Part shown: positions 1-64,000 of the stretch, piece by piece
Layout: every line of letters starts with the position of its first letter
Position numbering within the stretch: the stretch's first letter is position 1
Source of the DNA: an uncultured delta proteobacterium
GTDB lineage: Bacteria; Myxococcota_A; Polyangia; Palsa-1104
Reading direction: 5' to 3'
Assembly (NCBI GenBank): GCA_963785725.1
Contig: CAWAWS010000007.1
Coordinates: 736,001 to 800,000 of the forward strand
DNA: 64,000 nucleotides
The notes under the pieces: generated by a model
Told to the model about the DNA's origin: nothing
The model's database searches: none
The model's input: the letters and a program-made list of their open reading frames with translations, nothing else
Made by a program: the position numbers and the translations under genes

Positions 1-732
1 ACGTCGCGCTTCGATGACGTGGGCGTGTTCGTGACGGCGTTGACGGGGCGGCCGCTGCAGACGCTCGATCGGCTGCGCGCCGCCGGCACGCCGCTGGCAC
101 AGCCGTTCGCAGCCACGGCCGCGGCGCCGTCGTCCGCGTCGGCTCCGGCGGCGGCGAAGCCGAGCGGCAGCAAGACGTGGATCTTCGTGGGCGCGGCGCT
201 GGCGGTGTTTCTCGTCGGTGGCGTCGTGGTGATGCGGATCGTCAAGCCGCCGCCGAAGGTCATCGTCATCTCGAAGTCGGACGAGCTGTTTGCCGCGAAC
301 ACGACGCCGCCGTCGTCGCAACCGGTGGCGGCGACGCCGCCGCCGGTGGCCGCGGCGCCGCCGGCGAACGCCGAGCCGTCGCCGCCGGTGAATCCGCCCA
401 GCGCGGCGACGAAGCCGACCGCGCCCCCCGTCGTTGCGACGAAGCCGGACAAAGGCGAGCCACACGCGACGAAGAAGGAGACGCTGCCGCCGGAGGTCGC
501 GGCCGAGCTCGACCAGGCGGAGAAGGCGATCGACACGAGCCCGCCCGAAGCGGTGCGGCTGGCGCGCAACACGCTGACGACGGCCAAGTCGAGCCGCGCC
601 TACTCGATCATCACGCGCGCGTTCTGCAAGGCGGGCGATCTCGGCAACGCCAAGGCCAACTTGCACAACGTCGGCGGCGATCGCGCCCGCGTCGTCAAAT
701 ATTGCAAAGCCGCCGGCACCGATCTGCAGTGA
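1..732 (+). CDS. C-terminal part of a membrane-anchored protein, probably a Ser/Thr kinase (5' truncated)
   Basis: Frame is open from base 1 (TSRFDDVGVFVTAL resembles the end of a kinase domain), then a TM helix, a Pro/Ala linker and a short helical C-terminal domain. Confidence 0.6.
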   Translation, partial: TSRFDDVGVFVTALTGRPLQTLDRLRAAGTPLAQPFAATAAAPSSASAPAAAKPSGSKTWIFVGAALAVFLVGGVVVMRIVKPPPKVIVISKSDELFAANTTPPSSQPVAATPPPVAAAPPANAEPSPPVNPPSAATKPTAPPVVATKPDKGEPHATKKETLPPEVAAELDQAEKAIDTSPPEAVRLARNTLTTAKSSRAYSIITRAFCKAGDLGNAKANLHNVGGDRARVVKYCKAAGTDLQ

Positions 733-2306
733 AGCGCGCTCCGCTGCTGTGCTTGGCGCTGCTGTTGCCGTCGCTGGCGCGCGCCGCGGGTGCCGCCAAC
801 GATCGCTATGACGAGCCGCCGCCGGCCGCCGCGCCGTCGCCGCTCGTGGCGCGCATCGACGAGCTGGTGGCGAAGCTGGCCAAGGCGGCCCATCGGCCCG
901 TGCCCGTGCGTGACGCGCGGCTGGACGCGGCCGCCGACGAGATCGCGCGCATCGTGCCCGATCGCGCGCCGCCGCCGAACGAGCTGGTGCAAGGCGCGTT
1001 GTGGCTGCACGGCATCGTCGAGCCGCCGCCGCAGCTCTTGTTGACGACGATGGGCGAGCACGAGGACGACGCCTTCTTGGCCCGTCTGGCGAGCGACCTG
1101 CCGTCGGTGTTGGCGCAAGGCCGCTACGCGCGCGTCGGCGTCGGCCTCGAGCCGCTCGGCAACGGCGAGACGCGCGTGCTCGTGGCGCTGCAGGAGTCGT
1201 TCGTGACGATCGCGCCCTTGCCGCGCTCGCTGCCGGTGAACGCGGTCGTGCAGCTGAAGGGCAAGCTGCGCGGCGACTTCCGCAATCCGGAGGCGTTCGT
1301 CACGGCGCCCGACGGCAAAGTGTTGACGCGCATGCCGTTGCGCGGGCGCACGGCGGCGTTCCTCGGCAGCTTCAAGTGCGGTCCCCAAAGCGGCCGCTAC
1401 CAAGTCGAGATCACCGGCGACGACAGCTTCGGCCCCACGGTGCTCGCCAATTTTCCGTTATGGTGCGGCCAAAAGGCGCCGCGGACCTTGCGCGACGTGG
1501 CGCCGCCCGGCGGTCACGACGAGGAGTCGGCGACACCGACCATCGCCGAGCAGACGGCGTTCAGGCTGCTCAACGCCGATCGCGCCCACGCCGGCCTGCC
1601 GCCGCTTATGTGGGACGAGGCGCTGGCCAACGTCGCGCGCGGCCATTCGGTCGACATGATGACGCACGACTTCTTCGGTCACGTCTCGCCGACGACCGGC
1701 TCGGCGCAAGATCGCGTGCGCAAAGCGGGCGTCGACGTGCAGCTGCTCCTCGAGAACGTCGCGCGCGCGTTCACGGCCGGCGAGGCGGAGCGCGGCCTCA
1801 TGAGCTCGCCCGGCCATCGCGCCAACATCCTCAACGGCGACGTCACCCATGTCGGCATCGGCGTCGCCATCGAGAAGGAGTCGCGCGAGCTGCTGGTGAC
1901 GCAGCTGTTCTCGCTGCCGCCCGAGCCGTTCAACGCGCACAGCATCGACGACGTGCGCCGGCAGATGGACGAGCTGCGCCGCGCGCGCAAGCGCAACCCG
2001 CTCGTGCACGAGCCGGCGTTCGACGAGATGGCGCAGGCGATGGCGGCGCAGCTGGCGGCGGGCAAGCTGACGTCGGCCGAGGTCTCCAAGCGCATCGGCG
2101 ACACCATCGGCCACGACGCCGCGCGCTGGCGCGAGGTGCGCAGCCTGGTCGCCGTGGTCGGCTCGCCGTCGCAGGTGGTGCCGACGGCCAAAGACACGCT
2201 AGCCGATCCCAGCGTCACGCACGTCGGCGTCGGCATCGAGCGCGGCCCGCGACGTGAGGGAGGTCACGGCCTTTTCGTGGTCATCATCCTCGTCAGCCAC
2301 CGGTGA
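729..2306 (+). CDS. Secreted CAP (SCP) domain protein
   Basis: GTG overlaps upstream TGA; signal peptide; CAP motifs LNADRAHAGL, ARGHSVDM, ENVA, SPGHRANIL, THVGIG; second degenerate CAP domain at the C-terminus. Confidence 0.85.
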   Translation: MKRAPLLCLALLLPSLARAAGAANDRYDEPPPAAAPSPLVARIDELVAKLAKAAHRPVPVRDARLDAAADEIARIVPDRAPPPNELVQGALWLHGIVEPPPQLLLTTMGEHEDDAFLARLASDLPSVLAQGRYARVGVGLEPLGNGETRVLVALQESFVTIAPLPRSLPVNAVVQLKGKLRGDFRNPEAFVTAPDGKVLTRMPLRGRTAAFLGSFKCGPQSGRYQVEITGDDSFGPTVLANFPLWCGQKAPRTLRDVAPPGGHDEESATPTIAEQTAFRLLNADRAHAGLPPLMWDEALANVARGHSVDMMTHDFFGHVSPTTGSAQDRVRKAGVDVQLLLENVARAFTAGEAERGLMSSPGHRANILNGDVTHVGIGVAIEKESRELLVTQLFSLPPEPFNAHSIDDVRRQMDELRRARKRNPLVHEPAFDEMAQAMAAQLAAGKLTSAEVSKRIGDTIGHDAARWREVRSLVAVVGSPSQVVPTAKDTLADPSVTHVGVGIERGPRREGGHGLFVVIILVSHR

Positions 2307-2397
2307 CGGCTGCTATTTGGCGGGGAAGCTTTTATCGGTACGTTCGTACATTGAATTTGGCGCACGAGCGTCTTAGCCTTTGTAGACGGAGGGCAGT

Positions 2398-2883
2398 ATG
2401 GCCGGACAGTTCGTGGTCACCCGCGGCGGACGCGACAATTTCTGCACCGAGGCCGAGCTGCGCTCGCTGGCGGAGCGTGGCCTCGTCGACGCGGGCGATC
2501 TCGTGTACCACCCCGTTCTCGGCCGCTGGCTCTACGCGCGCGAAGTCGAGGAGATCCGCGCGCCCATGACGGCGCTGGCGACGCTGGGACGCTCGCCCGA
2601 AGCGCTGGCGCTCATCGGCAAGCCGGCGTCCGGCCTGCAGCCGGTGCCGGCCAACGGCGAGGCGGTGGCCGGCTTCATCCTCGGCATCATGGGTCATCTG
2701 CCGCTGCTCGGCTTCTTCTGCTGCTTGGCCGGCGTCTACTTCTCGTCGCGCGGGTTGAAGCGCGCGGCGGCGCTGGGCCAGCAGGGTCACGGCCTCGCCG
2801 TCGCCGGCATGGTGTTGTCGATCGTCTTCCTCGTGCCCGCGACCGCCTTCAGCGCGCTGCTCCTCGCCACGTTCCTCGGGTAA
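2398..2883 (+). CDS. DUF4190-like membrane protein
   Basis: GGAGG SD; C-terminal TM pair ending GHGLAVAGMVLS, typical of DUF4190. Confidence 0.65.
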   Translation: MAGQFVVTRGGRDNFCTEAELRSLAERGLVDAGDLVYHPVLGRWLYAREVEEIRAPMTALATLGRSPEALALIGKPASGLQPVPANGEAVAGFILGIMGHLPLLGFFCCLAGVYFSSRGLKRAAALGQQGHGLAVAGMVLSIVFLVPATAFSALLLATFLG

Positions 2884-2893
2884 GGACCCGCAT

Positions 2894-3205
2894 ATGCAAA
2901 CGACTGAGACGCCCGCGAAGCGCTGGACTCCGCCGCCGTTGGCTTTCTTTATTCCGGTCTTCTGCTGGCCGTTCTTCAGCGGCTGGCTCAATCGTCAACA
3001 CGCGCTCGGCATGTTCGCGCGAATAGCGTCGATGGCGCTGTTGAGCGCGGTGACTTATGCGCTGATGTTCGTCGTCGTCCGTCGCATTGGTCGCGATCGG
3101 CCGTGGCGGCCGCCGTCGGAATGGTCGATCGGGCTGCAGTTCGTGGGACTCGCTGTCGGGTGCGCGCTCGCCGAGGTCGCTGCTCACGCAATCTTTCCGC
3201 GTTAG
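2894..3205 (+). CDS. Small hypothetical membrane protein
   Basis: AAGGA SD after upstream stop; three hydrophobic segments. Confidence 0.6.
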   Translation: MQTTETPAKRWTPPPLAFFIPVFCWPFFSGWLNRQHALGMFARIASMALLSAVTYALMFVVVRRIGRDRPWRPPSEWSIGLQFVGLAVGCALAEVAAHAIFPR

Positions 3206-3208
3206 CGA

Positions 3209-5260
3209 CTAGGGTTTGACGAGCGCGGCCAGCTGCGCGCGGTCGTCGTCGACGGTGGCGGCGCCGGGGCGACGGCCGGCGACGAGCAGCGTCGGGCCGT
3301 GCTCCTCGAGCACCACCGCGTCGGCGATGTTGCCGTGCGCGACGCCGGCCGCGTGCAAGGGCGCCAGCGCGCGCACGAGCAGCGCCTCCTCGCGCGCCGT
3401 CAGCGTCGGCGGCCGCGGCGTGCGACCGGCCACCGCTTCGTAGACCACGCGCAACAGGCCGTCGCCGATGGGCTCGAGCCGCAAGACGCGCTGCAGCCGC
3501 GCGCCGCCGAAGCGCGCCAGCGCGCGCAGCCACGGCACGTGCGGCGCGTCGGCGGCGACGGTCTCGAGCACGACCTCGCGGCCGAGGCGCGTGTCGGTCG
3601 CCTGCGTGAGGCCGCCGGCCAGCGTCGCCGTGACGACGTAGCGCTCGCCCGCTGCACCGCTGGCGACCGGCTCGGCGCTGGCCGCGATCGTCGCCGAAGG
3701 TGCGGGCGCGGTTGCAATCGGCACGGCGCGGACGGCGTTGCGCAGCTCCTCCAGCGACGAGAAGCGCTCGTGCGGCACCTTGGCCAGCGCGCGCGCGACA
3801 ATCGCATCCCACGGCGCAAGCTCGCGCGACAGCGACGACGGCGCCGGCGGCCGCTCGCTCAGATGTTGCCCGACGAAATCGGGGCCGCCGAACGGCAAGC
3901 GACCGGTCAGCGCCTGAAACAGCGTCACGCCGAGCGCATAGACGTCGGCCGCGAAACCCAAATGCGCGCCCGTGATCTGCTCGGGCGACATATACGCGAG
4001 CGTGCCGATGAATCCGGCCGTCTGCGTCGCGCCCAAGTCGACCAGGTGGGCCACGCCGAAGTCGCCCAGCTTGGCCTCGCCCGACGCCGCGAAGAAGATG
4101 TTCTGCGGCTTCAGATCGCGGTGGATGACGCCGTGCGCGTGCGCGGCTTCGAGGCCGGCGAGGACTTCGAGCGCCCAGCTGCGCACGCGCGCCGGCGCCA
4201 TCGGCGTGGGCGTTCCCAGGCGATCGGCGAGCGTGCCGCCGGCCATGTATTCCATCGCCAAGAGGCCCAAGTCCTCGTGCGACGCGATGACGGAGACGAT
4301 GTTGGGATGGCGCAACGCGCTCACGACGCCGGCCTCGCGCAGGAAGCGGCGGTAACCCTCGGCCGAGCGCGCGTCGACGGGCGGCGCGACCACTTTGACG
4401 GCGACGTCGCGGCCGCTGAACTCGTCGCGCGCCAAGTAGACGCGGCCCATGCCGCCCGAGCCGAGCAGCTTGGCGACGCGATAGCGGCCGCCCAAGCGCG
4501 CGCCCGAGTCCGTCGCGGCGGCGCGCTTTTCGAGCGCCACCAGCGCGTCGAGCGGCGGCAGGCTGGGATCGGCGGCGCGCAGCGGATCGAGCACGGCGCG
4601 CGCGGCGTCGCGATAGCCGAGCGCCGCCAGCTCCGCGACCAGCAGTCGCTTGGCCCGCGTCGCCGCCGCGTCATCGACGACGACGGGCGCATCGTTCGGG
4701 GCGACCGGCGGCACCAGCGCCTTTTGCAGGTGGCGCGCCGCTTCGTCGTGACGGCCGAAGCCGGCCAAGATGCGGCCTAACGCCAAATGCGCGCGCGGCG
4801 CGTCGGCCGAGTCGGGCTCGCTCGCGAGCAGCTTCTCGTAGGCGATGCCCGCTTCGCGCACACGACCGAGCGTCTCGTCGAGCCGCGCGGCTTCGAGCGG
4901 CTGCTGCGCCTGCACGTACAGCACGCGCGCCTTTTCCAGCTGACCCAGCCGTTCGCGCAGCGCCGCCGCCTCCGCCCACATGCGCCGCCGCTCGTACGTC
5001 TCGGCGCCGCGCTCCTGCTCGACCGGCGTGCCCGCGTGCAGCGACTCGCCGACGACCGCCGCCTCCGTGAAGTCGCGCGCCTCCAAGAGCAGCCGCAACA
5101 GCTCGGGGCGATCGCCGCGCTGCCGTGCCACCGCCGCCGCGCCGCGCCAGTCCCAAATGCGCTCGTACAGCTGCTGCGCGCGTGCCAGATCGCCCAGCCG
5201 CAGCGCTTCGGCCGCTGCCTCCGCGTACTTGCCGTTTGCGATCAGCTGCTCGATGTCCAT
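3209..5260 (-). CDS. TPR-containing Ser/Thr protein kinase
   Basis: N-terminal TPR-like helices; GSGGMGRV, VAVK, HRDLKPQN, DFG, YMSPE. Confidence 0.92.
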   Translation of the reverse strand: MDIEQLIANGKYAEAAAEALRLGDLARAQQLYERIWDWRGAAAVARQRGDRPELLRLLLEARDFTEAAVVGESLHAGTPVEQERGAETYERRRMWAEAAALRERLGQLEKARVLYVQAQQPLEAARLDETLGRVREAGIAYEKLLASEPDSADAPRAHLALGRILAGFGRHDEAARHLQKALVPPVAPNDAPVVVDDAAATRAKRLLVAELAALGYRDAARAVLDPLRAADPSLPPLDALVALEKRAAATDSGARLGGRYRVAKLLGSGGMGRVYLARDEFSGRDVAVKVVAPPVDARSAEGYRRFLREAGVVSALRHPNIVSVIASHEDLGLLAMEYMAGGTLADRLGTPTPMAPARVRSWALEVLAGLEAAHAHGVIHRDLKPQNIFFAASGEAKLGDFGVAHLVDLGATQTAGFIGTLAYMSPEQITGAHLGFAADVYALGVTLFQALTGRLPFGGPDFVGQHLSERPPAPSSLSRELAPWDAIVARALAKVPHERFSSLEELRNAVRAVPIATAPAPSATIAASAEPVASGAAGERYVVTATLAGGLTQATDTRLGREVVLETVAADAPHVPWLRALARFGGARLQRVLRLEPIGDGLLRVVYEAVAGRTPRPPTLTAREEALLVRALAPLHAAGVAHGNIADAVVLEEHGPTLLVAGRRPGAATVDDDRAQLAALVKP

Positions 5261-5290
5261 CGCCGCAAAAGTATGCTACGCAAGCGCCCG

Positions 5291-6157
5291 ATGCAGCGCA
5301 CAATCGGAGTCATCGGCGGCTCGGGCCTGTACGAAATCGAGGGGCTGACCGCCATCGAGCGGATCGCGCTCGAGACGCCGTTCGGCACGCCGTCGGACGA
5401 GTTCATCGTCGGCCAGCTGGGCGACGCGCGGCTCGTGTTTTTACCGCGTCACGGGCGCGGACACCGCATTTTGCCGCACGAAATCAACTTCCGCGCCAAC
5501 ATTTGGGGCATGAAGAAGCTGGGCGTCGACTGGATCTTGTCGGTCTCCGCCGTCGGCTCGCTCAAGGAAGAGATCGCGCCCGGCCACATCGTCATCGTCG
5601 ACCAGTTCATCGACCGCACCAAAGCGCGCCAGTCGTCCTTCTTCGGCGAGGGCGTGGCCGGTCACGTCGGCTTCGGCGATCCCATCTGCGGCGACTTGGC
5701 GGCGCACGTGCTCGCCGGCGCGAAAGCCGCCGGCGCCAAAGTCCACGACGGCGGCACCTACGTCGTCATGGAAGGTCCGATGTTCTCGACGCGCGCCGAG
5801 TCGAACCTCTATCGCAGCTGGGGCGCGAGCGTCATCGGCATGACCAACCTGCCCGAGGCCAAGCTCGCCCGCGAAGCGGAAATTTGCTACTCGACCATCG
5901 CCTTGTCGACCGACTACGACTGCTGGCACGAGTCGGAAGACGACGTCACCGTCGAGCAGGTCGTGGCGATCGTCAAACAGAACGTCGCGCTCGCCAAGCA
6001 GATCGTGAAGAACGCCATCGAGCGCATCCCCGCGGAACGTGTTTGCAAATGCAAGGACGCGGCCGCGCACGCCATCATGACGGCGCCCGAAGCCATTCCG
6101 GCCTCGGCGCGTGAACGACTCGGCATCATCCTCGATAAATATTGGAGCGCGCGCTGA
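5291..6157 (+). CDS. mtnP: S-methyl-5'-thioadenosine phosphorylase
   Basis: IGVIGGSGLY, FLPRHGRGH, EGPMFSTRAES, IGMT, TDYDCW motifs. Confidence 0.93.
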   Translation: MQRTIGVIGGSGLYEIEGLTAIERIALETPFGTPSDEFIVGQLGDARLVFLPRHGRGHRILPHEINFRANIWGMKKLGVDWILSVSAVGSLKEEIAPGHIVIVDQFIDRTKARQSSFFGEGVAGHVGFGDPICGDLAAHVLAGAKAAGAKVHDGGTYVVMEGPMFSTRAESNLYRSWGASVIGMTNLPEAKLAREAEICYSTIALSTDYDCWHESEDDVTVEQVVAIVKQNVALAKQIVKNAIERIPAERVCKCKDAAAHAIMTAPEAIPASARERLGIILDKYWSAR

Positions 6158-7089
6158 TGACTGCGCATGGACACAACGGACTCGTCGTCGTCGGCTCGGT
6201 GGCGCTCGACTCGGTGGAAGCGAACGGCGCGGTGCACGACGACGTGCTCGGCGGCTCGGGCTCGTTCTTCTGCACGGCGGCGTCGCACTTCGCGCCGGTC
6301 AAGCTGGTGGCGGTCGTCGGCGAGGATTTCCCGCCGCAGCACCTCGAGTTCTTGAAGAGCCGCGGCGTCGATCTCGGCGGCGTCGAGAAGCGTCCGGGCA
6401 AGACCTTCCGCTGGAAGGGCCGCTACTCGGCGGATCTGGCGTCGCGCGAGACGCTCGACACGCAGCTGAACGTGTTCGCCGACTTCAAGCCGGTCTTGCC
6501 GGCCGATTGGCGCGACGCCGAGTTCTTGTTCTTGGGCAACATCCATCCGACCTTGCAGCTCGACGTGTTGCAGCAGCTCAAGCAGCCGCGCTTGGTCGCG
6601 ATGGACACGATGAACTTCTGGATCGAAGGGCAGCCGGCGGCGCTCGCCAAGGTGCTCGAGAAGGTCGATCTGCTCGTCATCAACGACGAAGAGGCGCGTC
6701 TGTTGTCGCGCGAGCACAACCTGCCGAAGGCGGCGCGGGCGATTCGCGCGATGGGGCCGAAGACGGTCATCGTCAAGCGCGGCGAGTCGGGCGCGCTCTT
6801 GTTCCACGAGCACGGCGTGTTCGCGGCGCCGGCGTTTCCGCTCGAGCAGGTCGTCGATCCGACGGGCGCGGGCGACACGTTCGCGGGCGGCTTCGTCGGC
6901 TACTTGGCGCGCGTGCGCGACTTGTCGCCGCAGGCGGTGCGGCGCGCGATGTTCTACGGCAGCGTCATGGCCAGCTTCTGCGTCGAGGATTACTCGCTCG
7001 ATCGGCTGCGCACGCTCGTCGAAGGCGATGTCGAAGGCCGCTACCGCGCGTTCCGCGATCTGACGCACTTCGAAGACGTCCGCCTCTAA
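6157..7089 (+). CDS. PfkB family carbohydrate/nucleoside kinase
   Basis: VVGSVALD, LGGSG, DPTGAGDTFAGG; TGATG coupling to mtnP. Confidence 0.9.
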   Translation: MTAHGHNGLVVVGSVALDSVEANGAVHDDVLGGSGSFFCTAASHFAPVKLVAVVGEDFPPQHLEFLKSRGVDLGGVEKRPGKTFRWKGRYSADLASRETLDTQLNVFADFKPVLPADWRDAEFLFLGNIHPTLQLDVLQQLKQPRLVAMDTMNFWIEGQPAALAKVLEKVDLLVINDEEARLLSREHNLPKAARAIRAMGPKTVIVKRGESGALLFHEHGVFAAPAFPLEQVVDPTGAGDTFAGGFVGYLARVRDLSPQAVRRAMFYGSVMASFCVEDYSLDRLRTLVEGDVEGRYRAFRDLTHFEDVRL

Positions 7090-7106
7090 ATCCCAGCGCT
7101 GTTCAT

Positions 7107-8627
7107 TTAGCGGTTCGCGAGCGTCAGCCGCACCTCCGGCGGCAGCGCGCGCGCGTACTCGCGCAGCCGCGCGCGCGCTTCGGCGGCGGTGGCCGCGTCG
7201 CGCGTCCAAATCTGCACCGTCGGCACCGGCAGCACGAAGTTCGTCGTATCCACCGTCAAGTCGGCGACGTGCAGCCAACCTTGGCCCGTCGTCAGCGCAT
7301 TGGGAAACGCGTAGATCGCCGCCAGATCGACGTGCTCGCGCTGCGCCAGCGCGACCAGCTGCGGCGCGGCCGCGGGCGACGTGAGCGCGCGCCGCGCCGT
7401 GTCGCTGCCGAGGCCGAGCAGGTCGAGCACGTAGGCGTCGGCGCCGAGGCTGGCCAAGCCGAGATCGTCGATGGCGACCGGCCGCCGCCAGAGCTGCCGC
7501 GTAAAGCGCGCGACCTCCGCCGGCTGCAGCATGATGTCGTGCGAGGCGATGGGAAAGCCGACCAGCGGCAGCGTGTAGATCGTCGCCAGGATGCCGCCGC
7601 CGTACAAGAGCGCGCGCCGCGACCGCAGCGCCGGCAGCGGCCCGCGCGCGAGCAGGACGCGGCACGCGTCGGGAAACAGCGCCGGCAACAGGCCGAGCAC
7701 GTACAAGAACAGGAAGACCTCGTAGCGACCGTACCAGGCCACGAAGATCATCTGCGTCGCGTAGACGATCACCGTCGCCACCGGCAGCACGAACGGCAGC
7801 GCGCGGCGCGGCGCGGCGCGCAGCCGCCACGCCGGCCGCAGCGTCGGCAACAGGCAGACGACGATGACGACCGGCACGCTGTGCTCGACGAAGCTGCGCG
7901 GCAGCCGCGTCGCGATCTTCACCAGCACCGACGACGGCAGCGGCGGCAGCCCATGGCGCATGAGCCACGCGCCGAAGGCGACGACGCCGAGCCCGCCGAG
8001 CGCGAGCGGCACGAGCGTGATCGGCCGGCCGCGCGACCAGGCGAACGCCACCGCCGACAGCGAGATGAGCGCGCCTTCGAAGCGCACCAGAGGCAAGAGC
8101 GCGATAGCGACGAGCAGCCAGCGGTCGACTTGGGGCTTTGGCTGGTCGTCCCGCGCGAGAATGAGGAGACCGCGCACAATCAATAGCGTCAGTAGGCCTT
8201 GCAGCGAATGCTCGAGCCCGGTCAGCGCCACGCCGACGACGTTGCAGCAGACAATGATGACGATCGTCAGCGAAACCGGCCGAGCGCGCGGCTCGCCCGG
8301 CACCGAAAGCGCGCGCTCGAGGATGGCGTAGATGAGCGCCGTCTCGCCGAGCACGAGCCCGATATCGAGCACGAAGGGCACGAGCACGAACGCGCTGAGA
8401 GGCAGCCACGCGAACGGCGCGAGCAGGAACGGCCACAGCACGCTCGACGACGGCGACGAGAATTCGCCGGCGTTGATGCCGTAGCCGCCGCGCGCGATCT
8501 GCTGGGCGACGCGCAGGTGAATGTAGGGGTCGTCGAGCGGGTAGAAGAAGTGGCCGTGATTGCGCGCCAGCATGAGCGCGGTGGCGATGGCGACGATGAG
8601 CGCACAAGCCGCGACCGAGCGGGCCAT
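7107..8627 (-). CDS. Polytopic membrane protein, GT-C-like glycosyltransferase
   Basis: LDDPYIH motif after the first TM, GLEH, VRFEG, DLLGL; many TM helices. Confidence 0.7.
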   Translation of the reverse strand: MARSVAACALIVAIATALMLARNHGHFFYPLDDPYIHLRVAQQIARGGYGINAGEFSSPSSSVLWPFLLAPFAWLPLSAFVLVPFVLDIGLVLGETALIYAILERALSVPGEPRARPVSLTIVIIVCCNVVGVALTGLEHSLQGLLTLLIVRGLLILARDDQPKPQVDRWLLVAIALLPLVRFEGALISLSAVAFAWSRGRPITLVPLALGGLGVVAFGAWLMRHGLPPLPSSVLVKIATRLPRSFVEHSVPVVIVVCLLPTLRPAWRLRAAPRRALPFVLPVATVIVYATQMIFVAWYGRYEVFLFLYVLGLLPALFPDACRVLLARGPLPALRSRRALLYGGGILATIYTLPLVGFPIASHDIMLQPAEVARFTRQLWRRPVAIDDLGLASLGADAYVLDLLGLGSDTARRALTSPAAAPQLVALAQREHVDLAAIYAFPNALTTGQGWLHVADLTVDTTNFVLPVPTVQIWTRDAATAAEARARLREYARALPPEVRLTLANR

Positions 8628-8696
8628 CCGCGGCGACGATAACATGCGCCGCCGAAGGCTGTCGACGACGACGCCGCCGCGCGGTACACCTCGGCC

Positions 8697-9188
8697 ATGA
8701 CCCCAGCGGCGCTGCCCGAGCTGCAGCATCGGTTCGCGACGACCTCGGCCGACGAGACGCAGGCGCTCGCCGAGCGGCTCGGGCGATTGGCGGCGGCCGG
8801 CGACATCATCGCGCTCGCCGGCGACTTGGGCGCGGGCAAGACCGCGTTCGTGCAAGGCTTGGCGCGCGGCCTCGACGTGCGCTCGGCGCGCGTGGCCAGC
8901 CCCAGCTTCACCATCGTCAACGAGCACGCCGGGCGCTTGCCGCTCATTCACGCGGATCTGTACCGCCTCGCCGATCCCGAAGAGCTGGAGGAGCTCGGTT
9001 TTCGCGACTATCTCGGGCGCGGCGCCGTCGTCGCCGTCGAGTGGTTCGAGCAGGCGCCCGCTGCGCTGCCGTCAGAGCGACTAGAAGTTCGGCTCGTGGC
9101 GACGGCGCCGGAGACGCGCGAGATCGACGTGCGCGCCATCGGTGTGACGGCGATCGAGCGGCTGCGCGCCTGGATCGGCCCGGCCTGA
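8697..9188 (+). CDS. tsaE: tRNA threonylcarbamoyladenosine biosynthesis ATPase
   Basis: GDLGAGKT, SPSFTIV, HADLYRL, VEW. Confidence 0.95.
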   Translation: MTPAALPELQHRFATTSADETQALAERLGRLAAAGDIIALAGDLGAGKTAFVQGLARGLDVRSARVASPSFTIVNEHAGRLPLIHADLYRLADPEELEELGFRDYLGRGAVVAVEWFEQAPAALPSERLEVRLVATAPETREIDVRAIGVTAIERLRAWIGPA

Positions 9189-9200
9189 TAAGATGACGGC

Positions 9201-10313
9201 ATGCGCATCCTTTATGGCGTCGTCGGCGAGGGCATGGGCCACGCCACCCGCAGCATGGTCATCCTGCGTCACCTCGTCGATTCGGGCGCGCACGAGATCG
9301 AGATCGTCGTCTCCGGTCGCGCGCACGCGTTCTTGCGCAAGGCGTTCCCGACGCTGAAGGTGCACGAGATCGCCGGTCTGACGATGGTCTACGAAGACAA
9401 CGAAGTGCAGCGACGGAAGACGGCCTTCGACATCTTCAAGAAGCTGCCGGCGTTCGCGGAGAACTTCGAGACCTTCACGCGGCTGGCCGAAGGCTTGCGG
9501 CCGGAGCTCGTCATCAGCGACTTCGAGAGCTTCGCCTATTTGTTCGCCAAGAAGCACGAGCTGCCGGTGATCAGCATCGACAACATGCAGATCATCAATC
9601 GCTGCGCGCTCGAGGTCGAGATTCCCGTCGAGGAAGAGGCCAGCTTTCAGATGGCCAAGGCGATCGTCAAAGCGAAGCTGCCGCACTGCGATCACTATCT
9701 GATTACGACGTTCTTCTTTCCGCCGCCGCGCAAAGAGCGGACGAGCCTGTTTCCGCCGATTCTGCGCGACGGCGTGCTCGACGCCGTGCCGTCCGACGGC
9801 GAGCACGTGCTCGTCTATCAAACCTCGGACAGCTTCCACGATCTCGTGCCGACGTTGCAGCGCCTGCCGGGCAAGTTCTTCGTCTACGGCCTGAAGCGCG
9901 ACGAGCAGCTCGGCAACGTCACGCTCAAGGGGTTCTCCGAAGACGGCTTCGTGCGCGATTTGGCGTCGGCGCGCGCGGTCTTGGCCGGCGGCGGCTTCTC
10001 GCTCATGGGCGAAGCGGTCTATCTGCATAAACCGCTATTGGCGGTGCCGCTCAAAGGGCAGTTCGAGCAGACGTTGAATGCGCTCTATCTGCAGAAGCTC
10101 GGCTACGGCGAATATCACCGCGAGCTCGACGAAGCGCGCATCAAAGCGTTCCTCGATCGCACGCCGGAATATGCGCGCAATCTGCAGGCGCATAAGCAAG
10201 ATCGCAACCGCGCGATATTGGCGAAACTGGATTCATTGATCGCGGAAATAAAGGTCAAAGGCCGATTGGTATCGCGCGGCGCCGAGCCGCGTGAGGACGA
10301 AATCGAGGAGTGA
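9201..10313 (+). CDS. MJ1255/VC2487-like GT-B glycosyltransferase
   Basis: ILYGVVGEGMGHATRS, ISDFE, GGFSLMGEA, GQFEQTLNA. Confidence 0.85.
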   Translation: MRILYGVVGEGMGHATRSMVILRHLVDSGAHEIEIVVSGRAHAFLRKAFPTLKVHEIAGLTMVYEDNEVQRRKTAFDIFKKLPAFAENFETFTRLAEGLRPELVISDFESFAYLFAKKHELPVISIDNMQIINRCALEVEIPVEEEASFQMAKAIVKAKLPHCDHYLITTFFFPPPRKERTSLFPPILRDGVLDAVPSDGEHVLVYQTSDSFHDLVPTLQRLPGKFFVYGLKRDEQLGNVTLKGFSEDGFVRDLASARAVLAGGGFSLMGEAVYLHKPLLAVPLKGQFEQTLNALYLQKLGYGEYHRELDEARIKAFLDRTPEYARNLQAHKQDRNRAILAKLDSLIAEIKVKGRLVSRGAEPREDEIEE

Positions 10314-10334
10314 GCGAGGGCCGCGGCCGCGGCT

Positions 10335-10739
10335 TCAGCCGCCGAACTGCGCCTTGAGCTTGTCGTCCCATTCGTCGGCGACGCGGGCGACGGTGTCGAG
10401 CATGTCGACGAACTCGTCGAAGTCGAGCGACTCGAGCGAGCGCAGCGCGCGCAGATAGACGCGGCCGGTCTCGCGATCGATGGAAAACGCGCCGTCTTCC
10501 GTCGCCAGATAGTTCAGCTCGAGCAGCCGGCGATAGAGATCTTCGCGATTGCGCTCGGGCACGTCCATGATCGGCGCCAAAAAGAGGATGAACCCTTTCT
10601 GCTCGACCACGTTGATTCCGACGGTGGCCGAGCCGCGCGCGACCTGCGTGAAGCCGTCTTTATCGAGCGGATCGATCGTAACGCCGATCAGCTCGGCGAA
10701 CCGCTGGATGTACTCTGCCACCCGCTTGACGTCGGCCAT
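10335..10739 (-). CDS. YbjN/CesT-like chaperone-fold protein
   Basis: Acidic 134 aa, LYRRLLELNY...GAFSID, ADEWDDKL; GGAGG SD. Confidence 0.75.
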   Translation of the reverse strand: MADVKRVAEYIQRFAELIGVTIDPLDKDGFTQVARGSATVGINVVEQKGFILFLAPIMDVPERNREDLYRRLLELNYLATEDGAFSIDRETGRVYLRALRSLESLDFDEFVDMLDTVARVADEWDDKLKAQFGG

Positions 10740-10758
10740 GTGGCCCTCCGAGCCCTTA

Positions 10759-12334
<1,576 letters not shown>

Positions 12335-12479
12335 TCCTCACAGTGTAGTCACCACGCCACTGGTTGCCATTTGGAAATGAGTTACGGTAGTTACGGATCG
12401 CCGATCGGCGGCGATAAACGCGTTCCATTGGCGATTTCGCGGAAGCTGAAACACGTTCTATTTTGGGTGACGACCGCCG

Positions 12480-15345
12480 CTAATAGACGGTGAGCTCGGC
12501 GATCGACCACCAATTGGCGGCGCTGCCGGTCTGCACGATCTTGAAGTAGCGCGCGGTCGTCGGCGTGAACGCGATGTCGACGACGTTGGTCGTGCCGGTG
12601 CCGCTGGCGATGGCGCTGCCCCAGCTCGTGCCGTCGCTGGAGACGAACAGCTGGTAGCCGCGCGGATAATCGCCGGCGCTCGTGCCGTCGTCGAGCGTGA
12701 TGAGCGAGATCGTCTTGGCGGCGAGCATGTCGACGGTGAACGTCTGGCCGCTGGTCTGCGCGACGCCGGTCGTCCAGCGCGTGGCGATGTTGCCGTCGAT
12801 GGCGTTGCCGACGACGTCGGTGGTCGAGCTCGGCGACGCTTTGAGCGCCCAGCCGGTCGGATCGAGCGACGCGACCGCGTAGACGTTGAGCTCGCCGACG
12901 GACCACCAGCTGGCGCCGGTGCCGGTCTGCACGATCTTCAAGTAGCGCGCGGTCTCGGTCGCGAAGCGGATGGTCGTGAGCGCCGACGTGCCCGAGCCGT
13001 TGGCGATCGACGTGCCCCAAGTCGTGCCGTCGGTGGAGACGTAGACTTCGTAGCCGCGCGGATAGTCGTTGGTGCTGCTGGTGGCGTTGAGCGTGACCTC
13101 GGCGAACGTCTGCGGCTTCTGCATGTCGATGACGAGCTGCTGGCCGGCGGTCTGCGCGGCGCCGGTCGTCCAGCGCGTCGTCGGGTCACCGTCGAGCGCG
13201 TTGCCGGCCGAGGCCGAGCTGGCCGCGGGCAATGCGGCGGCGGTCCAACCGGCGCGCGACAGCGGCGCCGCCGAAGCGGCGATCGAGCCCAAGTCGGGCG
13301 ACGACGTGACCGCGAAGTCGGCGGGCTTGGTCGGCGGGCTCAAGTCGGCAGGCACGCTCAAGTCGGCGCCGACGCTCATGTCGGCGGGCGGCGGCGCGAT
13401 GCCGGTGCCCGACGGCGAGTCGTAGACGTTGAGGTCGTCGATGGAGAACCAGCTGGAGCTGCCGGCGGTCAAGACGATGCGCAGGTAACGCGCCGTCGTC
13501 GTCGGCAGCAGAGATCGACCAACTTTGGTTCGTGGCCGCGCCGCTGACGATCGGGCTCGACCAGGTTTGCCCGTCGTTCGAGGTCACGAGCTGCCAGCCG
13601 GCCGCGTAGTCGCCGTTGCCGCCGGCGAGCACGCCGACCTCGTTGAACGTCTGTGGCGCGCCGAGGTCGAGCTGGAACCACTGCCCGGCCGCTTGCGGAA
13701 CGCCGGTCGTCCAGCGCGTCGTCAAGTCGGCGTCGATGGCGTTGGCCGGCGGCGAGCCGTTGGCGCTCAGCGACGCCGACGCCACCCAGCCCGTGCGCGA
13801 CAACACCGGCGCCGGATCGAGGCTATACGCCGTCAGCTGCGCGCTCTCGTCGAGCACGTAGAGGATGCCGTTGGCGACGACCGGGCTCTCCCAATGGATC
13901 TTGCCGATGGTGCCGTCGCTCCACAGCTGCGCGCCCGTCGTCGGTGACAGCGCGTAGACTTTGTTGGTCGTCGAGTAATAGAGGACGTTGTTGGCGAGGA
14001 GCGGCGAGCCGCCGCCGGTGTCGAATTGCCACATCGTCTGCAAGGACGGATTGCCCGAGCCGTCGATGAGCAGCTTGAACGCGGCCAAGCCGTTGGTCGG
14101 GCTGGCGACGAACGCCCAGGTCGAGTTGTCGGCCGGGTTGACCCACGTCGGCACGGCGTTCTGCACTTGACCGCCTTGCGGCAGCGCCATCGAGAAGAGC
14201 TCGCCGGCGACGTGGCCGGGACCACCCTGACCGCTCATGTTGTCGAGGTTGATGATGCGCAGCATGGCGTCTTTGCCCGACTGCAGCGCGATGTGCGGAT
14301 ACTTCGACCCGCTGTTCAACAGGAGCGCCGGCGCCGTCGAGCCCAAGTCGAGATCGGCGTTCTGCAGCGTCTGATAATTGGTCGGCGTGTAGCTGTCGAG
14401 CGGCTGCCCTTGGCCGTTGCCGGTGCCGTCGGGATTGAGCGCGAGCAGCGAGTCGCCCCAGGTGAACGTGGCCGGGTTGAACGTGCCGTTGCCGGTGCCG
14501 GCGAGGATGCGGTTGGAGTCGGAGTCGTAGACGATGCCGACGCGCGCCCACAGCGCCGACTGGATGATCGCGCAGTCGCCCGCGCCGCCGTTGACGAAGT
14601 GGACCGGGCGATTGCTGCAGGCGGCGTTGAAGACGTTCTGCGCGCCGGTGTTCAGGTTGACGGTGGTCAAGTGGCCTTGATAGGTGCCGCCGTCGCCGAT
14701 GAAGGCGCTCGTGGCCATGTACAAGTAGTTGACGCCGTTGGCGGTGGCGGTGGCGATGGCGGAGCTGCCCTTCTCGATCGTCGGCTTGAGGGTGACGAGC
14801 TGCGGGAAGCCGGTGGTCTTGAGCTCGTTGCCGGTGGCGACGTCGAACTTGTGCACGTAGCCGTCGACGCCGTAGCTGTAGACGAACGCGCGCGACGGAT
14901 CGACCGCCGCCGACGACGACGTAATCTGCGTCGCCGTCGCCGGCTGCGCCGACCACACGGTGGCGCCGGTGTGCGCGTCGAGCGCGACGATGTGGCCCGC
15001 TTTCGTCGTCACGAACGCGAGGTCGCGCACGCCGCCGGTGGCGGTCTGCGCGGCCGTCAAGATCGCGGGCGCGCCGTCGCCGACCGCGGGCAAGGTGACG
15101 CGAAAGATCTGCTTCAAGCCGCTGACGTTGCTCGGGCTGATGCGGCTCTCGAGCGTGTTGTTGCCGCTGCGCCGGACGTCGCCGTAGAACTGCAGCCAGT
15201 CGTAGTTGGCGGCGAGCGCCGACAAGCGACGCTGGGCATCGCTGACGCCGGAGCCGTGATTGTCGGTGCGAGCACAGCTGCCGAACGTGAATGCGAGGGC
15301 GAGCGAGAAGCTGCAGGTGCCGAGCCGGCGGGCGCGTGAATGCAT
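12480..15345 (-). CDS. Secreted PQQ-like beta-propeller protein with three F5/8 type C (discoidin) domains (one apparent frameshift at about 13510)
   Basis: GGAGG SD; signal/lipoprotein-like N-terminus; propeller repeats (ALDAHTGATVW, ALSPTTGAQLW); three NAIDG..TRWTT..WWSIAE repeats spread over two frames. Confidence 0.85.
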
Positions 15346-15481
15346 TCCATCCTCCATCGAGGACGAGACTCTAAGCACTCGATCGTGTCGTCGCCGTGAT
15401 TTCACGATCGACGCGCTGCTCTGCAAATCACGACGCGGAGATGCGCGATCCGCTAGCGGAAAGTCTGAGCCGCAGCGACGG

Positions 15482-16843
15482 CTACTCGTCGACGTTGGCG
15501 ATGCCGTACTTCTTGATCAGCCGGTGCAAATACACGCGGTCGAGGCCACCTTCGCGCGCCGCCTTCGACACGTTGCCGCCGGCGCGCCGCAAGAGCTGCA
15601 CGACGTAATCGCGCTCCCACGACGCGATCAGCCGCTCTTTGGCCTCGCGGAAGCCTTCGTTGCCGACGGTCGGCCAAGCGTGCGCGCCCGAGCCGTGCGT
15701 GTTCGGCGGCGCCTCCAAACCGAGCAGCGACGGATGCAGCACGCGATTTTGCCCCATCAGCGACAGGCCGCGGTCGATGACGTTCTTCAGCTCGCGCACG
15801 TTGCCCGGCCAGTCGTATTCGGTGAACAGCGCCAGCGTCTCCGGCGGAATCTCGACGTCCTTGCCGTGCAGGAAGCGGCCCACGAGCGCCGGGATGTCCT
15901 CTTTGCGCTCGCGCAAGGGCGGCAGCGTCACGCGCACGACCGCCAGCCGATGGTAGAGATCGTCGCGAAAACGGCCCGCCTTGGCCTCTTCGCGCAGGTC
16001 GCGGTTGGTGGCCGCGATGACGCGCACGTCGACGTCGCGATAGTGCGCCGCGCCCACGGGCTTGATGCGCCGCGACTCGAGCGCGCGCAAGAGGCGCGGC
16101 TGCATGTCGAGCTCGAGCTCGCCGATCTCGTCGATGAAGATGGTGCCGCCGTGCGCCTGCGCGAACGCGCCTTCGCGATCGCGGTCGGCGCCGGTGAACG
16201 CGCCGCGCACGTGGCCGAACAGCTCGGACTCGATGAGCGAGCGCGACACGCCGGCCAGATCGCAGACGACGAACGGCCCTTTGGCGCGCGGCCCGGCGGC
16301 GCGAATCGCCTCCGCGCACAGCTCCTTGCCGGTGCCGGTCTCGCCTTCGATGAGCACGGCCACGTCGGACTGCGCCACCAGCTCCAGCATGGCGAACACT
16401 TCGCGCATCTTCAGCGACGGGCCGTCGAGCGCGCCGAAGCGTTCGCGCGTCGACGGCAAGATCGGGTGCGAGCGCTCGGTCGTGGCCAGCTTGAGCTCGC
16501 TGCCGCCGACGGTGACGACCGCGCCCGGGCCGACCGTCACCTCGTTGAACTGCGCGCCGCCGAAGAAGCTGCCGCTGGTCGAGCCCAAGTCTTTGACGAC
16601 GACGCCGCGCGCGCCCATCTGCAGCTCGAGGTGCTGGCGCGACACCGCGCTGTCGCTGAGCACGAGGTCGCAATGCGGCGCGCGCCCGACGAAATAGGTG
16701 CCGCGCTCGAGCTCCAGCTGCTTGCCTTGATCGGGCCCCGACAGGACGATGACGCGCAGCTTCTCCGGCACCACCGGCGCCTTGCCGGGCGCGGCGATGT
16801 CGGTGCGCGGCACCGTATTGGGGTCCCAGTCGTCCGGCGTCAC
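15482..16843 (-). CDS. FHA-domain sigma-54 enhancer-binding protein
   Basis: FHA (VGR...VSRQH...DLGSTSG), GETGTGKE, GAFTGA, DEIGEL, WPGNVREL, C-terminal HTH. Confidence 0.93.
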   Translation of the reverse strand: MTPDDWDPNTVPRTDIAAPGKAPVVPEKLRVIVLSGPDQGKQLELERGTYFVGRAPHCDLVLSDSAVSRQHLELQMGARGVVVKDLGSTSGSFFGGAQFNEVTVGPGAVVTVGGSELKLATTERSHPILPSTRERFGALDGPSLKMREVFAMLELVAQSDVAVLIEGETGTGKELCAEAIRAAGPRAKGPFVVCDLAGVSRSLIESELFGHVRGAFTGADRDREGAFAQAHGGTIFIDEIGELELDMQPRLLRALESRRIKPVGAAHYRDVDVRVIAATNRDLREEAKAGRFRDDLYHRLAVVRVTLPPLRERKEDIPALVGRFLHGKDVEIPPETLALFTEYDWPGNVRELKNVIDRGLSLMGQNRVLHPSLLGLEAPPNTHGSGAHAWPTVGNEGFREAKERLIASWERDYVVQLLRRAGGNVSKAAREGGLDRVYLHRLIKKYGIANVDE

Positions 16844-16921
16844 TGCGGCTACGTTAGCACCCAACCTCGCGTGCGGCAGCCTAAACCGCCGCCGTCGCCA
16901 AGTCGGATCACGAGCGAGCGG

Positions 16922-17383
16922 TCAGGATTTTATGTGCAGCGGCTGGTGCCGTTCGAGCGCGGCGGTGGCGCCGTTGAAGAAGATCTTCCACGCCTGGCGC
17001 AGCTGCTCGGCGAGGATCTTTTGATCGTCGTCGTAGCTGTCCTCGTCCTCTTCGCTCTCTTCCTCTTCCTCGTCCAGCTCGTCCTTGAGCTCGTCGAGCA
17101 CTTCCAGGAGCAGCGGCAAGGAGCCGATGCGCAGCTCGGCCACTTCGAAGATGCCGTCGAACTCGACGGGCAGGTAGATGTCGGCGGCGGTGTCGTGACC
17201 CTCCAGCCAATCCATGAACTCGGAGAGCGCGGTGTCGTCGAGCCCTTCGGCGACGTGCGCGGGCGCCGAATCATCGGCGCGCGGAAGCTGTGGAGCGCCC
17301 GCCTTCTCGAGGTGCGCCGCTAGCTCGGCGATCTCGTCGTCATTGAGGCGATCGGTCAGGGGGGCGATGTCGATCTCGGCCAT
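16922..17383 (-). CDS. Acidic hypothetical protein
   Basis: 153 aa ORF with host-like codon bias and an Asp/Glu tract. Confidence 0.7.
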   Translation of the reverse strand: MAEIDIAPLTDRLNDDEIAELAAHLEKAGAPQLPRADDSAPAHVAEGLDDTALSEFMDWLEGHDTAADIYLPVEFDGIFEVAELRIGSLPLLLEVLDELKDELDEEEEESEEDEDSYDDDQKILAEQLRQAWKIFFNGATAALERHQPLHIKS

Positions 17384-17464
17384 GCACGATCGCCTAACGG
17401 ATTTGCCGCTCGCTTGTCAATGTCGCGCACACGAAGTTTGACATCCTGCGCTACACTGGAGTCG

Positions 17465-20146
17465 ATGAACGTCGCTAGGGCCCTGTCGCCGCTCGTCGGT
17501 CAAGCGCGCAGCCAGCAGGCCGAAGCCTGCCGCGCCTTTCTGGACGCCGCCCACGCGCGCTTACGCGAGGCGCACTTTGCCGGCGCGCCCGGCGACGAAA
17601 CGGCGCGTGACTGGGCTTACGCCGCCGACGAAGTGGTGCGCGCGCTCTTCCGCGCCGCGCTGGCCGAGCAGCCGGATCTGCCGGTGGCGCTCGTCGCCGT
17701 CGGTGGCTATGGCCGCGCCGAGCTCTGCCCGTACAGCGATCTCGACCTCTGGCTGCTCGTGCCGACGAACGACAAACGCGCGCAGCTATTGGCGGAAGCG
17801 ATCTTGTACCCGCTCTGGGACTTGAAGCTCGAGGTCGGTCACGCCGTGCGCACGGTCGATGACGCCATCAAGCAGGCCAAGGGCGATCTGACGGCCGCGA
17901 CTTCGCTGCTCGACGCGCGCTTCCTCGACGGCGATCAGGCGATTTGGGCCGATTTCTTGCGCGCCGTGCCCAAGCTGTTCGAGCGCGACGTCAACGATGT
18001 CATCAAGAAGCTGGCCAAGGAAAAGGCGGAGCGTCAGGCGCGCTTCGGCGAGACCGTCTACCTGCTCGAGCCCAACGTCAAGAACGGGCAGGGCGGCTAT
18101 CGCGACCTCCTGGTCGGCTTGTGGGCGGCCAAGGCGCGCTATCGCGTCGGCGATCTGCCCGATCTGGTCGGCGCCGGCTTGTCGTCGCAGCGGCAGGCGC
18201 AGGCGCTGGTGGCGGCGCGACGCTTCTTCTTGGAGATCCGAACGGCGGCGCACTTCGCGGCCAAGCGGAAGCAAGATCGGCTGACCTTCGAGATCCAAGA
18301 GGCGATCGGGCCGCGGCTGTTTCCCGAGCCGCGGCCGTCGTCGCACGAGGGCGTCGAGAGCGCAGTCGAGCCGTCGGTCGAGGCGCTGATGCAGCACTAT
18401 TTCGTGCACGCCAAGACGGTGCAGCGCGAGACCGATCGCATCTTGGCGCGCTGCCTCGTCGAGCCGCAGAAGAAGCCGACCCTGCGGCCGATCGACGCCT
18501 CGTTCACGCTCTTCAACGGCAAGCTGGCGCTGACCGATCCCGACGTCTTCAAGCGTCGTCCGTCGGAGATGCTGCGCATTTTCAACGTCGCGCTCGACTC
18601 CGGCGCCGAGATCTACGGCCATACGCAAGATCTCATCGTCGAGCAGGTGGCGCAGGCGACGTTGACCGACGATCCGCTGGCCGGGCGCGAGCTCATGAAG
18701 CTCATCGCCGACGACCGCGACAAGCGCAACCCGTCGCTGCTCGAGCAGGCGCACGATCTCGGGCTCTTGGCCGCGGTCATGCCCGAGTTCGCGCCCTGCA
18801 CCGGCCGCGTGCAGCACGACCTCTACCACGTGTTCACCGTCGACCAGCATCAGCTGTACGCGGTCGGGCGGCTCAAAGCGTTGGCGCGCGGCGAGCTCGG
18901 CGAGGAGATGCCGACGGTGACGCAGGCGATGTCGGAGGTCAAACGGCGCGCGCCGCTCTATCTCGGCACGCTGCTCCACGACGTCGGCAAGCCGCTCGGC
19001 AAAGGGCACTCGGAGACGGGCGCGCGACTGGCGGTCGCGATCGCGACGCGGCTCGGCCTGTCGCCCGAAGACGTGTCGCAGACGGAATTCCTCGTGCGCA
19101 AACACCTCCTGCTCTCGCATCTGTCGCAGCGCCGCGACTTGAACGACGTGGCGATGATCGCGAATTTGGCGCAGGAGCTGACCGACGAAGAGACGCTGCG
19201 CGAGCTGTATCTGCTGACGGTGGCCGACATGTCGATGGTGGCGCCGGGCAACTTGACCGAGTGGAAAGAGCAGCTCCTGCGCGAGCTGTACACGCGCACG
19301 CTCGGGTTTTATCGGCGCGGCCCGGACTTGGCGGGCCACGGCGGCGTCGACGAGCAGGCGGCGCTGGTGGCGCGGCGGCGCAAGCGCGTGGCCGAGCTCA
19401 TGGGCACGAGCGAGGACGAGCTGGCGAGCTGGTTCGCGTCCTTGCCCGATCGCTACGTCACGCTGACCCAGCCGCGGCAGATCGCGCGCCACGTGCAGCT
19501 GTCACGCCGTCGCAAGGGCCCGGTGGCGATCGAAGTCGTGCATCGGCCGCGCAAGGCGGTCAGCGACTTCACCGTCTGCGCCGACGACGCGCCGGGCCTC
19601 TTGGCGAAGATCGCCGGCGTGCTCGTGGCCCATCGCGTCGACGTCTTGCAGGCGCAGATTCACACCCGCGTGGTCGACGGCGTGGTCGTCGAGGCGCTGG
19701 ACACGTTCATGACGCGCGATCGCTACGGCCGGCCGATCACCGATCCGGCGCGCTGGCAGCGCGTCGAGGCCGATCTGACGCGCGTGCTCGGCGGCTTGGC
19801 GACGGTGGCGCAGGTGATCGACGAGCGGCGCGAGAAGTCGTCGCTGCCCGAGCGCGTCGTGCCGCAAGTGCGCACCGAGATCACCGTCGACAACGACGTC
19901 TCGGCCGACTTCAGCGTCGTCGACGTCTACACGCACGATCGCTTGGGCGTCTTGTATACGATCACGCAGACGCTGGCGCAGCTGAAGCTCGACATTCAGC
20001 TGTCGAAGGTCTCGACCGAGGGCTCGCGCGCCGCCGACGTGTTCTACGTGCGCGAAGGCCACGGCGGCAAGCTCGACGCCGAGCGCGTCGACGAGGTGAA
20101 GCTGGCGCTGGCCGAGGCGATCGGCCACTTGCAGTCGCGCGCCTGA
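17465..20146 (+). CDS. glnD: [Protein-PII] uridylyltransferase/uridylyl-removing enzyme
   Basis: AVGGYGRAELCPYSDLDL NTase motif, LEPNVKNGQGGYRD, HVFTVDQH, LLHDVGK HD domain, two ACT domains. Confidence 0.96.
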   Translation: MNVARALSPLVGQARSQQAEACRAFLDAAHARLREAHFAGAPGDETARDWAYAADEVVRALFRAALAEQPDLPVALVAVGGYGRAELCPYSDLDLWLLVPTNDKRAQLLAEAILYPLWDLKLEVGHAVRTVDDAIKQAKGDLTAATSLLDARFLDGDQAIWADFLRAVPKLFERDVNDVIKKLAKEKAERQARFGETVYLLEPNVKNGQGGYRDLLVGLWAAKARYRVGDLPDLVGAGLSSQRQAQALVAARRFFLEIRTAAHFAAKRKQDRLTFEIQEAIGPRLFPEPRPSSHEGVESAVEPSVEALMQHYFVHAKTVQRETDRILARCLVEPQKKPTLRPIDASFTLFNGKLALTDPDVFKRRPSEMLRIFNVALDSGAEIYGHTQDLIVEQVAQATLTDDPLAGRELMKLIADDRDKRNPSLLEQAHDLGLLAAVMPEFAPCTGRVQHDLYHVFTVDQHQLYAVGRLKALARGELGEEMPTVTQAMSEVKRRAPLYLGTLLHDVGKPLGKGHSETGARLAVAIATRLGLSPEDVSQTEFLVRKHLLLSHLSQRRDLNDVAMIANLAQELTDEETLRELYLLTVADMSMVAPGNLTEWKEQLLRELYTRTLGFYRRGPDLAGHGGVDEQAALVARRRKRVAELMGTSEDELASWFASLPDRYVTLTQPRQIARHVQLSRRRKGPVAIEVVHRPRKAVSDFTVCADDAPGLLAKIAGVLVAHRVDVLQAQIHTRVVDGVVVEALDTFMTRDRYGRPITDPARWQRVEADLTRVLGGLATVAQVIDERREKSSLPERVVPQVRTEITVDNDVSADFSVVDVYTHDRLGVLYTITQTLAQLKLDIQLSKVSTEGSRAADVFYVREGHGGKLDAERVDEVKLALAEAIGHLQSRA

Positions 20147-21195
20147 TGTCGTCGGCGCCGCCCAGCCGCGCGAGCGAAGAGCCGCGGCGCGCGCCGATTC
20201 CCGGCCACTGCCTCAACTGCGACCGGCCCGTCACCGACAACTTCTGCGCCCACTGCGGGCAGGAGAACAGCGACTATCGCGTGTCGTTGAAGCGCCTCAT
20301 GGGCGATCTCTTCGACGAGCTGTTTCAGCTGGAAGCGCGGGTGTGGCGCTCGCTCATGCACCTGTTCCGCCATCCGGGCCGCTTGACCGCCGATTACAAC
20401 GACGGCCGCCGCGTCCGTTACACCTCGCCCTTGCGGCTGTATTTGATGGCCAGCGTCACCTACTTCTTCGTCGCGGCGCTCATGCCGCCGAGCGCCTCGG
20501 ACGTGAAGATCGACTTCGGCGACGGCGAGCAGACCTTCAAGGAGCTGGGCGCGCCCAAGAGCGGCTTCGACCGCTTCGTCCGCGACCGCCTCGGCCTCCA
20601 CGACGGCATGCAGCTGCGCGACGTGCAACGCCACACCAACGAAGTGCTGCTGGCGAACGCGCCCAAAGTCATGGCCGTGCTCGTGCCGCTGTGCGCGCTC
20701 CTGACGCTGGCGCTGTTTCGCCGGCCGCGCCGCTACTTCGTCGAGCATTTGGTGCTGGCGCTGCATCTGCACGCGGTCGCGTTCTGGCTGCTGCTGGTGG
20801 CGCTGCTGACGCGTTGGGAGCACGCCTCGATGCTGGCGCTGCTCTTGGCCGGCGTCTGGATGCTGCTGGCGTTGCGCGCGCTCTTTTCGCAGCCGTGGTG
20901 GCTCACCATCTTCAAGAGCGGGCTCATGGCGACGATCTACCTGACCTTCGTCGCCATCGGCATCGTCGTGGCGCTGATGATTCAGGTCTTCTCGATCGCG
21001 CGCTTGAGCTCGGCGGCGTCGGCGAAGCGCTTGGCCGGCTCCTTCTCGAGCGCCTGCAAGATGACGCGCTCGAGCGGCTCGGGCAGCTCGGGACGCAAGG
21101 AGCGCGGCGCCCGCGGCGGCTCCGACACGTGCGCGAAGCCAATCGCGATCGGCGTCTCGCCGGCGAACGGCGGCCGCCCGGCGAAGATGTGGTAG
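20146..21195 (+). CDS. DUF3667 domain membrane protein
   Basis: CLNC...FCAHCGQ zinc ribbon, PGRLTADY..GRRVRY.SPLRLY, EHLVLALHLH; TGATG coupling to glnD; 3' end uncertain. Confidence 0.8.
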   Translation: MSSAPPSRASEEPRRAPIPGHCLNCDRPVTDNFCAHCGQENSDYRVSLKRLMGDLFDELFQLEARVWRSLMHLFRHPGRLTADYNDGRRVRYTSPLRLYLMASVTYFFVAALMPPSASDVKIDFGDGEQTFKELGAPKSGFDRFVRDRLGLHDGMQLRDVQRHTNEVLLANAPKVMAVLVPLCALLTLALFRRPRRYFVEHLVLALHLHAVAFWLLLVALLTRWEHASMLALLLAGVWMLLALRALFSQPWWLTIFKSGLMATIYLTFVAIGIVVALMIQVFSIARLSSAASAKRLAGSFSSACKMTRSSGSGSSGRKERGARGGSDTCAKPIAIGVSPANGGRPAKMW

Positions 21196-22154
21196 CCGAG
21201 CGCGCCCAGCGAGTAGACGTCGGTGCGCGCGTCGCACGGCAGCCCGCGCACCTGCTCGGGCGCCATGTATTCGGGCGTGCCGACGATGAGCCCGGTCGCC
21301 GTCATGCCGGCCATGAACGTCGCCTTGGCCAGCCCGAAGTCGATCACTTTGGCCCGCCGCTCGGCGTCGAGCAGCACGTTCGACGGCTTGAGATCGCGGT
21401 GCACGACGCCGGCCGCGTGCGCCGCCGACACGCCGTCGCAGATCTGCGCCATGAGCAGCCGCGCCTCGTCGATGCGCAGCACGCTCACGCGCTGCAGATA
21501 GGTCGCCAGCGTCATGCCGTCGACGAACTCCATCGACAGCAGCAACAGCGCGCCATCCTCGACGAGATCGTGGATGCGGATGACGTTGGGATGCGTGACT
21601 TTGCGCGCCGCCGACACTTCGCGGCGAAAGCGATCGGCGGCCGCCTCGGCGTCGACCGCCATCGCCGAGTTGATGATCTTGAGCGCCACGCGCTCGGCCA
21701 GCTTCTCGTCGGCGGCCAAGTAAACCGCGCCCATTCCGCCGCGGCCGAGCTCGCGCTCGATCGTGTAGCGGCCGGCGATCTTTTGCCCCGGCTGCAGCGC
21801 CGTCGCCAACAAGGAGCCGCGCGCGATCGCCAAATTTTCCGGCAGCGCCTTGCCCGCCGTGGCGCCACCGATGGGCGGCAGCGCGCCGATCGACGACTGC
21901 GCCGCCAACAACTTATTGAGCCGCGCGTTGAGCTCGAGATCGACCGAGCAGACGATGCTCTCCAAGTTCTGCACGCGCGCCTCGAGCTGCTTGCGCTCCT
22001 CGCGCTCTTTTTCGCGCGCTTCGAGCTGCTTCGGATCGTCGCGACCTCCCTTGAGCAGCGTCTGCTTTTTGAAGCGGAGGTAGCTGGCGAAGCCGGCGAA
22101 GCCGAACGTGCTGCCGAAGACGATTGCCACGACCAGCACCGTCGTAAAATCCAT
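20982..22154 (-). CDS. Ser/Thr protein kinase with N-terminal TM and coiled coil
   Basis: GRGGMGAV, HRDLKPSN, DFG, GTPEYMAPE. Confidence 0.93.
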   Translation of the reverse strand: MDFTTVLVVAIVFGSTFGFAGFASYLRFKKQTLLKGGRDDPKQLEAREKEREERKQLEARVQNLESIVCSVDLELNARLNKLLAAQSSIGALPPIGGATAGKALPENLAIARGSLLATALQPGQKIAGRYTIERELGRGGMGAVYLAADEKLAERVALKIINSAMAVDAEAAADRFRREVSAARKVTHPNVIRIHDLVEDGALLLLSMEFVDGMTLATYLQRVSVLRIDEARLLMAQICDGVSAAHAAGVVHRDLKPSNVLLDAERRAKVIDFGLAKATFMAGMTATGLIVGTPEYMAPEQVRGLPCDARTDVYSLGALGYHIFAGRPPFAGETPIAIGFAHVSEPPRAPRSLRPELPEPLERVILQALEKEPAKRFADAAELKRAIEKT

Positions 22155-22176
22155 ACCGCGTGATACCGTACGCGCC

Positions 22177-23193
22177 ATGCGCAAGCAAGCCTTGGTGCCG
22201 GCACTCCTCCTCGTCGCTGCCGTTGCTCATGCCGCCGCCCCCGATGACGCGCTCGTCGACGAAGGCTCGCAGAAGCTGCAAGCGGGCGACGTCGCCGGCG
22301 CGCTGGCGCTGTTCGACAAGGCGCAAAAGCAGGCGCCGCGCGACCCGCGGCCGCACTATTTGGCGGGCGTGGCGCTGCAGAAGCGGAACGACGGCGTCGG
22401 CGCCGAGCGCGAGCTGCGCGCGGCGTTGATGCTCGATCCCAAGCTGCCCGAAGTGCGCAACGAGCTGGGCGCGCTCTTGAACGAGCGGCGCCGCTTTGCC
22501 GATGCCGCCGTCGAGCTCAAGCGCGCCGTCGCCGAGAAGCCGGACCTGGCCGAGGCCTGGTTCAACTTGGGGCAGGCGGCGCTGATGACCAAAGACTGCG
22601 CGACCTCGCTCGACGCCTATGCGCGCGCGGTCAGGCTGTCACCGTCGGACGGCGACGGCTACATCAGCCAGTCGGTGGCCGCGCGGCGCTGCAAGAAGCT
22701 CGACGTCGCGACGCAGTCGGCGCGCATGGCGGTCAAGCTGGCGGCGTCGAACCCGGCCACTCACTTGAACTTGGGGCTGACGCTGGAAGCCGCCGGCAAG
22801 CTCGACGACGCCGTCGCCGAATACACGCTGGCGACGCGCATCAAGCCCGACTACGCGACGGCCTGGTGGAGCCTCGGCCTGTGCGAGCTGCAGCGCAAGA
22901 AGCCCGACGCCGCCATCGTCGCGCTCGAGAAAGCGCGCAATTTGTCGCCGACGGCGGCCCGCATCGCCGACTTGGGCGTGGCCTATCGCGACAAGGGTGA
23001 CTTGAAGCGGGCGCAGTCGCTGTTCGCCGAGTCTTTGGCCAAAGATCCCCGCTATGTGCCGGCGCATTGGCATATGGCGCAGGTGCTCTCGGCCCAGCAT
23101 CAGTGTGGCGAGCTACGGAAGGAATTGGCGAAGCTGCCCGCCGAAGACGCGCAGGGCGAAGCGGCACGAAAATTGACCAGCGAGTGCAAATGA
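22177..23193 (+). CDS. Exported tetratricopeptide repeat protein
   Basis: Signal peptide followed by multiple TPR repeats (AEAWFNLG, ATHLNLG, ATAWWSLG). Confidence 0.88.
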   Translation: MRKQALVPALLLVAAVAHAAAPDDALVDEGSQKLQAGDVAGALALFDKAQKQAPRDPRPHYLAGVALQKRNDGVGAERELRAALMLDPKLPEVRNELGALLNERRRFADAAVELKRAVAEKPDLAEAWFNLGQAALMTKDCATSLDAYARAVRLSPSDGDGYISQSVAARRCKKLDVATQSARMAVKLAASNPATHLNLGLTLEAAGKLDDAVAEYTLATRIKPDYATAWWSLGLCELQRKKPDAAIVALEKARNLSPTAARIADLGVAYRDKGDLKRAQSLFAESLAKDPRYVPAHWHMAQVLSAQHQCGELRKELAKLPAEDAQGEAARKLTSECK

Positions 23194-23220
23194 AACCTGC
23201 TAGTCTCACGCGGTAACACG

Positions 23221-26224
<3,004 letters not shown>

Positions 26225-26225
<1 letters not shown>

Positions 26226-26650
26226 TGCGGCGAGTGGGGTTGGCAGGTGTGGCGTTGGCCGTCGGCTGCTTTGGCGGCATGGCGTTTCGCGAGGTCGTCT
26301 TCCCGGCGCGCGCGGCGAGCGGCCCGACGTTCGGCTACAAAGTCGTCACCGCCGCCGATCTCGTCGAGACGGTGCGCAAGCGGAATCCGGCGTTCGCCGA
26401 CGCCGACAAGCGCACCGCGCTCGAGGAGGGGTTGGCCGGATTCGGGCGCGCCGGTTGGCGTTACGCCGGCTGCTTGCAGAACGGCGCGTTCGGCGGCATG
26501 TACGGCATTCCCGGCGGCTTCATGTGCGATCAGCTCATCTTCGAGCAGGGCGCCGCCGCGGGATCGCCGCCGATCGTGTCGAGCGCGGCGACGTCGGTGG
26601 CGCCGACCGCGATCGAGCCGCCGACGCCGAATCCGGCGATGCATCATTGA
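26225..26650 (+). CDS. Small exported hypothetical protein
   Basis: GTG overlaps the guaB stop; N-terminal hydrophobic segment; LAGFGRAGWRY resembles DUF4177-like motifs. Confidence 0.55.
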
Positions 26651-26660
26651 TGGGCGCGGG

Positions 26661-27452
26661 ATGAGCCTGCCCGACTATCGCGTCTCGGCGGCCGCGACGA
26701 ACGAGGCCATGGCCGTCGCGGCGCGAGTGCGCGCCTGGCAGGCGCAGCGCGGCGTCGAGGGCACGGAGCTGGCGCGGCTGCACGCGTGGATGCGTCACGC
26801 GGTCGTCTATCACTCGAACGCGCTCGATGTGTTCGGCGAAGACGCGCTGACCGAAGTCGAGACCAAGACCGTGCTCGTCGACGGACGCACGGTGCCGAAG
26901 TCGCTGCGCCAGCATTTGTGGGCCGTGAACATGTCGGTGGCCTGCGATCGCGTCGAGAGTTGGGGACAGGACGCGGCGCCGATCGACGAAGCGCAGCTGC
27001 TCGCGCTCAACGGCATTCTCTTGCGCGGCATCGACGAGGCGGGCGCGGGCAGCTATCGCACCGTCGCCGTCTACTTGACCGACGCCGCGTTCGAGCCGCC
27101 GCCGGCCGAGGAAGTGCCGCGGCAGATGCGCGCCTTCGCCGCTTGGCTGCGCGAGCCGCACACGACGGCGAGCGACAACGCGCTCGTGCAGGCGGCGCGG
27201 CTGCACGCCTGGTTCGAGACGATTCACCCGTTCGTCGACGGCAACGGGCGCGCCGGCCGGCTGCTGGTCGACTTGTGGCTGCTCAAGCACGGCCTCTTGC
27301 GGGCGCTCGTGCGCGCCGAGTCGCGCGGGCGTTATCGCGAGGCGCTGCGCGCGGCGCAGGCGACGGGCGAGCTGTCGCTGCTGGTGCAGCTGTTCACCGA
27401 GAGCGTAGGCATGATGCTGGCCGAGCACGAACGCGCCAGCCAACCGAGGTAA
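26661..27452 (+). CDS. Fic family protein
   Basis: [12 protein letters not shown]ic signature; [13 protein letters not shown]. Confidence 0.92.
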
Positions 27453-27462
27453 AACAACGTCC

Positions 27463-29022
27463 ATGAGCAGTCGTGAGCTGGTCCTCATCCTCGATTTCGG
27501 TTCGCAATACACGCAGCTGATCGCGCGCCGCATTCGCGAGCTGAAGGTCTATTGCGAGATCCATCCCTTCGACATTTCGATCGAGAAGATCCGCATGATG
27601 TCGCCGCGCGCCATCGTGCTGTCGGGCGGTCCGTCGTCGGTCTACGAAGCGGGCGCGCCGACGGTGCACAAGGCGCTGTTCGAGCTCGGCCTGCCGACGC
27701 TCGGCATCTGCTACGGCATCCAGCTCATGGCCAAGCTGCTCGGCGGCAACGTGCAGCCGGCCGACAAGCGCGAATATGGCCGCGCGCACGTGCGCATCAA
27801 CGAAAAGGGCGCCCGCTCGCCGCTCTTCCACGGCTTCGCGGCCGGCGAGGATCTGGCGGTGTGGATGTCGCATGGTGACCGGGTCGAGTCGCTGCCGCAC
27901 GGCTTTACGCTCATCGGCGAGAGCGACAACGCGCCCAACTGCGTGACCGCCGACGACGATCGGCGCATGTACGGCGTGCAGTTCCATCCCGAGGTCGCGC
28001 ACACGCCGCGTGGCGGCGAGATCTTGTCCAACTTCCTCTTTCGCGTCTGCCAGCTGTCGCCGACGTGGACGATGGCGTCGTTCGCCGAGGAAGCGGAGGT
28101 GCACATTCGGCAGCAGGTCGGGCCCAAAGGGCGCGTCATCCTCGGCCTGTCGGGCGGCGTCGACTCGTCGGTGGCGGCGAAGCTGCTGTTGAACGCGATC
28201 GGCGAGCGGTTGACCTGCATCTTCGTCGACAACGGCCTGTTGCGGCAGGGCGAGCGCGCGGGCGTCGAGGCGCTGTTCGCGGGCGCGTTCAAGGCCGATC
28301 TGCACGTCGTCGACGCCGAGGCGCGCTTCTTGTCGGCGCTGGCCGGCGTCACCGATCCCGAGCAGAAGCGCAAGATCATCGGGCGCGAGTTCATCGCCGT
28401 CTTCGACGAGGAGGCCAAGCGCATCGACGGCGTGGAGTTCTTGGCGCAAGGCACGCTCTATCCCGACGTCATCGAGAGCGTGTCGCACAAAGGGCCGTCG
28501 GCGACGATCAAGTCGCACCATAACGTCGGCGGTTTGCCGGCGCACATGAAGCTGAAGCTGGTCGAGCCGCTGCGCGAGCTGTTCAAGGACGAAGTGCGCG
28601 AGCTCGGCGCCGAGCTGGGCTTGCCGCGGCCGGTCTTGTGGCGCCAGCCGTTTCCCGGCCCGGGTCTGGCCGTGCGCATCCTCGGCGAAGTCACGAAGCT
28701 GCGCTGCGACCTGTTGCGCCGCGCCGACGCCATCATCGACGAGGAGATTCGCGCCGCCGGCTTGTACGACAGCATTTGGCAGTCGTTCGGCGTCTTGTTG
28801 CCGGTCAAGTCGGTGGGCGTGATGGGCGATCAGCGCACCTATGCCGACGCGTTGGCGTTGCGCGCCGTGCACTCCAAAGACGGCATGACCGCCGATTGGG
28901 TGCCGCTGCCGTACGAGCTGCTCGGGACGATCAGCCGCCGCATCATCAACGAGGTGCACGGCATCAATCGCGTCGTCTACGACATCACGTCGAAGCCGCC
29001 GGGAACGATCGAGTGGGAGTGA
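27463..29022 (+). CDS. guaA: GMP synthase (glutamine-hydrolysing)
   Basis: [42 protein letters not shown]. Confidence 0.98.
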
Positions 29023-29396
29023 GCCTGCCGGCGCTGGTGTTCGTCGCGTTCGCGGTGCCGACGGCGGTGGCGCGCACGGGCGCGACCTACGACGCCGACG
29101 CGCACGTGTTGACGGCGAGCGGCGCGGCGGCGGCGGATCTGCGCGCGCCCACGGCGGCGATCGCGCGCGTCAAGGCCGAGCGGCAGGCGCGTACGCAGGC
29201 GGAGAAGAAGATCGTGGCCGCGCTCGTGGAGTTGGGCGACGCGGCCGACTTGGAAGGGCTGAACAAGCAGGTCGCGGACGCGAAAGTGGGCGACGAGCGC
29301 TATGGCTCCGACGGCTCGGTGCAGCTGACGCTGACGCTGGCGACGGATGAGCTGCCGTTGAAGCGGGCGAAGAAGCACAAGCAGCACGCGGAGTAG
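29019..29396 (+). CDS. Small exported hypothetical protein
   Basis: GTGA overlap with the guaA stop; hydrophobic N-terminus. Confidence 0.6.
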
Positions 29397-29453
29397 CGGC
29401 GGCGGCCGGCCGCGCGGGGCGGACGACGCTGGGAAAGCCGGGCGGCGGCTGAG

Positions 29454-29473
29454 AAGTAAACGGGTGTTTACTT
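29454..29473. promoter_or_regulatory. Operator-like inverted repeat AAGTAAAC-GGGT-GTTTACTT
   Basis: Perfect 8-bp AT-rich arms with a 4-nt spacer in GC-rich intergenic DNA. Confidence 0.45.
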
Positions 29474-29722
29474 AGGGCTGCGACGGCGTGGCGGGCTCGC
29501 GCGTCGCGCCCGGTGGGCGCGCGCGAGGCCGCTCCGTCGGGCCGGCCAGCGGTCGATCGCGCAACAGCGCGCGCGGTTTATCGCGGGCTCGGTCTCGCAG
29601 CGCCGACGTTCGCCCCCAGCTTCCGAAGCGAGCGGGACTGCGGCGGCGGTTGGCAGAAAAACGATCATGTCTGTCACTCCTGCCATCGCCGACGGGTGTC
29701 TATTCGGCGACAGGAGGTTCCC

Positions 29723-29872
29723 ATGAAACGATCGTGCGCTTGGCGCGTCGTCGCCGACGACCTCTTCATCATCCTCAAGCCCTTGTCGCGCGGCACGCAC
29801 ACGCTGACGACGCACATCGTGAACACCGACGGCGACGTCTTCGACCGCACGCGCACGATCACGTCCGACTGA
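29723..29872 (+). pseudogene. 49-codon ORF, probable internally deleted gene remnant
   Basis: AGGAGG SD and ATG; MKRSCAWR joined to VADDLFIILKPLSRGTHTL, which resembles the C-terminus of a secreted protein family. Confidence 0.4.
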
Positions 29873-30059
29873 GCGTTCGCGTCCGGGGCTGTCACTCGTG
29901 CGGGACGCGGCCAGCGGCAAACCGGCAAGCGGACCAAGCCGTCGCCGGCGCGGCGTCGTTCCGTGATCAAGGGGGACCCTATTGGCTGTTCCAGTAGGGC
30001 GGCACGGAACGTCGGTCAGGCCAGGCTCTGGCTCGGGAATTACGGCAGTGATTCCCGAG

Positions 30060-30407
30060 TCAGAGCGGGCAGGGCGAGGTTTTGCCGCAGCAGAGCGTGC
30101 CGCAGCCGCTGCCGTTGGGCAGGACGGGGCCGCCAGTCGCGCACGTGTTGCCGTCGGTGCAGGCGGCGGTCGTGCCGCAGCGACAGGTGGTGGTCTTGGC
30201 GTCGCAGAACTCGCCGGCGCCGCAGCAGACGCTGCCGCAGCAGGCGCCGCTCGTGCATTGGCTGCAGGTCGACTTGCAGACGAGGCCGCCCATGTCGTCG
30301 CTGCCGCTGCTGCCGCCGCCGCCGGCGGAACCGCCGTCGCCGCCGTGCGGCAACGTGCTCGCGCCACAGCCGCCCAAGAGCACCAAAAGTAGGATCCCCA
30401 AGCGCAC
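30060..30407 (-). CDS. Small Cys-rich lipoprotein
   Basis: Signal peptide with LGGC lipobox; many Cys including CC pairs. Confidence 0.8.
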   Translation of the reverse strand: MRLGILLLVLLGGCGASTLPHGGDGGSAGGGGSSGSDDMGGLVCKSTCSQCTSGACCGSVCCGAGEFCDAKTTTCRCGTTAACTDGNTCATGGPVLPNGSGCGTLCCGKTSPCPL

Positions 30408-30429
30408 GCTTCATTGTAACGTGCCGCGC

Positions 30430-32667
30430 ATGAATGTGCTCGCCCGCCTGACCGCCACGCCCGCCCGCCGCACGGCGCTGGCGCTGGCCGGCCTGATGGC
30501 GCTGGTCGTGTTGCCCTTCGCCGGTAGCTTCGGGCTGTGGGATCCGTGGGAGACCCATTACGGCGAAGTGGCGCGCCAAATGCTCGCCCGTAACGACTTC
30601 ATCAGCCTGTGGTGGCCGGGCTCGCCGATCGACCACGTGCCGCGCGGCGAATTTTGGTCCAAGCCGGTGCTGACGTTCTGGCTCGAAGCGATCTCCATGA
30701 AGCTCTATGGCTTCGAATGGGCCAACGCGCGCGCCGACGAGCTGGTGACGTCGTGGCGCGCCGAGTGGGCGATTCGCACGCCGGCCATGCTGCTCAGCTT
30801 TTGCACGATCGGCGCCGTGTTCGCGCTCCTCCAGCGCATCGCCGGACGACGCGCGGCGGCCATCGGCGGCGTGGCGCTGCTGACGTCGCCGCAGTGGCTG
30901 CTGATCACGCGCCAAGGCATGACCGACATGCCGTTCGCGTCGATGATGACCATCGCGCTCTGCCTCGCCGCGCTGGCGCTGCTGGCGCCCGACGAGACGC
31001 CGCTGCCGCGTCGCGGCGCCGGCACGCTGTCGTGGCCGCACGCGCCGGCGTTCTACGGCTTTTTGGCGCTGTTCGTCGTGGCTGCGCTGCCGCAGCTGCT
31101 CGTCGACTGCATTCAGCTGCGCGCCTTCGTGCCGCTCGGTCGCCGCCAAGTCGTGGTGCCCGGCATCGTGCCGATGGCGCCCTATGTCGCCGGCTTCGTC
31201 GTGGCGCTGTGGTGGTGTGCGCGCGCGACGACGAAGCGGCAGCTCTACCTCATGTCGGCCTGGATCTTGTGCGCGCTGGCGTCGCTGGCCAAAGGTCCGG
31301 CCGGCCTGGCGCTGCCGGCGATCATCCTCGGCCTGTACCTCGTCTGCGCCGGCCGCTGGCGCGACATCTTGCGTCTGGAAATCCTACGCGGCGCGCTGCT
31401 CTACATCGTCGTCGCCTTCCCGTGGTGGCACGCCAATCTCATCCGTCACGGCGCGCCCTTTTGGAACGAGCAGATCGGCGACAACTACATGAACCGCGCC
31501 ACCGGCCGCAACGGCGACCGCGGCATGTTCGACTACTACTGGCAATACCTGGGCTACGGCATCTTCCCGTGGACGGGACCGGCGCTGCTCGGCTCGCTGG
31601 CCGCGTTCTTCCGCCCGGCGACGGCGCGACAGGCGTTGGCGCGCTTCGCGCTCGTGTGGATGGCCGTCGACGTCGTCACCATCACGCTCGTCAACACCAA
31701 GTTCCACCACTACGTCCTGCCCGCGCTGCCGGCGGCGATCATCTTGGCCGCGCTGTTCCTCGACGACGTCTTGACCGCGCCGCGCCGCTGGCACGCGGCG
31801 GCGTTGGCGCTCGTCGCCGCGCCGCTGACCTTCGCCGCCGGCCGCGACCTGTCCGCGTTTCCGCCGCGCTTTCTGTTCATGTTCGACTACGACTACGTGC
31901 TCAACCCCGGCGTCGGGCGTCCGTGGCCGACGGGCGCGCAATACGGCGGGCGCTTCGAATACGGCACGCCGCTCATGCTCTTCGCCATCGCCGGCGGGCT
32001 CGCCGTCGCGGCGTTGGCGTTCGTGGCCGCGCGCGGTCGGGCGGTCGCCGATCCCGACGAGCCGGCGCCGGCCGCCGGCCGCGTGCTCGCGGTCGTCGGC
32101 GCGACGCTGGTCGCGCTCGCGGTCGGCATGGCGGTCGCGCCGTCGACCGTCAACGGCGCGGCGCCGTCGTTCTCGGCGGCGCTGTGGCTCGTGCCCTGCG
32201 TCTTCATGCTCGGCGGCCTCGCGCTCGTCGCGCAAACGACGCGCGGCTCGGCGGCGTGGGCCATCGCCGCGGTCGCCATCATCTCGGGCGCCTTCGTCAG
32301 CGATCGCTACATGCCCGACCTCGGCCCGCACTGGAGCCAAAAGCACGTCATCGCCGCCTATTACGCCAATCGCCGCGGTCCCGAAGAGCCGCTCGTCGTG
32401 TGGAACCTGTATTGGCGCGGCGAGAACTTCTACAGCCGCAACGAAGTCTACGACTCGAGCCACGGCGACATTCCCTGGGCCTGGACCGAGCCCATGAAGG
32501 TCGACAAGCCCAAGTTCTGGGAGCACCACAAGGGGCACCGCATCTTCTTCCTCGTCGAGCGCAACAAGCTCGAATCGATGCGCATGCAGCTGCCGCCGAC
32601 CTCGCGCGTGCTCACCACCGTCGACGAGAGCAACAACAAGCTGATCCTCGTGCAAGCGCAGTTCTGA
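30430..32667 (+). CDS. ArnT/PMT-family (GT-C) glycosyltransferase
   Basis: LWDPWETHYGEVARQML, SKPVL, LAKGP, TKFHHY; many TM helices. Confidence 0.88.
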   Translation: MNVLARLTATPARRTALALAGLMALVVLPFAGSFGLWDPWETHYGEVARQMLARNDFISLWWPGSPIDHVPRGEFWSKPVLTFWLEAISMKLYGFEWANARADELVTSWRAEWAIRTPAMLLSFCTIGAVFALLQRIAGRRAAAIGGVALLTSPQWLLITRQGMTDMPFASMMTIALCLAALALLAPDETPLPRRGAGTLSWPHAPAFYGFLALFVVAALPQLLVDCIQLRAFVPLGRRQVVVPGIVPMAPYVAGFVVALWWCARATTKRQLYLMSAWILCALASLAKGPAGLALPAIILGLYLVCAGRWRDILRLEILRGALLYIVVAFPWWHANLIRHGAPFWNEQIGDNYMNRATGRNGDRGMFDYYWQYLGYGIFPWTGPALLGSLAAFFRPATARQALARFALVWMAVDVVTITLVNTKFHHYVLPALPAAIILAALFLDDVLTAPRRWHAAALALVAAPLTFAAGRDLSAFPPRFLFMFDYDYVLNPGVGRPWPTGAQYGGRFEYGTPLMLFAIAGGLAVAALAFVAARGRAVADPDEPAPAAGRVLAVVGATLVALAVGMAVAPSTVNGAAPSFSAALWLVPCVFMLGGLALVAQTTRGSAAWAIAAVAIISGAFVSDRYMPDLGPHWSQKHVIAAYYANRRGPEEPLVVWNLYWRGENFYSRNEVYDSSHGDIPWAWTEPMKVDKPKFWEHHKGHRIFFLVERNKLESMRMQLPPTSRVLTTVDESNNKLILVQAQF

Positions 32668-32767
32668 CGCCGCAGCCGCGCCGGTCCCACGAGGCCATTC
32701 GCCCGCAGCGGCGATCGTCCGACCGTCAGGATCTAGCGCTCGCCCGCCGACGTACTAAGATGCGTCC

Positions 32768-33871
32768 ATGCGCCACCTCGCCATCGTCCTCGCCGTCGGA
32801 TTCGCGCTGCCGGCGGCGGCGCAGGAGCCGCTCTTCGAAGCGCTCGGCCAAGCCCCCATCGTCGCCGGCGATCGCGTCCGCGCCCGCGAGCGCGCCCTCG
32901 ACGAAGCGCTGCGTCAGGCGGTCGAGCAAGCGACCGCCACCGTCCTCGAGCCGTCCGAGCTGGTGGCGCGCGCGTCGGACCTGAAGCTGCGCATCTATCC
33001 CAAGGCCAAGAATTACGTCACCAATTATCGCATCCTCGACGAGGGGGAGCAGCCGCCGGGCACGTTCCAGGTGCACCTCTCGGCCTCGGTCGCGACGGGC
33101 CGGCTGGCGCGCGACCTCTCGGGCGCGACCGCGAGCGCGCCGCCGGCGGCCGCGAAGAAGGCGCGCGCCGTCGTCTGCGCCACCGTCAACGGCGACGGCA
33201 GCGACGCCACGCAGGCCGCCGACAAGGCGCTGCGCGAGCTGGTCGCGTCGCGCCGCGTCGATGGCATGCCCGGCCCGCAGCCGTGCGACGCAGCCGGCGT
33301 CGCTGCCGTCGTGCGCGCGAGCGCGGCGCAAGCGGCGGTGACCGCCGAAGTCCAAGTCACGCCCGCCGGCGACATTCGCGGCACGACGCTGGCCGCCGCC
33401 AACGCGCACGCCGTCGTCAAGCTGGTCGAGCCCGATGGCCGCGTGTCGGCCTCGGGCGACGCCGAGCGCGGCGGCTACGCCAGCGCCGGCGCGCAAGCGG
33501 CGACGGCCGCCACGCGCGCCGCCGTCGTCGAAGCGGCGCGCACGATCGATCCCATCTTGGCGCAGCGCTGGTCGACCGATTCCGGGCCGTCGGGCGGCGT
33601 CGTCGTGCGCGTGACCGGCCTGTCGCGCTGGGCCGAATACGTTGCGTTGACGCGCGCGTTGGGCGCGCTGCCGGGCGTCGCCGCCGTCGAGCCGCGGCGC
33701 TTCTTGCGCGGCGAGGTCGACCTGCTCGTGCGCACGGCGTCGGCCGCGGCGCAGCTGGCCGCGCATTTGACGCGCGTGCCGCCGCCCGGCCTGCGCGTCG
33801 GCGTGCGCGCCAACGGCGACACGCTCGAGCTCGAAGTCACCGGCGGCGACGTCGTCCCCGAGCGCGGATGA
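32768..33871 (+). CDS. Exported protein with FlgT-N-like domain
   Basis: Signal peptide; ARERALDEALRQAVEQ...YVTNYRILDE. Confidence 0.65.
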   Translation: MRHLAIVLAVGFALPAAAQEPLFEALGQAPIVAGDRVRARERALDEALRQAVEQATATVLEPSELVARASDLKLRIYPKAKNYVTNYRILDEGEQPPGTFQVHLSASVATGRLARDLSGATASAPPAAAKKARAVVCATVNGDGSDATQAADKALRELVASRRVDGMPGPQPCDAAGVAAVVRASAAQAAVTAEVQVTPAGDIRGTTLAAANAHAVVKLVEPDGRVSASGDAERGGYASAGAQAATAATRAAVVEAARTIDPILAQRWSTDSGPSGGVVVRVTGLSRWAEYVALTRALGALPGVAAVEPRRFLRGEVDLLVRTASAAAQLAAHLTRVPPPGLRVGVRANGDTLELEVTGGDVVPERG

Positions 33872-34200
33872 TGGGCCTTACGCGCCAGCTGCGCGCGGGC
33901 TGCCTCGTCGTCGCGCTCGCCGCGGTCGGCTGCGCCACGACCGGCCGCATGCGCCCCGACGGCCACCTCGCTCTCGCCTGCAACGTCGGCGACGCCCGCG
34001 TCTACCTCGACGAGGTGTTTCTCGGCCGCGCCGCCGACCTGCGCGGCCACGTCGTCGCCGTGCGCTCCGGCAACCGCCGCATCGAGCTGCGCGCCGACGG
34101 CTGGTTCCCCGCTTACCGCGACGTCGCCGTGCCGCACGCCGGCCGCGCCGACCTCACCGTCGAGCTGCGCCCGGTGCCGCCCAACGAAGCGTCCGAATGA
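33868..34200 (+). CDS. PEGA-like domain lipoprotein
   Basis: AVGC lipobox; DARVYLDEVFLG...G.RRIELRADG. Confidence 0.7.
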   Translation: MMGLTRQLRAGCLVVALAAVGCATTGRMRPDGHLALACNVGDARVYLDEVFLGRAADLRGHVVAVRSGNRRIELRADGWFPAYRDVAVPHAGRADLTVELRPVPPNEASE

Positions 34201-34250
34201 GCGCCGCGTGAGCCGCGGCCAATGACCCGCGCCGCCGTCGCGACCATTTG

Positions 34251-34862
34251 ATGCCCGCGCCCGCCGACAAACCCGGGGCTTGGCACAACATCCCCAACGC
34301 GATGACGATCGCGCGCATCCTCCTGACGCCATTTTTCGGCTACTTCTGGTGGCGCCGTCAGTTCTCCTACGCCTTCGCCATCTTCGTCATCGCCAGCGTC
34401 AGCGACGTGCTCGACGGCCTCATCGCCGGCCTCTTGAACCAGCGCACCAAGCTCGGCGCCGTGTTGGATCCCATCGCCGACAAGGTCATGGTCGTCGTCG
34501 CCATCATCGCCGCCGCCGCCACCGGCACCGTGCCGCGCTGGCTGGCCGCGCTCGTCCTCGGCCGCGACGCCATCCTCGCCATCTCGGGCGCGCTCTTCGG
34601 CTGGGTCTTCCGCGGCATCCACGGCCCCGAAGGCTGGGCGCCGACGCGCGTCGGCAAATACGCCACGTTCTTCACGCTCGGCGCCGTCGGCGTCGGGCTC
34701 GCCTGGGAGCTCACCGGCTATGCGCCGTTGCGCGGCTTCATCGGCGCCTTGTGCATTCTCTCGGCCGTGACGACCATCGTCTCCGGCGTCCAATACGTCC
34801 TCAATGGCGCTCGGGCCGTCTTACGCGGTGCTAAGCTCGCCCGTGGAGGCGGCAGCGCATGA
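34251..34862 (+). CDS. CDP-alcohol phosphatidyltransferase (PgsA/cardiolipin synthase family)
   Basis: NIPNAMTIARI, SDVLDGLIA...TKLGAVLDPIADK. Confidence 0.9.
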   Translation: MPAPADKPGAWHNIPNAMTIARILLTPFFGYFWWRRQFSYAFAIFVIASVSDVLDGLIAGLLNQRTKLGAVLDPIADKVMVVVAIIAAAATGTVPRWLAALVLGRDAILAISGALFGWVFRGIHGPEGWAPTRVGKYATFFTLGAVGVGLAWELTGYAPLRGFIGALCILSAVTTIVSGVQYVLNGARAVLRGAKLARGGGSA

Positions 34863-35644
34863 GCGACGTCCACATCACCGACGACGACGGCGTGCGCTTC
34901 ATCGCGCTCGACCGCCCCGAGTCGAAGAACGGCCTCACCGACAGCGTCAACGCGCGCATCATCGAGGCGCTCGAAGCATCGGCCGCGCGCCGCGACATTC
35001 GCTGCGTGGTCATCACCGGCAAAGGCGGCAACTTCTGCTCCGGCCTCGACTTGAAGGCGCTGGCCGCCGGCGGCATGGGCACGCTCGACAGCGCCGAAGA
35101 GCACCTGCAGAAATATTTCCACGGCCTGATTCGCGCCGTCCGCAGCCTGGCCAAGCCGGTCATCGCGCTCGTCGATGGCGCCGCGGTCGGCTACGGCTGC
35201 GACTTGGCGCTCGCCTGCGACATCCGCATCGGCACCGAGCGCACCCGCTTCGGCGAGGTCTTCGTCAAGCGCGGCCTCATGCCCGACGGCGGCGGCACCT
35301 GGTCGCTGCCGCGCCTCGTCGGCGTCGGCAAGGCGCTCGAGCTCATGTTCACCGGCGATCTCGTCAACGCCGCCGACTGCGAGCGGCTCGGCCTCGTCAA
35401 CCGCGTCGTCGCCTCTGCCGAAGCCGAGCAGCAGACCTGGGAATTGGCCAAGCGCATCGCCGCCGGCCCGCCGCTCGTGCACGCCTTCATCAAGCGCGCC
35501 GTCTACGACGCGCAGTCGAGCAGCCTCGACGAAGCCTTGAACGTCGAAGCGCGCGGCCAAGTGCAGCTCCTGCACTCGAAGGACTTCTTGGAAGGCATCT
35601 CCGCCTTCTTCCAGAAGCGCCTACCCAATTTCACCGGCGAATAA
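34859..35644 (+). CDS. Enoyl-CoA hydratase/isomerase family protein
   Basis: LDRPESKN, FCSGLDL, KPVIALVDGAAVGYG, GLMPDGGG. Confidence 0.92.
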   Translation: MSDVHITDDDGVRFIALDRPESKNGLTDSVNARIIEALEASAARRDIRCVVITGKGGNFCSGLDLKALAAGGMGTLDSAEEHLQKYFHGLIRAVRSLAKPVIALVDGAAVGYGCDLALACDIRIGTERTRFGEVFVKRGLMPDGGGTWSLPRLVGVGKALELMFTGDLVNAADCERLGLVNRVVASAEAEQQTWELAKRIAAGPPLVHAFIKRAVYDAQSSSLDEALNVEARGQVQLLHSKDFLEGISAFFQKRLPNFTGE

Positions 35645-35712
35645 GCGCAAAACGCCATTCGAACGGCGCGAAACGAATCGATTACGCTGATTATGCGAAT
35701 CGTGAAACGCGA

Positions 35713-36204
35713 TTAGTTACAGGCGTTCGAGAAATCGTTACTGAACCATAGCCCGGCCTTCGACGTGACGATGAGGCCGACGCCGACGCGCGTGAACTTG
35801 TCGTTCATGATGTTCTGATAGTGGCCGCCGGTCGGTCCCTCGCCGAACATGTCGGCCAGGATGGCGTCGATGGTCGCGTCCTCGTCGCCGTTGTTGATGG
35901 GCCAATTGGGCGCCTGATTCTCGCCCGCGCCGCTGCAGAATCCTTCGCTCCACAGCTTCGAACCTTGCGCGCCGAAGTAGGCGTGGGCCGTGCCGCTCGC
36001 TTCGTACGCGGCGACGGCGTCGGCCGAGAACGTCATGAGCTGATCGTCGAGCGTCAGCGCGGCGATGCCGTTTTGCGCGCGATACATGTTGAGCGTCGCC
36101 AGGTTGTGCTGCGCGTGCGAATCGGTCGTCGACAGCGCCTTGCCGCTGTTTCCGCCGCAGCCGATCACGCTCGTCGCGCATAAGGCAAAGACGAGATAAC
36201 GCAT
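35713..36204 (-). CDS. CAP domain lipoprotein
   Basis: VIGC lipobox; LNMYRAQNG, GENQA, GHYQNIMN, RVGVG. Confidence 0.85.
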   Translation of the reverse strand: MRYLVFALCATSVIGCGGNSGKALSTTDSHAQHNLATLNMYRAQNGIAALTLDDQLMTFSADAVAAYEASGTAHAYFGAQGSKLWSEGFCSGAGENQAPNWPINNGDEDATIDAILADMFGEGPTGGHYQNIMNDKFTRVGVGLIVTSKAGLWFSNDFSNACN

Positions 36205-36221
36205 ATTCGAATGATATCAGA

Positions 36222-37658
36222 TCAGGCGAGCGGCAGTGTTTCGCAGAACTCGATGCGACGTGGGACTTTGTAAGGCGCGAGATTACGCGCGCAGTGATCG
36301 ATGAGCTCCTCGGCGCCGCATTTGCCCATGACGACGACGCTGGCGACGACCATCTGGCCGGCGAGCGGATCCATGATCACCCGCACCTGCGCCTGCTGCA
36401 CCTTGGCGAACGACTCGAGGCAGTCCTGCACCTCGCCGAGCGCGACGCGTTTGCCGTCGAGCTTGACCAGCTGATCTTCGCGGCCGGCCAGATAGATGCG
36501 CCCGGTCTTGTCGAGGTGCCCGATGTCGCCGGTGCGCAGCCAGCCTTTGTCGTCGACGCCGCCGACGGGCACGCCGGCGCGTGCGCGCGCCATCGGCACC
36601 GACTTCTGCGCCACCGACTTCGACTTGATCCAAATGGGGCCGTCGTCGCCGACCGCGATCTTGCCGTCGCCGATGCGCAGGTCGACGCCTTCGATGACCT
36701 TGCCGACGGAGCCGGGCCGCGGCTCCTTCTTGTCGCAGGCGATCGTCGACGTCTCGGTCGTGTGATAGACGGGCACGATGCGGATGCCCCAGCGCGCCTT
36801 GAACGCCTCGGTCACCGCTTCCGACAGCGCTGACCCGGCCGACAAATAGCGCGGCTTCTTGACCTTGAGCGGCTTGGCCGTCGGCAGCTTCGCCAATCCC
36901 GCGTACAAACCGGGCGTCCCCGGCAGCACGTTGATCTCTTGCTCGCGCAAGAGCTTGACGATGCGCTTGGGCGCCACTTCGTCTTCGAGATAGAGCGTCG
37001 CACCGAAGCGCAGCGCCATCGCCAGCCCGCAATCGAAGCCGTAGCTGTGAAACAGCGGCACCGTCGTCAGGATGCGATCGTCCGACGTCACTTCCAGCGC
37101 GCGCGCCGTCTGCACCGCGGCCGCTTCCAAGTTCTCGTCGGTGCGCAGGACGCCTTTGGGCGTGCCCGTCGAGTCGTTGGTGTACAAAACGACCGCCGCG
37201 TCCGCCGCCGTTCCCGCCGACTTCTTGTAGATCGAGCAGGTGAGCAGCGTGCCTTGCAAGCGCCGCCGGCTCTCCAAATTCTCCAGCCGTCCCGTCGACG
37301 ACGGCGGCGCCTGCTGCTGCGTCTCGACGCCACCGCGCGGCCGCGTGATCAGCGCGCGCAAGGGCGCCGTGTCCATGATGATGCCGAGATCGCGCTGTCC
37401 CGTCGTCGGATCGAGCGGCACGACCGTCGCGCCCACTTTGGCGAGCGCCAGCGCCAAAATGGCGAAGTCGGGCACGTTGCCGAGCATGAGGCCGACCCAA
37501 TCGCCCTTGCGAATGCCCATCGCCGCGAACTCTTGGACGCGCCGATCCACGCGGTGAGAAAGCCCGCGCCACGATAGGTACGTGTCGCGATAGACGAGCG
37601 CTTTGGCGCTGCCTTGGGCGCGGGTCGCTTCCGTGAGCCACTTATACAGCAAAGTCAT
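36222..37658 (-). CDS. Class I adenylate-forming (AMP-binding) enzyme
   Basis: YTNDSTGTPKGV, PLFHSYG, RTGDIG, GR.D, LAPYKVPR. Confidence 0.88.
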   Translation of the reverse strand: MTLLYKWLTEATRAQGSAKALVYRDTYLSWRGLSHRVDRRVQEFAAMGIRKGDWVGLMLGNVPDFAILALALAKVGATVVPLDPTTGQRDLGIIMDTAPLRALITRPRGGVETQQQAPPSSTGRLENLESRRRLQGTLLTCSIYKKSAGTAADAAVVLYTNDSTGTPKGVLRTDENLEAAAVQTARALEVTSDDRILTTVPLFHSYGFDCGLAMALRFGATLYLEDEVAPKRIVKLLREQEINVLPGTPGLYAGLAKLPTAKPLKVKKPRYLSAGSALSEAVTEAFKARWGIRIVPVYHTTETSTIACDKKEPRPGSVGKVIEGVDLRIGDGKIAVGDDGPIWIKSKSVAQKSVPMARARAGVPVGGVDDKGWLRTGDIGHLDKTGRIYLAGREDQLVKLDGKRVALGEVQDCLESFAKVQQAQVRVIMDPLAGQMVVASVVVMGKCGAEELIDHCARNLAPYKVPRRIEFCETLPLA

Positions 37659-37698
37659 CCTCTTCCGACGGGCCGTAGCTTACGGTATGAAGCGGTGT

Positions 37699-39510
37699 AT
37701 GCGCAAGGCCCGCGCCGTCGTCGCTCTCTTCGCGATCGCTCACGTTGTCGCGTGCAGCGAGCGCCCAGCGTCTCCAAATGGCGCTGCCAACGCGGCCAAT
37801 GGCAGCGCCAATGTTTCGTCGGGCGCGACCGCGCAGCCGCCGAAGTTGTCGCCCAACGAGCTCGTCGACGAGCTGGTTCGCCAAGATCTCGATGCCGAGC
37901 TGTTCAACGCGCCCATCACGGCGACGTGGCTCGGCGTGCACAACTACGACGATCGCGTCGACGACGTGCGCCCCGAGAGCCAAGCGCACGAGGCGACGCG
38001 CCTGCGCATGCTGCTCGAGCGGCTGCGCGGCATCGATCCGAGCGCGCTCGACGTCGGTCACGCCTTCGATCGCATGCTGCTCATGCATCGCGCCGACACC
38101 GCGCTGTTCACGATGACCGATCTGAAGCCGCTCGAGCGCAATCCGCTCGTCTATGTCGACCTGGCGCAGTCGGCCATCTACGAGCTCATCACCGACGATT
38201 TCCTGCCGCCGCTCGATCGCCTGCGCAACATCAACGCGCGCTTGTGGAAGCTGCGTCCGCTGCTCGACGACGCGCGCCGCAATCTGCGCGCCACCGCCTC
38301 CGACTTGGCCATTCGCCGCGCCGTCGACGAAGCGCAGTCGGCCAAGAGCTTCATCGCCGAGACGCTGCCGCGCGCGCTGCAGAACGTGCCCGATCCGAAG
38401 GCCAAGCTGACCGAGGAGCTGCGCGCGGCCAGCGGCGACGCCTCGCGCGCGCTCGACGACTTTGCCGGCTGGCTGCAGCACGATCTCCTGCCGCGCGCGC
38501 ACGGCGAGCCGGCGCTCGGTCGCGATCGGCTGCTCGAGCTCTTGCGCCGCTCGGAGGCGATCGACGCCACGCCCGAGCAGCTCGTGGCCATCGGCGAGCG
38601 CGAGCTCAAGGACGCGCGCCATCGCTACGATGACGCGGCGCGGGCGCTGGCCGGCAGCCGCGCGGCGCAGCTCGACGTCGGCAAGGCGCTCGAAGACGAT
38701 CACGGCAAGCCCGAAGATCTGTTGGCGTCGGCGCAGCAGCAGCTGGACGCGGCGATCGCCTTCGTGCGAAGTCAACGGCTGTTTACTTTGCCCGATCCCG
38801 ATCGGCCCAAAGTGAGCGAGATGCCGCCGGTGCTGTGGGGCTACATGCAGCTGCAGATGGCCGGCCCGCTCGAGCAGAAATCGCGCGACGCCAGCTTGTT
38901 CGTCGACCCGGTGCCGCCGGACAAGAGCTGGACCGACAAGCGCAAGCCGCAAGATCAGCTGCGCTTCTTCAATCGGCCGGTGATGATTCGCACGATGCTG
39001 CACGACGCGATCGGCCATTACGTCGAGGCCGAGCTCGACCGGCACGCGCCGACGACGATGCAGAAGATCGCGCTGTCGCCGCTGTTCGTCGAAGGGTGGG
39101 CCGGCTACGTCGAGGAGATGATGCTCGCCGAGGGCTTCTTGCCCGGCGACGCCAAGGTGCGCTTGGCGGTGGCACGGGCGACGATGTTGCGCGCGGCGCG
39201 GCTCGTCGCCGCCGTTCGGCTGCACGCGCTCGGCGCCAAGCTCGACGACGTCGCCAAGGTCTTCACCGACGAAGCCGGCCTCGACGATTACCAGGCGCGC
39301 CGCGAGGCCGAGCGCGTCGCCACCGACCCGCTCATGCTCGCCGACGCGCTCGGCCGCGTCGTCATCATCAAGCTGCGCGACGACTGGCGCGCCGCGCATC
39401 CGGGCGCCAGCCTGGGCGCCTTCCACGACGCGTTCTTGCGCCACGGCACGCCGGCGCCGGCGCTCCTGCGCCGCCTACTGCTGCCGACCGATACCGGAAG
39501 CCCGATTTAG
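37699..39510 (+). CDS. DUF885 family lipoprotein
   Basis: VVAC lipobox; P..ATWLGVHNYDDR, FVEGWAGYVE, FHDAFLRHG. Confidence 0.85.
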   Translation: MRKARAVVALFAIAHVVACSERPASPNGAANAANGSANVSSGATAQPPKLSPNELVDELVRQDLDAELFNAPITATWLGVHNYDDRVDDVRPESQAHEATRLRMLLERLRGIDPSALDVGHAFDRMLLMHRADTALFTMTDLKPLERNPLVYVDLAQSAIYELITDDFLPPLDRLRNINARLWKLRPLLDDARRNLRATASDLAIRRAVDEAQSAKSFIAETLPRALQNVPDPKAKLTEELRAASGDASRALDDFAGWLQHDLLPRAHGEPALGRDRLLELLRRSEAIDATPEQLVAIGERELKDARHRYDDAARALAGSRAAQLDVGKALEDDHGKPEDLLASAQQQLDAAIAFVRSQRLFTLPDPDRPKVSEMPPVLWGYMQLQMAGPLEQKSRDASLFVDPVPPDKSWTDKRKPQDQLRFFNRPVMIRTMLHDAIGHYVEAELDRHAPTTMQKIALSPLFVEGWAGYVEEMMLAEGFLPGDAKVRLAVARATMLRAARLVAAVRLHALGAKLDDVAKVFTDEAGLDDYQARREAERVATDPLMLADALGRVVIIKLRDDWRAAHPGASLGAFHDAFLRHGTPAPALLRRLLLPTDTGSPI

Positions 39511-40062
39511 CGCGCGCTTCGTCTTCGGCGAATCCTGACGGTTTTCACCGCTCGCCAGATAGTCGCGGAGCGCTTCGAACCACACGAGCTTCTGCTGAAA
39601 GCCGGGAAAGCTGGCGTTGAGCCCGCTCGGGTTGGGCACGACGAACAGGCGCGCGCCGCCGAACGTCTGCGGCTTCGCTCCCGCGCCCGGCGTCGCCGCG
39701 CGCCCGAAGATTTGCTGGTAGATCGTCAAGCCGACGAGCACGACGACGCGCGGCCGCAGCCGGCGCACGCGCCGCTCGAGGTCGCGCGCGCCCGCCGCCA
39801 GCTCGGCGCGCGTCAGCTCGGCCGCGCTGCGCGACGGCCGCGAACAAATGTTCGTAATGCCGAAGCCGAAGTCGATGAGGCGCCGCTCCTCGGCGAACGT
39901 CAGTGGCTCGCCGATCAGCTTCGCCGCATATAACAGGCGCCAGAACGGATTGCCTTTGCCGGCGAAGTTGTGGCCGAGCGCGGCCGAGCGCAGCCCCGGG
40001 TTGATGCCGACAAACAGCGCGTGCAAGTCGGGCGCGACGATGTCGCGAATCTGCGGCGGCAT
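39475..40062 (-). CDS. mug: G/U mismatch-specific DNA glycosylase
   Basis: FVGINPGLRS, HNFAGKGNPFW, GITN, PNPSGLN. Confidence 0.92.
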   Translation of the reverse strand: MPPQIRDIVAPDLHALFVGINPGLRSAALGHNFAGKGNPFWRLLYAAKLIGEPLTFAEERRLIDFGFGITNICSRPSRSAAELTRAELAAGARDLERRVRRLRPRVVVLVGLTIYQQIFGRAATPGAGAKPQTFGGARLFVVPNPSGLNASFPGFQQKLVWFEALRDYLASGENRQDSPKTKRALNRASGIGRQQ

Positions 40063-40151
40063 GGCGCGGCCGAGCGTAGCAGGACTTTCGTCCGACGCCG
40101 CTCATGCCGTTTCGATTGTGAGGATGAACGAATCGTTACGACCGCCGAGAA

Positions 40152-41450
40152 TTAGCGGCGCGCCAAGTGCGCGTTGCTCTCGCCGTCGAAGTAGCTGGTC
40201 AAGAGCTCGCGCGCCACTTGATGCGCCTTGACGCTCCAATCGGGCCCATTGCCGAGCAGCACCGCGACCGCGACCTCCGGCTTCTCCGCCGGCGCGAAGC
40301 CGACGAACCACGAGTAGGCCAGATACGACGGGCTCTTGCGATCGAGCGACCCCGTCTTGCCCGCGACCGCGACGCCCGGCAGCAGCGGCCGGCCGGTGCG
40401 CTTGTCGTGAAAGCCGAGCCGCGCCGTGCCGAACTCGGTCGTGCCCACCATCATGCGTCCGACGGCGCGCGCGGCCGCCTCCGAGACGACGCGCCGCTCG
40501 GGCGCGCCCGCCGCGCGCTCGACGTTGCCCGCGCGATCGACGTAGCGGTCGACCAAGCGCATCGGCGGCGTCACGCCACCGCGCGCCATCGTCGCCGCCA
40601 GCCACGCGCCGTGCAGCGGCGACAACGTCGTGTTCCAAAAGCCGGCCGCGACGCGCGCAAACGGCAGCCCGCTCGCCGGCACCGACGCCGTCGACGCTTC
40701 CGTCGGCAGCGCGAACGGCAAGGCCGCGCCGAAGCCGAGCGCGCGCGCCGTCCGCTCGAGGATTCCCGCGTTCAAGTGATCGTGCGCCAGCCGCGCGATG
40801 ATCGCGTTCTGCGACTTGGCCAGGCCATACGCCAGCGTCTGGCACTGCCCGTCGAGCCGCGCGTTCGCGCGCAGGTTCGACTCTTCCACCGAGTGCACGC
40901 CGTCGTGGTAGCAGACGCGCGTCGACGGGCTCACGCCGTGCTCGACCAGCGCGGTCGTCGTCACGATCTTGAACACCGACGCCGCCGGTGCCCACGGCGT
41001 CGTCGCCAGCTCGGCTGCGCTCTTGTTCGGCTCGGCCGTCGAGTGGCCGGCCATCGCCAGGACGCGGCCGTCGTCGACCGACATGACGACTGCCGCCGCG
41101 TACGGCGCGTGATGCGACGTGAGCAGCCGCTGCACCCGCTCCTGCAACGCCGGATCGATCGTGAGCTCCGCGCGTCCGCCATCGCTCATGCGCTCGACGT
41201 AGCCGCTCTCTTCTTGCTGCACGCGCGACCACGTGATGTGGCGCAGCTCGTCGTGCTCGTGCGACTTACCGAACAGGCGCTCTGCCTTGCTCAGCCGCGA
41301 CTGCCCGCCGGCTGCGATGCCGGCGATGAGCGCCGGCGGCGCGGCCTCGGCGAGCCGATCGCGCAGCGGCCGCGTGAACATCAACGCCACCAGCGTCAAG
41401 AGGCAGAGGACCGTGGTCAGATGGCGGCGGACCTTCAATTGGCGAATCAT
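40152..41450 (-). CDS. Penicillin-binding transpeptidase domain protein
   Basis: N-terminal TM; SxxK (SVFK), SxN (SQN), KTG motifs. Confidence 0.9.
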   Translation of the reverse strand: MIRQLKVRRHLTTVLCLLTLVALMFTRPLRDRLAEAAPPALIAGIAAGGQSRLSKAERLFGKSHEHDELRHITWSRVQQEESGYVERMSDGGRAELTIDPALQERVQRLLTSHHAPYAAAVVMSVDDGRVLAMAGHSTAEPNKSAAELATTPWAPAASVFKIVTTTALVEHGVSPSTRVCYHDGVHSVEESNLRANARLDGQCQTLAYGLAKSQNAIIARLAHDHLNAGILERTARALGFGAALPFALPTEASTASVPASGLPFARVAAGFWNTTLSPLHGAWLAATMARGGVTPPMRLVDRYVDRAGNVERAAGAPERRVVSEAAARAVGRMMVGTTEFGTARLGFHDKRTGRPLLPGVAVAGKTGSLDRKSPSYLAYSWFVGFAPAEKPEVAVAVLLGNGPDWSVKAHQVARELLTSYFDGESNAHLARR

Positions 41451-41571
41451 TACGGCCTCTTAATGCAGTGTGTAGTCCATGGTAGGAGATGTAGGTGAAG
41501 AGCGCAAATTTTTGCGTTGTTCATGACGCGATCGCCCGATCGCAGGAATTGCGCGGTATGATGGTTGACCC

Positions 41572-42453
<882 letters not shown>

Positions 42454-42510
42454 CCGCGCGCAAGCACGGTGAAGATCGATTGACCGCCGGCGGCGATGGC
42501 CGGCGGCTGA

Positions 42511-43044
42511 CTATCGTCTGCCGCCGGGAATGACGGTGAACGCGCGTCGCATCCGTTCACGGCGCAGCGGCTCGAGGCCGGCTTTGAGCAGCGACGACTC
42601 GGGGCAGCGCTTCAGGCCCGCTTCGAACGTGGCCATCGCCTCTTCGGCGCGATCGAGCGCGTCGAGAATCGCGGCTTTCTCGTAATACAGGTCTTCGAGC
42701 AGCCAATCGTCCTCGGCGCCCATGTGGCGGAACGCGCGCTCGACCGCCTTCAGCGCCTCGGCATAACGCTCGAGATCGGCGAGCACGGCGGCGCGAACGT
42801 AATGCGCCTCGGCCGATCGCGGCATGCGCTTGACCGCCATCTCGGCCGCCGCCAGCGCCGCCGGATCATCGTCCAGCGACGACAAGATCTGCGACTTCAG
42901 GATCCACGCCTCGGGCTCGAGCGGCCGGCAACGGAGCGCGCGGTTGACGTGCTCGTTCGCCTCCCAGAGATCGCCCGCGCCCTCGTAACCTCCGAGAAGG
43001 GCGCGCGCCATCTCCATGCAATCGTCGAACTCGTCGTGCCGCAT
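42511..43044 (-). CDS. TPR protein
   Basis: TPR-like repeats (PEAWILKS, AEAHYVRA, LYYEKA). Confidence 0.8.
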   Translation of the reverse strand: MRHDEFDDCMEMARALLGGYEGAGDLWEANEHVNRALRCRPLEPEAWILKSQILSSLDDDPAALAAAEMAVKRMPRSAEAHYVRAAVLADLERYAEALKAVERAFRHMGAEDDWLLEDLYYEKAAILDALDRAEEAMATFEAGLKRCPESSLLKAGLEPLRRERMRRAFTVIPGGRR

Positions 43045-43140
43045 ACCCTCGGAAGCGTACCACTCGTGTTATCACTGCACCAGATGAGTTACGGCGGCGC
43101 GCCGCGCGAATACGCGACGTGACGCATGCACGGAACGCAC

Positions 43141-43929
43141 ATGAAGCTGGCTGCTCTCTTCATTCACCCGGTGAAATCGTGCGCCGGAATCAGCGTGCAA
43201 GCGGCGCGTCTGACCGCGCGCGGCCTCGAGCACGATCGACGCTGGATGGTCGTCGACGAGGCGGGCCGCTTCCTCACGCAGCGCGTGTTGGCGCGCATGG
43301 CGCTCGTGCGACTGTCACTGACCGACGACGGCTTGCAAGCGCATCGCGACGACTTCGAGCCGTTGTCGCTGCCGTTCTTGTTCTCGGCCGGCCGCACGAT
43401 CGACATCGCCGTCTGGAGCCATCGTGGTCCGGCCATTCGCCACGACGCCGGCAGCGCCTGGTTCACGCGCGTGCTCGAACGGCCGGCGCAGCTCGTGTGC
43501 ATGCCCGACGAGATCGTGCGCCCGATCGATTCCAGCGCCGCCCGCGCCGGCGACGAGGTCAGCTTCGCCGACGGCTTCCCGCTGCTCGTCACCAACACGG
43601 CGTCGCTCGACGACCTGAACGCGCGCGCCCACTTCGCCGCCGACATGCGCCGCTTTCGCCCCAACCTCGTCGTCTCGGGCGCGCCCGCGTGGGCCGAAGA
43701 CGACTGGCAAGCGCTGCGCGTCGGCGCCGTGCCGCTGCGCGTGGCCACGGCGTGCGCGCGCTGCAACATCCCCGGCCTCGATCCCGACAGCGGCGCGCCG
43801 ACGAAGGAGCCGCTGCGCACGCTGGCCACGTTCCGCAAGCGCGGCCACGAGGTCTACTTCGGCGTCAACGCCATCCCCGACGGCGCGGGCGAGCTGCGCG
43901 TCGGCGACGACGTCGCCGTCCTCGCGTGA
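43141..43929 (+). CDS. MOSC domain protein (YcbX/mARC-like)
   Basis: HPVKSC, DRRWMVVD, FADGFP, RFRPNLVV, CARC. Confidence 0.92.
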   Translation: MKLAALFIHPVKSCAGISVQAARLTARGLEHDRRWMVVDEAGRFLTQRVLARMALVRLSLTDDGLQAHRDDFEPLSLPFLFSAGRTIDIAVWSHRGPAIRHDAGSAWFTRVLERPAQLVCMPDEIVRPIDSSAARAGDEVSFADGFPLLVTNTASLDDLNARAHFAADMRRFRPNLVVSGAPAWAEDDWQALRVGAVPLRVATACARCNIPGLDPDSGAPTKEPLRTLATFRKRGHEVYFGVNAIPDGAGELRVGDDVAVLA

Positions 43930-43934
43930 TCGAT

Positions 43935-43968
43935 CGTCGACACTGAAGCGATCGCTTCAGTGTCGACG
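43935..43968. repeat. Perfect 34-bp palindrome between convergent genes (possible bidirectional terminator)
   Basis: CGTCGACACTGAAGCGA|TCGCTTCAGTGTCGACG is its own reverse complement. Confidence 0.85.
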
Positions 43969-43995
43969 TTGAAGTAACCGCTTCAGTATTAGGAA

Positions 43996-45435
43996 TTAGC
44001 CGAAGAGGATGGACTTACGCGTCTTCAGTAAGCCGTCGATCATGTCTTGGATGCGCACGCGCACTTGCTCGGCCAGCTTGTTGACGAGGATGCGATCGTT
44101 CGCTCCTTCGGCGCCATATTCGGCGTTGAAGTAGAGCGGCTCGCCGAACGCGATGAACCACTTCGTCGGCAGCGGAATGAGCCCGAGCACGCCCAGCGCC
44201 GGGAACGTCGGCGTCACCGGGATATAGGGAATCCCGACCGATTTCGCCAGCCACGTCACCTTCGTCAGCATCGGGTGAATCTCTTCGGCGCCGACGACCG
44301 CGGTCGGAATGATGGGCGCGTCCGACTTCAGCGCCAGCTTGATGAAGCCACCGCGCCCGAAACGCTGCAGCTGATAGCGCTCTTTGTAGAGCTTGCCGAT
44401 GCCTTTGATGCCTTCGGGAAACACGGCCACCAGCTGATCCTGCTGCAGGAGCCGCTCGGCGTTCTCCGGGCACGCGCGCACGCCGCCGATGCGGTTCATG
44501 AGCGTGCCGAGATACGGGAAGTGGAAGACGAAGTCTTCGACGAGCGGGCGCACTTCGCGCTGCGTGCGATGCTCGGTGCGCACGGCGTGCATGATCATGG
44601 CGCCGTCGTACGGCAGCGTGCCCGAGTGGTTGGCGACGATGAGCCCGCGGCCCTCGTCGGGGATGTGGCCGAGCCCGCGCGTCTCGACGCGGAAATAGCT
44701 GCGATAGAGGAAGTCGAGCATCGGCTCGACGCGCGCCGCGACCTGCGGATCGCGGCCGAACTCGTCGACGACCTCCGAGCGATCGCGCATCGCCAGCTTG
44801 CGCCAGCGCTGCCAGACGAACTCGAGCGGCAGCCGCTGCCGTTCGCCGCCATGCTCGCCCGTGCGCGCCGGCAACAGCCGCTCGCGCACGCTCTTTTCGA
44901 TGTGCCGCGCCTCTTCGACGAGCCCGTGCCGCGCTCCGGTCGTCGGCGAGCGATCGATTGACGGGCCGTATTCCGACGGCGGCGCTCGGTCGGTCGTCGT
45001 CGAGTAGGTCTCGACCGGCGCCGGCTCGACTTTGGCGCTGCCGTTGGCCTTCGGGGCGTCGATGGTCGTCGCGATCGCCACGTCGGCGACGTCGGTCGTC
45101 GGCTCCAGCGTCGGGCTCGCCGCAACCTCGCTGGCGACCAGCGTCTCCGCGACCGCGGCCACGATCGCGCTCGCCGCGTCCGCGTCGTCGTCGGCTTTGA
45201 CGACGTCGACGCCCTCGTCGACCGGCGCCGGCGCTTCGGTCGCCGTCGCGCTCGACTTCGCCGCGGCCTTGCCTTTGCCCTTCTTGCCGGCTTTCGGCCC
45301 TTTTTCGACGGGCGCGGCGTCGCTCGCCGTCACCGTCGGCTTCGCTTGCGTCGTCGCCGTGTCCGCTTGCGGCGGCGGCATCGGCTGCTCGTCGCTCGCG
45401 AACGGATCGTCACCGAGAATCTGCTTGCCCGCCAT
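43996..45435 (-). CDS. Lysophospholipid/glycerol acyltransferase with long low-complexity N-terminus
   Basis: NHSGTLPYD (HxxxxD-type), VFPEG, PIIP motifs. Confidence 0.88.
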   Translation of the reverse strand: MAGKQILGDDPFASDEQPMPPPQADTATTQAKPTVTASDAAPVEKGPKAGKKGKGKAAAKSSATATEAPAPVDEGVDVVKADDDADAASAIVAAVAETLVASEVAASPTLEPTTDVADVAIATTIDAPKANGSAKVEPAPVETYSTTTDRAPPSEYGPSIDRSPTTGARHGLVEEARHIEKSVRERLLPARTGEHGGERQRLPLEFVWQRWRKLAMRDRSEVVDEFGRDPQVAARVEPMLDFLYRSYFRVETRGLGHIPDEGRGLIVANHSGTLPYDGAMIMHAVRTEHRTQREVRPLVEDFVFHFPYLGTLMNRIGGVRACPENAERLLQQDQLVAVFPEGIKGIGKLYKERYQLQRFGRGGFIKLALKSDAPIIPTAVVGAEEIHPMLTKVTWLAKSVGIPYIPVTPTFPALGVLGLIPLPTKWFIAFGEPLYFNAEYGAEGANDRILVNKLAEQVRVRIQDMIDGLLKTRKSILFG

Positions 45436-46595
45436 CACGCCCCTCCGACGGCCTCGTGCTGCTGCCGCTCGCCGCCATCGCGCGCATTCTCCGGCAGCGC
45501 GATCGCGCCCAGCCCGAGGAAGTCGTCGATGGTCGCCTTGATATCGAATTTCGGCTCGTAATCCAGCTCGCGCCGCGCCTTGTCACCATCGGCGACGCAA
45601 AGGAAGCGCAGGAAATCGAGGAAGTTGGGCGGCGAGTCGAACACCTGCGTCGCCCACAGCGCCTTCGACAGCGGATACGCCAGGAAGTGCGGCATCGGCA
45701 GCGGCACTTTGCCCATCATCGCCAGGATCGTCGAGTAGGGCAGCACGCCGTCGCCGACGATGTTGAAGTCGCCGGGATGGTCGTCGTCGACGGCGAGCGC
45801 GAAGGCGTCGACGACGTCGCGCTCGTGCACGAACTGCATCAGCGGATCGTAGCCCATCAGCATCGGCGCCACCGGCCGCGAGAAGAAGCGCGTGGCGAAG
45901 TTGCGAATGGTCGGGCCCGAGCGTCGCCGCGGTGCGCAGCGTCGTGACGATCGTGTCGGGATTCTCCGGCGCGAAGCGGCGCACCTGCTTCTCGACTTCG
46001 ACCTTGTCCTTGACGAAGCGCGAGCGCGACTGGCCGCCGCGCAGCTCGTGCTCCTCGCTCGAGGAAGTTGGGGTTGAGCGGATGCGCGCCGTAGACCACC
46101 GTCTGCGACCAGCACCACGAGCTTGCGCACGCTGGCACTCGGCGCAGGCGTTGAGCACGTGCATGGTGCCGATGGCTCTCGAGCTCGTGCGCCCAGGAGT
46201 TGGCGTGCGTCGGCGCCGACAAAAACGCCGCGTGCACGACGGTGTCGACGCCTTCGCGCTTCCAGCACCGCGGCCAGGTCGGCGTCGGCCGTCGGCAGCG
46301 TCAGGTCGATCTTGTGGAACTGCGTCTTCGACATCGCGAACGTCGGCTTGCGGATGTCGATCGCCAGCACTTTGTAATAGCGACGATCGCGCTCGAGCCG
46401 CTTGATGAGCTCGGCGCCGATGAAGCTGTAGGCGCCGGTCACCGCCACGACGCGCTGCTCGGGATCGTAGGGCGGCCGCGCGACCAGCGCTTTCTTCTTC
46501 GGAACTTCTTGGTTTCGGGCGGCCGGCATCGTGCGCGTAAGGTAGTGCATCGAGGCCGGCGGTTCAACCGCTACGCGTCTCGTAAATTCGGACAC
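45435..46595 (-). CDS. NAD-dependent epimerase/dehydratase (multiple apparent frameshifts at 45900-46280)
   Basis: VAVTGAYSFIG; HAAF, VVYGAHP, DKVEVE and QFVHERD segments fall in different frames. Confidence 0.8.
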   Translation of the reverse strand: MSEFTRRVAVEPPASMHYLTRTMPAARNQEVPKKKALVARPPYDPEQRVVAVTGAYSFIGAELIKRLERDRRYYKVLAIDIRKPTFAMSKTQFHKIDLTLPTADADLAAVLEARRRRHRRARGVFVGADARQLLGARAREPSAPCTCSTPAPSASVRKLVVLVADGGLRRASAQPQLPRARSTSCAAASRARASSRTRSKSRSRCAASRRRIPTRSSRRCAPRRRSGPTIRNFATRFFSRPVAPMLMGYDPLMQFVHERDVVDAFALAVDDDHPGDFNIVGDGVLPYSTILAMMGKVPLPMPHFLAYPLSKALWATQVFDSPPNFLDFLRFLCVADGDKARRELDYEPKFDIKATIDDFLGLGAIALPENARDGGERQQHEAVGGA

Positions 46596-46629
46596 GCGCT
46601 TGAAATGTATGCCGTGGTAGACCTTGCGC

Positions 46630-48655
<2,026 letters not shown>

Positions 48656-48745
48656 CCCGCACGCGACGGCGCGATCGGCGAGGCTTTCGGCGGAGTAAGC
48701 GAAACGAACGGTGGGAAGGCGAAAGAAGCGGACGCGCGCGCGGTG

Positions 48746-49264
48746 CTAGAGCTCGTCCTCTTCCTCTTTTTCCTCTTCGTCGATTTCGTCGTCCTCTTCC
48801 TTTTCCTCGTCGACGAATTGGATCTTGATCGACTGGATCTCGGAGGCGCCGAAGTCGTTCTGCGCCCAGTAGCGCACTTCGTATTCGCCGGCGCCGAGGC
48901 CGAGCTCGGAGGCGCACACTTCGGCCTGCGTCTCGGTCGAGCCGCCATCGGGAACGGCCGCCAATTCATGCTCGTCGCCGCCGAGCTGCTTGCCGTCGGC
49001 GTCGTGCAGCGTCCAATGCAGCTTACAGTTGGCCGCTGACGTCACTTCGTAGTCGAGCTGAACGTCGTCATCGAGGTCGAACGAGTCGCCGCTCGCCGGA
49101 CCACGCAAATTCGCCACCGGCGGCGCCTGCTGCTGCTCGGCGTCCTCGCCTTGCCCCTCACCCCCTTCGGCTTCGGCGCTCACGTCTTGCTGCGCCTCTT
49201 GATCGGCTTCGGCCTTCTCTTGCGCCGGATCGATGTCTTCGCCCTTCTGCGTGGCAATCCCCAT
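48746..49264 (-). CDS. Very acidic hypothetical protein with a possible Ig-like core
   Basis: E/D/Q-rich termini flanking an alternating beta-strand pattern (GEYEVRYWAQN). Confidence 0.65.
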   Translation of the reverse strand: MGIATQKGEDIDPAQEKAEADQEAQQDVSAEAEGGEGQGEDAEQQQAPPVANLRGPASGDSFDLDDDVQLDYEVTSAANCKLHWTLHDADGKQLGGDEHELAAVPDGGSTETQAEVCASELGLGAGEYEVRYWAQNDFGASEIQSIKIQFVDEEKEEDDEIDEEEKEEEDEL

Positions 49265-49383
49265 GAGAGGATTATCGGCGCAAATCGGCAAAAGTTGCTA
49301 GCTCATACAAAGCTAGGCAGCGATTGAGCTTTTGGCACATCAGCCGGCGCGCGGAGCCCGACCGGCGGCGCGGCGCGGGTGGG

Positions 49384-51576
49384 TTAGATCACCTTGCCGG
49401 CGTCGCGCAGGACGAGCTCGGCGGCGTGACGCAGGAGCTGCGTCGTGATCGGCGAGCCTTGCGCGGCCGCCAAATAGCCGGCGCGCATCACCGCGTTGCG
49501 AATGTAGCCGCCGGACATGGGCAGCCGTCGCGCCAGCTCGGTGAACGCGATCTCGTCGGTCGTCGCCGAATGGCCGCTGAGCATTTGCCGCCACAGCCGA
49601 TCGCGCTCGATCTCCTCCGGCATCGGGAAGTGCACGCGAAACGTCAATCGGCGCTGGAACGCCTGATCCATGACCGACTCGCGATTCGTCGTCAGGATCG
49701 AGACGCCGTTGAAGAGCTCGATCTGCGTCAACAGGAAGTTGGTCTGCATGTTGGCGTAGCGATCGGTCGAGTTCTGCACGTCGGTGCGCTTGCCGAAGAT
49801 AGCGTCCGCCTCGTCGAAGAGCAGCATGGCGTGGCCGGCCTCGGCGGCGCGAAAGACCTCGGCCAAGTTCTTCTCGGTCTCGCCCACCCACTTCGAGACC
49901 AGCGTCGCCGTATCGATTTGGTAGAGCGGCAGGCCGGCGGCGGCGGCGATGACGCCGGCGGCCATCGTCTTGCCGGTTCCGGGATCGCCGTAGAAGAGCG
50001 CGCTCACGCCGCGGCCGCGCACGAGGCGGCGGAAGTTCCACTCGTCGAGCACGGTGTCGCGCAGGCGGATCGTCGACTCCAGCTCACCCAACGTCTCGCG
50101 CGTCTCGTCGGAGATGATGAGATCGGCGTGCGTCGCGCGCGTCGACAAGCGGCGTCCGACCGTCGACAAGATGGGGCGGAATTCGGCGTCGATGGCGGCC
50201 ATGACGTCGGCGATCGTGATGACCGACGCGGACGCGGGCGACGCCGCGAACTGGCCGTCGCGTTCGGCGCGGGCGCGGGCGCGGATGCGCGCTTCGCCGG
50301 CGATGCGCGTGATGACGCCGCCCGTGATCGGGTAGGTGCGGGCGAGCAGCGCGTAGTCGATCGTCGTGTTGGGCGCGTCGGCGCCGGCGTCGAGACGATC
50401 GCGCCATAATTCGGCGCGCCGATCGCGCTCGGGCGCCGGCACGAGCACGGGCGACAGTCGGCGCGTCGTCGCCAGCGCCAGATCGAGGTGGGCCGGCTCG
50501 AGCGCGTCGCGAACGAGGATGACGCGGCCGGGGAAGCGCGACAGCAGCTCGCTGACGCCCGGCTGCCACGTGCGCTGCGCGCGCGGCGCGTCGGCGTCGA
50601 CCGGCGGCAGCGCGATCGCGATCCACGCCGCCGTCAGCCACGCCAGGCGCGCCGCGGCCAAGGCCTCGGTCGCGCCGAAGGCCGCCGGCGACGCGGTCAG
50701 GTCGAGCTCGACGAGCTTGCAGCCGCGCTCGCCGGCCAGCGCGCGCACGAGCAGCCGCTTGCCGGCGCCGGCCGGACCTTCGAGCAGCGGCAGCGCGTGC
50801 GGATCGTCGATCAGCGCGGCGACGTGGGGCCACAGCTCGTCGGGCAAGAACGTCCGCTCGCGCGGCAGCCGCTCGGGCCGCTCGACGAGGAGGCCGCGCA
50901 GCGCCGGCTCCTGCAGCTCCTGGCCGAGCACGTGCGCGACGACGGCGGGCGGCACCGACAGCGTCGTCGCCATCGTGCAGCCTTGCGCGGCGCCGCCTTC
51001 GTTGGTGAGCGCGAGCAGGCCCAAGTCGGCGAGCGTGGAGCCGGGCGCGAGCGCGCGCCGGACGGCATCGGCGCCCGGATCGGTCGGCGACAAGATGCGC
51101 GCGGCCGTGGCCACGTCGAGCGAGCGACCACGCGCCGAGGCGCCGCCGCGCAGAAATTGGAACAGCCGGCCAAAGCCGTCGTCGATCTCGGGCGCGAGCG
51201 CGAGCAGGAACAGGTCGAACGCCAGCGGCGACAGCTCGGCGCGCTCGGCCAATTCATAGAGCGGCAACGGGATGTGCGTGGCTGCGCGGTCGCGCTCGAT
51301 GCTGTGGCGGCGGGTGGCGATGCGGGCCGTCAGCTTGTCCGCTTCGCCGTCGACGAGCGCGGGCGCGCGATCGGCGGGATGCTCGAGGCGCTGCAGCTCG
51401 CGCTCGGCGCCGGCGGCGTCGAAGCGGCCGCTGGCGGTCGCCGCCGGCTGCAGCTCGCGATGACGCAGGCGACGCAGCGCGCGCCGCAAGACGAGCGCCA
51501 TCCGCGCGATCTCGGCGGCGACGGCGGCGGCGGCCGATTGATACGGTCGCGGCAAGGGCTCGGCGTGCGATTCCAC
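49384..51576 (-). CDS. AAA+ ATPase, Afp15/Pvc15-like architecture
   Basis: LFLLALAPEID N-terminal motif, degenerate first P-loop GPAGAGKR, GDPGTGKT, SKWVGETEKNL, FDEADAIFGKR, DRYAN. Confidence 0.85.
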   Translation of the reverse strand: MESHAEPLPRPYQSAAAAVAAEIARMALVLRRALRRLRHRELQPAATASGRFDAAGAERELQRLEHPADRAPALVDGEADKLTARIATRRHSIERDRAATHIPLPLYELAERAELSPLAFDLFLLALAPEIDDGFGRLFQFLRGGASARGRSLDVATAARILSPTDPGADAVRRALAPGSTLADLGLLALTNEGGAAQGCTMATTLSVPPAVVAHVLGQELQEPALRGLLVERPERLPRERTFLPDELWPHVAALIDDPHALPLLEGPAGAGKRLLVRALAGERGCKLVELDLTASPAAFGATEALAAARLAWLTAAWIAIALPPVDADAPRAQRTWQPGVSELLSRFPGRVILVRDALEPAHLDLALATTRRLSPVLVPAPERDRRAELWRDRLDAGADAPNTTIDYALLARTYPITGGVITRIAGEARIRARARAERDGQFAASPASASVITIADVMAAIDAEFRPILSTVGRRLSTRATHADLIISDETRETLGELESTIRLRDTVLDEWNFRRLVRGRGVSALFYGDPGTGKTMAAGVIAAAAGLPLYQIDTATLVSKWVGETEKNLAEVFRAAEAGHAMLLFDEADAIFGKRTDVQNSTDRYANMQTNFLLTQIELFNGVSILTTNRESVMDQAFQRRLTFRVHFPMPEEIERDRLWRQMLSGHSATTDEIAFTELARRLPMSGGYIRNAVMRAGYLAAAQGSPITTQLLRHAAELVLRDAGKVI

Positions 51577-51601
51577 GCCGGTACGTTATCACGCGCGGCC
51601 G

Positions 51602-51686
51602 CCGCTCGCGCTCGTCGCGGCGCTCGTGACGCGCGCCACGACGACCGCTCGCGCTCGTCGCGGCGCTCGTGACGCGCGCCACGACG
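51602..51686 (+). repeat. 43-bp direct tandem duplication (2 copies)
   Basis: ccgctcgcgctcgtcgcggcgctcgtgacgcgcgccacgacg starts at 51602 and again at 51645. Confidence 0.9.
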
Positions 51687-51711
51687 CCGGCGTGCGCTAT
51701 CATGCGCGCCC

Positions 51712-52619
51712 GTGTCACGCGCCGAGCCCAGCGTCATCGCCGACGTCATCGCCATCGTCGGGCCGACCGCGGCCGGCAAGACGAGCGCCGCCATCACCCT
51801 CGCCGAGCGCATCGGCGCCGAGATCGTCTCCTGCGACTCGTTGCAGCTCTATCGCGAGCTCGACATCGGCACCGCCAAGCCGACGGCCGACGAACGCGCG
51901 CGCGTGCCGCATCACCTCGTCGACGTGTTGGCGCCGAACGAGAGCTGCTCGGCCGCGCGCTACGCCGAGCTGGCCGACGCCGCCATCGCCGGCATTCGCG
52001 CGCGCGGCCGGCGCGTCATCGTCGTCGGCGGCAGCGGGCTCTACTTTCGCGCCTTGCGCTTCGGGCTCTTCGCGGCGCCGCCGCGCGACGAGGCCTTGCG
52101 CGCGCGCCTCTACGACGATGAGCGCGCGCAGCCGGGCCAGCTGCACGAGCGGCTGCGCGCCGTCGACGCGACCGCCGCCGCGCGCATCGCGCCCGCCGAC
52201 CTCGTGCGGCTGGTGCGCGCGCTCGAGGTCTACGAGCTGACCGGCGTGCCGCTGACGCAGCATCACGCACAGCATCATCATGAAGAGCGCATGGCCATGA
52301 ACGTGTTGAACCTGGAGCCGCCGTTTACGACGCTCGATCCGCGGATTGCGGCGCGCGTGGAGGCGATGTTGCGCGGCGGGCTCGTCGACGAGACGCGGCG
52401 CGTCTTGGCGCGTCATGGCCAGACGCCGCCGCTGCAATCGGTTGGCTACGCCGAAGTCTGCGAGCTCCTGGCCGGACGGCTGCGCGAGGACGAGCTGGCG
52501 ACGGCGATCGTCCGCGCCACGCGCCATTACGCCCGCCGGCAACGCACCTGGTTCAAGAAGGAGCCGGGCGCGCGCCGCTTCGATTCTGCCGAGGAGCTCA
52601 CTCGTGCTATAGACCCTGC

Positions 52620-52632
<13 letters not shown>
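51712..52632 (+). CDS. miaA: tRNA dimethylallyltransferase
   Basis: GPTAAGKT, DSLQLY, DIGTAKP, PHHLVD, VGGSGLY, YARRQRTW. Confidence 0.96.
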
Positions 52633-53597
<965 letters not shown>

Positions 53598-53598
53598 T

Positions 53599-55561
53599 GT
53601 GGGCTGGGATGTCTGGGTAGTCCTCGCGGCGTCGTCGCTGGCGTTGCAGCTGTTCACGATCGGCTTGCGCCGCGAGTGGCGCGATCAGCTGCCGTACGCC
53701 GGCATGCTGCTCTTGGATCTGGCGCTGCTCAGCTTCGCGCACGCCACGCACCGCGACGAAGGCGTCGTCGGCGTCGTGGCGACGTCGTTGGCGCTGGTGC
53801 TGGTCATCGGGCCGCGCCTGGCGGAGAACCTCGAGCGGCGCATGTTGGCGCGCGACGAGCTGGGCTGGGCGCTGCGCGCGGTGCAGCTGCACGAGCTGCT
53901 CGTTCCCGGTCGCGCCTCGACGCGGCGGCGCCGGCAGCTGCACAACCTCGTCGAAGCCCGCGCCGGCGGCGCGACGCCGGTCTTGCGGCGGCTGCGCGCC
54001 GAGCTCGGCGTCGAGCGCGATCCGCGCGCGGCGGCGCTGCTGCACGAAGAGGTGGCGACGGTCTGCTTCCTGGCGCAGCGTTTCGCCGACGGGGTGGCCG
54101 AGTACGAGCGGCATCTGCCGGCCGATTGGGCGGCGGCGCATCCGGGCTTCGCCGCCTATCTCGTGCGCGCCTACGGCGAGCTCGGGCGGCTCGATCGCGC
54201 GCTCGACACGCTCTTGACGCTCGAGCGCGGGCCGGCGCAGCGCGACCCGGCGGCGCTGGCGCTGCTGACGCAAGCGCGGCTGACCTTGTTGGCGTTCGCC
54301 GGGCGCGCGGCCGACGTCGAGCGGCTGCTGCGCGGCGCGCCCGGGCTGCTCGTGTCGCCGCACGCCAAGCGGTTTTTGCACGAAGTCGCCCATGCGCGCG
54401 CGCCGCTGTGGACGTCCAAGAACGAGACAACGAGCGACGCCAAAGCGGCTGACGAATCCGAAAATCGGAATCAATCGACGACGAGCGTGTCCCAAAGTTG
54501 GACCGCCGCAGCCGATACGAGCGCGCCGGCAGTGGCGACGGCCGACGAAGCGGCGACCACGCGTGACGCGGCGACGGGCGCGGCCATGGCGCAGCGGCAT
54601 GCGGCGACGCTGCTCGACGGTGTGGCCGCCCGCGCCGGCGAGTCGGTGCAGCCGCTGGCGCGCCCGCGCAGTCGGCCGCGCGTGACGATGGTGCTGCTCG
54701 CCGTCAACATCGCCGCCGCCATCGTCGTCACCGGCTGGGCCGCCGCGCCGACGCCGAGCGCGCTCATCCGCGCCGGCGCGCTCTTCCGCCCGGCCGTGCA
54801 AGCGGGCGAATGGTGGCGCGCCTTCACCGCCATGTTCCTGCACGGCGATTGGGTGCACCTCGGCCTCAACATGTACGTGCTCTACCTGCTCGGTCGCTTC
54901 GCCGAAGAGGTCCTCGGCCCGCTGCGCTTCTTCGTCATCTACATCGTCGGCGGGCTGGCCGGCTGGGTGGCGTCGACGCTGGCGCTGCAGCAGGCCGGGC
55001 TGTCGATCGGCGCCTCGGGCGCGATCATGGGACTCCTCGGCGCCATCATCGTGCTCTTGATCGTTCGTCGCGGCACGTGGCCCGAAGCGTGGCGGCGCAC
55101 GCTCTTGTGGACGATGCTCGTCGTCGGCGGGCTGCAGATTTACGCCGGCTATCAGCTGCCGGTGATGGACAACGCGGCGCATATGGGCGGGCTCGTCGGC
55201 GGCGCCATCGCCGCGCTGCTCGTCGCGCCGGGCGGGCTCATCGGCCGCTCGTTCGCGGCGCGGCTCTTGGTGTCGGCGTTGGCGCGTGGCGGCGCTCGTC
55301 GGGATCGGCTGGAGCGTCGACGAGATGGCGCGCACGTCGCTCGCCGCGACCTTCGCCAAATTGCCGACGAAAGACGTGACGATTCGCGGTCAAAAGATTC
55401 GCGTGCCGCAATATTGGGACTACGACGCGGCGCACGATGTGGCCAGCGATCCCTTCCTCGGCGTGCAGCTGGGCGGCTCGGCCGAGTCGGCGACACCGCC
55501 CATCGCGCCCGACGTCGTCGACGCGCTCGATCGGATTGCCAAGAGCGGGCGGGCGCCATAA
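53599..55561 (+). CDS. Rhomboid family intramembrane serine protease with large N-terminal extension (apparent frameshift at about 55285)
   Basis: WWRAFTAMFLH, HLGLNM, GASG, AHMGG; C-terminus continues in the 55286..55561 frame. Confidence 0.85.
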
Positions 55562-55570
55562 AAGAGTGTC

Positions 55571-56002
55571 GTGATCGTCAAGGAACAGCACGTGACCGCG
55601 GTCGTCAAAGAGGTCGAGGCCGGCGCCGATGAGCCGCAGCACGTGGCGTCGCTGGTCGGCCTCTTCATGCAGGTGCAGCCGACGATTGGCCATTACGTCT
55701 CGGCGCATTCCAAGGAGCTGGCGCTGGAAGGCGTCGTGCTGACGCTCTTGCATGCGTCGGTGATGGCGCGCGCCGTCGAGCTGGCGATGGGTCGGCGCTT
55801 GCGGCCGCTGAAGTTCGAGGATCTCGACGCCGCGACGCGCGCCAACGAAGGACGCGCGCTCGCCGACGAAGAGCCGGAGCTGGCCAGCTACCTCGAAGGC
55901 AACCTCGACCCCGCCGATCCGACGCTCGGCGGCCCGCGGCGTGACGTGGCGTTGCGTGTGTTGCACACCGTCGCGCAGGCGCTGTTGTGGGTGGCGATGT
56001 AA
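55571..56002 (+). CDS. Hypothetical protein
   Basis: 143 aa ORF with host-like codon usage directly after the rhomboid gene. Confidence 0.7.
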   Translation: MIVKEQHVTAVVKEVEAGADEPQHVASLVGLFMQVQPTIGHYVSAHSKELALEGVVLTLLHASVMARAVELAMGRRLRPLKFEDLDAATRANEGRALADEEPELASYLEGNLDPADPTLGGPRRDVALRVLHTVAQALLWVAM

Positions 56003-56084
56003 GCGACCACGGCGCGGTCGCGGCCGCGTGAACGATGCGCCGTCGCACGAAGCGCGACGGTTTACGCGGGCGCCGCGCGATCGA

Positions 56085-56546
56085 TTACGCGAGCCAGCGC
56101 GGCAGCCGGCCACCCAGCGCGGCGTCGAGACCGAGCGTGCGACCGGGCGCCGTCAGCATCATCGTGAGCATCATGACCGCCAGCGGCGCCGTGCCGTTCG
56201 CGGTGAGCCCGTCGCCGCGGCCGAACAGGAAGTTGCCGACGAGCACGAGCCCGACCAACGCCGCCAGCCGCGTGAACAGGCCCGCCAACAGCGCCGCGCC
56301 GACGAGCAGCTCGGCGATCGAGATCGCGCAGGCGAACAGATGCGCACGCGGCAACACGACGTCGCGCAAAAACGGCACGTAGAACGAGTAGGTCTTCCCG
56401 TCTTTGATCCACGTTTGCAGGATCTGGCTCAGCTCGTCGTTGTGCAGCCAGCCGCCGGACAGCTCATGCACGCCCGTATTCAAGAAGATCCAGCCGCAAA
56501 ACAGCCGCAGCGGCAGTAAGAACGCGATGCGCGTCTGCTCTCCCAT
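56085..56546 (-). CDS. DoxX family membrane protein
   Basis: LRLFCGWIFL, ELLVGAALLAGLFTR, GRTLGLD. Confidence 0.85.
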   Translation of the reverse strand: MGEQTRIAFLLPLRLFCGWIFLNTGVHELSGGWLHNDELSQILQTWIKDGKTYSFYVPFLRDVVLPRAHLFACAISIAELLVGAALLAGLFTRLAALVGLVLVGNFLFGRGDGLTANGTAPLAVMMLTMMLTAPGRTLGLDAALGGRLPRWLA

Positions 56547-56651
56547 TTATCCGCGCACCATACCGCGCGACCCAAGAAGTTGCACCGTCCGGCGCGCGAC
56601 TCCATAAGGGTTTTGCGCGCGCATTCGAGCGTGCGCCGCGAGGAGGAGACG

Positions 56652-56885
56652 ATGGCCACTCGAGCGACCAAGACGTCGACGGTGAAGGCGAAGTCGACGA
56701 AATCGGAGACGACGAAGACGAGCGCGCCGAAGCTGGCGCGTGCGCGCACGACGACTGCGACGGCGGCGCTGTCCTACGATGCCGTCGCCGAGCGCGCGTT
56801 CGTGCGCTTCTGCGCGCGCGGCGGCGAGCACGGGCACGACGTCGAGGATTGGCTCGCCGCCGAAGCCGAGCTGCGCCGCGGCTGA
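56652..56885 (+). CDS. DUF2934 domain protein
   Basis: AGGAGG SD; VAERAF...RGGEHGHDVEDWLAAEAEL. Confidence 0.85.
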   Translation: MATRATKTSTVKAKSTKSETTKTSAPKLARARTTTATAALSYDAVAERAFVRFCARGGEHGHDVEDWLAAEAELRRG

Positions 56886-57029
56886 TCGGCGCGCGCGTCG
56901 GGTTCTCGCACGCGGCGCAGGTTCGCTCGGCAGACGCGGCGGGCGTCCGGCCGGTCGAACGTCGGGCGCGCAGTCGGTCGTGCGAGGGCGACTTCACGTG
57001 TACGGCGTTTACGCGGGCCGACGGCTAGC

Positions 57030-57644
57030 GTGGACGCACTCCGGTCGCGCCTTGTGCGTTGCGCCGCATTCGGTGCTGGCACGCTGCGTGCTTTGTTGGC
57101 GCTCGTGATTGACGTCCGCCAACTCGCCGGTGCGCTCGACCTCTGGCTCTGCATGTGGGAGCTCGACGAGCGCGATCGCTTCGAAACCGCAGTCGTCCGC
57201 GCCATGACCGACGAGAATCCGCGCGCGACCCGGCTGCAGGCGCTGGCGTTGTGCCACGTCATCGCGTCGCCGCGCCTGTTGAACGCCGCGCACCGCATCG
57301 CCGGCACGCCGCTGTTCGCGTCGTCGGAGCTGCAGGCGGTGCAGATCGCGGCCCAGCCCTGGCGCGGCCTCCTCGAAGCCGGCAGTCGCTTGCGCGGCAA
57401 CGTGATCGCCGTCGAGCGGATGCTGGCGCGCGCGGTGTCCGACCCGTCCGATCGCGCCGCCGACGTCACGCTCGATTGGGTCGACATTCGCGACCTCGTC
57501 ACCGTCGCCTTCACGACGATCGACGCGCGCCTCTTCGCCGAGATCGAGCGCCGCATCGGCAGCCGCGGCAACTACCAGCGCGGCCGCGCCGCCAACGTCC
57601 TCGGCTTCCGCATCCGCCCGACGACCAGCTACGTCGCCGCATAA
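57030..57644 (+). CDS. Hypothetical protein
   Basis: 204 aa ORF with plausible codon usage; start uncertain. Confidence 0.55.
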   Translation: MDALRSRLVRCAAFGAGTLRALLALVIDVRQLAGALDLWLCMWELDERDRFETAVVRAMTDENPRATRLQALALCHVIASPRLLNAAHRIAGTPLFASSELQAVQIAAQPWRGLLEAGSRLRGNVIAVERMLARAVSDPSDRAADVTLDWVDIRDLVTVAFTTIDARLFAEIERRIGSRGNYQRGRAANVLGFRIRPTTSYVAA

Positions 57645-57809
57645 TCAGCAGCGTCGCTTACGTCGCAAACGCCGGCGACCCACGCAGTGGCTGGCCGCGT
57701 GTGTGGTCATGGCTTGTCGTGTGGTCAGGTCACGAGGCCGCAGCGAATGGGAACAGTCGTTCCCATTTCGCGCACCGCGATTACCGATCGTGGGCGAGCG
57801 CGATCCCGA

Positions 57810-58697
57810 TCACGGGGTGACGTCGCCGTCGTGCCAATCGCGCGTCAGCTCGAGCCACATGGCCAGGCCGCGAAAACGACCGAAGCTGCGATAGCGGCGC
57901 TGCGCGAAGGCATCGACCTGACGAATGCGCGGGTAGAGCTTCTTGAGCTTGCCGCGACACCACGAGTCGAGCCCGAGGTAGCCGTAGCGGCCGCACAAGC
58001 GCATCAAGTTGTCGGCGGCGTAAGGGCCGATGCCGGGCAGCGCCATCAGCTCGTCGCGCACGGTCTCGTCGTCGCCGGTCGCGACCCGCCAGCGCTCGGG
58101 CGCGATGTCGCCGGCGACGACGGCGCGCGCGATGGCGGCCAGATGCGGCGCGCGATAGCCGGCGCGGACGACGTCGCGATAGAAGGCGCCGTCGCGCGCG
58201 GCCATCGCCTGCGGCGTCGGAAACGCGTGCGCGCCCGTTGGTGACGGCGCGCCCAGCGCGGCCACCAGCCGCGTCACCATCAGCTTCGTCAGCGCCCACG
58301 AGCAGTTCGTCGTCAGCAGCATCTTGATGACGTCTTCGAACGCCGTCGGCGCGCGCAAGAGCCGGCCGGCGGCATGCGGGCGCGCGTAGGCCAGCTGCGG
58401 ATCGGCGTCGGTGAGCGCATACAGCGGCGCCAGATCTTCGTCGAGCCGCAGCATCGACGTCACCATCGCTTTGGCCTCTCGCCGCGCGGCCGTTAGGTCG
58501 CCGCCGTCGAGCCGCGCCGTGATGGTCAGCGCGTCACCTTTGGCGGTGACGGCGAGCTCGCCGACGACGCCGCCGAGCCACGCCACCGTCGTCAAGCGCG
58601 CGCCGTCCCAGGCGAACGGCGGCAGATCGTACCAGCCGTGGCTGCGTACCGCGGTCGTCAGGCGAAACCCGGGCGGCGTCTTCAGGGTTATTTGCAT
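57810..58697 (-). CDS. HhH-GPD DNA glycosylase (AlkA/Ogg-like)
   Basis: SHGW...PF, GRLLRAPTAFED, FPTP, GYRA, LPGIGPYAA. Confidence 0.85.
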   Translation of the reverse strand: MQITLKTPPGFRLTTAVRSHGWYDLPPFAWDGARLTTVAWLGGVVGELAVTAKGDALTITARLDGGDLTAARREAKAMVTSMLRLDEDLAPLYALTDADPQLAYARPHAAGRLLRAPTAFEDVIKMLLTTNCSWALTKLMVTRLVAALGAPSPTGAHAFPTPQAMAARDGAFYRDVVRAGYRAPHLAAIARAVVAGDIAPERWRVATGDDETVRDELMALPGIGPYAADNLMRLCGRYGYLGLDSWCRGKLKKLYPRIRQVDAFAQRRYRSFGRFRGLAMWLELTRDWHDGDVTP

Positions 58698-59410
58698 ACG
58701 TAACCGATGACTTGCTCGCCGTCGCTGAGCGCGGTGCAGCTGCCGCTCGCGCAGATCGCGCCCGGGCCGTCGCACTGCGGCTTGCAGGTGCCGTCGCACA
58801 GCTGACCGTCGACGCAGTTGTTGGTCGTGCAAGTCGCGCCTGCAGTAGCGGTTCCGGCGGCGAGCCCGCACGCGCTCGTGCCGTCGGACAATGAGTCGCA
58901 GGTCGTCTGCGCGGGGCAGTCGGCGGCGCTCGTGCAGACATAGGCGCAATAGCGATGCGTGCTGTCGGCGTCGATGCAGGTCAAACCCTGCGCGCACAAG
59001 CCGTTCCCGAAGAGCGCGCCTGTCGACGAATCCTGCCCGCAGCGCGTGCCGGCGCCGTTGCCGGGCAGGCAGGCGCCGCCGGCCGCACCGCCGTCGCCCG
59101 TCGTCAACGCGTCGCACACGCGATCGCACGCGCACTCGAAGTTGATCGTGCAGCGCTGCCAGCACCGACAAGCGCCGCCGAGCGCGACCGCGATCGTCCC
59201 AGTCGGACAAGCGACCGTCGTGCTGCACGTCTGCCCGTCGCTGTGGTCGTCGACGGGATTGCACGCCGTCGGAATCGTGAGGTCGGCGGGCGCGGCCAAG
59301 TCGACGATGCCGGCCGCGTCGTTGGGGCTGCCGCCGTCATTCGGGCCGTGCTTGCTCGCGCCGCAGCCGAGCGCGCACCACGCTGCCAGCAGCCACGACG
59401 TCGCGCGCAT
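58688..59410 (-). CDS. Cys-rich lipoprotein
   Basis: ALGC lipobox; numerous Cys repeats. Confidence 0.8.
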   Translation of the reverse strand: MRATSWLLAAWCALGCGASKHGPNDGGSPNDAAGIVDLAAPADLTIPTACNPVDDHSDGQTCSTTVACPTGTIAVALGGACRCWQRCTINFECACDRVCDALTTGDGGAAGGACLPGNGAGTRCGQDSSTGALFGNGLCAQGLTCIDADSTHRYCAYVCTSAADCPAQTTCDSLSDGTSACGLAAGTATAGATCTTNNCVDGQLCDGTCKPQCDGPGAICASGSCTALSDGEQVIGYVCK

Positions 59411-59429
59411 GCCGGCAGCTTACTACGAG

Positions 59430-60335
59430 TTACATCGACTTCGTCGCCTCGGCCGTCGCCGGCACGCTCGCCTTCCACTTGCGCTCGGTGAGCCACTGCG
59501 CCGTCCGCTGAAAGTCGGCAAAGCGGGTCATTTTGCCGACGGCGCCGAGGAACACCATCGCCACGTCATGCGACTGCGCCGACGTCATGCGCACCGCGAT
59601 CGCCAAACAATAGAGCGCGAGATCGGTATAGCCGGTCTTGCCGGTCAGCACGCTGAAGCGACCCGAGCGCGCGATCACGTCGGTGTTGTTGTACTCGATC
59701 GTCCAGCCCGGCTTGCCGACGGGATGCGCCACGTACTTCGGCTTGTGCGTGATCTCGGCGATGAGCGGCTGCTTGATCGCCGCCTTCAACATCAGCACCA
59801 AATCCCGCGGCGACGAGCGATTGTTGGCGTTCAGCCCGACCGGATCTTCGTAGGTCGTGTTCTTCATGCCCAGCTCTTTTGCCTTGGCATTCATCGCCGC
59901 CACGAGCTCTTTCGGCGGCAGCCCGACCGCGCGACCGAGCGCCGGCACCGCGCGGTTGTCCGACGCCATCAGCGCCGCGTGCAAGAGGTCGCGATTGGTG
60001 AACGACAAGCCGACCGGCAGCCGCGAGCGCGCGCCGCCGAACGCGATCTGCACGTCCTCTTTGGTGATCGTCGTCGGCGCGTCGAGATCGAGGTGACGCG
60101 AGGGATCGGTCACGACGAGCATCGCCATCAGCTTCGAGATCGACGCGATCGGCCGGATGGCGTCGGCGTTCTTCGTATACAGCTCTTCGCCCGTCGTCAG
60201 ATCGAACGCCACCGCGGCTTGCGCCTGTACGTTGGGCATGCCGCCGTGCGTGTATACGGGAATACCGCGCGCGCCTTTGGCCCAAGCCGTCGTCGAGCCG
60301 AGCGAAAACAACAAGAGAGCAGCCGTCCAGCGCAT
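59430..60335 (-). CDS. D-alanyl-D-alanine endopeptidase/carboxypeptidase (peptidase S11, PBP7-like)
   Basis: IASISK, SDN, KTGY; signal peptide. Confidence 0.88.
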   Translation of the reverse strand: MRWTAALLLFSLGSTTAWAKGARGIPVYTHGGMPNVQAQAAVAFDLTTGEELYTKNADAIRPIASISKLMAMLVVTDPSRHLDLDAPTTITKEDVQIAFGGARSRLPVGLSFTNRDLLHAALMASDNRAVPALGRAVGLPPKELVAAMNAKAKELGMKNTTYEDPVGLNANNRSSPRDLVLMLKAAIKQPLIAEITHKPKYVAHPVGKPGWTIEYNNTDVIARSGRFSVLTGKTGYTDLALYCLAIAVRMTSAQSHDVAMVFLGAVGKMTRFADFQRTAQWLTERKWKASVPATAEATKSM

Positions 60336-60549
60336 CAACCTCAATAGTGGCCGTGCTCACGCCCAAAGGCAATTCCCTCGACGAAGCGTGACGCCGGTCG
60401 CGTCAAGTCACGTCATTGCGAAATTTGTCGACAGAAATCATGTAATTAGTACGCTGTGGCGCAGCTCGGGCGGTGCCGGACAAGCAACTTTCTGGACGGC
60501 TGGCCGATAACTTTCGAGATATGATCGATGAGCCGAAGGAGCGTGTGAG

Positions 60550-61485
60550 ATGACCCAACGGATGAAGCCGTACACCGGCGGGAGCTTCGCGCTGGAGCTC
60601 GATCAGAAGCATTCGTCGGTCGGCTGGCTCACCAGCATCGACGGCGGGCACTTCAAGACGACGTCGGTCGACTCGCAGGTCGGTCGCGACGGCTACGTCA
60701 CGAAGTACGCCGGCAAGCCCAGCTACGACGACGTGACCATCGGCTGTGGTCTGGCCATGAGCGGATCGTTTTGGCATTGGGTGCGCGCCAGCCTCCACCG
60801 GAAGCCCGAGCGGCGCGACGGCGCGCTCGTCGCGTACGACTTCAACCAGCGCGAGCGCGGGCGGCGTACGTTTCGGCGCGCGCTCATCTCGGAGATCGCG
60901 TTTCCGGCGCTCGACGCGTCGTCGAAGGCGGCGGCGGGGCTCAACATCAAGTTCTCGCCCGAGCACATCGGCTACGAGGAGGGCGACGGCTCGACGTTGT
61001 CGGCGCAGAACAACAACAACGAGATGACGAAGTCGAAGCAGTGGCTGGCGTGCAACTTCAACTTCGCGCTCGAGCGCTTCAAAGGCGACGTCGCGCTGCG
61101 CAACTGCAAGGTCGAGGCGTTCACGATCAAGCAGAACATCATCGTCAACAACATCGGCGCCGAGCTCGAGCCGCGCAAAGAGCCGGGTCGGCTGGAGATG
61201 CCGCAGATCGTCGTCTCGTTTCCCGAGAGCATGGCCAAGGGCTGGTTCGAGTGGTTCCACAAGGCGAACCGCCTCGGCGAGCGCAGCGATCAGTACACGA
61301 CGGGGCAGATTCAGTATTTGGCGCCCGACAACCGGCAAGAGCTGATGCGCATCGACCTCGATGGCGTGTCGCTGATCTCGATCGAGATCGACAAGCTGGA
61401 GGCGCACCGCGAGTCGATCGCCAACGTGAAGTGCACGTTGAACGTCGAGAGCATGAAGATGGTCAACGGGCCCGGCATCATTTAG
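60550..61485 (+). CDS. Phage tail tube-like protein with two tandem T4 gp19-like domains
   Basis: Domain 1 FALELD...KYAGKPSYDDVTI...FWHW...RRDGAL...LDASS; domain 2 NFNFAL...KEPGRLE...WFEWF...TGQIQYL; AAGGAG SD. Confidence 0.75.
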   Translation: MTQRMKPYTGGSFALELDQKHSSVGWLTSIDGGHFKTTSVDSQVGRDGYVTKYAGKPSYDDVTIGCGLAMSGSFWHWVRASLHRKPERRDGALVAYDFNQRERGRRTFRRALISEIAFPALDASSKAAAGLNIKFSPEHIGYEEGDGSTLSAQNNNNEMTKSKQWLACNFNFALERFKGDVALRNCKVEAFTIKQNIIVNNIGAELEPRKEPGRLEMPQIVVSFPESMAKGWFEWFHKANRLGERSDQYTTGQIQYLAPDNRQELMRIDLDGVSLISIEIDKLEAHRESIANVKCTLNVESMKMVNGPGII

Positions 61486-61531
61486 CGACGGCAGCACCAC
61501 ATAGCGACGGCAGCGAACGCGACGCGGCTGG

Positions 61532-61897
61532 TTAGCGGAGCAGAGCGCGGAGGGTGGCGCGGAGCGTGTGGGGGGTGGTCGGGACGTCGACGATGCCGAT
61601 GAGGGCGGCGGTCGGGAATGGCGGATCGGCGCGAACGGCGTCGTCGCCGCGGGTGGTGAGCGTGGTCGAGGTCGCGCCGATGAGGCGGTGGGCGATGAGG
61701 CGCTCGGGCGTGGCGATGACGACGACGTCGCCGAGGCGGGCGTCGGCGGCGACGGCGGGGCGGACGCGCAGGCGATCGCCGGGCGCGAAGAGCGGGCGCA
61801 TGCTGGTGCCGGTCGCGGGCAGGATGACGGGGCGGCCTTCGCGCAGGAGCGCGGCGGCAGCGAGCGAGCGCAGCGGCAGCTCTGACGCGCGCGACAT
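61532..61897 (-). CDS. S24/S26 family peptidase (soluble)
   Basis: GTSMRP...GD.L.V...GDVVV...AHRL...TRGD; no TM segment. Confidence 0.85.
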   Translation of the reverse strand: MSRASELPLRSLAAAALLREGRPVILPATGTSMRPLFAPGDRLRVRPAVAADARLGDVVVIATPERLIAHRLIGATSTTLTTRGDDAVRADPPFPTAALIGIVDVPTTPHTLRATLRALLR

Positions 61898-62812
61898 TTA
61901 GGGCGGACCGCCCAGGCGATCGAGCAGCAGGCGCGCGGCGGCAACGCCCTTGCGGTTGTGGAAGACGTAGCGCGGCACGTCTTGCACGAGGCGCGCGAGA
62001 TGATCGAGCACGCGCGCCGAGGCTTTGTCGTCCCACACGGGCGGGAAATGGCAGCGGTAGAGCAGCGCCAAGGCGCGCGCCGGCGTGATGGGCACGAGCT
62101 CGTCGCGGTCGGCCTGCTCGAGGAAGACGAGGCCGCGCAGGGGCGCCGACGAGTTGTGGGCAAAGCCGCCCTCGCCGGGCCAGGGCGTGCCGCCGAGCGC
62201 CCACTGACCGGGCGCGCCGCCGTTCTCGCCGTCGCTGCGCGCGCTGCCGTCGTCGTGGACGCGGTTGAGCGGGCGGACGACGGTGCGCTCGTCGGAGAGG
62301 ATGCGGGCGCCGAGCTCGGAGCAGGCGCGCGCCATCGTCGACTTGCCGGCGCCCGACGGGCCGGCGACGAGGAATGCGCCGTCACGGCCGACGATGCTGG
62401 CCGCGTGCGCGAGCGCGCCGCCGCCGATGCCGAGCGCGTGAATCGTCAGCAGCTGATCGGACGGATAGGCGAACGGCCGTGGCGCAGCGTCGTCGCGATA
62501 GTAGGCGTGGCCGTCGAGGCCGTCGCGCGGCAGCTCCACGCGCATGACCTCGAGCGGCGTCGCCGACGAGTCCTTGATGCAGAGCGTGAAGCGAGCGTCA
62601 TCGAGAAACGCGGCCCAGCTGTCGACTTCGATGACCGGCGTTCCGGTTGGCCGCAGCGGCGCTGGTGCGACGTGTGTTTGCAGGCGCAGCTCGATCGTCG
62701 GCGTTCCCTCGCCGCGCGCCGCGTCCTCCGCGGGCATATCGCCGGCGAGCGCAATCGCGACGCCGCCGACGACGTGGGTCAGCTCGCGCTCGGAGTCACG
62801 CACGCGGCGCAC
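61898..62812 (-). CDS. HPr kinase-like P-loop protein (RiPP-cluster associated)
   Basis: LAHAASI, GPSGAGKST, ILSDERTVVR, GTPWPG; start at 62812 or 62803. Confidence 0.78.
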   Translation of the reverse strand: MRRVRDSERELTHVVGGVAIALAGDMPAEDAARGEGTPTIELRLQTHVAPAPLRPTGTPVIEVDSWAAFLDDARFTLCIKDSSATPLEVMRVELPRDGLDGHAYYRDDAAPRPFAYPSDQLLTIHALGIGGGALAHAASIVGRDGAFLVAGPSGAGKSTMARACSELGARILSDERTVVRPLNRVHDDGSARSDGENGGAPGQWALGGTPWPGEGGFAHNSSAPLRGLVFLEQADRDELVPITPARALALLYRCHFPPVWDDKASARVLDHLARLVQDVPRYVFHNRKGVAAARLLLDRLGGPP

Positions 62813-62964
62813 AAATGGAAGCCGGTGCCGCCGCGGCCAGTACCAGCGCCACCGGCCGTCTTGCAGCCGGCGAGCAGGTTTTCATTGGCGCGCAGCGGAA
62901 TGTCTTCCACGGCCGGTGGCTCATAATCCTCGCGAACGATCTGACTATCCTGCTGATTGTCCAT
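62779..62964 (-). CDS. Putative RiPP precursor peptide (61 aa)
   Basis: GAGGAG SD; leader with YEPP..EDIPL..NENLLAGCK; Gly-rich core with Cys34, Cys52, Cys55 and C-terminal Ser; lies between the rSAM and kinase genes. Confidence 0.85.
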   Translation of the reverse strand: MDNQQDSQIVREDYEPPAVEDIPLRANENLLAGCKTAGGAGTGRGGTGFHLCAACVTPSAS

Positions 62965-64000
62965 GTTCTCCTCGCAGTCGCAGCTTCACCAGCCCGTTGG
63001 GCATGGGACGGTTCTCGCCGAACATATCGGCATTGCGCGCATCGGTGACCGCGCACATGTACGGATTGCCGCCGTCGGCAGCCAAGCCTTCGAGCTCGGC
63101 CATTCCCGTGCAGTTGGAGCAGGCGACGCCGGTCGTGCACGTGCCGCAGCCGCTCATATCGTCGCGGCGCGTGTCGAGCACTTTGGCAAAGGGCGCGCCG
63201 AAGCCCGCGGCGAAGCCGTCGCGCAGGACGTCCCAGCCGGGCTTGCGCGACAGCTCGCACACGTGCAGCTTGCCGTAGGGATCGATGAGATAGGTCGCGG
63301 CCCCGGCGCCGCACTGATAGCGCTTGTCGCTCGGCGGCGGCGTGCCCAGTCGCGGCGCGCAGAAGTCGGCCAGCTCGTGCTTTCGCTTGCCGTCACCGCC
63401 TTCGACCGCGGCCACTTCGTCCGGCGACAGGCGCTGCTCGAGCGGCTTTCGTCCGCCGTCGATGCGCGGGCTCAAGACGGCGTCGAAGCGGAAGCGCAGC
63501 CCTTCGTCCTCGGCGAAGCGACGAATGTCGTGCACTTCGTCGCGCGTCGCCTTCATGGCGATCGCCTTGAGCGTGACGGAGACGCCCGCGGCGCGCAGTC
63601 GGCTCAAGCCGGTCTTGAAGCGATCGTATTGGGCGCCCGCGTCGGTGACTTTGTCGTAGGTCTCGGGCTTGAACCCATACTGCGTCACCTCGACCATCCG
63701 CGGCGGGCGCGTGCGCCACATCTCGAGGTGCCGCTCGGTGATGAGCACGGCGTTCGTGTAGACGTTGAGGACGATGCCCTTGTCGTGCGCGTACGAATAG
63801 ATGTCGCAGAAGTCGGGACGCAAGAGCGGCTCGCCGCCGGTCAGCGTCAGCCACAGCGTGCCGGCCTCGGCGATCTGATCGATCACGGCGAACCACTCGG
63901 TCGTCGTGAGCTCGCGTCGCTGCGCCGGGCGATCGTTGGCCGGCAGGTTCACGTAGCAGTGAATGCAGGCGAGATTGCAGCGATGGGTCAGCTCCAATCC
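62945..64000 (-). CDS. Radical SAM/SPASM domain protein (5' truncated by window)
   Basis: CNLACIHC, TGGEPLL, YTNA; SPASM Cys pattern Cx12Gx4C...Cx2Cx5Cx2Cx18C. Confidence 0.95.
   Translation of the reverse strand, partial: GLELTHRCNLACIHCYVNLPANDRPAQRRELTTTEWFAVIDQIAEAGTLWLTLTGGEPLLRPDFCDIYSYAHDKGIVLNVYTNAVLITERHLEMWRTRPPRMVEVTQYGFKPETYDKVTDAGAQYDRFKTGLSRLRAAGVSVTLKAIAMKATRDEVHDIRRFAEDEGLRFRFDAVLSPRIDGGRKPLEQRLSPDEVAAVEGGDGKRKHELADFCAPRLGTPPPSDKRYQCGAGAATYLIDPYGKLHVCELSRKPGWDVLRDGFAAGFGAPFAKVLDTRRDDMSGCGTCTTGVACSNCTGMAELEGLAADGGNPYMCAVTDARNADMFGENRPMPNGLVKLRLRGEHGQSAG

Follow-up and report, generated by a model that had tools for sequence, protein, structure and literature searches.

A candidate five-gene cassette for a cross-linked phosphopeptide in an uncultured delta proteobacterium

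Five coupled genes lie on the minus strand at the end of the window (the whole 64,000-nucleotide stretch of DNA analysed) and in the contig beyond it. In coding order they encode an RRE protein, a radical SAM (rSAM) enzyme, a precursor peptide, a kinase and an S26 peptidase, and this operon is a real bacterial gene set. The features are as follows:

64093..64395 (window-equivalent; G000:C7:800093-800395), minus strand: discrete RRE/PqqD protein, 100 aa, wholly past the window
62945..64000, minus strand: rSAM/SPASM enzyme, start past the window at window-equivalent 64096, 383 aa at full length
62779..62964, minus strand: precursor peptide, 61 aa
61898..62812 (start uncertain), minus strand: HPrK-like P-loop kinase, about 294-304 aa
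61532..61897, minus strand: S26 peptidase of SEC11/SipW type, soluble, 121 aa

A sequence-only reading of the window had placed four minus-strand open reading frames at 61532..64000, and an ORF check finds all four there. As that reading described, the rSAM stop codon (62945-62947) falls 20 nt inside the precursor gene, and the kinase and peptidase genes are joined by TAAATG (61900-61895). The overlap proposed between the precursor stop and the kinase start is present only as a CTG at the equivalent position (overlap CTGA), with no ATG or GTG there. The kinase start is uncertain, and may be CTG 62782 or a GTG further upstream, at 62803 or 62812; in the ten relatives examined, the equivalent codon forms GTGA in four and TGATG in one. 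The PqqD/RRE gene expected past base 64000 was found, its stop overlapping the rSAM start (ATGA). A transporter expected in the same direction was not found in the 20 kb locus (L001), and neither a second rSAM nor a nucleotidyltransferase, both proposed as things to look for, adjoins the cassette there. Elsewhere in the genome, the only PF14907 (nucleotidyltransferase) matches are on contigs C30 and C29, where the surroundings are unrelated, which gives no support to such an enzyme acting in trans; the model score for C30 is circular, C30 having seeded the model. Motif and model searches of the genome found no second precursor, and a promoter and terminator scan gave no signal above shuffled sequence. 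The flanking genes are lipoprotein-like, UPF0262, citrate-synthase-like, tail-tube-like and PBP genes. The GC content of the cassette is inside the range of its flanks, and in the closest relatives it occurs in one copy, at a fixed place in the chromosome beside the UPF0262 gene.

The precursor ATG directly follows a ribosome-binding site, GAGGAG. The leader carries YEPPAV (Y14-P17-V19) and then E28-x-L-L-A-G, and the predicted core, C34-S61, comprises 28 aa with Cys34, Cys52, Cys55 and a C-terminal Ser61 (2537.16 Da monoisotopic when unmodified, as computed). Related precursors share the pattern [YW]xxP...EExxLxx-CK...C...C-x5-S, with the family consensus EExVLxxCK...C...C...S, and no Pfam or NCBIfam family covers the 36 aligned members. 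Counts refer to 67 of 68 precursors, one being left out as incomplete and one row (L029) being split at the wrong Cys; anchored profiles use the 60 that have a C[KS] anchor and at least three Cys. Because this leader pattern served to seed the leader model, counts for L-3, E and CK are partly built in; the model excluded the tail, and hence the count of C-terminal Ser is not.

That serine ends 62 of the 67 complete precursors, against a Ser frequency of 10.6% within cores, as well as seven of nine further precursors. All six Ser codons are used for it, and in 45 of the 62 Ser-ending precursors no start codon overlaps the stop, so that selection is on the residue itself and a by-product of the kinase-start overlap is rejected. 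Among the five precursors with other ends, four come from loci with a kinase. At least three Cys are present in 63/67. The last lies five or six residues from the end in 49/60 (distance 6 in 37, 5 in 12), while the other spacings vary (11-20 and 3-22). Around the first Cys, Lys follows in 55/60 and Leu stands at -3 in 50/60, both partly from seeding; position -1 is G/A/T/S/N in 49/60 (G in 25), with N, T, F or H common among relatives, and one relative (L024) reads FET|CK. The core spacers are rich in Gly, Ser, Thr and Pro, with no conserved acceptor residue. Asp and Glu are both absent from 24/67 cores and W/F/Y/H from 12/67, and no aromatic position is conserved among the 60 anchored precursors.

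The rSAM enzyme matches PF04055 at 69.4 bits. The CxxxCxxC motif and seven-Cys SPASM domain that had been read from the sequence are borne out by C40/44/47 and Cys 262, 280, 317, 320, 326, 329 and 348, all invariant in a 31-row alignment (A1). An eighth cysteine, C246, occurs in 114/119 close homologues and in 55/120 rows of the wider family, and it is missing from many relatives that have a single rSAM and the same type of precursor. SuiB is an amino-acid cross-linker, not a thioether maker, and C246 could, by analogy with the SuiB linker Cys, occupy the open site of Aux I. In SuiB, that linker Cys fills the site (PMC6231123), whereas for the thioether makers CteB (with an open site; PMC6231123) and, by prediction, CrpC (PMC13692751) Aux I is reported to carry three protein Cys. 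In the last SPASM pair the spacing is CX2C, unlike the CX3C of the canonical motif (PMC6231123).

The structure model of the rSAM (pLDDT 88.7) does not include cluster geometry. Its nearest solved folds are SkfB, MoaA, SuiB, PqqE and CteB, all at 22% identity or less, with SkfB the top match in both sequence and fold search. Against NCBIfam, the best-scoring models are those of decarboxylating or heme enzymes, all far under cut-off (MftC 92/265, NirJ2 87/500 and AhbD 84/500 bits/cut-off), and PqqE scores 77/381; none of the NirJ/Ahb, MftC or PqqE equivalog cut-offs is reached, and the alternative of a NirJ/Ahb-type enzyme, which the sequence-only reading had itself raised, did not materialise. 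Against models of sacti- and ranthipeptide-type maturases, it scores 74/625 for StsB, 51/850 for AlbA and 52/300 for SkfB. On these comparisons, the enzyme belongs to an rSAM family with no curated model or close solved structure. The nearest ESM Atlas clusters are unnamed hypothetical proteins (0.87-0.90).

The remaining proteins are assigned by family scores and motifs. The RRE protein matches PF05402 at 51.4 bits (cut-off 23.4), with 9x8z_B (LppB, the LPP RRE) as its best PDB match (E 0.0084). The kinase has His136, GPSGAGKST at 151-159 and D174-E175, and H136, G156 and K157 are invariant in 83/83 rows; its family scores are 32.3 bits for ScmC (cut-off 125), 26.4 for HprK_rel_A and 24.2 for HprK_rel_B. 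The peptidase had been described as S24/S26, and the S26 half of that label holds: profile matches favour SEC11C/A (E 9e-14) over a LexA/S24 type (only 1e-4), with TIGR02228 at E 2e-8 and 34.2 bits, under its cut-off of 51.85. Its catalytic residues are Ser32-His70-Asp85 (conserved in 56/58, 59/59 and 58/58 rows), and it has no membrane helix (maximum 19-residue hydropathy 1.05).

The order RRE-rSAM-precursor-kinase-S26 is intact in six genomes of the same family (G002, G003, G004, G005, G006 and G012) and in one outside it (G019), and is exact in 12 of 74 cross-phylum loci. Across those 74 related loci, an RRE is present in 61, a kinase in 62, an S26 peptidase in 46, a precursor in 47, an ABC exporter in 25 and NTP_transf_5 in 22; the genomes are related, and the counts are thus not independent. 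A conserved short peptide behind the rSAM homologues, which the sequence-only reading had predicted, occurs in every close homologue whose locus reaches that position: eight genomes, two of them with the rSAM cut at a contig end, and loci L157-L160. No such precursor was found in fifteen Clostridia-type loci with related rSAMs, nor in the phylum loci L130 and L131. The rSAM family and peptide pattern recur in loci labelled Deltaproteobacteria, Omnitrophota, Chloroflexi, Nitrospirota, Acidobacteriota, Verrucomicrobia and others, and the present copy is a minimal version of this widespread gene set.

The closest precedent in gene content is that of the linear polyphosphorylated peptides (LPPs), encoded by lppA-K-B-S-D-N of Paenibacillus alginolyticus (Popov et al. 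2026, PMC13381572). The two share a discrete RRE, a YxxPxV leader, an HprK-like Ser kinase and a signal peptidase of archaeal type (SpI; Ser-His-Asp), the kinase and peptidase being recognised in the cassette by motif and sub-cut-off scores. Many relatives of the cassette also share NTP_transf_5 (22/74) and an ABC exporter (25/74) with LPP clusters, but the LPP core genes for an NTP transferase and for an exporter like MsbA are both missing from L001. Conversely, LPP clusters lack an rSAM enzyme, which has no mention in the main text and appears in one column header of a supplementary domain matrix (PMC13381572). LPP cores are linear and variable, are phosphorylated at Ser3 and come from Bacillota only, whereas the cassette pairs a SPASM enzyme with a core that has three conserved Cys and ends in Ser. 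Of the LPP leader motif YxxPxVLxHQxIxFETxxS, YxxPxV is all that the cassette matches, apart from E-2 in one register, and it has no HQ or FET. Judged by its genes, the cassette is not an LPP cluster; it is an LPP toolkit joined to an rSAM enzyme.

Other systems share parts of this toolkit. A likeness to SynChlorMet (SCM) had been suggested, and it survives as distant kinship, with the order RRE-rSAM-peptide and ScmC as the best kinase family, but not as membership. The cassette scores under all four NCBIfam models (TIGR04248-04251), at 29.5/100 bits/cut-off for ScmD (TIGR04248), 32.3/125 for ScmC (TIGR04249), and 62.4 and 61.7/400 for ScmE and ScmF (TIGR04250/04251), and 0/76 proteins from 25 related loci passed. 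SynChlorMet needs two rSAMs, and the cassette has one. In the one locus found with an over-cut-off ScmE (L122 of genome G167), an ORF has a YxxP leader, a Cys-rich sequence and a Gly-Ser end, yet this peptide is about 135 aa long with Cys-repeat units, unlike the 28-aa three-Cys core here. Lasso clusters of the paeninodin/pseudomycoidin type (PadeK, PsmK; PMC6993621) share the [YW]xxP leader, the discrete RRE and an HprK-like kinase whose substrate is a C-terminal Ser, a sequence feature seen here in Ser61 and in 62/67 relatives, and phosphorylated lasso clusters share a nucleotidyltransferase with some relatives. However, neither a macrolactam cyclase C nor a B2 cysteine protease is among the genes of the cassette and its flanks, the cassette has an rSAM and a serine peptidase instead, and the core begins with Cys-Lys and has no conserved Asp/Glu, so that on gene and core content it is not a lasso cluster. 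Sacti- and ranthipeptide maturases (SkfB, CteB, StsB, CrpC) resemble the present enzyme in RRE dependence, in the three invariant Cys of Aux I and in a substrate rich in Cys, and the corresponding gene set of SPASM rSAM, RRE and Cys-containing precursor is present; they differ in sequence (22% identity or less), fused rather than discrete RRE, CX3C rather than CX2C, and the absence of kinase and signal-peptidase partners. Cyclophane and triceptide RiPPs are defined by a three-residue motif with a conserved aromatic. Cyclophane chemistry, earlier offered as one option, is unlikely here because no aromatic position is conserved in the cores.

These comparisons support the claim of a single peptide-maturation pathway, with a precursor that co-travels with the other genes and an rSAM outside the NirJ/Ahb families, and we consider it very likely that the five genes form one. 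In the pathway we propose, the RRE would bind the YxxPxV leader and present the precursor. The HPrK-like kinase would add one or more phosphates to Ser61, a step that we regard as likely; a C-terminal Ser is the substrate of the HprK-like kinases PsmK and PadeK (PMC6993621), and LppK phosphorylates Ser (PMC13381572). The SPASM enzyme, through a 5'-deoxyadenosyl radical, would form thioethers (-2 Da each) from the sulfurs of one to three core Cys, and we hold such thioethers somewhat more likely than not. The acceptors would most likely be backbone alpha-carbons of other core residues, since the side chains include no conserved acceptor. With guidance from the RRE, the Ser-His-Asp peptidase would then remove the leader, with L-A-G|C34 the favoured site by a modest margin; a gapless LPP register (Y-16, E-2) places the cut after N29 instead. 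LppS (S29/H68/D93) cuts its leader only with its RRE, after F-E-T (PMC13381572). With no adjacent exporter, the product, a cross-linked phosphopeptide of about 28 residues, would stay intracellular or use a transporter encoded elsewhere. A minimal RiPP operon with all of these steps taken together has a slightly better than even chance of being correct.

Several other readings bear on what the rSAM does. Doubtful, though worth weighing, is non-standard chemistry, in which the enzyme would oxidise or decarboxylate the C-terminal (phospho)Ser with a ring to the Cys six residues upstream, or would build a cross-link involving the conserved Cys34-Lys35 pair, leaving the kinase and peptidase roles unchanged. 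The near-constant distance from last Cys to terminus among otherwise variable spacings suits this idea, but may equally show kinase reach from ring to terminus; the Lys after the first Cys (partly a product of seeding) and an eighth Cys that may fully ligate Aux I in the present lineage also fit, yet C246 is missing in many relatives. MftC, the top NCBIfam score, decarboxylates a C-terminal residue (PMC10288494), although that score is far under cut-off, and lasso-type kinases use a free C-terminal Ser. A bolder and still less probable form would be a new class of RiPP whose kinase and rSAM act jointly on the tail, forming a ring from the last Cys to a phosphorylated, possibly decarboxylated terminal Ser, marked by the fixed Cys-x5-Ser(COOH) spacing, with an N-terminal Cys-Lys unmasked by the signal-peptidase-type enzyme; if so, the exporter-free five-gene copy would be the smallest set making such a product.

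It is quite unlikely that the Cys stay free or form disulfides and bind metal or Fe-S, with a mass-neutral or non-Cys rSAM change (e.g. epimerisation) and an intracellular metal-binding or regulatory phosphopeptide as the outcome. The lack of an adjoining exporter, the single copy beside UPF0262 and spacers devoid of a conserved acceptor would agree with such a role, but exporters do occur in related loci, and Cys-rich cores with RRE-dependent SPASM enzymes are typical of thioether RiPPs (AlbA, CteB, PapB). We give very little weight to an incidental small ORF beside a cofactor or protein maturase (NirJ/Ahb, an anaerobic sulfatase maturase, or one for a neighbouring C25 gingipain-like protein). 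NirJ2 and AhbD are among the best matches and a C25 protease is found in 12/74 related loci; however, the rSAM scores are all about a third of cut-off or less, and a peptide with an RRE-binding motif is conserved across phyla. We reject an obligate C25 link, as PF01364 was not found in G000, G001, G003, G004 or G012 (genomes 88-99% complete), while the same search found it in the control, G019. Hardly credible is a tiny lipoprotein lipidated at Cys34: L-L-A-G-C, with L31-A32-G33-C34 in this precursor, matches the lipobox, and the frequent G at -1 invites the comparison, but the leader is acidic and has no hydrophobic signal segment (maximum 19-residue hydropathy 0.49), relatives often have other residues at -1, and the cassette encodes its own soluble type I peptidase.

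On the preferred reading of the genes, the candidate product is very probably a small three-cysteine peptide, cross-linked, phosphorylated on its last Ser and freed of its leader. Our literature search, which mostly lay outside subscription literature, found no paper on the cassette or its product. No principle would be overturned, as every enzyme type has precedent. Since it has a single precursor and a single rSAM and lacks further tailoring genes, the cassette offers a clean five-gene test case, and this copy yields sharp predictions for S61, C34/C52/C55, C246 and the cut site. If the reading is true, the RRE-kinase-signal-peptidase toolkit described for LPPs in 2026 would extend to a class of cross-linked phosphopeptides, and the family would possess a cross-linker tolerant of highly variable cores.

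The cassette comprises five minus-strand genes, which encode an RRE protein, a radical SAM/SPASM enzyme (rSAM), the precursor, an HPrK-like kinase and an S26 peptidase. Within the window, the four ORFs lie where the sequence-only reading had placed them, and two of its couplings are borne out: the rSAM stop is located 20 nt within the precursor gene, and TAAATG joins the kinase and peptidase. An overlap of precursor stop and kinase start had also been claimed; an equivalent codon, CTG, is present there, but no ATG or GTG overlaps the stop. The equivalent position is GTGA in 4 of 10 relatives examined and TGATG in one, and the kinase start is the sole soft point of the gene layout. The precursor gene has 61 codons, with GAGGAG immediately 5′ of its ATG. 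Sequence past the window edge gives a full-length rSAM of 383 aa and contains the PqqD/RRE gene predicted beyond base 64000 (100 aa, coupled to the rSAM; PF05402, 51.4 bits against a cut-off of 23.4). The transporter predicted there was not recovered: local profiles detected no exporter across the 20 kb locus around the cassette (L001), nor the second rSAM or nucleotidyltransferase suggested as further checks, nor a C25 protease.

Past the RRE gene come two lipoprotein-like genes, one with a CxxCH motif and the other divergent and Cys-rich, then a UPF0262 gene and one that resembles citrate synthase. The interval between the RRE and UPF0262 genes (L001:5461-6981, on contig G000:C7) is a variable slot. 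It holds the two lipoprotein-like genes here, the divergent one of lower GC, a lamin-tail-domain protein in G004 and a similar-looking gene in G002, and is vacant in G003, G006, G012 and G009. Convergent with the cassette is a 311-aa gene (window 60550-61485, plus strand) that includes two stretches resembling the T4 gp19 tail tube (PF06841, 50.5 bits), kept alongside it in seven loci, including this one; no other injection-system gene was seen adjoining it.

Matches to the rSAM occur in 9 of 14 other family genomes versus none of 23 in the largest sister family, and to the kinase in 10 of the 14 (two weak), some genomes in these sets being incomplete. The five-gene order is intact in G002, G003, G004, G006 and G012, and partial loci in G001, G009 and G011 are consistent with it. 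G005 carries a more distant copy, also in intact order, with an ABC exporter and nucleotidyltransferase adjoining. In close relatives, the cassette occupies the same site, 3′ of the UPF0262 gene, wherever contigs reach it. In the tree, the rSAMs of this lineage group as a single clade (7 rows; FastTree support of 1.0) that falls among the single-rSAM loci, and several close homologues carry the source labels Polyangia or Myxococcales.

Across 74 loci from a genome_contigs scan (best 80 of 580 confirmed matches, with representatives used to check the family labels), the RRE is found in 61, the kinase in 62, the S26 peptidase in 46 and a called precursor in 47, with the exact five-gene order in 12. 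Among these same best matches, a nucleotidyltransferase occurs in 22 loci, an ABC exporter in 25 and a C25 protease in 12; the 27 loci without a called precursor comprise six with a hand candidate, 15 of Clostridia type with a different layout, and six on short contigs. A PF01364 search gave no hit in G000, G001, G003, G004 or G012 and was positive in the control genome G019. Given these absences and the 12 of 74 loci, a gingipain-like C25 protease is unlikely to be a required substrate or partner.

The Clostridia-type loci (L065, L067, L074, L077, L079, L081-L084, L086, L088, L090, L092-L094) are a related yet different system, mostly kinase-rSAM(-RRE); none of the 15 has a precursor of the [YW]xxP...CK type, and some adjoin a protein of about 2,400-2,600 aa. 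Loci of a WxxP-leader branch (L035, L045, L046, L076, L078 and others) each carry two to four rSAM paralogues and as many as four precursors, with a Y/W-to-Cys distance of 21 rather than 20.

Precursors follow the pattern [YW]xxP...EExxLxx-CK...C...C-x5-S. Because the collecting model ran from the leader to one residue past CK, leader counts are partly built in and tail counts are not. A C-terminal Ser ends 62 of 67 complete precursors, compared with 10.6% Ser within cores, and at least three Cys occur in 63 of the 67, counts that come from related genomes and are non-independent. This Ser is written with all six codons, no start codon overlaps the stop in 45 of the 62, and it recurs in 7 of 9 precursors outside the set. 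The last Cys lies 5 or 6 residues from the C-terminus in 49 of 60; other Cys spacings vary widely, and the cores share no conserved aromatic or acidic acceptor position. None of 36 aligned precursors has a Pfam or NCBIfam family; for three of them, the paeninodin precursor model gives an E-value of 0.13. Elsewhere in the genome, four PqqD-family domains within 13 kb (G000:C3:479964-493188) probably mark a separate RiPP cluster, where no cassette-type precursor was found, and a second RRE and radical SAM match (only 28% identity to the cassette rSAM) lies on the cassette's own contig at G000:C7:48130-48866.

The rSAM contains PF04055, and the seven-Cys SPASM motif noted earlier is confirmed, all seven Cys being invariant in the alignment. 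It passes no NCBIfam equivalog cut-off (bits/cut-off: MftC 92/265, NirJ2 87/500, AhbD 84/500, PqqE 77/381, ScmE 62/400). The nearest solved folds to its confident structure model (pLDDT 88.7) are SkfB, MoaA, SuiB, PqqE and CteB, at no more than 22% identity. Among close homologues, 114 of 119 also have an eighth Cys, C246, compared with only 55 of 120 wider rows, and several relatives that have one rSAM and this type of precursor lack it. According to PMC6231123, the thioether maker CteB has an open Aux I site, whereas in SuiB a linker Cys occupies it; as C246 is variably kept, both are candidate Aux I states in this lineage. Conservation of the Cys but not of any acceptor points to alpha-carbon thioethers, and PMC13692751 describes a thioether maker, CrpC, with a predicted three-Cys Aux I pattern like that of the cassette rSAM. 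Given the fixed Cys-x5-Ser distance and the eighth Cys, the enzyme may instead carry out other chemistry at the core's tail.

In the kinase, the hallmarks of HprK-like proteins are intact (the His, the Walker A motif and the acidic pair), and its best family score is ScmC (32/125). The peptidase retains Ser32, His70 and Asp85 and lacks a membrane helix in its sequence. Of the S24/S26 assignment first given, the S26 half stands: profile matches to SEC11 (E 9e-14), compared with only 1e-4 for LexA, identify by homology a soluble SEC11/SipW-type S26 enzyme. A stand-alone 101-aa S24/S26-like gene (G000:C8:99253-99558) has no RiPP genes nearby, and is preceded by a TetR-like gene.

SynChlorMet membership is rejected by family cut-offs, of which all 76 proteins taken from 25 related loci also fell short, but the likeness proposed by the sequence-only reading persists in design. 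The true ScmE locus, found in 1 of 301 genomes, has the order RRE-ScmE-peptide-rSAM. Its peptide, of ~135 aa (L122:2886-3314, G167:C530, between ScmE and the next rSAM), has a YxxP leader and numerous C-x-x-G repeats and ends in Gly-Ser, making it a candidate SCM precursor. This order and peptide suggest that the two designs share ancestry. From its genes, the cassette may be likened to a linear polyphosphorylated peptide (LPP) or paeninodin pathway in which the cyclase is replaced by a radical SAM enzyme. It is a member of neither, having a different leader, no cyclase, and a core without nucleotidyltransferase or exporter.

The kinases PsmK and PadeK act on lasso precursors, whose C-terminal Ser they phosphorylate (PMC6993621). 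LPP pathways, as described in PMC13381572, use a discrete RRE that binds YxxPxV, a kinase, LppK, that phosphorylates a Ser, and a Ser-His-Asp peptidase, LppS, that cuts after F-E-T only when the RRE is present. The best PDB match of the cassette RRE is LppB. By analogy, RRE binding would be followed by phosphorylation of Ser61, formation of Cys thioethers and leader removal. An alternative cut would fall after N29, where a gapless LPP register pairs E28 with E-2. The favoured site is predicted at L-A-G|C34: counting back from the first Cys, 50 of 60 precursors have Leu at -3 and 49 of 60 have a small residue at -1, and one relative reads FET|CK.

A literature search, with thin coverage of subscription journals, found no published study of the cassette, and the accessible part of PMC10288494 mentions neither kinase nor peptidase. 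The cassette is a real, conserved and uncharacterised RiPP operon, for which we infer the predicted chemistry.
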